From: Leucoraja erinacea
Taxonomy: Eukaryota
Reading direction: 5' to 3'
NCBI RefSeq assembly: GCF_028641065.1
Contig: NC_073407.1
Coordinates: 20,956,001 to 21,020,000, forward strand
DNA: 64,000 bases
Shown here: one piece after another, positions 1 through 64,000 of the stretch
How positions within the stretch are numbered: the first letter of the stretch is position 1
Layout of the letters: each line of letters begins with the position of its first letter
The notes under the pieces: generated by a model
Told to the model about the DNA's origin: nothing
What the model saw: the letters and a program-made list of their open reading frames with translations, nothing else
Database searches by the model: none
Made by a program: the position numbers and the translations under genes

Positions 1-117
1 GGTTCCGGCTCAACCTTCAGCTCCTCCCCAACACATCCAAAAAAAACTCAGTACAAAGCTATAATCTTTGGTGCAAAGCAAAGATCCACTATAAGATCTT
101 CGACTCAGAGGTGCAAA

Positions 118-153
118 CCAAAGATCCTATAGCAGGTCTTATAGGATCGTTGG
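118..153. mobile_element. 36-bp hairpin micro-element with 6-bp TSD (same family as 43250)
   Basis: ccaaagatcctatagcaggtcttataggatcgttgg, flanked by tgcaaa (112-117 and 154-159); degenerate partial copies at 59-71 and 78-102. Confidence 0.7.
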
Positions 154-1035
154 TGCAAACTGCAAAGGTCTCATGTGCCGTTGCAGTCCTCCCAAATCAT
201 GTGATCAACCAAACCACTCTGGTCCTCCACCCACCTCATCAAAACGCAACACTTCTGTGAGAAAAGGGTTTATAGGAATGGTTGAATTATACTAGAACTC
301 TGAAAAATATAACTTAGAAAGAAATGAGCTTATCAGCAGAAGCCAGACTGCTGGTAGAATAAAGTAACAATATACAGAACAGAGAGAAATTCTAGATAAA
401 AAGTAGCAAACAGATAGAAACTTCAGCAGAAGGCCTTGGGAGTCTTTGACGTCAGGAGATGGTCCGAGACATTCCTGGACTTTCTCGTGGGAATGTGGGC
501 TTTATGTTATGATTGGACGAAACTCGATGGGGAGACATGAGGTAGTGACCATAGTGAAGAAAAGTATAAAGATAGAAAGCATCTCCATTTTCTTTGTGCC
601 TCTAGGGGACATCAGAGGAGAGGCACCTATTCTGCAGAATATGAAATTAATAAAAACACTTCTTTGTCTGAATTTGTCTCAAGAGCATTTGTGATTTTTG
701 AATCTCACACTTCTGAAGAAGGATTTCGGCCCGAAACGTTACCTAATTGATTCCTTCACTCCATAGATGCTGCTGCACCCGCTGAGTTTCTCCAGCACTT
801 TTGTCTACCTTCATCAGAACTCAGCCCTTCTTCCCTGTCTGACATCCATCGCCGTCTAAACTCCTTCCTTGTAGGACCAGGAAACCAAGAACCAAGATAC
901 AACCCATATCCCCCAATTCTAATCTAGCATCCCACCTCACCTGTCCCCAGCCAGTTCCTCAACTGTCCCCCATCACGACTTCTCATCTCTTTCTCATCAT
1001 TCCAAGCCTCCGTGTCTACTAAACTCCATGCCACA

Positions 1036-1964
1036 TGCACCCAAATTCCCATCACCTTTTCTATTGGAAACTCCAACACACCATAAGCCTTAAAGTGCAT
1101 CCCTTAAACTCCCTTCCCATCGCACTGCAGCCTTTGCCCATTCCTCCCACATTTCATGTCCGAATCATCTCCGCTGTACCCAATCCTAGTTGCCATCATG
1201 TGCTCCCAATTGAACCCAATGCAATCAGTGGACCAGTTCCTCAGCTACCCAAGTTCACATTTCAACTAAGAGCAGTTTAAGATTATTTTAAAACCTGCAA
1301 ACAAAGCTCGTCTCTTGAAGTGACAGTGAAACTGCTATGTTGTTATTGCAACAACAGTTTTTTGAGTATTTCATTGAGAAATGTAACTACTGCCATGACA
1401 TGTTTAAAAAGTGTTTGGTATTTAGAGGTACAGACAAAGCAGCACACCAAGTCCACACTGACCATTGATTACTCATTTACATTAGTTCCATATTACCCCA
1501 CATTCTTGTCCACTCTTTACATATTCGTGGCAATTTAGAGGCCAATTAACCTACAACCCCACACCTCTCCAGGACAAGGGAGGAAACTGGTGCAAGGGAG
1601 GAAACCTACACAATCACAGGAAGAACATGCAAACTTTACAAAGACAGCACCCGAATCTGGCTCTCAGGTACTGTGAGGCAGCAGCTCTACCAACTGAGCC
1701 GCTGTGCTGCACCTTCACTCCCATCACTCTTTTTCTACTGCAAACTCCAATTCACATCACAAGCCTCAAAATGCATCCCTTAAATTCCCTCCGTCACACT
1801 GCAGTCTTTACCCATTTCAGATTTTAAAACGTAGCAATCATCTTCGCTGTACCCAGTCCCACATTTGGCATCATGCGCCATCATTGAATCCAATGCATTT
1901 GTCACATCAGTGGACCGTACCTCAATGATCCAAGTTCAGAATTTCACCCAAGAGCCGTTTAAGA
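1036..1964 (+). repeat. Diverged ~250-bp direct duplication (~1036-1282 and ~1706-1964) separated by unique sequence and a SINE
   Basis: Shared blocks tgcatcccttaaa, aatcatct(c/t)cgctgtaccca, atcagtggacc, ccaagttca and tttaaga occur in the same order. Confidence 0.8.
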
Positions 1965-3947
1965 AATCAGATTTTTGTTTCTTCTTTTTTTTTTAAATTG
2001 GTATTTTAAATTGTTGAGACACAAATGGTTTTCCAATACCTCCTTGTGAAACATCAGTACTGCATTTATAAAGTTTGAGTCTATATAAGAATTAGGACTA
2101 AATGTTCAAGATAAATAAGCTGCATGACATGCACCACTCCTTTGGTCCTGCATAAGACCATTTACTTGCATTACCTGCATGAATCTCTGGAGCAGATTAA
2201 AACTTGACCACATAACACAAACAAAAAAATGCTACCCAATGAGTCACAAGAAAGGGTGAGTTTTACATACAGGTAAACATTTCGTGGAAGAGTTATGATA
2301 GTTTCATGAAACTAGAGGACAAAGTGAAATCAAGAATGTTGTTAGATGAAGAAATAAAAATGATAAAATTCAAGGACTTGAATTAACTCGACTTCATGAA
2401 TTGTTCATTTATTCCTGTTATGTACATGAATTACAAGTTACTTCCTTCTCTCCAACATATTGTACAAATTCTTAACTAGACATCTCAATGTTAAATATAT
2501 AATTTCATCAAAACCAGTTCAGTGAGAAACACAATTCAAAATCCATTTTTTTCTAATGTAATAATGCAAGGCAAATGACTGGTGTGAATGTGAATCGATA
2601 TTGTTCATAGTTCTTTCTCTGCAGCAGTCATCCCATCCCCTACATATCTGCCATCATTACCCTTTAACAAGCGATCTAATGGGGATGTTTATCAATTATT
2701 ATAAGAATAGGAAAATGATTTACTTTAATGGAAAGCCCAGAGCCAAGAGCATAATTCTAAAATTACAACAGGATCATTCAGATTTGATATCCGGAAGTCT
2801 GGAATTCTTCCCTATCCCAGTAAAGCTCGATAAAGACTGGCCATTGGAGGTTGCAAAACAGATATTTCTTGTAAGGTTATTACAGGTAACCAAGGCAGCT
2901 AAGTTAATTTAAGGCAATGATCTAAATGACTGGGATAAAAGGCTTGAAGATTGATGGCAATAGAGTCACAAAGCACAGAAGCAGGACCTTCAGACAAATT
3001 TGTCCATGCCGACCACAATATCTACCCTGGCTAGCCTCATTTGCCTGCATGTGGCCCATATCCCTCTAAACCTCTTCTATCTATGTGCCTATCCAAATGT
3101 CTTTTAAACATTGTAATTGTATCTGCCCCAACAAATACCTCTGGCAGCTAGTTCCATATATCCACTTGTGTATAGAATTTGCCACTCAGGTCCCTTTTAA
3201 ATCTTTACCCTCCACCTCAAATCTATCTTTTCTAGTTTTAGACTTCCCTACTCTCTGATAAAGACTGTGACCATCCACCTTTTCCATGTCACTCATGATT
3301 TCAAATACCTTTCGTGCCACCCCACAGCCCCCTGCACTCAAGTGAAAAAAGTCCAGTGTCTCCATATAACTCAAGCCTCCCCCCAATCCCTGTAACATCG
3401 CAAGATCATCAACATTTACAGTGTACTACACAAGGTGATGCCATGTGGAAGGCAGGGGAGGAAATAATGCACTATAGGAAATCAAATAGAGAGCATGAGG
3501 CACATTCGTGGACAATGCCTGCTTCCCGCATGTTAAATTATTACACACAATCCAATTAAAACACAGCATTAAAAAAAAAAAACAGCAACAGAGGGCAGCT
3601 TTTTTTGCAAAGAGTGGAAGATGGCCAGACTCCATAATTTACTCACTAATATTATTGATGGATATAAATCCCTTCATAATTGATGGCATAATTCCACTTT
3701 CATACAAACAATAAGATGACTTTTGTGATGCTGAAGGTAGAACATAAATTTGGGATCCCACTAAATGAAAGAGGGCATTTCGGATAATTTCAAATGTAAA
3801 TCTGGCCAGTCTAGTGATGCAAGTGGCAGGTTCAGTCTGTGCTGGGGCAGTGGGGAGTCAAATTAATCCATTTCTCAATGTTGTGTTGAATCATCTGGTA
3901 GGTGACGTTCAGACCGGGGTGGGTGGAGCTAGAGGAAGATGACTGCA

Positions 3948-4056
3948 TCAGCTAGGATCTTCCACTATGCAGCAAGGTGGTAGCTCAGAAATTCTGTCAA
4001 TGGACTTCAGCAGCTCAGATGCCAGCCGTAATGTTTCTGCTCCAGACATGAGCTGC
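3948..4056 (-). CDS. ENTR1: ENTR1 last coding exon (QLMSGAETLRLASELLKSIDRISELPPCCIVEDPS*)
   Basis: ttttag|G acceptor, TGA at 3948-3950. Confidence 0.9.
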
Positions 4057-7000
4057 CTAAAAGGGGAATAAAAAAAGTAGATATGAAGACACAGTGTGCA
4101 AGCTTGGCAAGTTTTGCATTGCTACTAATTGTGATCTTCTGTGAGTTACATAGATATAAATCTTCATAGGAAAATCATTTCTATTACATTAATTCTACTG
4201 GGATTTGAAACCAGACAAGCTGAAAAACATTCCATCTCTATAATACACAAAAAATGCTAGAAGCACTCAGCAAATTGGATTGCATCTGTGGGATGAGAAA
4301 TAAGGTTAACATTTCAGGTCAAAGGCCCTTTGTCAGGTTTAATTCTGAATTCCTTTTAATGTGGTTAATGTGGACACTCCAAGTCATTCAACAATCACAC
4401 CTATTCCTACAAGTCAGAGGGTAGGGCCACTCCTGGCCGAGCAACTGGGAACACTGTTGCCTGGGCTGTTCAAAGCCACACTGCTTGCCCTTGAACCCAC
4501 AGAGTTACTGGGGACTCATCTTCTACTCCAATGGCAAAATTATGGTTTCATTTCCAAAATGTTCTCCTGGTCTGAACAGTGGAAGATGGAGAAGGCAGAA
4601 TTAGCAATTCAAGGAGGCACTTCAATGAAGAATGAATGAGAGAGATGGGTCTGAGAGATATTGGATAGATGTGGGAGATTTGTGGAAAGATTGTAGGGTA
4701 CAAAATAAACAAAAGTGCTTCTCCTTCCTAACTACTTATCCCATTCACTTCAATTATTTCCCTCTCTTCCAGTGTCTCCAATATTTATTTTGTTATTATA
4801 AAGCATTCAACTTGTCTTCCTGAATAGTAAGTTGTCAGGTGCATACTTCACCGAGGTCTCCGCTTCATATGCAGTCTTCACAAGATAATCGGAGGCAAGT
4901 TGAGCACTGTTTTTTGCTGAACTCAGAGCAGCAGAATCTTGAGATCGAAGTATTTCATTCTCAGACTTGGACTGTTGCAGTTCTGCCTGTCAGCACAAAA
5001 CAAATACACAATGAGATCCACATACAGTGAAGAGTGAAGGAGAGGGAGAAGAAGAGAGATAAGAGAGAGGAAGAGAGATGAAGGAGAGAAAAAAAAGATG
5101 AGATAAAGGGGAGAAAGAGAGGAGAGACAGAGGATAGAGAAAGAGGAGAGTGAGAGAAATATTTAAAAAATAAAATAAAATTCACACCATACCTGTAGAG
5201 TTACAAGTTCCTGTCTCAGTTTAGTCACAGTGTTCTCTGCTTTCACAGCCCGTTTCTGAAATATATTAATAAATACAAAGACTTAATTACAAATCCAGTT
5301 ATTTCAGTGCTGGTTGTTTCTCTCATACAACCTAGTTCATCAAAAGGTACTGATAATGCTTCAACCAATTTGAGCCAGAAAATGTAATTTCCATCTGTGA
5401 TCTGAGCCTCGTTAACCACCTGGAACTATGATCAGAGACAAGATAGACACAAAATGCTGGAGTAACTCAGCGGGGCAGGCAGCATCTCTGGAGAGAAGGA
5501 ATGAGTGACATTTCAGGCCGAGACCCTTCTTCAGACTGAGAGTTAGGGGAGGGGGAAGATACTTGAGATAACTTCACTTTGCACTTTTTTTTACATTTTT
5601 TTAAAAAAAAAGGCCAAAGATGCAGGCGAGGCCACAAACGTGAAGGAGAACTGAACTGGGGTACAGCTTCGGTGAACCCCCACAGAGATGTTCCAAGGAG
5701 AGCTACATCAGCAGGGTTCTGCCCTTTCTCACAGGTTCTAACCTCACCGTCATCAGTTGCAGATTCTCTTCGACTTGTTGAACAATCCCTTCCAATGCTC
5801 GTGCCTCCTTCTCCTCTATAATTTTCCTTTTCTCCAGATCTTCTTCCAATCTCTTGGTCCTGGAAAAATGGCCAGTGGACACTGCATTATAGTACATCAT
5901 TACAGCACATCAATGTCGCTGTTTGAGTTCCACCAGAGTAGCAACACAAAATGTCCCTTTACCACCATATGTCATTCCCCACTATCTTGACGATGTGTAT
6001 GTTCTTTAACACCAATTCCCGTAGCACCCTCCTTTCCCTAAATGCAATAGCAATTGTACACAAGAGTAGTGATTATACTATGCAGTGATTTTCTGCAGTA
6101 CCACTACAACTAGCTGGTCATGTGGCCTACAACGAACAAGTGAAAGGTCAGATTACAAGCCCTTCCAGCCAACCTCCAGCAGTTTCAGAATCGGCCGCTT
6201 CCTACCGGAGACCGTGGCTCCCGAAGTCCACAGGAGGAATACAAGTGCTGTAGTTCAATTTGCTCAATTTGATCCCAGTATCCTTTTTATTGTTGGGAAG
6301 ACATTAGTCCAAGCTGGCTGTATAGCCAACCATCTGTCACTGTCAGAAAACAATGACACCTTGAACTAGGAGTATTGAGTTCATTCAAGAGCTGATAGGT
6401 AGCTCTCAAATAAACATCAGGGGGCAACCCCCCCCCCCCCCCCCCCCCCACCCCCCCCCCCCCCAGATCAAAGCAGATCATTGTTGCACTGCATTTTCTA
6501 TTCACGCTGCATTCATTTATGAACTATTTTCAAAATTCTTATACTCAGCTCTTCGTACCTCCTTACATGGTCCTTTGCCAGTTGCTTTGCTGCTTTAGTC
6601 TGTCTTCGTAATAGGATATTTTCTTCTTTCAGCTGGAAGAGGAACATGGGTTATTCTTGATGCCCCTGGTGTTGCCTTTTGCTATCCCCAGACTCAATCT
6701 TTCTATTGCTCTCTTGGAAGGCTCTCCATCTTCCACCAAACCCATCCAAAAGTCTGCTGTCTGTATTCTCACTCACACATACTTCTCTTTGTGCACCTTG
6801 TTTGCTACAATATAGTACCTCCTTGAACAGCATCAGGTTAGATTTTAAATTCTCATCCTCATGTTTAAATCCCTTAACACATTTGCATTTCATCGTCTCT
6901 AAAGCCTCCTTTAATCTATCAATGTTTGCATTGCTCCAACCATTTATCCATACATCACATCCTACTGAATACCAAAATTCCCTCTGAAAACATCACAATC

Positions 7001-10000
7001 CTCTTTACAGATCAATTGAGTAAATCCCATTGCTTTGCTTTCATCTCATGTCTACATTTTTTTTCAAATATTTATCCAATTTCCTGCTTACCTCTCCATA
7101 GCTCTCAAATCTTAATTGGTGCTTTAATGAAATCCAAGTTGTGGGGAGGAGGGGTGGGAATACCAGCATTTTGAAAGATATGAACTTACTTTCTCATTGC
7201 TTAGCAACTGACTTTGATAGAGAACCTCCCCGACCAAGTCAAAATTATCTTTTGGACAGTCATGGCCATCGCAAGGAGGCTGGAGCTGTGAGGTTGCATC
7301 CCATTTGTTATGATCCTGCTCTCCCTCCTCCTCCTCCTCTTCATCATCCACTTGCCACTCAGACAGTGCATATTGGACGCTGTCTTGTTGCGGTAGCTCG
7401 GCTGGGCTCAGAGTTGGCGGGTTGGGGGAGTCAATGCGGAGCAAGTCAGAAAAAACAAACTCATGAGCAGCCTCAATAACGGCAGGCTGGTACGTTTCAC
7501 TCCAGTCATCATCCTCTTCATCCAAAGAAGGACTGTTGGGCATCGGATCGGGAAAGTAGCTCTCTGGAAAATTCAGCCTCAAGTTCAATTCTTTGGGTGC
7601 AGCCAGACCCTTCTCAAAGGCAATTCCTGTGGAGCCCTGCAATGGAAGGTTTGAGTGAGGACAGGCAGGAGACAGAGGTGTGGAGGGAAGCGGTGGAGAA
7701 AACAAGTTTAGGGTTATTATTGTCACATGTACCGAGGTAAAGTGAAAAGTTTGTTTTGCATGCTATCCAATCTGATCAAGTAATGCTGTACATAAATGCA
7801 AACATTCCAAACTGAAGGATCTAAGGTAGAGCATTGTAGCACATCAGTCCCACAGACAAAATTCAATGACTACAATGGGGTAGAAGAATCAGACTGCACC
7901 CTAGCTTATGGAAAGACCATTTGGAAACCCGATAATAGAGGGGAAGAAGCTGTTCCCGAGTTTGGCGATGTGCACTTCCAAGCTTCTGTAGCTTTGCCCG
8001 GGAGCAGGGAGGAGGAGGAATGGCAGGGGAAGAACAGTACATTGGCTGCTTTTCCAAGGCAGCATAAAGTGTAGGTGGAGTCAATGCTGGGGTCTGGTCT
8101 CCTGAACTGGAGGTAGACCAATGACCTGACAGAGACATTTGCTAGAGCTACTTAAGACAGTTTAAAATAGTCTTGTAAGCGGGGTTGTACCCGAAGGGCG
8201 AGCGAGGGAGATGTGAACGCTAAGGCAACCGCTCTAAGTTAAAGAGAGCAGGTCCAGCAATGGGGACAGGAGGAGTATAACAGGGAACAAGGCAAGTGTG
8301 TTGGTTTAAATTGCATTTATTTCAATGCAAGAGGCCTGACAGACAAGGCAGATGAATATAAGACATAGATAGGAATATTGGACCGGGATATTATAGAAAT
8401 GTGGATGAGTCAAGAGTCATGGTCACAGTGAATGGTGGTGCTGGCTTGAAGGGCCGAATGGCCTATTCTTGCACCTATTGTCTTTGTCTATTGTCTAAAA
8501 GGGTTTTATTGTAATATGTCCCAAAACAGAACAATGAAATTCCTACTTGCACAACAGATTACTTGCACAAATATGATAATCAGTAGACACCATTATAAAC
8601 AACAAAAAGCTCAATATATAAAAGCAAAAAACCCCCAATATCGTGCAAAATCAAAAACCAAGCCCCAAATTCCTAGTGCAATCAAGACAGCTCAGAGTTC
8701 AACCTTCAGTTGGAGTTCGTATTGTTTGTAGTTGGAGTTAGTTGGAACGTAGTTTGTGGACAGGAGTGGCAGTTCAATGTTCCAGGGCACAAATGCTGCA
8801 GATAGAGTTGGAGGTAAAGAGGAGGAGGAGGAGCTGTATTTTTCACTAGGGAGAACATCACACCAGTATTTAGAAAACATATTGCTGGTGTCATTTGGCA
8901 AGGCTATTTAGGTGAAATTTAGAAATAAGAAGACCATAGATGCTGTCTCACCCGCTGAGTTTCTCCAGCATTTTTGTCTACCTGCATAAGCAGCTTGGTC
9001 GGCATGGATGCGTTGGACTGCAGGACTGTTTCCATGCTGTATAACTCTATGACTTTATGATGAGGGGAATGTCTGGGAAATATAATATTGGCCATTTATA
9101 TGGTATCCTTAGAGTAACACAAGGAGAATTATCAAAGAAACAATTGCACTAAGCTACATTCCCAAGACATTGTATCTACTGTTTAAAAAAAAATTGAGAA
9201 CAATTGTTTTTCTAGATCAGTTTAACAAGACAGCCATTGCAAGATGAAAATCATTTTAATGACCAAAGGACAACTAATTAGAATCAAGGATTGCAGCACC
9301 ATATCTAAAGTTGTTGATCTGACATGTTATGCATGCATCAGCTCTGAAATCCTGACAGGGCCAGATATACTGGATATGGGGAGGATATTTCCCTCGACTA
9401 AGATCAAGGATGAGCATTCTCAGTCGTGGGCGATAGGGAGTGAAATAAGGGTGTTTCTTCACAGGTGAACCTGTGGAATTATTTTCCACTGAGGCTATAA
9501 AGGCCAAGTCACTGCATGTTTTAAAGTAGATATATTCCTAGACAGTGGGGGAAGAAAGCAGGATAATGGCTTGTAATAGATGATCATCTATCATGTTGAT
9601 TGGCATAGCAGGCTTGTAGGGCCATACGGTGTATTTTTTCCGATTCCATTAAATTCTAATCTCTCTACCCCCTCCTCCTCCTTTAATTAGCTGGTAAACA
9701 CTTCTATCTGTCCTAATATACCTTTATATGGATCATTGTTAGGTTCTGTATTATGAACACACTTGTGGAGTATATTAAAACATAAGACAAGAGAGAAATG
9801 GCCCCTCGTGCTACTCAATAAGATCATAGTTGATCTACATCAACTCCATGTCCCCTGATTCCCTTGGTATTCAAACATCTGTCAATCTAGTCTTGAATTG
9901 TAGTCTGCAACTGATAACCCTCATGACTTGGGTTAGAACATTGCAAAGCTTCACACCAATTCGAGTGAAGACGTTTCTCTTCATCTCATTCCTGGATGAC

Positions 10001-12092
10001 TTACATCATCTGATTGTGAACTCTGGCTCGAAGCATTTCAGACAGGGTGCATAGCCTCTCATTATCCTTTTCCCGAAATGCTTACTCTAATAAATGTCAT
10101 TGCTATGAGAATATAGGTCCATACAGCACCTTCAGTTGATGGTGGATCTGCTTTCTCATCTCTTCCCTTTTCGGTGTTGATCGACTTTTAATCTTGACAA
10201 ATTCCTTAAAGGAAAAAGGGTTTGATTCTTCATCATTCTTTTCCTTTTCACCTGGAAGTGGCAGAAAATGAAATGATACAGTTGGATAAATGTATGGCAA
10301 CATTTTGCTGTACGAGCTGGTCTTGATTAGGGCAGTTGCAAATTGATAAATTTGGTTTTCATGGCTCTAGGTTAGGAAGGTGGGGGGGAAATATATAATC
10401 ACAGTGTTCTTGTACTGGTGGTTTATACTAGGAAACACCCGGTGGAGATTGAAAGGTTTATTAGTGTGATACTCTGCAATAGGCGAAAGGACACAAAGTG
10501 CTGGACTAACTCAGCAGGTCACTCAGCATCTATGGAGAACAAGGATAGGTAACTTTTTGGGTGCTCCACACTGCAACAGATAGATGGGTTGCCTTGCGAG
10601 AAGAATTCGGACAGGCTAAGGGTATTTTCACTAGAATTCAGAAAAGTGGAGACGCGATTGAAGTGTACATAATTCTGAAGGGCCTTGACAGGATGTTTAT
10701 AACTGGAGTCACTGTTTAAAACTAAGGGGTCACTATTTCAAGACAAAGACAAGACACTCCTATTTTTGTTATTCCCATTTTTAAAATCGCTTCCTCAAAG
10801 ATAGATAAATGGAATGCCTGACCAGCTGAGTTACTCCACACTGTTGGATTTTGTAACTGTTGTGCTACAATGCTGAGAACTACATTCTGTACCCTGGTAT
10901 CCATACCTTCACTCTACCTGGAAAAACAAGGAACTGCAGGCGTCAGTTTACAGAAAAAGACACAAAGTGCTAGAGTAACTCAGCTGGTCAGGCAGCATCC
11001 TGGAGAACATGCATAGGTAACATGTCAGGTCGTGTCCAGCCTGAAATGTCACCTATCCACGTTTTCCAGAGATGCTGCTCTGTCCCTCACTCCACCTATT
11101 GTACTTGAGTTTGGCTTGATTGTATTATCTGAATTGACTGGATAGCATGTAAAATAATACTTTTCACTGTACCTTGGTACACGTGACAATAATAAACTTA
11201 AACTAAAGATTCTAGGTAAGTAAGGGGCGGGTGGTAAGGATTAGGACAGGCAGTCAGGAATGTAGAGACAGATTTGTAAACAGAGCAGTCTCTATTTTTG
11301 CTTGTATTTGCCACCCATCCCTGCAAAAGACTGAAGCTCCCAGAGACACGGACAACAGTTCAATGCCTCCAATTCCACCACAACTCAAACAGGAGGGGGG
11401 ATCAACACAAAATGCTGGAGACAGTAACTCAGCGGGTCAAGTTGCATCTCTGGAGAGAAAGAATGGGTGATATTTCTTGTCGAGATGCTTGTTCAGACTG
11501 AGAGTCATGGGAGAGGGAGACTAGAGATATGGAAGGACAAGGTATGAAAACGACAGATCAAAGTAGACGATGTTCAAGGTAGTGCACAATCACTCCATCC
11601 CTCCCCACCCTAGTTCTCCAACTAGTTTCACTGTCATGATTACTTTTACTGATTATATAACTATTCACACAATATCTGTCGTGAATAGACATATAATCAG
11701 GCATACCAGAATAGGCATACCCTTCCATATCTCTAGTTTCCCTCTCCCCATGACTCAGTCTGAAGAAGGGTCTCGACCCGAAACCTCGCCCACACCCTCT
11801 CTCCAGAGATGCTGCCTGACCCGCTGAGTTACCCCAGCATTTTGTCTCCGTCTACAATGGTTCATTGTTAGTCGAGGGGGGAACCTCACTTGCAAATGAG
11901 ACCAGACCCCTTCTACATTGTTAGGCGAGGGCGAGGTGACAATCAGTAAAACCCCGGCTGCGAGGTAAAAGTCGCATCTTCTCCCACTTTGTCATCGGGT
12001 GCATGGAGAGCTCCCGCAGTCACAACGCCCACTACTGCCGCCGCCGCCGCCGCCGCCTCCTCACCTCGCTCTCCCCGGGAACTCATCCTCAT
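3948..12092 (-). CDS. ENTR1: Endosome-associated trafficking regulator 1 (SDCCAG3), spliced gene with 8 coding exons, ~364 aa
   Basis: Exons (minus): 12065-12092, 10130-10251, 7190-7636, 6559-6632, 5748-5859, 5193-5255, 4847-4986, 3948-4056. All GT-AG with consistent phases, total 1095 nt. Motifs EESNPFSFKEF, DEEDDDWSETYQPAVIE, IVQQVEENLQLMTKRAVKAEN and QLMSGAETLRLASELLKSIDRISE match the ENTR1 family. Head-to-head with PMPCA as in other vertebrates. Confidence 0.92.
4847..4986 (-). CDS. ENTR1: ENTR1 exon 7 (AELQQSKSENEILRS...)
   Basis: GT-AG boundaries, 140 nt, phase 0/2. Confidence 0.88.
5030..5160. repeat. GA-rich low-complexity tract in an ENTR1 intron
   Basis: Almost pure purine run. 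Confidence 0.85.
5193..5255 (-). CDS. ENTR1: ENTR1 exon 6 (KRAVKAENTVTKLRQELVTLQ)
   Basis: GT-AG boundaries, 63 nt, conserved motif. Confidence 0.9.
5748..5859 (-). CDS. ENTR1: ENTR1 exon 5 (TKRLEEDLEKRK...QLMT)
   Basis: GT-AG boundaries, conserved coiled coil. Confidence 0.9.
6559..6632 (-). CDS. ENTR1: ENTR1 exon 4 (LKEENILLRRQ...)
   Basis: ccag|CTG acceptor, AG|GTACG donor; start of the coiled coil. Confidence 0.85.
7190..7636 (-). CDS. ENTR1: ENTR1 exon 3 (acidic region)
   Basis: Lies within ORF 7124..7726; gcag|GGC acceptor, AAA|GTAAGT donor, 447 nt. Confidence 0.85.
10130..10251 (-). CDS. ENTR1: ENTR1 exon 2 (EKEKNDEESNPFSFKEFVK...)
   Basis: cag|GT acceptor, AAG|GTGCTG donor, NPFSF motif. 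Confidence 0.85.
11400..11853. mobile_element. Inverted pair of Penelope pLTR fragments with a spacer
   Basis: The left arm (acacaaaatgctggag...gagactagagatatggaagg) is the reverse complement of the right arm (ccttccatatctctagtttccc...ctgaagaagggtctcgacccgaaa...cagcattttgt). Confidence 0.75.
12065..12092 (-). CDS. ENTR1: ENTR1 coding exon 1 (MRMSSRGER); the start could be the second ATG at 12086
   Basis: ATG at 12092 and donor GAG|GTGAGG, phase 1 matching the next exon; lies in a CpG-rich region. Confidence 0.65.
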
Positions 12093-12223
12093 CGTCCCCC
12101 TCGGCCTCGGCCTTGGCCCGGTCGCTAGGCGGTTGTCAAGGGGCGCCTGACCCCGGAACCTGTACCCCTCCGGTGGGGGCGGGAGATCAAGCGGCCGGAA
12201 GTCGATAGGTATATTTGGTCAAG

Positions 12224-12231
<8 letters not shown>
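12093..12231. promoter_or_regulatory. Bidirectional CpG-rich promoter shared by ENTR1 and PMPCA
   Basis: ETS/GABP-type CCGGAA (12153-12158) and CCGGAAGT (12195-12202), GC box GGGGCGGG (12176-12183), and YY1-type CAAGATGGCGGC (12220-12231) overlapping the PMPCA ATG. CpG-rich from ~11950 to 12600. Confidence 0.8.
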
Positions 12232-24788
<12,557 letters not shown>

Positions 24789-25831
24789 GCAGCTCCCAAT
24801 TTCTGACTGAACAGAGAAGCTATTTGTATACTCCAGGTTTCTGGTAGTAGTTTATCTGTGAGCTGCTTCTGTTGAGTGAGGAGTGACTGTATGTAAATAG
24901 AGGGGAAATGGGCTTTGTTATGTGATCTGATTGATTTTATATTAAGGGTGCTGAAAATCCGTTTTAAAATAACAGCTGTGATTACTTTGTTCTGTGATGC
25001 TGCTATAGTTTGTCTACTCCTGGACTGTGGTCATTCTATCACTGCACAACGGATGTCACGTCCTGCAATATCAGTCTTTGATCTTTGACGCAAGGCGCAT
25101 TTGGCTTCATCTGTATTCCCTTCCCGGGTTTCTGCTCCAAGTTGGGAAAAAGTACATAGAAAGCTGGACAACCACTTGCCCATGCCTCCCACTGCATGCT
25201 CTTCCCTTTCTCCCATACTCCATAATCCTCACTCCACCTCTGGCCACTTGCTACGTACAAGTGTTCCTCCCCTATATCAGCCACCTCTGGTTGATCTATT
25301 CCTTTCAGTACTAGAGGCAAGACAATGGGATCTGGGGCTTGCCCATGTTGCTGGTTGGAGAACTTGATCCTTGTTCCTCACATGGGCAAGGTCTAGACAA
25401 CTGATGGAAACAAGAATCAATGACAGGTGCTGCGACAGAACCCCTTTGTGTTTTTGATGTGGTAAGATCAGCGGTTGCTCAATCCTCCTGGAACCAGCAA
25501 CCGAGCTGAGTATTCTTAAAACACTTTCATAGACAAGTCAGCAAAATTATGTCAATGTAGTTAAACTACAAATTTAAGTGTTACAGAATTCAAGTGGGTT
25601 TGTGAGAGGATTGAGATTGCCACTCAGTGGTTCTCTGATGATCCGATGGGAGGATTCAAGCTCATCTCCTTCAGTGGTAGAGGACAGGCTGCATTGAGTG
25701 GCCTCCATTTGTGTGTCTCCTCTACTCTGTCCCTGCTGGCGTCTTGCCGCTGGGTGACCACTGAGCACAGTCTAGCCCTAAGGATGCTTTAAACGGTTGT
25801 TCATTTTTACAAACACACCCAGTGAAGCTCA

Positions 25832-25958
25832 AAGGTAGGCAAAAGTGCTGGTGAAACTCAGCGGGTGCAGCAGCATCTTTAGATGCTGCTGCACCCGCTG
25901 AGTTTCACCAGCACTTTTGTCTACCTTCGATTTTCCAGCATCTGCAGTTCCTTCTTAA
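25832..25958. mobile_element. Palindromic pLTR-derived insertion with ~15-bp TSD
   Basis: Inverted arms, flanked by acccagtgaagctca (25817-25831) and acccagtgtagctca (25959-25973). Confidence 0.8.
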
Positions 25959-26973
25959 ACCCAGTGTAGCTCATTCTTGTCCTGTGTAAGTCTGTAGAGT
26001 CCCAGTTCTCCTCTGCTATTAACTCAAGAAATAATTTGGCCGCACACTAATGACGTTTGAATTACAACTCTTGGAACCACTGGTTAATAGAACCAAGAGG
26101 TGTCCAAGCCGTGTATCCTCCAGTAAAAAAAACTGTGCTCAGTGACCACTCGAACAAGAAGCTGGCAGAGTGATGCTCAGAACATACATGTAATGATATT
26201 GTTTAATAATCCTCCTAAATAAAAAAAGAAAAAGGGCTAAAATACCAGTCGGTTGTAGTCTTGTGTTCACTAATTTCTTTGGTGCCAGCTTTCCAGTAAA
26301 ATAACCAAGGTTGTCATTTAAATTCAAGGCATCTCAGCAAGATTACAAAGGAATGAATCCTGGAAGATCTGCATTAGCGGGGTTAGTATTAGGGTTTGTT
26401 CTTGTTTCAGTTGGACTTTCGTTGGTGACTGGCTGCATTTGTTATCCATGAACTCAGGATATTGAGATGATATCACCTACATTATATTCTCTTGCATGTA
26501 TAAGGCTTGTGTTTAAATAGCCACTTAGAATACATCTAAATCACCATGCACACTTGTCTGCCTGGGTAGCCCAGCGTCGAGCAAGGCTTCAACAAGGAGA
26601 AACTTGGAAATAACATTTTAAACAACTTTTCAAGTTCCCACATTTAGTTCATAAAAATCTGGTGTATATCAAACATTGTCAATGTGTTGTAAATACAAAA
26701 AGCCATAAAATATAAAACAAAGGTAATAATCATGGACTGATCTATGCACCACTACCACTTATTACTGGGTTGCACGGTTCCCTTGCGCACGCTGTTCTTC
26801 ATCCTTCGGCATTGCACCTGAAGGCAGCTCTGTGACTGTTGCATGGGCTTCCATCCTGTGCAAGGTCAGCCCTGTGCTCGGCACCCTTTGCAATGGTGCT
26901 GCACTGTTGAGGCATCTCTCTGTTGCATTGCGACAGATTGTGCAGATTAAGAAAGGCTCCTGTTCTAGTTGTG

Positions 26974-27103
26974 TCAGGAGACACTGCAGATTGTGCTGTT
27001 CTTCTGGTTCAATGAACTACATTGACTCGCATTCCTGGGGAACCGTCTCTTTATTCCCTCGATGTAGATATCTCTGTCAAACTGACCGGCACACAATGGG
27101 ATG
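26974..27103 (-). CDS. INPP5E: INPP5E last coding exon ([20 protein letters not shown]...STICSVS*)
   Basis: CaaX box followed by TGA. Confidence 0.95.
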
Positions 27104-30100
27104 CTGAAGGAGTAAAGCAGACAAGTTGAACACACTCTGAAATATTTCTGCTGCACATTTCCTAATATCCAATTTAGCTTAATACAGAACCAGTGCAAGT
27201 TCTTTATTTTTGCCCCCATTTTGGATAGTTTCACACTATAGTCCTTAGACTCTGTGTTTATCAAGGACTCAGTAAAGAAAGATGTGTGGACGTTGAACAG
27301 AAAAGAGAGCTGTCCTACAGGACCAGAAAAACATTTAGCATGGCAGGGGAGCAGAAATAAAAACAATGTCTCACTTGTCTTTTCCGGGTCGAATCTTTAC
27401 TTGATAGAAGCAGTAGACAGGTCTGTGGTCCGAGGTTTTGATAGAGCTGCAGGAGCCATACTTAACCACAAGAATGTCATCTTTATGCCGATTCTTGTAA
27501 ATGATTCTGTCCTGGAAGATGAGGAGAATAAGTTGCCTTTTGTTTCGATCCTCCCTCTGGTTCATTTGTAGTGATAGGAGCAGAATTAGGCCATTGGAAG
27601 GTAGACTGGAGATCCTTTCCTCACCCCCACCCACTGCTTGTTGTGTGTGCATGTTACAACCACATTCCCTACATTACAACTCTGACCGAGATTCAAAGGG
27701 ACACTTTTGCTGTGAAACACAATCCTTTCAGTTCTAGAGTTCAGACTTTAGAAGACTTATCGAAGCATCTGCAGTTCCCTCACAAACCCAAATGTTCATA
27801 AGTTCTACGGGCAGAAATGGGATTGAGAGGGACAGATAGATCAGCCACGATTGAATGGCGTTGATAGGCAATCGTGGCTGGTCTATCTGTCCCTCTCAAG
27901 CCTATTCTACTGCCTTCTCCCCTTAACTTCTGACACCTTTTGAATTTTCTTGTTTTCAAACTTAGGTAGAGTTCCATTAAAAAAAAAAATGCTACCATCC
28001 TTTCAGACTTCTAATGGATGATCATAACAGCTGCATTAAAAATGTCTTATCCTCCCTCTGGTTCATTTAATACAACTCTTAAACATGCCTCTTCTGGTTA
28101 TTAACTATCCTCCCCAGTGGGAAGTATTCCTAATTTTATCCAAGCTTAAACTGTTGATTTATGAGAACCTCAGATCCATTACCTTTGAATGTTTTCTGCT
28201 TCAAGAACAATTTTAGCTTTGTGCAGGGGCTCAGCTAATCAGAAGAATAAACGAGCGGGAAGACAGGTTAAAGAAGGGACAGCCACAGCCAGAGATTCTC
28301 ACAGAAATAAAACAAACTCCTTCCACTGATTCCTTACCGTGTAAGAGGGAGTCCTTTTCTTGGAACTACTGTCGTATACATCACATCCAACGTCAAATTT
28401 GTAGGTGGGTGGAAAACATATTTCAGCTTCTTTGAAGCCTTTGAAAACAGACCCTGAGGAATAAGGAAAGATCAGTGAGCTTTAATGATGTTTTCAACTT
28501 GGTACATAGGATGTGAACTGAAAAGTGCTACTGTCACATCATCAGCGAGCACATTCCCTCACTGCATACACCACAGACGGGCGAGGTTCCAATTACTAAT
28601 TGCTCTGAACTTTATACTGTAGTGAATTAGTGCCCATGGAACATATCACACTGAGTTTGTGCAAAGGAAACAAGTACTCTTAGAGAGTCAGTGCTCTGTC
28701 ACCTGCACCCCATCAGGTCTAGATGCCTTAAAATCCACAGCCTAGATGGGCCCTCACCCTGCTGCCCACCCCAAGTTGATGGAAGGTTGACAATTCATCC
28801 TACCCTCCTGTAGTTTCCTGGTTAACTCGTCATAGTGTAAAATGGAGCAGAGGTTTTCCTGGCTGTTGCTGTCCAGGAGCTCGTCGATCACTGCTCGCTT
28901 CACATCCAGCCGAAAGTTGAAGTCACCAAACCAGAAAACATTGTCAAACCGAGAGGTCACATCATCTACAGGAATGGGGAAATAAAAAAGAGAAAATGCT
29001 TTACTCCTAGTTATATCAAATTATGAAACTGTCGCAGGCCATGTCAGCCTGGTTCAGTGGCAACACACCAGATGTTCACCTGTACACTGCAACGCTCACA
29101 GGGCCTTGTTATTAATGGACTCTGGCGGGAAGCTTCAAGGACATGGAGGGCTTTAGATGTGAGGGGTGGACTGAGAAGGTAGGTCTTTTAGTTACGAAGT
29201 AACTCACATTGAAGCTTTTTATCTGCACTGGATCATGAGCTCATTATATAAGGTCATAAGTGATAGGAGCAGAATTAGGCCATTCAGCCCTTCAAGTCTA
29301 CTCCACCATTCAATCCCTCCTAACCCCATTCTCCTGCCTTATACCTATAACCTCTTGACACCCGTACTAATCAAGAATCTTTCTCTCTGCCTTAATAATA
29401 TCCATTGATTTGGCCTCCACAGATTCGCCACCCTCTGAAGAAAGACATTTCTCCTCATCTCCTTCCTAAAGGAACGTCCTTGTTGGAGTCAGGCCCTGCG
29501 GCCCAACTACCATTAAGCACTAGAAAAATGGAATGTGCTGGCAGAACTCAGCAGGTCAGGCAGCATCTGTGGATGAAATAGACAGGTGCCGTTTCAGGGG
29601 ACCTCCGATCAGTCTGCTGAAACACATATCCATTCCCCCCACAGATGCTGCCTGACCTGAGTTCCTCCAGCACTTTTTGTTTTGTTGAAGATTCCACACC
29701 TGCAGTTCTTTTAATATCAATTTATAACTAAGTTTACTCTAATGCCATTTTATTCTCCCCACACTTCTATCGACTCTCCTCCAGACTTGGCACCCACCTA
29801 AATGTTAGAGGAGATTTATAGTGATCAATTGACTTACCAAACTGCACATTTTTGAGATGTGGATGGGAACTGGAACACCCAGAGGAAACAACTTTCAAAC
29901 TCCACATAGACAGCATTGTAGGTCAGGATTGAACCCAGGTCACCAAGTTTTGAAGTTGGAGCACTGCTAACTCCGCTGTTATGCCACCCCATTGTTCTAT
30001 ATAACATCTCCCATCAGATAACACCAGAACTGAGAGAGTATATACGTCAAGGAGGGCTCGACCCGAAACGTCACCCATTCCTTCTCTCCAGAGATGCTGC

Positions 30101-33100
30101 CTGTCTTGCTGAGTTACTCCAGCATTTTGTGTCTACCTGTGATTTAAACCAGCATCTGCAGTTTTTTCCTACACAAGAAAGATTAAATATTCTGCAGTGA
30201 TCCAATCAACATTTTTCCCCCAATGATGATGGATCAATACGTCAGTCATGATATACAAGTTTTTTAATCTATGGTGGTCATAAATACAAGATAGGATTAA
30301 TATAACAAGCAAGGATCTCAGGAGAAACTTCTATCTGATAATGAATGTGGGACTTCTTACCAATTGAAATCGTTGAAATTAAAAAAAAAAAAAATCTATT
30401 AAGGGGTACCTGGAAAGTATAAGCTTGAGTTTAGTTTATTGTCACAGGTACAGTGAAAAGCTTTTCTCGCCTGCTAACCAGTCAGCGGAAAGACAATGCA
30501 TGATTACAATAGAGCCATTCATACCATGAATAACTTTTAATGTAAGATAACGGCAGTAAAGTCTGATCAAAGATGGTACGAAGGTCTCCAATGAGGTAGA
30601 CAGTAGTTCAGGACTGCTCTCTAGTTGTGGTAGGATGGTTCAGTTGCCTGATAACAGCTGGGAAGAAACTGTCTGTGAATCTGGAATAAGTGGATTATGT
30701 TGCTGAAAGGGTGAGGAGAAGAGTGGGAGAAGGCCATCTATATGTTTGTTGGTTCGGGTGGTCAGTTTTGACACTATTTTGTACACAAGACCCAGCTGGC
30801 TTTATTGCTGCACTCGGCAAATCGCACATTGTTCAAAATACCAGTACTCACTTGGGTTAGATCTGTACTGATTGGTGTTGGGAATGATTCTTGGCAGTCC
30901 AAGGGATTCTATTGTTTTAGTGTAGTCCAGCATCCGCTCAAAAATCTTCCCCGGCCCAGCTGAGGGAATAGAGAGATAAATTCTAATGAGGATACATTTT
31001 ACTGATACTTCTCCAGAACATCACCAAATCATACTTCACTTGCACCGTGTCACTGTCCCCTTGATTCAGAATACAGCAGCATTTTTAATACGTCAAATAG
31101 GTTTAAAACAGTGAAAATTGAATAACCATTGGGTAGCAGCCTTACCCAAGAAGATTGAGATTTTTAGACATGTGGGATCATAATCTAGGCAAATGCTTCC
31201 TAGCAACGCTAGACAAATGCCCACATAGCGGGCCCTCTGGATAGTCCGAGCTGTTGTCTTTTGGATGCTTTATTAAACAGACCAATGCCTTCAAGCTGGG
31301 AAAATCAGTCCAAATTAATTGAATTCAAATGGGCACAGCACTAAGCATACCTAAAACTGAGGTGCCAACCCAGTGATATAACATGCTGCAAAAACCAGTC
31401 ATACACAGATCTCAAAACCAACATAATAGATTGTAATCCTAGCACAGAGTTGTGAAAGGTGATGGGTCAATTAAATAGCTAAAAAGACAGTTCCAAGATG
31501 ATCTTCATCCTCGACACGCGAATGCTAAAGACCAGGCTGAAGTATTAGCAAACGTGTTCAGTAGGAAGTGCCAAGTGGCTGAATCAGCTCATCATATGAC
31601 GAGAGACTATGGACAGGAAAGGTTGAGGGATATGGGCCAAACATGAGCAAATAGGACTAGCTTAGATGAGACATCTAGGCCAACATGGACAAGGTAGTCC
31701 AAAGGGCCAGTTCCCATGTCATCTGACTCTATGATTGATCCATGATCTAGAGTGCATCTTCCTATATCTGCAACTGATTCTGCAAAACTTACAGGTGAAA
31801 TGAGAAGTAATGAAGAGGAAGGATGTCCCAAAAAAAGTGAATGAGATCCCCACAGCTCCTTTCGTCTTGACCTGGGAGATGATGCGAGTTGTCACAGATG
31901 CTTGTTCCACCTCTGAGGGAAGAACAAATAGACACATAACGTAAACCTTCAAAACTGATGATCCAGATATTCCAGCCCACACAGAACCAGATCAGTTCTT
32001 AAATATCAGGTTGTCCCAACCTGCACAAGCAAAACAGCTTGACACCTGAGAATCTACACTGTATCTAACCCAAACTTTACCTCTCTTAGGAATGATCGAT
32101 CGATTAAGAGGAGTGAGCTCTACTCAGTACATAACTGGTGCTATAGCTGATCTGAGTGTCTGAAGTAAGAGTACTCAAGCTTCTGGGCCTGGAGGTATGA
32201 TTCAAGGTCAGAATAGAAAATGAGCGACAATATTTAATGACATTTCTGAATGTTTGGCACGTTGATATATAAAGGCACACATGCAGTGATGTTAAACTGT
32301 ACAATGCTTGTCTGGCATCATGTGCAACATTCCACTGCACAGACAAGGCCTATCCCATCACTGAAGCAAGTCTCAGCTTGAGAGTTAAAGTCTGCTTCAG
32401 CTTAAAGGAGTTGACTCTATGTGGGCCATTTTCATTTTCCCCTGCCCTCAACCCTAGTTGCTGAAGTCCTCTGATGTCCCATCATCTGCCCAACCTGTGC
32501 TCCCTTACCCGACCAAACAATGAATGACCTGTCTGATCATTCCACCAATCCTCCCACCCCAGGCCAAATTCTCTCCCTCACCGAACACCGATCTCCTACC
32601 CGGCACAATCCTTTTCAAGAGAGAGTTAGATTTAGCTCTTAGGGCTGAAGGAATCAAGGGATATGGGGAAAAAGCAGGTACTGGGTACTGATTTTAGATC
32701 AGCCATGATCATATTGAATGGTGGTGCTGGCTCGAAGGGCTGAATGGCCTCCTCCTGCAGCTATGTTTCTATGTTCCCCTGACCTAGACCATGCAATCTG
32801 CATGGGATAAACAGAATGAAATAGATGTAATTCTTCAGGTCAAAGACCTTTCATCTGATTTTGTTTGGGCACAATCTGTTGAGTATTGTCAGCTTTTTCA
32901 CATTTAATTCAGATTTTCAGAATTTCATATTTAATTCAGACCGGCATGGTGACACAGCGGTCGAGTTACTGCCTTACGGCGCCGGAGTCCTGGGTTCGAT
33001 CCTGTCTGCACGGAGTTTGTATTTTCTCCCCATGACCGTGTGGGTTTACTCTGAGATCTTTGATTTCCTCCTACACTCCAAAGACGTACATGTTTGTAGG

Positions 33101-36100
33101 TTGATTGGCTTGGTATAAATGTAAACCGTCCCTAGTGTGCGGCCGAAGGGCCTGTTTCCTAAACTTATCTCAAAACTAATCGTAATTTTAAGCACCCATT
33201 GTACTCTGCTTTAAAATGTTGTTGACGAAGGAACTGTCTTTCAGTTCTCAGCACTCACCTGAACAGAACCAGATGAGGTCTCTCCTGATGAACACGGATA
33301 GTTGCAGCACTCCATGTGATGCTGAGCACAGCAATACAAAGTAAGGCCCCAAGATCATCTGCAGGCGGATCTCCCACTCTCTCCTTTGCAAAGGGGGGTG
33401 GGGGAAGGGGAGGGAATGAAATTAGGTCATTCAAGGCATGATCCTGGAAGGTGTCTGCTAAGACATTAAAAAAAATACAGAAACGTGGCTGTTAACACCA
33501 CCCCTGGGTCTATCGGACGACCCACTCCAGAGACCCATTCTCTCTTGGAATAGAATCCTGAGTTTGAACACCCTTTTCCATCCCATGATCAGAATCTGCC
33601 TAAATAGTTGGTCTCAGGCCATGGAGGGAGAGCAATTAACTAGTACCTTCAGGGTTGAAGGTAGTCTAGACAAGACAAAGAGAGCACCTGTGTTCAAGAA
33701 GGAACTGCAGATGCTGGAAGATCGAAGGTACACAAAAATGCTGGAGAAACTCAGCGGGTGCAGCAGCATCTATGGAGCGAAGGAAATAGGCGACGTTTCG
33801 GGCCAAAACCCTTCTTCAGACTGATGGGGGGTGGGGGGGGAGAAGGAAGGAAAAAGGAAGGGGAGAAGGAAGGAAAAAGGGAGGAGGAGGAGCCCGAGGG
33901 CGGGGGGGATGGGAGGAGACAACTCGAGGGTTAAGGAAGGGGAGGAGACAGCAAGGGCTAGCAAAACTGGGAGAATTTGAAACTGGAAAAATCAGAGCAC
34001 CTGATTTGATGCTGCACCAGTTTGGGATGAGAGAAGTATATTTTGGGACATTTTTTTTTTTTTTGGAGGGGTTTGGAGGCAAGGGGAGGGTACAAGAGGA
34101 ACTGATTGAGAACCTGCAAGACACTGGATAATGCCGTGATATTCTGCTGCTATTACTTGTCTGGGATTCCTTCCTGAGTACCGATGACATACAGGTCATG
34201 TATGGATTGAGAGTCGGAGGGCAGCAGCAGATCCTCCAGTGAATCCGGAAACTCCTGGGAAAGAGTGGAAACAGCACCGGTTAGAACAGGCTTGCTTCCA
34301 TCCACCGTGATCGGCGGGAAGAAGAAAAACCTTTCGTTAGCACAGTGCAATGATTTTACCTTCAGACATCCCAAAAGTACTTTGCAGGGAGTTAAATATT
34401 ATTTTACTTAGATTCATCCAGCATGGAAACAGGCCCTTCTGCCCACATTGCCCATGCCGACTAAAACGGCCAATCCAAACTGGTCCCATTTACAGCCAGC
34501 TACCCTATATCCCTTTAAATCTTTATGAAGGAACTGCAGATGCTGGAAAATCGAAGGTAGACAAAAGTGCTGGAGAAACTCAGCGGTTGCAGCAGCATCT
34601 ATGGAGCGAAGGAAACAGGCAACGTTTCAGGCCGAAACCTTGCTTGTTTCCTTCACTCCATAGATGCTGCTGCACCCGCTGAGTTTCTCCAGCACTTTTG
34701 TCTACCTCCCTATAAATCTTTCCTATCTAAACCTTTTCTAGTGCTTATTTTATTATTTAATGTGTGCATATGCTCTCCATCTGGTAGAGGTGGCACTGAA
34801 ATGCATTCAGGACCAGATCTCCAACTGGTTTACTTATTCCTGATTATAACGGGCAGCTGTGACCAAGTTGCTCGGCTCTTAACACATGGCAATTTAAATG
34901 GCTTGTCCACATAAAGCAGAGAGATCACGCTGGGCGTACCAAACCTAAACATAAAAGAGGCCAGGTGACTTGGTATTGATGCTGCTATTCTATATTCCTC
35001 TTCATGGAGGTTTTGTCTTTGTTCTGTTTCCTATGGTTAGTTGCTCACCTTCTTGCCTTGCGTGTTCCAGGTGGCAATATACACTTGTATCATTTTGTTA
35101 GGAAAATAACGCTGCAATTCACTGGCTCCCAAAAGTGATCCGCCGGCCAGGAGATTACTGTCCATGTAACTCCTGTCGAGACACAGAGGCAGATGTTACA
35201 GTGCAGGCATGGTATAACAGTCACTAGAACTCGCTATGTTCTTAGCTAGCAGTCTTTTCTGCACACCATTTGCCCTGCCATATCATTATCTTCATCTACC
35301 TTACACTTTGATCCCAGAGCAGTGCAGTCTATCAGTTGCATCGTGCCTTTCTTCTGCGACTGTGTATAAAGCCCAAACATAGAAAAAGGCATGGAGGCAA
35401 CGAATGAAAAGCTCTACGTTGTGGCGGACCTGGAACTCGTTGAGGTGAGGGCGGAGGGGAATGAAGGAGAGGCCTCTGTTGAGGACAGACCATTCCGTAT
35501 CAGAAAGGGGGCGTCAGGGGAGGATAGTGAAGACACGACAAGAGTGGGGGTTGGGGTCAGAGGAGGGCGGGAGCGAGATCTGTTGGGGGGGGGGGGGGGG
35601 ATGGTGGGTTGGTTTTCAGAGGAGCGGGGCGTGTGGGGGGGGGGTGTAGTCGTAACGTAACTGGTTAAAAAGGGGGGAAGAGGAAGACCCCATCACTACT
35701 GAGGTTCCCTGTAGGAGGGGGAGGGGGGGGAGCAATAGGGCCCAGCAAAGTCAGGCCACGTGGTGCTGGAGTCTGCATTGTGGAGGCTGTGAGCCTGGAA
35801 CTCTGGCGAGGCCCGCTGGTGGGCGGCCTCAGTGGCCCCGGGGAGACGGTGAGAGTCGGCAACCGCGGCAGTTTCGGTGGTCCGGGCCTGGGTTCGGCCG
35901 GGAAGGCGGTGAAGGTCAGAGAGGCGGTGGATGTTGGTGCCGCTCCTTGTGGTGGCAATCTCGGCCTCGTGGCTTGTCGGCCAGTCCAGCGGTGGAGCCC
36001 CAGGAGCGGGCGGTCGAGTCGAGGAGTGTCGGTGGAGGGAGTGGTCTGGAGGCGGGCAAGCGTGATCCTTGGCAGAGTCGAGGTTAGCGAGGAAGCGTTT

Positions 36101-39100
36101 GTTTTAGGCGTGGATTAGCCATTGAATGAAGTACGGTTGGGGTCCATTGCAGTTGTGGGTGAGTGAGGCTCGGAGCAGCGGGAGAGTCAGAGCGAGGGCC
36201 TGCATCAGCAAAGTCACTTTCAGTACCTGGATCAAAAAAACCCTGGTTTGTGCAGACATGATTCTACTTCCTCATAACTGTATATTATTTTGATCAGGAC
36301 AAGCCTATAGGCCTTCTATGGTTTGGAGGGGAGGAGGGGGGGGGGGGTGCAGAGGGTGGAATGGGCCGATGAGAGTAGGGGCCCTGATGGTGATTAAGGA
36401 GTCCCACAGGACTCATTGGGACATGATGAGCCAGTCTTAAAGCAAGGAAGTAATGCTGAGGCTTGTAAGGTGCTGGTGAAGCCACATTTGGAATATTGTG
36501 AGCCGTTTTGGACGCCATAATTGAAGAAGGATGTGCTGGCGTTGAGGTGTTTAACATAGAAAGTATGTGTAGGAGTAGGCCATTCGGCCCTTCGATCCAG
36601 CATCGCCATTCAATATGATCATGCCTGATCATCCCCAATCAACAACCCATGCCTGCCTTATCCCCATATCCTTTGATTCCACTAGCCCCTAGAGCTCTAT
36701 TTAATTCTCTCTTAAATCCATCCAGTGACTTGGCCTCCACTGCCCTCTGTGGCAGAGAATTCCACATATTCACAACTCTCTGGGTGAATAAGTTTTTTCT
36801 CACCTCAGTCTTAAATGGCCTCCCGTTTATTCTAAGACTGCGGCTCCTGGTTCTGGACTCGCCCAAAATTGGGAACATGTTTCCTGCATCTCGCTTGTCC
36901 AGTCCTTTTATAATTTTATATGTTTCTATAAGATCCCCCCTCATCCTTCTAAAGTCCAGTGAATACATGCCTAGTATTTTCAATCTTTCCTCATATGACA
37001 GTCCCGCCATCGCAGGGATCAATCAGCTGCACTGCCTCAATCACAAGGATGTCCTTCCTCAAATTAGGAGACCAAAACTGTACACAATACTCCAGATGTG
37101 GCCTTACCAGAGCCCTATACAACAGCAGAAGAACCTCTTTACTCCATTACTGAAATCCTCTGGTTATGAAGGCCAACATTCCATTAGCTTTCTTCACTGC
37201 CTGCTGTACCTGCACGCCAACTTTCACTGCACCTCCCCCAGACCTAACCCCATTGAGATAATAATCTGCCCCCTTGTTTTTGCTGCCAAAATGGATAACC
37301 TCACATTTATCTATATTATACTGCATCTGCCCACTCACTAAACCTGTCCAGATCACCCTGCAACCTCCTAACATCATCCTCTTCACAGTGCCACCCAGCT
37401 TTGTGTCATGTTCACACTCCACCCAGCTTTGTGTCCAAACATCCAGTGAATTGGCCTCCACTGCCTGTGGCAGAGAATTCCACAGATTCATAACTCTCTG
37501 GGTGAAAACGTTTTTTCCTCATCTCAGTCCTAAATAGCCTACTCCTTATTCATAAATTGTAACCCCTGGTTCTGGACTCCCCCAACATCGGGACCATTTT
37601 TCCTGCATCTGCCCTGTCCAATCCTCTTAAGAATTTTATATGTTTCTATAAGATCCCCTCTCACCCTTCTAAATTCCAGCAAATACAAGCCCAGTCGACT
37701 CATTCTTTCATCATATGTCAGTCCCCCCAAATATTTGTTTAGTTTTTAGTTTAAAGATACAGCATGGAAACAAGCCCTTTGGCTCACCGAGTCTGCACCG
37801 ACCAATGATCACCCATACACTATTTCTATATGATCCCAGTTTTGCTTCCTACACACTTGGGGGCAATTTACAGAAGCCAATTAATCTACAAACATGCATG
37901 TCTTTGGCATGTGGGATGAAACCGGAGCACCCGGAGAAAACACAAGGTCACAGGGAAAACATACAAATTGTATACAGACTACACCCGTAGTCAGGATCGA
38001 ACCCGTTTCTCTGGCGCTGTAAGGCAACAGCTCTACCGCTGATCCACTGTGCCAAGATGGTCCAGAGGAGTTTTACGAGAATGACCCAGGAGATGATTGG
38101 ATTAACATGTGAGGATTTTTTGATGTATCCAGGCCTGTACTCAATGGAGTTTTGAAGGATGAGGGGAGGGGTCTTATTGAAACCTACTGGATAATGAAAG
38201 GCCCAGAGTGGACGTGGAAAGGATGTTTCCAGTAATGGGAGAGTTTAGAGACACAGCCTGAGAAGAAAAAGACGTGCCTTCACAATGGAGATGAGGAAGA
38301 ATTTCTTTAGCCAGAGATTCATTGCCACAGATGGCTATGGAGGCCAAGACATTGGGTATTTAAGAAGCAGAGATTGATTAAGAGATAAATCAGGATATTG
38401 CCAGGATGGAGAGTAGATGCAATATTTTACCCATAGTAGGGGAATCAACAACCAGAGGACATAGGTTGAAGGGAAGAGGGGAAAGATTTAATAGGAATCT
38501 GAGGGGCAACATTTTCCACACAAACGGTGGTGGGTATATGGAATGAGCTGCTGAAAGAGGTAGTTGAGGCAGAAACGATACCAACATTTAAAAGACATTT
38601 GCACAGGTATGTGCAGAGAAAAGTTTAAGGGGATTTGGGCCAAAAGCAAGCAGGAGGGACTAGTGCAGATGTGACATCTTGTGCAGATGTGGTCCAAAGG
38701 GCCTGTTTCCATGTTGTATGACTCTATGAATGCGTTTGAGAGGGAAAAATAGATGAGCCATGATTGAATGGTGGAGTAGACTCGATGGGCCAAATGGCTA
38801 AATTTTGCTCCTATGTCTTATGGTCAAATGACAGAGCACCAGCAAAATTGTAGAATGAAATTACACTATAAACGGAAGTCCAGAAGTAAACTGAATGCAC
38901 AGTTAACCAAGAAATATTAATGCCAATTTATAGACAGCAAACTCCCACCATGAGCACCTTATCTTAGAGAGTAAACATTGCTGACAACACTGGGGAGAAC
39001 TTCCCTCTTCCTGTCAAGTTTCCTCTGGGTTTTTTACGACCATCTCCCAAGATAAACCATGCATGCACCAGTCTAACTACGCTATAACGATAAAATGGCG

Positions 39101-39671
39101 TAGCAGTGTTGCAGTCCTCTGCCCAGGTGGATAAACCTAGGTCTTGGGAACTCAAGTCGCTGCAGCGTGACGCAAGCCTCCAAGGTGAGAATGTAACCAA
39201 TGAAGCTAAAGTGGACACCTTGAATTCTACAGACAATTTGCAGGGGATTTAATGCAAAATAATTTGCAAACTTGCCCACCTTAGTTGTGAAGATATTCGT
39301 ACCTGCTCCGAAGATCCTCTGAAAGGATGGGAACCATGACACTGCTTGAAGAAGTCATGGAAATAGAGGATTGACTGTCCTCGGTGCCTTGAGATGGGCT
39401 AAGAAAATGGTTTTGCTGGTGTGACTGCACCTTCCCAGCTGCTTGAATGTAATCCACATAATCCAGGTCGATGCGATTACTGGTCCTTAGTGCTGACGAC
39501 TCTATATTTACAGCAATGGGAGGGAGCAGCTTGGTGTGCACCACTGGGGGCAGCTTCCTCCTGCCCGATGGCACTGGTTTATCAATGGCAGGTCCTTTGG
39601 GCTCCAGGTGGGGAGGGCTGTTCCAGAACTCTGTCATGCTGACGGCTGATCTGCGGATCTCACAATCTCGC

Positions 39672-39703
<32 letters not shown>

Positions 39704-40114
39704 ACCTCGAGACAAGAGCATCTGGGAAGCCGCTGCAGACCTCCTCTTGAGACCCAGCAAGGGGGAGCCCGAGAAATCTCCGTAGTGGGAGCCGCACGAT
39801 GAGTCGGTGTCGACTGGTTCCGAAGAGCTCTCCTGGCTGCTCCTGACCTTTGCTCTCCGGTTGACCTTCATGCTCTCCAGCGAGTGCAGGCGGAGCAGCC
39901 GGCTCTGCCGCGGAGGCTTCGGTTTCACCGGTGGTCGTGGGATTAAAGGCACCTCCAGTCCTTGCACCCCATGGCCCAACTCTTCCGAAGGGTATATCGC
40001 AGTGTCACCAAGGAATGGGGTGGATCCCTCCATGTCCTCTGGACAAACTCTGCTGTCCAACTCAGCGATCAGGTTTGAGGTGCCGTGCACCAGCAGTTCC
40101 ATCTGGTCACTCAT
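26974..40114 (-). CDS. INPP5E: Inositol polyphosphate 5-phosphatase E (ciliary type IV 5-phosphatase), 10 coding exons, ~643 aa
   Basis: Exons (minus): 39303-40114, 35049-35172, 34157-34254, 33259-33383, 31793-31912, 30852-30959, 28804-28965, 28338-28453, 27375-27511, 26974-27103 (1932 nt, open frame). 5-phosphatase motifs [24 protein letters not shown] and SDHRPV; FDRDIYI resembling the ciliary-targeting motif; C-terminal CaaX CSVS. Confidence 0.96.
27375..27511 (-). CDS. INPP5E: INPP5E exon (DRIIYK...SDHRPVY...RPGKD)
   Basis: GT-AG boundaries, 137 nt. Confidence 0.95.
28338..28453 (-). CDS. INPP5E: INPP5E exon ([20 protein letters not shown]...RTPSYT)
   Basis: GT-AG boundaries, 116 nt. 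Confidence 0.96.
28804..28965 (-). CDS. INPP5E: INPP5E exon ([19 protein letters not shown]...)
   Basis: GT-AG boundaries, 162 nt, catalytic motif. Confidence 0.96.
30852..30959 (-). CDS. INPP5E: INPP5E exon ([12 protein letters not shown]...YRSNP)
   Basis: GT-AG boundaries, 108 nt. Confidence 0.93.
31793..31912 (-). CDS. INPP5E: INPP5E exon ([21 protein letters not shown]...SHFT)
   Basis: GT-AG boundaries, 120 nt. Confidence 0.95.
32942..33160 (+). mobile_element. HE1-like SINE copy, internally deleted
   Basis: ggcatggtgacacagcgg...gggttcgatcc...ggccgaagggcctgtttcc. Confidence 0.75.
33259..33383 (-). CDS. INPP5E: INPP5E exon ([18 protein letters not shown]...[10 protein letters not shown])
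   Basis: GT-AG boundaries, 125 nt. Confidence 0.94.
33694..33980 (-). mobile_element. Penelope-like pseudo-LTR copy with a hammerhead-like core
   Basis: Same family as the terminal region at 44250-44443; contains CTGAAGAAGGGTTTTGGCCCGAAACGTC (33792-33819, minus). Confidence 0.75.
34157..34254 (-). CDS. INPP5E: INPP5E exon ([12 protein letters not shown]...[10 protein letters not shown])
   Basis: GT-AG boundaries, 98 nt. Confidence 0.94.
34525..34706. mobile_element. Palindromic pLTR-derived insertion with ~15-bp TSD, nested in a CR1 tail
   Basis: Flanked by tccctttaaatcttt (34510-34524) and tccctataaatcttt (34707-34721). Confidence 0.8.
35049..35172 (-). CDS. INPP5E: INPP5E exon ([15 protein letters not shown]...[10 protein letters not shown])
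   Basis: GT-AG boundaries, 124 nt, TWN motif. Confidence 0.93.
35385..36225 (-). mobile_element. Penelope-like element, 5' ORF remnant
   Basis: Degenerate minus-strand translation [17 protein letters not shown]...[26 protein letters not shown] resembles the N-terminal part of Penelope ORFs; GC-rich, with stops and frameshifts. Confidence 0.65.
36553..37725 (-). mobile_element. CR1-type LINE fragments (rearranged), nested in an older plus-strand CR1 (~36420-36547 and ~38056-38400)
   Basis: ORFs 36639..37022, 37147..37491 and 37539..37730 translate as CR1 ORF2 C-terminal segments ([31 protein letters not shown]). Confidence 0.88.
37746..38053 (-). mobile_element. HE1-like SINE copy
   Basis: Reverse complement of the 20601 family (ggatcgaaccc B-box, ccactgtgcc 5' end). 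Confidence 0.8.
39303..40114 (-). CDS. INPP5E: INPP5E coding exon 1 (Pro/Ser-rich N-terminus)
   Basis: Within ORF 39281..40147; AAAATGA start, GCAG|GTACGA donor, phase 2. Exon probably begins at the acceptor at 40362. Confidence 0.85.
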
Positions 40115-42717
40115 TTTCACATAACAGTGAGACTTTCTACCAAGCAAAGTGTGTGCAGTTGGGAACCACCTGATATTAATGCCTCTCCCAGGTTAGAAAA
40201 ACACTTAGAGGTGCTCTGTTCCCACCGTCTGTGATCCTCTGTGCAGACTGCCACATCCTATGATTTGTGTGGAGGGACCAGGCGAGATCAACAGCTTAAA
40301 CAGGTGCAGTAGTGGAGTCCTGATTGGTTTCCAGAGGTTCCAGGGACGCCACACAACAGCACCTAACGTAAAACAAACAGAACTGAGGACATTTGGAATG
40401 AATGGTATTACATTTATTTATGTAATGTCTTTAAAAAAAGACCTTCTAACTCAGAAGTGAGAGCAATGAACCCCAACTTCCATTTTGGTGATGGGCAAAG
40501 GATCCCAGGACATTTCGCAGAGGGAACACATGCCCATTGCTTGTGCAAATAAACGTGAAGAATGGGCATTAGATCAATAATGTAGATTTGATCGAGAGAA
40601 ATTTTAATCTTTGTAAGTATAAAAATCAGAAACCGAGTCAAGAATGGACAAAAGATATAGCAAGCAGATTCAGTTAAATCTCCCAAAAGCGACCTTGGCG
40701 GATGAAACTCAGTGTTCTGTCACCAGTTGGTGCTGGTCGCGTGTAATACTGTGCTCCACCTTCTGTTGCCATCCACTGGGAGAGTGTAACCAAGGGCTTC
40801 CCTCCTCTCACCTCACCAAATGGCCCAACCCACGGTCTCACTGTACAAGTGTGCGTAGCGGTGCCACTTCCAACTCCCAGACGCACCTTTCTCGCGTCGG
40901 TCCAGCATCGCCGGAGTAGACATGAATGAATGATTTCACGAGGAGGCGCCCATCTGGGTGGGTTATTATGTATTGCCATGAAAGTCACCAGTGTGCCCTG
41001 TTTCTCGGGTGAACCGTTTCAGGATCTGTTGAGGAAAAAAACAACTAGAAAGTGTGCAGAGCAAAGTGACTGGGGGCGAGGGACTTCAATGTGAAAACAT
41101 GAAAGAACCTGGAAATGTTCACCTTGGCACAAAGGAGGGAAAAGACCGTTGAAAAAGAGGTGTTCAAAATCATGAAGGGGTTTGACAGGGTAAATAAGGA
41201 GGAGCAACTTCCATTGGTAGGAGAGTTACGAGTCAGAAAGTAGAAGAGGGGATTCAGTTATCATCTTATGGCACTGCCTGTAAGCCTGGTGGTACCACAT
41301 TCAGATGGATACTTGTGGGGAACAATTTGCAGGACATGGCAGAGCAGAGGGTTGTAGGGAAAACTGGATAACTGGCACGAGCCATAATGGGCTGAATCAC
41401 TTCCTTCCTTGCTATCATTAGAATTTTTAGAAAAAAACATTTATAGATAAAACTGCCATTTACACAGGACTTTTCACAATATCCACATTCCATATGTACG
41501 TTTTATTTCCAATTTCAGGTAACTCACAGCCCCTGTGTCCTGTTCTCTCTTCCCATCCACCCTGATCCTTTCACGCACATCTGGTCCTTCCCAGCTCCCT
41601 ATTACTCCATTTATTTCCCATCCTCCACACCCACTTCATCTGACAATCACCCACACACCCCTCCCACCCTGCATAATGAAAGATGAAAATAGTTGACCAA
41701 AAGCTTGCTCTAAAATCTGAATGCAGAGAGATTTGGAAAGGAACTTCCAGAACTCGGGGTTAGGAACATGGAAAGCCCATTGTGGAGCATATAAAACTGG
41801 GGACATGCATAAACTGGGTAACAGAGGTAATATCAGAGCTTCAGTCAGATCTCATATCCTCAAGTCTCTCTATCTTGAGTTGCTTAAGAGGCGAGAGGCA
41901 CTTTTTTGGCATATGCTTTTGCCTTCAGGCTTGGTGCAACATTTAATATATTCTTGTACATGGGAAAGAATGAGTCACTGAAAGCCTTTGAAGACTAAAT
42001 AATTCTGTAACAACTGTGTCCCCGGGAACCAGATTTGATCAACAAACACAGTAGTATTGAGTGATAAGGAGCTGGTATGAGTTGGGGTATAGGCACCCAA
42101 GTTTTGGATGAGCTGAGGGTGGATGATTAGAGCCTAACCAGGAGACAGACTTGGACCCATTTCAGTTCTATACGCCTCAGGGCTACATCAGCTTAGCGAT
42201 TTATCGTCAAGAAATCAGGCTTGGTCCTATTTACATGTGACCTCCTCAAACTCCCCCTCACCTGCATCTACCCGAGACCTCCCTTAACCTGCATCCACAA
42301 CAGACCTCCCTCACCTGTATCTACCGCAGATCTCCCCCTTATTCACCTCAAATCCCTTCTCACCCGCCACATTCCAGACGCTGTCCCGCCCCCGCCTCTT
42401 TTCCAGCTTTCTCTTCCCTACTACATTCAGTCTGAAGAGGGGTCCCGACCCGAACAGTCGCCTATGTCTGTCAGTCAGTCTGTCTGCCTATCCCCACACC
42501 ACAGACGCTGCCTGACCCGCTTGACTCCACCGCTCTCTCTCCTGCGGCTGCCCAGGCTGGTGTCATGTCCCCCGCGGAGGGAGGCTGGCCTCAGCCCCGG
42601 GAGAAGTGCGTCGCCTTGCGGCAGTAGCTGAGGGAGTGAGGGAGGGAGGGTTGGGAGCAGCCGGAGAGGGGGAGCGGGACTCGACCGACGGGTAAACACT
42701 TTAATCCGCGCTTCCCA

Positions 42718-43230
42718 CCCCACCTACCTCACTCACACACACACACTCCGGCCCCGCTCCCCCACCTACCTCACTCACTCACACGCCGGCCCAGCTCCCC
42801 GCGCTGCCTCCCTCACTCACACTCCGGCCCCGCTCCCCCACCTACCTCACTCACTCACTCACACACACTCCGGCCCCGCTCCCCCACCTACCTCACTCAC
42901 TCACTCACACACACAGAGTGATGCTCTCTCTCACTCACTCACACACAGAGTGATGCTCACCTACCTCACTCACTCACTCACACACACTCCGGCCCCGCTC
43001 CCCCACCTACCTCACTCACTCACTCACACTCCGGCCCCCGCTCCCCCACCTACCTCACTCACTCTCACACACACACTCCGGCCCCGCTCCCGCGCTGCCT
43101 CCCTCACACACACACGCCGGCCCCGCTCCCCCACCTACCTCACTCACTCACTCACACACACTCCGGCCCCGCTCCCCCACCTACCTCACCCACTCACTCA
43201 CACTCCGGCCCCGCTCCCCGCGCTGCCTCT
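42718..43230. repeat. Minisatellite (~45-bp variable unit ccccacctacctcactcactcac(ac)nactccggccccgct) at the CpG-rich 5' end of INPP5E
   Basis: About ten degenerate units are visible directly in the sequence. Confidence 0.9.
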
Positions 43231-43249
43231 CCGCTCCCGACAGTCGGAG

Positions 43250-43284
43250 CCAAAGATCTTATAGCGGAGCTCTAAGATCTTTGG
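43250..43284. mobile_element. 35-bp hairpin micro-element with 6-bp TSD
   Basis: ccaaagatcttatagc-gga-gctctaagatctttgg, flanked by tcggag (43244-43249 and 43285-43290). Confidence 0.75.
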
Positions 43285-43689
43285 TCGGAGCCATGAAACA
43301 AGCTGCGGCCCCTAGCAACACGGTGCGGCGCGGGGCATGGCGGGCACGTGGAGGACCGGCCCGGAGGACAGCGGCGCTCGGTGGCTGCGTGGTGCATTCC
43401 GGGATACTGGAGGACCCAGGGCAGCCCAGGGCGGTCAGTCAAGTCAAGTTTATTTGTCACATACACATACGAGATGTGCAGTGAAATGAAAGTGGCAATG
43501 CTCGCGGACTTTTGTGCAAAAGACAAACAACAAAACAACCAAACAAATTATAAACACAATCATAACACACATATTCTTTTATTCTGTTATTTTTGAGGTT
43601 TATCAGTGAGAATCTGGAGCAAAGAGCCCCTCTATAATCTTTGATCTGGAGTGTGAAGAGGGGGCTCCACCCGAAACATTCCTTTCCAC

Positions 43690-44443
43690 TATTGGCCACA
43701 TCTTCCTCCCCCCCCTCCCCCTCCAGTTTAAATTCCATTTGGAATATTTTGGAGGACCAAGAAACAAGAACCCTTTCTGCTTGCCGCAGAGACCGTTCCC
43801 TCTGCAACTCCCTGGTCAACTCGTCCCTTCCCACCTAAACCACCCCCTCCCCAGGTACTTTCCCCTGCAAATGCAGGAGATGCTCCACCTGTCCCTTTAA
43901 CTGCCCCCTCGACTCCATCCTGGGATCCCCACTGTCTTTCCAGGTGAGGCAGAGGTTCACTTGCACCTCCTCCAACCTCATCTGCTGTATCCGCTGTTCC
44001 AGGTGTCAACTTCTTCTGTACATCGGCACTGGGCGATCGTTTCGCTGAACAACTCCACTCAGTCCACCTTAACCTACCTGATATCCCGGTTGCTCAGCAC
44101 TTCAACTCCCCCTCCCAATTTGACCTTTCTGCCCTGTCCTCCATTGTCAGAGTGAGGCCCAGCACAAATTGGAGGAACAGCACCTCATATTTTGCTTGGG
44201 TAGCTTACACGCCAACGGTATGAACATTGACTTATCTAACTTCAAATAGCCCTAGCTTTCCCTCTCTCCATCCCCTCCCCCTTCCCAGTTCTCCCACCAG
44301 ACTTACTGTCTGACTACATTCTATCTGTCTTCCCCACTCCCCTGGCATCAGGTCTTCAGCAGGGTCTCGACCCGAACCGTCACCCATTCCTTCTCTCCAG
44401 ACATGGTGCCTGTCCCGCTGAGTTACTCCAGCATTTTGTGTCC
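43690..44443 (+). mobile_element. Penelope-like retroelement 3' remnant (GIY-YIG endonuclease plus pseudo-LTR)
   Basis: Degenerate translation RRDRSLCNSLVNSSLP, PGTFPCKCRRCSTCP, FQVRQRFTCTSSNLICCIRCSRCQLLLYIG, KLEEQHLIFCLGSLHANGMNIDLSNFK*. It is followed by the same terminal sequence (gggtctcgacccgaa...ccgctgagttactccagcattttgtgt) that is dispersed through the window. Confidence 0.85.
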
Positions 44444-47400
44444 TTGTCTACAGCAAGAAGCCTTGTTTTGTATGCTATCCAATTAGATCAGATAATACTC
44501 TACATAAATACAATCAAGCCTAACTCAAGTACAATAGGTATAACAAAGGGGAAGATAGTTATAGTTCTCAGGATTGTAGCACAACAGTTCCAGCGAAAAT
44601 GTCCAATGTCCACTACTTGATAAAGATGAATCGGACAGTAAATTAGGGTACGTATTTGAGCCCTCCATTAAGGTTCATTGCACCAGTGTGTCTCCTGCCC
44701 ATTCGAATACAGGAAACCCTCACAAAGCCTTGCCATTGATTGGAAGCACTGAGCTGTCGTCACAGACTGCAGCCCAACAGGATCACTGGAATAAATGCTG
44801 TCCTGCAATCATCTCAGATGAATGAGACCAGATGAGGTATGACCTGCACAGACCGATCACAACAGGGTGATCTGCAAGGTCATTGTTTTTGCAAACAAAT
44901 CAAACTTCTGACAGTTCAGGTGAATATTAAATGCTTGAGATCCCATGGAAATAGGAACAGGATGCCAGGCCAACAATCCTCAAGCATCATGATTAGATTA
45001 AATGGTCATTACCTCAGATGCTGTGCATACCAAATTTGCACAAACTTCAGTGGGTTCTGTGTTTTCCTCCACCTCCCAAGGGTGATTCGTAGGTTAAACG
45101 ACTAGTAATTTATCTCTAGAGTGGGTGGGTGCTAGAAACTTGGTAGATCAACTCATGTAAGAGAATAGATTACAAGAATAACTTGGGAATGAAATGGAAG
45201 GGTCTGTTTGCAAAATTGCAAATATAAAATGACTCAATTTTTAATCGAAACAAAATGGTGGAAATACAAATCTAGGGCAGGAGAAACAGATCCTTAGTCA
45301 GACAAAAAGAAAGAGGGGGAAAACATTAGGACAAGTTGCAGAGAGTGTGAGGGAAGGGCAGATTGGTATAAAGTGAATCTGATAGGCAAGGCCCAGATTG
45401 CCAGGTGGTATGTTATCTAGGTCCTTCATTCAATGGGAGAGGCAGAGGATAAAATGTGTTGCACACAGCAAGGGTGTGGGACATGCCAAACAAGTTAAGA
45501 TGCACTTACGAAGGAAAAAAAAAATGGATGACTTACAGCAGGATTGGCCACTTTGGATATAGATAGAGAATGCTTCAAGTGGCCAGACAGGAATTAAGGT
45601 GCTGTTCCTTTTATACTGCACCTGGACATGTTGCAACCTTCCTTTCAACTGATGCTGAGTATTTCCAGCATTCTGTTTTTGTTTCAGTTTTCCAGCATCT
45701 GCAGTTTGATTTTGAGACTTTTAAGTATTGCGTCTAGAGATACAAGACAAATTCCACTAAAAGCCACCGCACAAAATAATTTACATTAATAGCACAAAGC
45801 ATAATAGTAATTTTATCTGTCCCCATTTAATGTAACCCTTCTCTTATCTCAGTCAGAGAGATTCAACGCCCAAAAGAAGGCTTCAACTCACCAATCTGCA
45901 CCATCCATCAAGCAACCCGTTTATTAATCCCACTTAATATTTGCTCCACATTCTTACCTCCTGCTCTCAGGGTGTTACAAGTCACCTACACAGTAAGGGC
46001 AATTAGCACTGGCCATTTTGCTGATCAACCTGCGTGTCTTTAGGATGTGGGATGAAACCAGAGTGATCACAGAGAGAACATGAAAACTCCACAGGCTGCA
46101 GCAAGTCGTTTGATCAGCTGAGAAGGTTGTTGGCTGCAACCTTCACCACCCCCCCCCCCCCCTGACAAACTGTACACTGCAATTGCCAGGAAGCGAGCGG
46201 GTACGATCATCTCTGACCTCTCACCCTGGCCGCAAACTCTTTGAAGCACTTCCCTCTGGCAGGCGACTCCGGACTGCCACAGCCAGACATAATAACAGCT
46301 TTTTTTCCCCCACGAGCAGTAGCTCTACTCAATAACCAAAAGTCCATAAACTCCTTTTACTCTGGTATTTTGTCATTCACATGTTTAAACTATAATGTTT
46401 TATTCTTAATGTTTCATGTTTTATTCTTAATGGTTTACTGTACGTCGTCTTGTTACTTGCGAGCGGAGCACCAAGGCAAATTTCTTGTATGTGTATATAC
46501 TTGGCCAATAAACTTATTAATTCACACAAAATAGCATTGCACGAGGTCAAGATTGAGCCTGGGCCTCTGACTCAGTGAGGCAATGTCTAATTAACATTGA
46601 TCTAAATTGTTACTGCCTTGGTTTAATGTTTGAAAAGAGCACCATCTATGCTGCCCTTCTCATATGCATGCACCTTCTCTTAGAGCCTTTACATCATCTA
46701 ACTCCTTATCATCACCAGCATCTAGATCCAACACAGGGTGATTTTTTTTTAGTGTATATTAGTTTGTTGCCATTTCTTCATTCAGGAGCTGTTTGGAACT
46801 AGACATTTATATGTCAAAAAGGTCTCAATTTTGAATCCCTCCCTCAGACATTCCTGAACAAGAAATTTATTTGAACTGTAGTTTCTCGTAGTCAAATCCT
46901 CTGGTTGTAGTAAATTTCCCTTGAATTCTCTCCAGGGCTTTGCACTGTTAATAGATTGCAACTAATAGGAGGTCTGCATCTTACGTTGTGCTTTTGTACT
47001 GCTGTTCCAAGGGCAGCTGGGTTTACATGGGGAAGCTCGATGGAAGTGCAGTCACTGTCTTACAACAAAATGCAGTCCCAGCAAATGGTTAAAAGTGTTC
47101 CAGAACGCAAAATATTTTATTTCATTTTACAGTGTGCATCCTTAAAACATAAGAAAATAAACTCCTTAGGCAAGAAAGCCTCCGAATTTGAAATACTGTG
47201 CAGTCTTCACAAGAGAAATTAATTCTTTGGAATCAAAAAGTAGCGACATTGGGATACAGTTAAAGACAGTGGGTCTGGGGGTTAGAATGGAGGCAAGAGG
47301 GTAAAGGGGGGTGGGGGGGTTGGGGGGAGGAAAGAAAATCACATTGAAGGGCATTAGATCAGCTGATTTCATTCTGTACATTACGATTCCAAAATTGCAC

Positions 47401-48234
47401 TGTATTTTCATGGTGATTTTGTATGTTGCTGCCTAACATACAAATTTGCATATCACCTTCGGAATACTGTTGAATTTGAGGGGCTTTCAGTTTGAGGCCA
47501 CTGCCCCCAACTCCCTTCAAGTAGTTAGACATTTCTAACCACTTCCTGCCATGTCTGTCACGCCATTTTCCAGAATAAGAGAGAGAGCGAGAGAACTTCT
47601 ATATTACATCTCTAAAATTTATTCACACAGTACTCCAGATATTTCAAAGTATTAATGTACAACAGGTGGATCTGGCTATACAGTACTCTTTTACAACAGC
47701 CTTATATATTACCTAAATACAAATGGTCAGAGTCAATCTTTTAATTATTTCTATCTGTTAACCCTCCCTCGGAAATCCCCCCTCCAAAGAAAAACTTCAA
47801 GTACATTTTTGCTGTTTTGAAACAAATGCTACCGCCAACCTAAAATTTTGAGCCGGGCTCTTCTGGGTGTGCCATTATCTGCTTACGCCATTTAGACTTC
47901 ACGGTAGACATTCTCACATTTACAGTCACATTCAAAGGGGACGCGTTTCTTTTTAAATCGCAATGCAATGTGACTGCAAGCCCTCCACATACAGCACCTC
48001 CCAATGTCTAGAAAAAACATTGTATTTTATACAGGGTCATATTCAATCCTTAGGCACCTCTCAACGAGGTTTGCAGCTCAAAAATTGTCCTGTCTTGGAG
48101 CCCTTACAATCTAATGTTTTTAAACGTACATCGGTCTGGTTTAATCAACTGTATTTGCCCAGAACACATCACCTGCACCCATCCCTATTAAGGGTTTACA
48201 ATATTATTTATTCCAGGGTTCGTTTTAGATTTCT

Positions 48235-48303
48235 TTATTTTAACGTTGGATATTTTCTTTGCCCGAACCGTCCTGATCGAGAAGCTGTAGTGCTGGCTGT
48301 GGG
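48235..48303 (-). CDS. SEC16A: SEC16A last coding exon (PTASTTASRSGRFGQRKYPTLK*)
   Basis: ttccag|CCC acceptor, TAA at 48235-48237. Confidence 0.88.
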   Translation of the reverse strand, partial: PTASTTASRSGRFGQRKYPTLK

Positions 48304-51300
48304 CTGGAAATCAGAGGTCAAAGTATCAGTTAGTAACAGAAGCATAGAAATGGATTATGCTGTTAAACAGTTCTGTCAAGTGCAGCTTTTCCAGGGCAGA
48401 AACATCACTGATCCAAAGCAGAATACACTTCCTTACTGACCCATCAAATACTGCTAAGCAAGTTCTTCTTTTGTTTGACCTCTCCCACACCGTCCCAAAT
48501 AACCCAGGGCAATACTTTGTAGAACTACCTTTTGCTGCAATTACAGCTGCAAGTCTTTTGGGGTATGTCTCTACCAGCTTTGCACATCTAGAGACTGCAA
48601 TTTTTGCCCATTCTTCTTTGCAAAATAGCTCAAGCTCAGTCAGATTGGATGGAGAGCGTCTGTGAACAGCAGTTTTCAAGTCTTGCCAGAGATTCTCAAC
48701 TGGATTTAGGTCTGGACTTTGACTGGGCCATTCAAACACATGAATATGCTTTGATCTAAACCATTCCATTGTCGCTCTGGCTGTATGTTTAGGGTCATTG
48801 TCCTGCTGGAAGGTGAACCTCCACCCCAGTCTCAAGTCTTTTGCAGACTCCAACAGGTTTTCTTCCAAGATTGCCCTGTATTTGGCTCCATCCATCTTCC
48901 CATCAACTCTGACCAGCTTCTCTGTCCCTGCTGAAGAAAAGCATCCCCACAGCATGATGCTGCCACCACGTTTCACAGTGGGGATGGTGTGTTCAGGGTG
49001 ATGTGCAGTGTTAGTTTTCCGCCACACATAGCGTTTTGCATTTAGGCCAAAAAGTTCAATTTTGGTCTCATCTGACCAGAGCACCTTCCTCCACATGTTT
49101 GCTGTGTCCCCCACATGGCTTGTGGCAAACTGCAAACGGGACTTCTTATGGCTTTTTTTTTTCCCCCAACAGTGGCTTTCTTCTTGCCACTCTTCCATAA
49201 AGGCCCGATTTGTGGAGTGCACGACTAATAGTTGTCCTGTGGACAGATTTTCCCACCTGAGCTGTGGATCTCTGCAGCTCCTCCAGAGTTACCATGGGCC
49301 TCTTGGCTGCTTCTCTGATCAATGCTCTCCTTGCCCGGCCTGTCAGTTTAGGTGGACGGCCATGTCTTGGTAGGTTTGCAGTTGTGCCATACTCTTTCCA
49401 TTTTCGGATGATGGATTGAACAGTGCTCCGTGAGATGTTCAAAGCTTGGGATATTTTTTTATAACCTAACCCTACTTTAAACTTCTCCACAACTTTATCC
49501 CTGATCTGTCTGGTGTGTTCCTTGGGAACGTATAATTTTCCTTCCACTTCACAATTATGCACCACTTTGTGTTGGTCTGTCACATAAAATCCCAATAAAA
49601 TACATTTACGTTTGTGGTTGTAACGTGACAAAATGTGGAAAAGTTCAAGGGGTATGAATACTTTTGCAAGCCACTGTAAATGCATTTTGGACTGCATGCG
49701 CAGAAATCCCAGAAGTCCCAGAAGATAAAACATAGCAAAGGAACCTTTGGCCCACAGTGTCTGCGCCAACCATGATGCCAAGTTAATCTCTTCTGCCTGC
49801 AGGCAATCCATTTCCAACATTTCCATATGCCTGTCTAAAGGTCTTGTCAGTTAAATAAGAGTCGTAAGACCCAGTATAATTACATTTGTTGAAACTTGGA
49901 AGAGTAGATTGCCACTTCAGCTCTGCCTAAAGGAAGTTAGGCAACACTAAATACAGTGTGTGCACAGTCCAGGAGTGTTGTGACAACACTAGAGAGGAGA
50001 AAGGTTTTTATCAGATGTGGCAAAGGCTGGAGAATTTTAATTGCAGGGCTGGACTAGCTAGGTCTTTTCATTGGAACATGAGGCAGAGCAATGATTTAGA
50101 GTCAAAGTCAGTCCCATTTGCCCACGTTTGGCCGATATCCCTCTAAGCCCTACTGAGGCGGATAAGATCATGAAAGACCTGGAAAGGATAGATAGAGGGA
50201 AAGCAGCAGGGGGCAACAACACATGGTAATCGTTTAACTATTAAAGAAACAACAGGGTTTTTCCTCTCCACATCTCACTCCCACCCGGAATATGGCATTC
50301 CTTGAAACACAGAATGCTTTTAAAATATAGTTCATGAGTTGTGGCTGAAAAATGTGAAAGGGCTGGATGGCTTTTTTGGCCATGATGGGGTGATGGCTTC
50401 CTTTGTAGTAACTTCTACAATTCAAAGCACAGCTCTCTTGGAATTGAACATTAAATATTGGCAATGGAATATTTTACAGGTCTAAAACACTTGCTCATCG
50501 TTATACCAACATTACCAAGATTTAAACCATTGTCTAAAGCAGAACTTATATTAACTCAAATCAAACTACTTACTTGGGCAAACTGAGCAGGGTTGTAAAA
50601 TTGAACAGTTCCTTGTGCAGAGCCTCCTTGTGCAGGAGGAGGGACCTGCAAAACAGATCAACATTAAACAGGTTGCATCATGGCAAAGAAAGGCATTATT
50701 ACAGCATTTCGCACAGCCTCTACACCATGAAGTGGTGTACACCATAGAGCCATTCTTCTGCAGTTGTATAGGGCTCTGGTAAGACCACATCTGGAGTATT
50801 GCAAACAGTTTTGGTCTAATTTGAGGAAGGACACCCTTGTGATTGAAGCAGTGCAGCGTAGGTTCACGAGATTGATCCCTGGGATGGCGGGACTGTCATG
50901 AGGAAAGGTTGAAAAGACTAGGCTTGTATTCACTGGAGTTTAGAAGGAATGTGGAATTCCCTGCCACAGAGGGAAGTGGAGGCCAAATCACTGGATGGAT
51001 TTAAGAGAGAGTTAGAGCTCTCGAGGCAGGTGGAATCAAGGGATATGGGGAGAAGGTAGGCACGGGTTATTGATAGGGGACGATTAGCCATGATCGCCAT
51101 GAATGAAGGTGCTGGATCGAAGGGCCGAATGGCCTCCTCCTGCACCTATTATAACCAATTACGTTTTTTTTGAAGTGTAGTCACTGCTGTATTGGCCGGC
51201 ATGCCGCAGATTGTAATGGTACTAACAGATGGGAAGAAGCATTACAGTGGGTTACACTCATCCAACAAAACCGCCATGGGTTCAAGAACCATTTGAGACA

Positions 51301-54300
51301 CAAGCTTGTAATCTATGGCAGTTCTCTGTGCAGGGCTGGAGGATTACAAAGCCAAAAATACTATCTATTGGATCAGATCTTAGAGGTCAAACCACCAGCC
51401 CTCAGGGGTCATAAAAGGTACAAGTGTTATGTGAAAAGTTCAGTGTGCTGGCCAGTGCTCATCTCTCAGTCAACATGAGCAGCTTATCCGGAAACGATCT
51501 CCCTTCTGTCTATGTGTGTTCAAAAACATTCAAAAACAAACTTCACTGATAAAACCCAAATCTCAAAAATCTTTGTCCCCAAACAATATGGAGGGCACTG
51601 TATGGGATGAGCAGGTGATAGTTGGGGCAAGTACTGTAAAAATATTTTAAAAGACATTTGGACAGGTGCATGGATAGAAAAGGTTTTAGGGGGATATGGG
51701 CCAAACACAGCCTGGTGGGCCAAGCATAGATGGAGCATCTTGGTCAGCATTAGCACTTTGGGCTGAAGGGCCAGTTTCCATCCTGTATGACTATGACTTG
51801 AAGTGCTCGGGCTCAGTGAACCAATATTTGGAATTTAGAAAAAGGGAAAGCCATCCATACGAAAAATTGGTTGCCATCTTGTTTTTCTTCCTTCAATCTG
51901 TACATAGAGTTGAGCAGCATGGAAACGGGTCCTTTTGCCTGCCTTGCCCATGCTGACCAAGTTGCCATATGGGACTGTCACATTTGCATGCATGGCTCTC
52001 TGAACCTTTCCTATCCATGCATCTGTAAAATTGTATTTTAAAAGTAATTGTATCCATAGCTTCTCCTGGCAGCTTATTCCAGATATAGACTACCCTCCGA
52101 GTGAAAGCGTTGGCCCCAAGGGCCCTCTTAAATTTTACCCCTCTTACCTGAAGCCTATGCCCTCTGGTTTTAGAAACCTCTATCCTGGGAAAAAGGCTGT
52201 GAGCATTCACCTTATTCATGGCCCTCATGATCTTATCCATTTTGATAAGGTCATCCTTTCCATTTTCTGTTACTGAAGGCATCTACTAGTTTAGGTTTAT
52301 TGTACAGAGGCAAAGAGGAAGATACAGAGCGCAGAATATAGTTCAGGTTTGTAGTGCATCAGTTGAACAGTTTCATGGTTGGGTGTGTATAAGATTCCTC
52401 TAGATTTCATTATTTTTATTTCAGGGGAAACGTCTACACTGAATATTATAATGTTGGTCCTCAACCTTTATGGATGTGCAGAGCTGAGCAGATATAGGAG
52501 TGATTCACAGAGACAAGTTATGTACTGGCTTCAATCACCCGAAGGTTGGCAGAACTGGGTGAACACAGAAAAGACTTGAGTTGTAAGGAGAAAGGAGACA
52601 ACTTTCAGATAAGATAATTCTCGAGCCTAAATCACCCTGCTGGTACTGCACAACACCACGAGACAAGGTTTGCACTTTCACAGCCACGAGAAGACATCTG
52701 GTTCAGTAGGAGCCTGTACCAGTGAGACAAAGTATCCAAAACATAGAGGGGGGGGGGGGTCACACAACATATTAATGGTAATGGAACACAAATAATGAAT
52801 TTATCAAGATCTTAATAATTATGAAAGGTTGCCCAGATTGAGAAGACCAAAATCTGTATTTTTTAAATAATCAGCAATAAATCCAATAGACAATTTAGTA
52901 CCTGGGCCTGTAAATTAGCCTCAGAGTTCATCTGCTCCATGGACTGTGGAATCTCTGCTGGACCTCCTTCAGGAGGCAGAGTCCCCTCTCCTGCAAAAAT
53001 GGCAAACAGGGGCATTAATTTAGTTCTGCACGCACAGAGGCCTAGATAGTTTGAAGAGTGGTTTAAACCACAATGCCAGGGTGGCAACAAAACAAACATG
53101 TGAATATTAGTAGCCGAGTAAGAAAGTAGAAGCAATGAACCCATGCATGGACCCTTATACGTCAGAGGACTTTTGACAATTAATAAACACTCTCCAAGCT
53201 ATTCTACTTCTCAATTGGGTATGGGCAGTATGATCAAATTAGAGTAAATATGGGGTTCAAGATGATTATCCTGTGCAGCAGAGCTAGACAGGGCTGAGGG
53301 AAAAATATGAAATGTAGGTATTAGTCAAATGAGTGCAAAATATACCATGGGAATCTTATTGTAAAGTAGGCAAGTTGTCATGTCATGGGCCAATACTTAA
53401 CTCTCAACTAACAATAAAAACATTTATTATTTTTTTGTTTCTGGAATAGTTTTTTTTGCTACATTTAATGCAAGAAACACTGCAACCAAACAATAACCAA
53501 CTTATTTTATTTGCTGTAAATCGCGGACCTGTCCAATATATGGTCATGAAAAGATGCAAGCATTTATTGGGAAACCCCAGTATTTCTGGGCTGCAAAGGT
53601 AGAACCAAAATATCCAAACAGTAACAAGAATACAACATAGAATGTATCATACCTGGTACCGGCACGAAGAAGTTGGTGGGGATAGGCATTGGTGCGAGGG
53701 GGGCAAAGAGGTCTACCGGAGGTGGGAGACCCCCATTTGCTCGGGGTCCACTGGGATTGAGTACATCCACATAACGAGCTTTTGTACCTATTGTTGGGGA
53801 GGGAGAGAGGGAAGAAAGGAGAAAATTCATTGAGCAGTGCTCAAATAGAGATACTTCTCTGAATACAATGGGAACATTTTCTAAATGGCAAGAAATCCAG
53901 ATCTGTAGAAGCACATCATTTAAACTTTAGGGATTCACATAAAATATTAAAAAACAGTGTCCAGGAAATGAAATTGAAATAAACTGGCTAATAGAAAACA
54001 AAATGAGAGGGAAATCATCCACGATAATATTGAACTGCCAAATTAAGTCTTTTGCTTTTAATTTACTAAAGAGGCTCCAAGGGTCACTGAACCAAAATAT
54101 CAACAGGACAGGCAGCATTGTGCAGAGAAACAGTTGAATTTCTCCAATGTTCTGTTCTTATGATGGAATTTACTGTTAGAGGAAGTGTTGTTCTGTTGTA
54201 CAGAAAGAGAGCAGCACAAGAGGTATAACAGAATTAGAGCAAGGTCATTGTAGGAGGCAAAATATATAATAGTGAAAATCTACATCCCAAATCTCTAAAA

Positions 54301-57300
54301 TGCAGAGTGCCTTCGCGTTGTTTGGAGTCTTTCAAGTCTGAGATGAATGCTGGTTGTTGACTATCAAGAATCCAGGAATATAGAGAAAAAGATGGGCAAA
54401 TGAATTTGAACCACAGATCAAACCAAATCTAACTGAAAGCAAAGCAGTGAACGGCCTTCTCTTCCTCCTGTCTTCCAAAAGAACAGTGACCAAGTGTTCA
54501 TTGTTAGCCCGAGGGCAACCACGGGTTTGGACGTTGGCAGTACATGTATACTGAACCACTGACACTATGATACCATCAGTGGAATTAAGACAGTATCAAA
54601 AAGTCACAATTCTACATAAATGTGGGTTGAGAGTATTTCTGCTATTTAAATGTGAAAGATCCCTTGGCAGAGAATTCTCCTGTATCCTTTTCTCCCCTTT
54701 AGGAGCAGCATACCTACCAATGCTGCTGTCTTAGTTGTCTTAGTCAGGTTGGACCCCGACCTCCACTGTCTGTGTGGCATTTGCACACTCTTCCCGAGAC
54801 CAAGTGGTTTTTCCCCCGAGGGTGCTTCAGTTTCCTCCCAGTTTAAAAATGTGCAGATTGTTAGGTTAATTGGAGCTGTAAATTGCCCCCCCCCCCCAGT
54901 GAGTAGCTGATGGTACAATCTGGGGTGTTGATGGGAAAGCGAGGAGAGTAACATGGTAGGGTAGGATTAGCCTAAATTGGTGTTTGATGGGCAATGTAGA
55001 CTCAGACAGTTTCTTTCTGTGCTGTCTCTACCCACCCTGTCCAAACACAAACCCCTCATCAGGGGCTCCATTTAGACAAAAGTGCCTGCCAGATTTCTTG
55101 CATAGCATCAACAAATACACTTCAAAAGTACTTCATTGGTTAAGTATGTTAGGCATCTGAACAGTATATTTTGTGCAGAAATGGGAGTTAACTAATTCGG
55201 TTTGCCTAAGACAGTGGAAAAGAGTTCCTCGCCCAAAATCTCACCTGCTTTCCTGGAGAATCTGTTGACAGATGGATGGCCACCGAAGGACATTGGATTT
55301 GAACCCGAGGGAAGGCCAGCCATGGGTAGGCTTGGCGGCGGTGGGAGAGGTTTGCTCTGCAAAAATAAAAGTAACAAAGTGTTAATTATTAGCAACCTCC
55401 AACTCGCTTCAAACTCCAAGTGTGGGAAATACTGGTTAAATTAGTTCTCCCATTCTAGGCTGTGCCATATGATTCAACAAATTCACGACTCCTCTGGGAG
55501 CGGATCGGGCATCAGATGTCAGAACCTGAAGCCCTGCCCCCGATACTGCACCGATGGACTTTGGCAGGTCACCGCCATCAAAGGCCTTTTTCAACCGTGT
55601 CCAACAAATCTTAGGACAGATCGCCCTCGAGTAAATAAACTCTGCAGTTTGTGGATAGTGATCGTCAGCAGGATCGACGCTTTCCCATATCCTGCACTCA
55701 ACTACCATCATTAAATGGCAACAAGTGCAGGACCCTGCTTGATTTTCCATTTCCACACTATTTCCTCCCGCAGTGCGAATATTAAAAACTAAATGGCCTG
55801 TCCCACTTGGCCATCATTTGCGCGTCACGCAGATGGCGAGCGAAGATTTTGTACATCACAACATCCTGCGACGCCGCGCGTCACTGCCTATGTCATCACG
55901 CACTATGCGTGCATAAGGCGCACCATGCACGCCTCACGTGCGTGTCATGACAAGCGCTTCGTGACGCGTAAATTATGTCACGTAAATTACTCGCAAGTGA
56001 AGGCCAAGTGGGACAGGCCGTTAAGATTCCTCGGATCATTCATTCATGACACCATCTACATGGTTTGAATATCCATTCACATCACACCATGAGCTGTGGG
56101 AATTCAATTTAAACGGGTATCATAAAGCCCATCTAGATTACTGACAACTGCAGGGAAGATTCCTTGCCATCCTTGCCAGCTGTGAACATATAATTTCAAT
56201 CCAACGCTATTGTGGTTGAAGGAAAGAACTGCAGTTGCTGGTTTAAATCAAAGGTAGACACATAATGCTGGAGTAACTCACTGGGACAGGCATCATCTCT
56301 GGAGAAAAGGAATGGCAACAAGAGCAGGACCCAGCTTGATTTTCCATTTCCCTGGCCCATTGACACACAGTCAAGTGCAAGATCCACTCTCATTCCTCAC
56401 CCATTCCTTCTCTCCGGAGATGCTGCCTGTCCCGGTGAGTTACTCCAGCATTTTGTGTCTACCTTCGATTTAAACCAGCATCTGCAGTTTTTTCCTACAC
56501 ACCATCATGGTTGATTTCTACTTACCTGCTGAAGCTACCATTGAATAAAACTATGAGCAGCATTGCAAGGTAGCAGCAATGCCCACATCACAAAATGGAA
56601 TAAAGGTACTCGGCAGAGTAATTTCTGCACGCTTACCTCTTCCTCTGGTTCATTCATGTTCACCCATCGCTGCCTCTTCTCATCCCACACAATCTAGGCA
56701 TAAGACAGGAGGCAAATAGTTCAGATCTCATGCCCCAACCTAAAGGCTCACTGTAGTACAGGGTAAACAACCCCCCTTGTGTATCTGACACCCAGCAGAC
56801 ATGTTTAGGTGTGGAGAATTCTGCTCAAATACACATGTCCTTGCCCAACTGACAAACATTCGTAGCAAAAAGGAAGTTTTGAGGAAGAACGTAAAACTAC
56901 AATCGACACCATCAAGTAAAAATGATTCAGCAAGTCAAATACCAGTCGAGTGTTCCCTCAGAGAGACCACTCCCATCCTCAAGACCATCTTCTAAGGCAG
57001 TCTTTCTCTCAAGTTAGAAGATGACTTGCTTTCACTGAGGAAGAGAGGCTACTTGTGCGCCATTTCTTATACCTTGCGATAGACATTGCAAACCAGGTGG
57101 CAAGCAGTCTTGAGGGTGAAATCTTGGCCCCATGGCAGGGATGCCCATGATGATAGGAGACAGATGCACAGACTTTGCAAACCTAGTCAGATGGACACAT
57201 ACCAGGTACACACTGGTGCAATCTGGCCATCCACCGAATGCTTATCAACAAACTCTTTCACACATTCCTTTCCTCAATTCCCCTCCATCTCTCTTCTTCC

Positions 57301-58522
57301 CTGTCCCCCTCCCCCCCCCGCCCCCCCACCACCAATCATCTCCGTCTGCCTCTTTGGGTGCCTCGGTCTCCCCACTCATTGATCCTCGTCCCTCTCTGCT
57401 GGACAACCGACTTCCCTTTTCTGCCCCTCTCAATTCTCACATCCTCGCTCTGTCTCTGCCGTTCCCAGCTCCGCCTGGGTCGTTCCTATAGACAATTGCC
57501 CTTCCCACACACCCAACGTCAATCCCAAAAAATGCACCACACAAAGCCTGCTGCTTAGCCCAGAGTATCATGACCTTTTCTTGAGGACCTCAGCAGAATC
57601 GCCATCATCCATCTATCTCCCCTCCCCACTCTCACCACTTCACTGCCTGGACAAGCACTCACCGATTTATTTTTGTCATCTGGTAAATGGGCTTCATTCT
57701 TCTTGCTGGACCGTAACCAGCTTAGCCACCCACCCTGAGGCACAGAGAAAAACCAAAATGAGTGTCTTTTTAAAAGGAATTTATTTTTAATTCCCTGCCT
57801 AAGGAGGAGGGAGAGGCAGCAGTCTCACCAACTGTGTCAAGTAAACATGCCTACATTTTCGTCACCTTAGCCGGCATGGGTCAACCTACTTTCAAATTCA
57901 TTAGAAAAGATTACTGCCCAACTTTACAGCCAGCAGGACCAGAACCGTATACCAATATACCAATGCAGCAACAGTTGATACCACAACACCTGCCACCTCT
58001 GTCCCCGAACAAGTGTTCAATTCTTAGACTCAATGAACACCCACACCAGCAGATCATTTTGAGACGGGTACACAATTAGAATGCTATTGAACTCTTGTCC
58101 TCAAAGCAAACACATTGTGGATTTAGTTCATCCAAAGAAGTGTAGCGAAGGGAAGTGGAAAACAAATGCAATTCGTGTACGGGTCATGAAGTTTGCGCTT
58201 AAGGAGGGAAGGCAAGGAGAAGAAACACTACTCCATTTTGCTGTACCCCATTAGGAACTTTTGATTGATTTCCAGGTTCCTGAAATCAAAAATGCTCCAT
58301 TCCCAGAAACAATTCACTGCAACCTACAATTACAAGAAAGGCCCGAAGACAGAGTAGAGAGTAGACCATCTTAATAGTATTCATATTCATAGATAATATA
58401 ATTCCTATTGCCAACTGAATGTAATACTAGGAAAGGGTGCCATGCATGGCAGGGAGCAACACTCCATCCTCCTGGGCGGATTCCCTCGGCTACAGCAAGC
58501 TCGCAGCTGCCCCTCTCCCTGC

Positions 58523-58556
<34 letters not shown>

Positions 58557-61500
58557 ACCCACCACCTTGGGACATGTAGCCGTGAAGACAAACACGATGC
58601 AACAAACAAATAAATAGAATACCATCTCAATGCTCCCATTCTGACCTGGAAGTAAAGGCCCTTTGTTGGTGGTGACCATCTGCCTCATTGTTGCCACCTC
58701 TCTGCCCGTTCCAGTCAAAGATTAGTTGCATTTGCATCGTCTACATTTTCAGAACATAAGTTGTGCAAACAAACAAATTCCAAGCTTCCCTCTGGATACC
58801 GACTAGTAGAAATAGTTTATCCTTTATTCGTTCCATTAAAATCATCAACATTTTCTTCTCGGGAACAACGTGCAATTCCTCAATGGCTGCTGCAAGAACT
58901 GTAGGGCATCGAGGCCGCTGTGACCACTGCAATGCCAACCTTGCCACTTCCAACCCACGGAAACAAACTGTTGGGGATATTCTGGAGGATGTGGAGAAAT
59001 ATGCGTTTTAGGTCAATGACTGCAGCTGATGCAGAAAAAGTGTCAAGAGTGGGTTAGGGGCAGAGAGGTCGAAGGTCTGTGCCTATTTGGAGATCAAGGG
59101 TGTCTAGGTGACAATGCTTTCTAGACCAACGACTAGTTTGTTGTAGTTTGTCTTTCTCCCTACATTACAATCGGTCTGAAGGGTCCTGACCTGAAACATC
59201 CACATCCACATCCTCCAGAGATGCTGCCTGATCCCTTGAGTTACTCCAGCATTGTGTCATTTTTTAAATCAGAGATGCTGCCTGTTCTGTTGGGTTACTC
59301 CAGCATAGTGTATTCTTTTGCCAAAGTATATAGCTGACTCAGTAGTCTTTTTACCTTTCCTTTTTTGCCCACTGGTTGCTCCCGTTTCGGTTCCTTCTTG
59401 CCCTCCTGACTGTTGCTGGCAACAACCTCTGGCTGGGGTGGAAGTGTCGGCTGGTTCGCCGCCGATCGATGCCTCTCCCGGCCCATGCTGTGATTGGATG
59501 ACTCGGAGGTATTTCTCGAGCGTCTCCCGTATGGCTGAAACAAGACAGACCCGTGTCAAAGCAGCAGACGCCGTGGGGAAAAACACGAGGCAGCCCTCAC
59601 CCAGATAGAAACCCAGCACTGAGCTCCTGCCTTCTAAACCAGAAACAATCCACAACTCAGCTGGCAAACCAGGAGGCATCCCAGTTTGAATGCGAGCCAG
59701 ACTAATGCTTCAATCATCTGTCTCCGTCCATCTTCAACTCACTCCGTTGCACTTCACAACGGGAATTGTTCTCCTATATCCTTGAGAAAGTCCTGGGGGT
59801 TGTGTGAAAACTACTGGAATGTGATTGATAGATGTTTGCTGAGGAAAGGCAGGGCATTACAGAGCACTCAATCAACAAGCAGCTTCTTTTGTACGGAGGC
59901 ATTAACCAAAATGGCCAACTTTGGAGTTTTGTATTACTGTTTTCCCCGTCTAGTGTCTAGATTTAGTATAGATAAGCTTGCTCTCTCTAGGATGATACAA
60001 AAACTCCTTTATCATGATATCACATGTCTATAAGTGTGTGTATGGTTTTTAGGAAATGCTGCGATGGGGCAGGATAAATCTCCTGCATGTATTTGATCAA
60101 GGATACTGGACTGAAACGCATTTAGATTACATGCCAAAAATTTAGCATCAATTTAATCTTCAAAAACACCAAGCTTGCTGGTGTGGGCAATGAAATCATC
60201 CAGTTTGTCAAGAATCTGCTGCTTAATCAGAGTTGGACAATTATTAAAAAGGTTACAACCAGCCCTGTTCATACCTGCCTCACTCAGCTTTAAAGTAAAG
60301 AATTGTAGCTTTCACCTCAGATCTCATTAAATATTTAGTGATGCTTCCCAGAGAGTGAGAAGCAGTGGGTCTGTAGAGGGGCGTCAACCCGAAACATCAC
60401 AGATCCATGTTGTCCAGAGATGCTGCCTGACCTGCTGAGTTACTCCTGCTCTTTGCTAATTCCATCGGAGGGAATGTCAGATAAAGGTCAAAGAAGACAG
60501 GTGTACCAAAGTTATTAAGGTGCTGTACCACCGCATGGCATGGAAACTAGCACTGTCCCAGACTCGTTCACTTAGCAGAGGGATTAGCCCACTTCTGGCT
60601 GTATATCAATCAATGTGCCAAAATTACTGGCATGCCAAACTGGCCTTGAAATCAAGATCCACGAGCAACGATTCGTCAGCTAAGGAAGTGGCTTCAACAG
60701 CTAAGGATTGTGGATTCGTCACCCGAGGAAGAATGATTGTGGCTGCAAGTGTTGAAGGATAGATGGAAGAGAACGCTCGCACGTACGCAGAAGAACGTAC
60801 GCACAAGGCAGAGCACAAGAGAGTGGCCGAGGCAGAGAGAACCTTCACCAAGCACGCACCAGTCTGAGGGGAATAGAAGCACCAAGAACCGTAACACCGA
60901 GAGTCAGGAATTGCGTACCATGTGCAAAGATGACTGAGACGCTGACCTTGATCTTCTTCCCGGGGCCTGCTTCAGACACAAACGTTCAGCGGTGTTAACC
61001 ACTACAAGGACATTGAAATAAGCTTACCTTCACATTTAGGTCCCCTCACATGATGACTAGGGCTGCAACTTATGGGGACAGGACATAGCTAATGACCTTG
61101 GAGGACATTGTGCATTCCACAGTTAAAGACTTGCCGAGTTTCTTGCATGATAAATGGCCATTAGAAACGGTACAGCACTGGCTGTGGGCTAAATCTCAGA
61201 GCCTTTAGGACATGGGGAGCAGAAGTCTATTTAGCCCACGTTCCTTGCTGAAATTTATGCTCCACTTGAGCCACTTTCTGCCTTTCCTCAATTTTACAGT
61301 GCAACTTGTTTTTCCTGCTCCCGCCTAAATGCAGTTTCAACTACTCCCTACAGTAACAAATTCTACATTCACACCACCCAAAGTTTTAATAAACATGGCC
61401 CTGGAGATAGCAGATGTACACGGTTGTCATCTTCAAAAGATTCACCGACTTTTCAACAGTTCCCATGAATGGAAAGTGGCAAATATGTCACCACTCTTCA

Positions 61501-63441
61501 AAAATCAAAGAACGAAAGCAAGAGAGAAAATGAGGCACAACAAAGTCCGACATTAATAAAAGGAAGTTGCAATAGGAAAATCAGAAAAGAAGAACAGGAG
61601 CGAGTAGGCAGAGACTAATAATAGGACCGACTACAGGACCCAATAGAACACGTCCACATGGTTCCCCCTCATCTCGTGTGTAACCAGACATCAACTACTG
61701 GGAGAATTTAGCAAAAAACAACAATTTAAAATAGTGCAATGCTTTTTTTTTTTCCAGTAAGATAGATTATGCTAACAAACTGAATGGCTCCAAAGTCATG
61801 GGATCTAGGGCACACTACACACACAGTACTATATCATAAACTGCCAGCTTTGATTATTCTTCCCTAGACTCCAAGGATAATAGCACTATACATGCATTCA
61901 AGATCAGCAAGCAAACTGTCAACACAATGCTAGGAAAAGGAGCAAATAAGGTGGTCTTCTACACGGAGAATAGGGGAGGGTTTCACATTGTTCAATGCCA
62001 CACCTGCAACAGTACAGGATAAGACCAGCACATTTACCCAGTAACATTTGAAATGAATGATTATTTGGAGATTAGAACCTAGCTGCCTTACCATTTTGGC
62101 CATTTGATCATAGAAATCCTGCTGCCCGGCTTCCCCAAAGCTGTGTCTTTTTGGCGATATTTGGTGATTGATGGAATTCATGTCTGGAGATCCTGAGAAA
62201 GGGGACACAGGAAGATGGAAGTTTTGTCATGCCATCAAGATTTGATTTCTCCGATAACCATAGAAATAATTGCAAGAGACCATTTGCTCTCAGAACTCTT
62301 AATTAATCCTTAATTAATCCTAAATTGAAAAATCTCAAAAAGCAAATTTGTTCCTAATGGTCGAGTTAACATCCATCCGCCAACAGGATTTTAAAATTTT
62401 GTCATCAGGTACGGACAGCATTTATTACCAGTCCTTAACCTGCCACTGGAAATTATGTATCAACCACATTGATGAGTGTGGAAGCATAAATAGTAAGGAT
62501 AGAAGACTTGCTTCCCTGAAGGACATCTGTGAATCAAACGTTGTTTTAAAAAAAGTTTTCACTGACCATGAGACTAGTTTTTTCAAATAAAAATCCAAAT
62601 CTATTGCTTGCATTGAAAATTCCCCATCTTGGCAGCACCTTGGCATAGCTGCTGCTCCGCAGTGCCAGAAACACAGGCTGGCTGACCTGACCTCAAATGC
62701 TGTCTGTGTGGAGTTTGTATGTTCTCCCTGTGACCACATGGAGGTACTACAGTTTGTCAATTCACTGGCCTCCAAATTGCCTCTAATGTGCAAGGAGTGG
62801 ATCAGAAAGTGGAATAACACACAACTAGTGTGAACGGGTGATCGATGGTTAGTGTGGACTCTGTGGGCCGATGGGCCCGTTTCCATGCTGTATCGCTAAA
62901 TTCTCAGCAGCAGAGGTAGAAGAACTCGTTGCTTGTCCAAACTTGCTATTTTTAGACAATTAAATCATTAAAGTTTTGCCGGGGTGATGTTGCCCACATA
63001 AATTGGATGAAGCATTTCATTAGACAAACACAATTGCATTTCAATAAATATTTACACGTTGTGAAAGCGGCTACAAATACACCTTGTACCCCGAGTACTG
63101 TCAAGTTAATGAGTTCCCAACGCAGTTTAGATGCCCTATTACCTGTTGCAATACTAGTACCCCCACCCATATATCTGCCGCTTTGCACTAACCTGCATTG
63201 ACGTGAACCTGTTCTTGCACAGTGGGCAGAGGCTCTACCGAGGGTCCAGGCGGAGGCCCGGACAATCCTGGAGAGAAGGGGCCTTTCAACAGATCGCAAG
63301 GTTGCCTGAAAGCAGAGTTGGGCGATTGTCCTGGAAAGCCAGGTGAACTATGAGTGGGCGAATACAGCGGAACGGGGCCATCAGTTACAGACTGTGAGGG
63401 TGGGGCTGCCATCAACCTCCCATCCAGTACCGCGTGAGGAG
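48235..63441 (-). CDS. SEC16A: Protein transport protein Sec16A, 3' part only (last 11 coding exons; the gene continues beyond the window)
   Basis: Exons (minus): 63193-63441, 62092-62192, 60919-60966, 59355-59534, 57663-57734, 56637-56693, 55245-55356, 53653-53787, 52902-52990, 50574-50645, 48235-48303, with consistent phases. Sec16 C-terminal motifs EAHLPDDKNKSIVWDEKRQRWVN, ARYVDVLNPSG, FYNPAQFAQ and GRFGQRKYP. Syntenic with INPP5E. Confidence 0.93.
48510..49676 (-). mobile_element. Decayed Tc1-like DNA transposon (DD34E transposase pseudogene) in the last coding intron of SEC16A
   Basis: One terminal repeat starting CAGTGGCTTGCAAAAGTATTCATACCCC, next to TA (49677-49678). The transposase is split over ORFs 49146..49826 (HTH region, GRPPKL) and 48326..49222 (WSDETK, QQDNDPKH, SPDLNPVENLW, with 34 aa between D and E). 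Frameshift near the T-run at ~49155; start codon and second TIR are missing. Confidence 0.93.
50574..50645 (-). CDS. SEC16A: SEC16A exon (VPPPAQGGSAQGTVQFYNPAQFAQ)
   Basis: FYNPAQ motif, CAA|GTAAGT donor. Confidence 0.88.
50745..51150 (+). mobile_element. CR1-type LINE 3' fragment
   Basis: ggtaagaccacatctggagtattg...ttcactggagtttagaagg...ggccgaatggcctcctcctgcacctat, the same family as the 15248 copy. Confidence 0.82.
51900..52262 (-). mobile_element. Older CR1-type LINE 3' fragment
   Basis: ORF 51893..52282 (KTRGHRLQVRG..FTRRVVYIWNKLP). Similar decayed copies at ~2960-3400(-) and ~38400-38820(+). Confidence 0.75.
52902..52990 (-). CDS. SEC16A: SEC16A exon (EGTLPPEGG...NLQAQ)
   Basis: GT-AG boundaries, phase 1/0; poorly conserved sequence. 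Confidence 0.72.
53653..53787 (-). CDS. SEC16A: SEC16A exon (TKARYVDVLNPSG...FAPLAPMPIPTNFFVPVP)
   Basis: Conserved sequence, GT-AG boundaries. Confidence 0.93.
55245..55356 (-). CDS. SEC16A: SEC16A exon (SKPLPPPPS...VNRFSRKA)
   Basis: GT-AG boundaries, conserved ends. Confidence 0.9.
55793..56021. mobile_element. PIF/Harbinger-type MITE, second family
   Basis: 20-bp TIRs atggcctgtcccacttggcc / ggccaagtgggacaggccgt with TAA on both sides (55790-55792 and 56022-56024); CpG-rich interior. Confidence 0.88.
56218..56500. mobile_element. Inverted pLTR pair with a captured local spacer
   Basis: Inverted arms at ~56218-56315 and ~56398-56500; the spacer begins with a copy of 55714-55754. Confidence 0.75.
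56637..56693 (-). CDS. SEC16A: SEC16A exon (IVWDEKRQRWVNMNEPEEE)
   Basis: Conserved sequence, GT-AG boundaries. Confidence 0.93.
57663..57734 (-). CDS. SEC16A: SEC16A exon (GGWLSWLRSSKKNEAHLPDDKNKS)
   Basis: Conserved Sec16 C-terminal motif, GT-AG boundaries. Confidence 0.93.
59355..59534 (-). CDS. SEC16A: SEC16A exon (PYGRRSRNTSESS...KKGK)
   Basis: GT-AG boundaries, 180 nt. Confidence 0.82.
60919..60966 (-). CDS. SEC16A: SEC16A 48-nt exon (APGRRSRSASQSSLHM)
   Basis: gcag|GCC acceptor, ATG|GTACGC donor, phase 0/0. Confidence 0.7.
62092..62192 (-). CDS. SEC16A: SEC16A exon (SPDMNS...QDFYDQMAKM)
   Basis: GT-AG boundaries, phase 1/0. Confidence 0.82.
63193..63441 (-). CDS. SEC16A: SEC16A exon (Pro-rich, PHAVLDGRLM...VHVNA)
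   Basis: GT-AG boundaries, phase 1/1. Confidence 0.75.
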
Positions 63442-64000
63442 CTACAAGAAAAACAAAGCAAATAGGAGCAAACACAGGAAAAGGCAAAGATGATCCAATG
63501 TGGAAGCTGTAACAAAAGGAACAGGGGCCCATCATTCTAGTTTATTCTTCACGACTTCATTCCCCGCCTCGATTACACAAACAGTAATAAACTCGTTGAG
63601 ATGGAAAGATAGATCAGCCATGATTGAATGACGAAGTAGACTTGATGGGCCCCAATTCTGCTCCTATAATTTATGAAACTCTGCTGAACAAAAATCCATA
63701 ATCTCAGTTCTGATTTATTCATTATTAACACCATTTCAGGGGAGACAAGTTAAAATGTTCACGAGTGTGGAAAATCTTACACATTATCACACCCAAGGAA
63801 TCTCTCCGAAGCTGGGGGTCATCAATTCAATTTCAATGATCACAAGCTATTTAGATACGAGGCAATCAACATATATTCTCTCACTGAGAGAAATTCCTTG
63901 AGGCTCGGTGAGGGTCAGGGGATGAATGACATGGCCAAGCCCGATTGTCCTTTGAGGTGACAACAATGTTATTGCTGTCTACACTGTGAAGACTGTAGAC

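Follow-up and report, generated by a model that had tools for sequence, protein, structure and literature searches.

The 33-bp hairpin upstream of INPP5E is very probably the repaired donor site left behind when a transposon of the P superfamily inserted and was later excised, and not a mobile micro-transposon. In the window, i.e. the whole stretch of 64,000 nucleotides that was analysed, the hairpin lies between two copies of an 8-bp target duplication, GTCGGAGC, and its two arms equal the outermost parts of both ends of a transposon of this genome that belongs to the P superfamily. The identity of the ends, the 8-bp duplication, the empty sites in other organisms, the spectrum of lengths and the boundary of retained sequence are the observations on which this reading is built. 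The length of such a scar likely records how deep the enzyme cuts inside its own ends. The features of the window are listed in Table 1.

Table 1. Features of the window related to the excision scar and its surroundings
Feature	Position	Strand	Basis or remark
Left target-site duplication copy GTCGGAGC	43243..43250	.	Sequence; single copy at the empty site of contigs X1 and X3
Scar element, 33 bp	43251..43283		Flanked by the 8-bp target duplication GTCGGAGC
First 20 nt of one P-type element end	43251..43270	+	Same as the first 20 nt of long ends, e.g. L226, L390, L391
Opposite element end, nt 1-15, TTAGAGC variant	43269..43283	-	End-variant counts, paired long elements
GC, 2-nt microhomology common to both arms	43269..43270		Overlap of the two end segments
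Right target-site duplication copy GTCGGAGC	43284..43291	.	Sequence, register, empty-site joint
Second scar, 34 bp	119..152	.	8-bp duplication GTGCAAAC at 111-118 and 153-160
Degenerate compound relic, further end fragments beside the second scar	54..102	.	Flanks ACTCAGTA/ACTCAGAG, 2 mismatches; inner GTGCAAAG
Two INPP5E catalytic-domain exons	27371..29020 (frames 27371-27673, 28754-29020)	-	PF22669, PDB
303-codon open frame, likely first coding exon of INPP5E	39281..40192	-	Position; no family match
CpG-island-like DNA around the scar	43100..43433	.	GC 0.71, CpG o/e 0.80

The hairpin itself is real, as a first-pass annotation of this DNA had it: folded as DNA, it gives z = -5.1 on the plus strand and z = -6.5 on the minus strand, and none of 200 shuffles folded as well on either strand. 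The single mismatch in the stem is not a sign of decay because TTAGAGC is a variant of the element end that is present on 437 long-element ends (genome pattern count). The annotation had described an element of 35 bp with a 6-bp target duplication, in which each border is off by one base. Among 100 flank-unique short copies of the family, drawn from 124 distinct sampled copies and not chosen on duplication, the 8-bp duplication is perfect in 68 and has at most one mismatch in 88, whereas perfect registers of 6, 7 or 9 bp occur in none. An outer C..G, which permits the 35+6 parse, is present in 30 of these 100, a figure obtained with length-specific patterns that does not give a genome-wide rate. 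The family is derived from a transposon, spread through the genome and flanked by true target duplications, as had been claimed, but these measure 8 bp and not 6 bp.

In the targets of 113 elements, both orientations counted, position 2 is T and position 7 is A at a frequency of 0.73 each, while positions 1 and 8 are G or C at roughly 0.83-0.85. The true target preference of the family is S-T-n4-A-S; the G-N6-C preference proposed earlier was an artefact composed of the first and last bases of the 8-bp duplication. A second member of the family with its own duplication had been placed at 118-153. It does belong to the family, but with the bounds and the 8-bp duplication given in Table 1, and it consists, as read by eye, of 17 nt of one end, a 4-nt filler and 13 nt of the other end, with one substitution. 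The fragments in the relic beside it are possibly local re-insertions.

The genome searched (2.19 Gb) contains 38 matches to the profile PF21788. A 773-aa frame (C956) matches PF12017, PF21787, PF21788 and PF21789, all above cut-off, and aligns with the structure of the Drosophila P transposase, PDB 6p5a, at E=1.3e-42. When this alignment is read by eye against the residues named in PMC7776569, the DDE triad D230/D303/E531 is retained and seven of the eight GTP-site residues are identical, K400 being replaced by R. A 37-codon first exon resembles the THAP domain PF05485 below cut-off (E=0.001, 20.2 bits with a cut-off of 23.9, model positions 1-28 of 87). In 2 of the 16 joined regions examined around transposase matches the element is complete, with the same ends, perfect 8-bp duplications, and terminal inverted repeats with CA..TG tips around the transposase gene. 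These copies measure 10,519 bp (C956) and 11,647 bp (C3); the first has 18-nt ends and the second 20-nt ends, and internal scars, found in transposase-bearing copies, are common to both. In the other 14 regions no complete element with duplicated flanks was found around the gene within the DNA examined. The long transposase-encoding relatives that the first-pass annotation had suggested looking for exist, and the superfamily it had been unable to assign is P, since the ends bracket a P-type transposase with perfect 8-bp duplications. As read from the scars by themselves, the parent transposase may perform GTP-dependent, long staggered cleavage. Five frames of the 773-aa type, all on small contigs, differ by 0-28 of 2,319 bases; where there is no difference, this may reflect recent copying or duplication in the assembly. 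Open transposase frames of 772-773 aa are carried by L107, L109, L110, L111, L115 and L116, likewise on small contigs, and three of them share an identical 2,319 nt.

Smaller relatives with the same tips are common. Ends of the long type, CAAAGATCYTATAGCRRAGCAAGATRG, occur 2,410 times in the genome, and the 15-nt tip without the junction of the 33-mer after it has 1,629/1,668 matches. At thirty tip loci that were viewed, MITEs measuring 372-592 bp ended in these tips and occurred together with a series of short forms. Among the long elements listed, 22 with both ends paired, 153-1,488 bp in length, are flanked by 8-bp duplications. The exact two ends of the window scar were found on 2 of the 17 paired long elements with the TTAGAGC variant, L390 (1,134 bp) and L391 (1,205 bp).

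The genome search proposed earlier for the 35-bp pattern yielded 55 forward and 52 reverse exact matches, with 0/0 for a reversed-pattern control, and dropping the outer C from the pattern added 113/101 exact copies with duplications of 8 bp. When exact 11-nt arms are required, a condition that old or very short scars escape, short copies in the range of 22-52 bp number at least 1,818 and those of 53-82 bp, which are mostly compound or filled, 51. Other repeats carry some scars along as passengers and multiply them, such that the genome counts exceed the number of independent events; two passenger families comprise 73 and 47 copies, each at one site within other repeats, and 100 of the 124 sampled copies were flank-unique. 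All samples are the first listed matches of exact-match searches. The lengths peak at 22, 28, 33 and 38 bp: of the asymmetric copies, 308 in number, the first 100 listed include 6, 13, 31 and 20 with these lengths, 70 in all. An enumeration of the microhomology joins of two 20-nt tails predicts, from 22 bp up, lengths of 22, 26, 28, 30, 33 and 38 bp, and the joins that match the peaks use microhomologies of 2-4 nt; in the same enumeration 17-nt tails cannot yield 33 or 38 bp. The predicted lengths of 26 and 30 bp are rare (0 and 1 of 100 listed). The anatomy of an excision footprint is present: both target copies surround the tips of both ends, and the junctions show microhomology, are blunt or are templated.

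Several loci show further changes at such sites. In one passenger family (L287-L316) the 33-bp scar also exists in forms of 42, 44, 46 and 60 bp with a tandem duplication at the apex of the hairpin, which suggests that the scar is unstable after its formation. Different scars occupy the same 8-mer of a high-copy host repeat (L185, L197, L156, L348), an insertion hot spot. At L256, L261, L177 and L143 a scar is followed by one common 8-bp target copy and then by another end of the family, the same target having been hit repeatedly. At L253 (G000:C1:120116041-120116198, 158 bp) a blunt 40-bp scar stands in the place of the right end while the outer duplication is intact, which looks like excision between the end of a nested element and that of its host element. 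Seven end sequences at multiples of about 27 bp form a minisatellite of P ends at G000:C1:49388645-49388924.

The short copies could also be derivatives of full elements of which abortive gap repair, or palindrome-driven deletion, with GC and TATA microhomologies as hot spots, has left only the tips, with no fixed inner cut. Internal deletion of this kind would account for the modal lengths by microhomology without naming a cut, and for the minority of copies in which one side still has some of the inner repeat. It is nevertheless very unlikely, given where the retained sequence stops. The inverted repeat of the parent extends well beyond nt 20, yet in 937 of 981 ends of the 20-nt class the next base leaves the parent, placing the boundary at AGC|AAGAT; 44 ends pass nt 20, of which 25 leave the parent after one A and 19 have AA. 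Some of these 44 keep the inner repeat, which fits partial resynthesis as well as plain internal deletion. The 18-nt class halts at GC in 607 ends versus 16 that continue, and the 19-nt class in 20 versus 3, with one blunt 19+20 join. Most joins cannot place the cut because GC microhomology would trim a longer tail as well; only blunt joins fix the cut point. Blunt GC|GC joins of the 20+20 type occur at 18 loci, with at most one mismatch in the duplication in 14 of the 16 examined, and blunt 18+18 joins at 16 loci, 13 of which have good duplications. A 5-nt microhomology farther in, use of which requires a 25-nt tail, accounts for only 13 joins, whereas a weaker 2-3-nt join within the tail accounts for 83. 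The steep fall in copy number above 52 bp is likewise contrary to internal deletion. Symmetric GCA|TGC or GCAA|TTGC joins were not seen by eye among the listed copies that continue with A, and four 26-mers in the 18-nt class can be read either as 20-nt tails or as 18+8.

The distance from the tip to AAGAT varies among subfamilies and amounts to 18, 19 or 20 nt. From the position of the boundary we infer that the inner cut is fixed by the inner motif AGC^AAGAT; possibly, separate enzymes each have their own ruler. The GCGNAGC mini-hairpin motif, which had been pointed out at the apex, is nothing more than nt 14-20 of the parental end; the GNA loop is present in only 18 of 54 listed 33-mers (hand count). 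As a determinant of the boundary it is unneeded: AGA and AAA loops account for 34 of the 54 (hand count), and the 18-nt class, in which the mini-hairpin cannot form, halts at the same GC.

The excision reading implies the following course of events. A long member of the family, probably a MITE of ~1.1-1.2 kb like L390 and L391, would have inserted at GTCGGAGC. The transposase would then have cut the two strands of each end at different points, one at the tip and one farther in at AGC^AAGAT, so that two 3' tails of 20 nt stayed behind in the chromosome; the tail on the top strand of the donor would be 43251..43270. End joining would have paired the terminal GC of one tail with the GC at positions 14-15 of the other, which gives 20+15-2 = 33 bp; alternative joins of the same tails would produce 22, 24, 28, 38 and 40 bp.

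In the first-pass annotation the hairpin was taken for a mobile, non-autonomous micro-MITE, in which case the 33-mer itself would have moved, e.g. as an extruded cruciform with its two arms as paired ends. The strong hairpin fold, the occurrence of identical 33-mers in numerous unrelated places, every copy within an 8-bp duplication of its own, and the state of the site in relatives are in keeping with this proposal. The empty orthologous sites that had been called for exist: in contigs of the runs X1 (organism A) and X3 (organism B), base 43242 is directly followed by base 43284, a skip of 41 bases (33+8). A loose end of contig X13 (organism D) equals the left flank of the scar, and contig X5 (organism C) breaks at 43284. 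The three informative runs (X1, X3 and X13; X10 has no coverage of the site) are all empty, and a full element at 43243-43291 was found in none of them. The right flank differs between X1 and the window at 1 of 149 bases, and the insertion is therefore recent. Since the 41-base skip is compatible with 33+8 and 35+6 alike, the 8-bp register is taken from the duplications of the genome-wide copies. A full element and a scar at one and the same site were not found as a pair among 139 long and 403 short ends, nor at one passenger site; at 60 loci of two passenger families no full element occupied the scar site, and none of the 8 loci that have no clean far end runs on as a long element.

Movement of the 33-mer itself is highly improbable all the same. 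Of the marks of a MITE, it has the target duplication and empty related sites, but not homogeneity of size: 20 distinct lengths are represented among 100 listed copies, the range runs from 22 to more than 50 bp, and fillers and blunt joins are included. This heterogeneity speaks against transposition of the 33-mer as a cruciform. Reciprocal 33-mers (20+15 and 15+20), 28-mers and 40-mers arise from the same end pair, and these lengths together with the sharp boundary are those of repair products. With inner cuts 20 nt inside each end, moreover, the two strands released from anything no longer than 40 bp would share no overlap, as judged from the P geometry (PMC7776569). The scar would therefore be immobile by itself, the more so because it has no inner repeat.

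It is scarcely credible that the copies are relics of a hAT-type family without kinship to the P transposase. hAT elements produce 8-bp duplications at nTnnnnAn targets, to which the T and A favoured at positions 2 and 7 correspond, but the same ends (CAAAGATC) flank P-type transposase genes with perfect duplications, and hAT excision leaves palindromes of the flanks and is not known to leave element tips.

Beyond the excision reading of the hairpin, we lean, with little more than even confidence, towards a wider interpretation. The family would have a recently active, possibly fully competent P transposase whose inner cut is set by the motif AGC^AAGAT and not by a fixed distance to the tip, leaving tails of 18, 19 or 20 nt according to subfamily. 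The more than 1,800 inherited scars, enriched in CpG islands where full elements are scarce, would then record both the geometry of cleavage and germline end joining.

Excision by staggered cleavage with 3' tails left on the donor is known for the Drosophila P element (PMC7776569, PMC2895639), and the donor junctions in Table 1 of Chan, Yu and McVey 2010 have 17-nt tails (PMC2895639). The fly junctions resemble the scars in their succession of 8-bp duplication, tips up to tail length, microhomology, blunt or templated join, and duplication, and in both 2-nt microhomologies near the tips of the tails are among the commonest joins (PMC2895639). The Drosophila junctions are laboratory events, obtained in repair mutants from one donor with 17-nt tails (PMC2895639), whereas the scars of this vertebrate genome are natural and inherited, number at least 1,818 copies and have tails of 18-20 nt that end at a common inner motif. 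The parent shares with the Drosophila P element the 8-bp duplication, the CA..TG ends, a THAP-like first exon (here below cut-off) and the HTH, RNase H and GTP-binding domains; it differs in the unrelated sequence of the ends and in a probable inner cut at 18-20 nt instead of 17 nt (PMC7776569). In further contrast to the fly element, the elements described here measure 10-12 kb with nested inserts, and their MITEs 0.4-1.5 kb. The inner repeat is contacted by the HTH domain in the fly structure (PMC7776569).

Among vertebrates, zebrafish Pdre2 with zfTHAP9 is a P-like family that also has an 8-bp duplication and internally deleted copies, but its 13-bp inverted repeat is another one and it has about 50 copies (bioRxiv 10.1101/2024.03.22.586318). 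zfTHAP9 showed excision but no transposition in the published assays, and no cut position for it was found there (bioRxiv 10.1101/2024.03.22.586318). The parents of 0.4-1.5 kb are comparable to BuT5 in being P-type MITEs that share their ends with an autonomous element; the scars are unlike BuT5-type MITEs in having no inner ends and heterogeneous lengths, MITE families being homogeneous (PMC3698922). The order and mechanism of P-element strand cleavage were stated to be unknown by Ghanim, Rio and Teixeira 2020 (PMC7776569). No record of natural genome-wide P scars in a vertebrate, of this family or of a longer, probably motif-anchored inner cut was found in the openly available full texts that were searched. 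P excision footprints are already known from the fly laboratory; the natural vertebrate scars and the longer inner cut are apparently new. The 17-nt stagger described in these papers belongs to the fly enzyme (PMC7776569, PMC2895639). For a vertebrate P transposase the scars predict, at the level of the base, a nick at AGC^AAGAT, 18-20 nt in, for which the intact enzyme is a candidate to test. They also form a natural collection of hundreds of repair products that arose independently from a single defined break, and they illustrate that tiny palindromes with target duplications, easily labelled micro-MITEs, can be exit wounds.

The setting of the scar had been described as the putative INPP5E promoter. 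The INPP5E label holds: the frame 28754-29020 matches PF22669 above cut-off and has INPP5E (2xsw, E=1.1e-11) as its best PDB match, the frame 27371-27673 matches PF22669 below cut-off, and no match to this profile was obtained in the other 148 of the 150 window frames scanned (of 378 listed). The scar lies about 3.1 kb upstream of the 303-codon frame. The CpG-island-like DNA around it is likely the promoter or a 5' UTR exon of INPP5E, and the promoter label is plausible on account of these flanks. On the left of the scar a tandem repeat (42600-43240) reads GTGAGT on the minus strand; the scar could thus sit in a 5' UTR exon instead of the promoter. A preference for open promoter DNA, also suggested earlier, agrees with the distribution of the short copies, 25 of 98 of which have island-like flanks versus 12 of 196 distal windows (Fisher p=7e-6), after 12 of 110 short copies that possibly lie inside long family members had been set aside. 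Such flanks were found for none of 60 long ends and for 1 of 35 whole long elements. Insertion that prefers promoters, as described for P (bioRxiv 10.1101/2024.03.22.586318), may explain the enrichment if full elements at these sites were afterwards lost or excised more readily, a step that is conjectural.

Some other features of the window were noted. Just to the right of the CpG-rich stretch, a high-copy repeat occupies 43437-43603; it is lineage-specific because the X3 contig jumps over it and has 35 other letters in its place. At 43311-43319, 28 bp from the scar, lies CCTAGCAAC, which resembles an RFX half-site. A Tc1/mariner-type transposase extends over two frames of the minus strand at 48326-49850 (PF01498, PF25787, PF13358). 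Near-perfect inverted repeats with arms of 55-99 nt are located at 24216-24362, 25824-25935, 34555-34707 and 56217-56499, three of them with loops of 1-5 nt; the pair at 25824 has arms similar to a common interspersed repeat.
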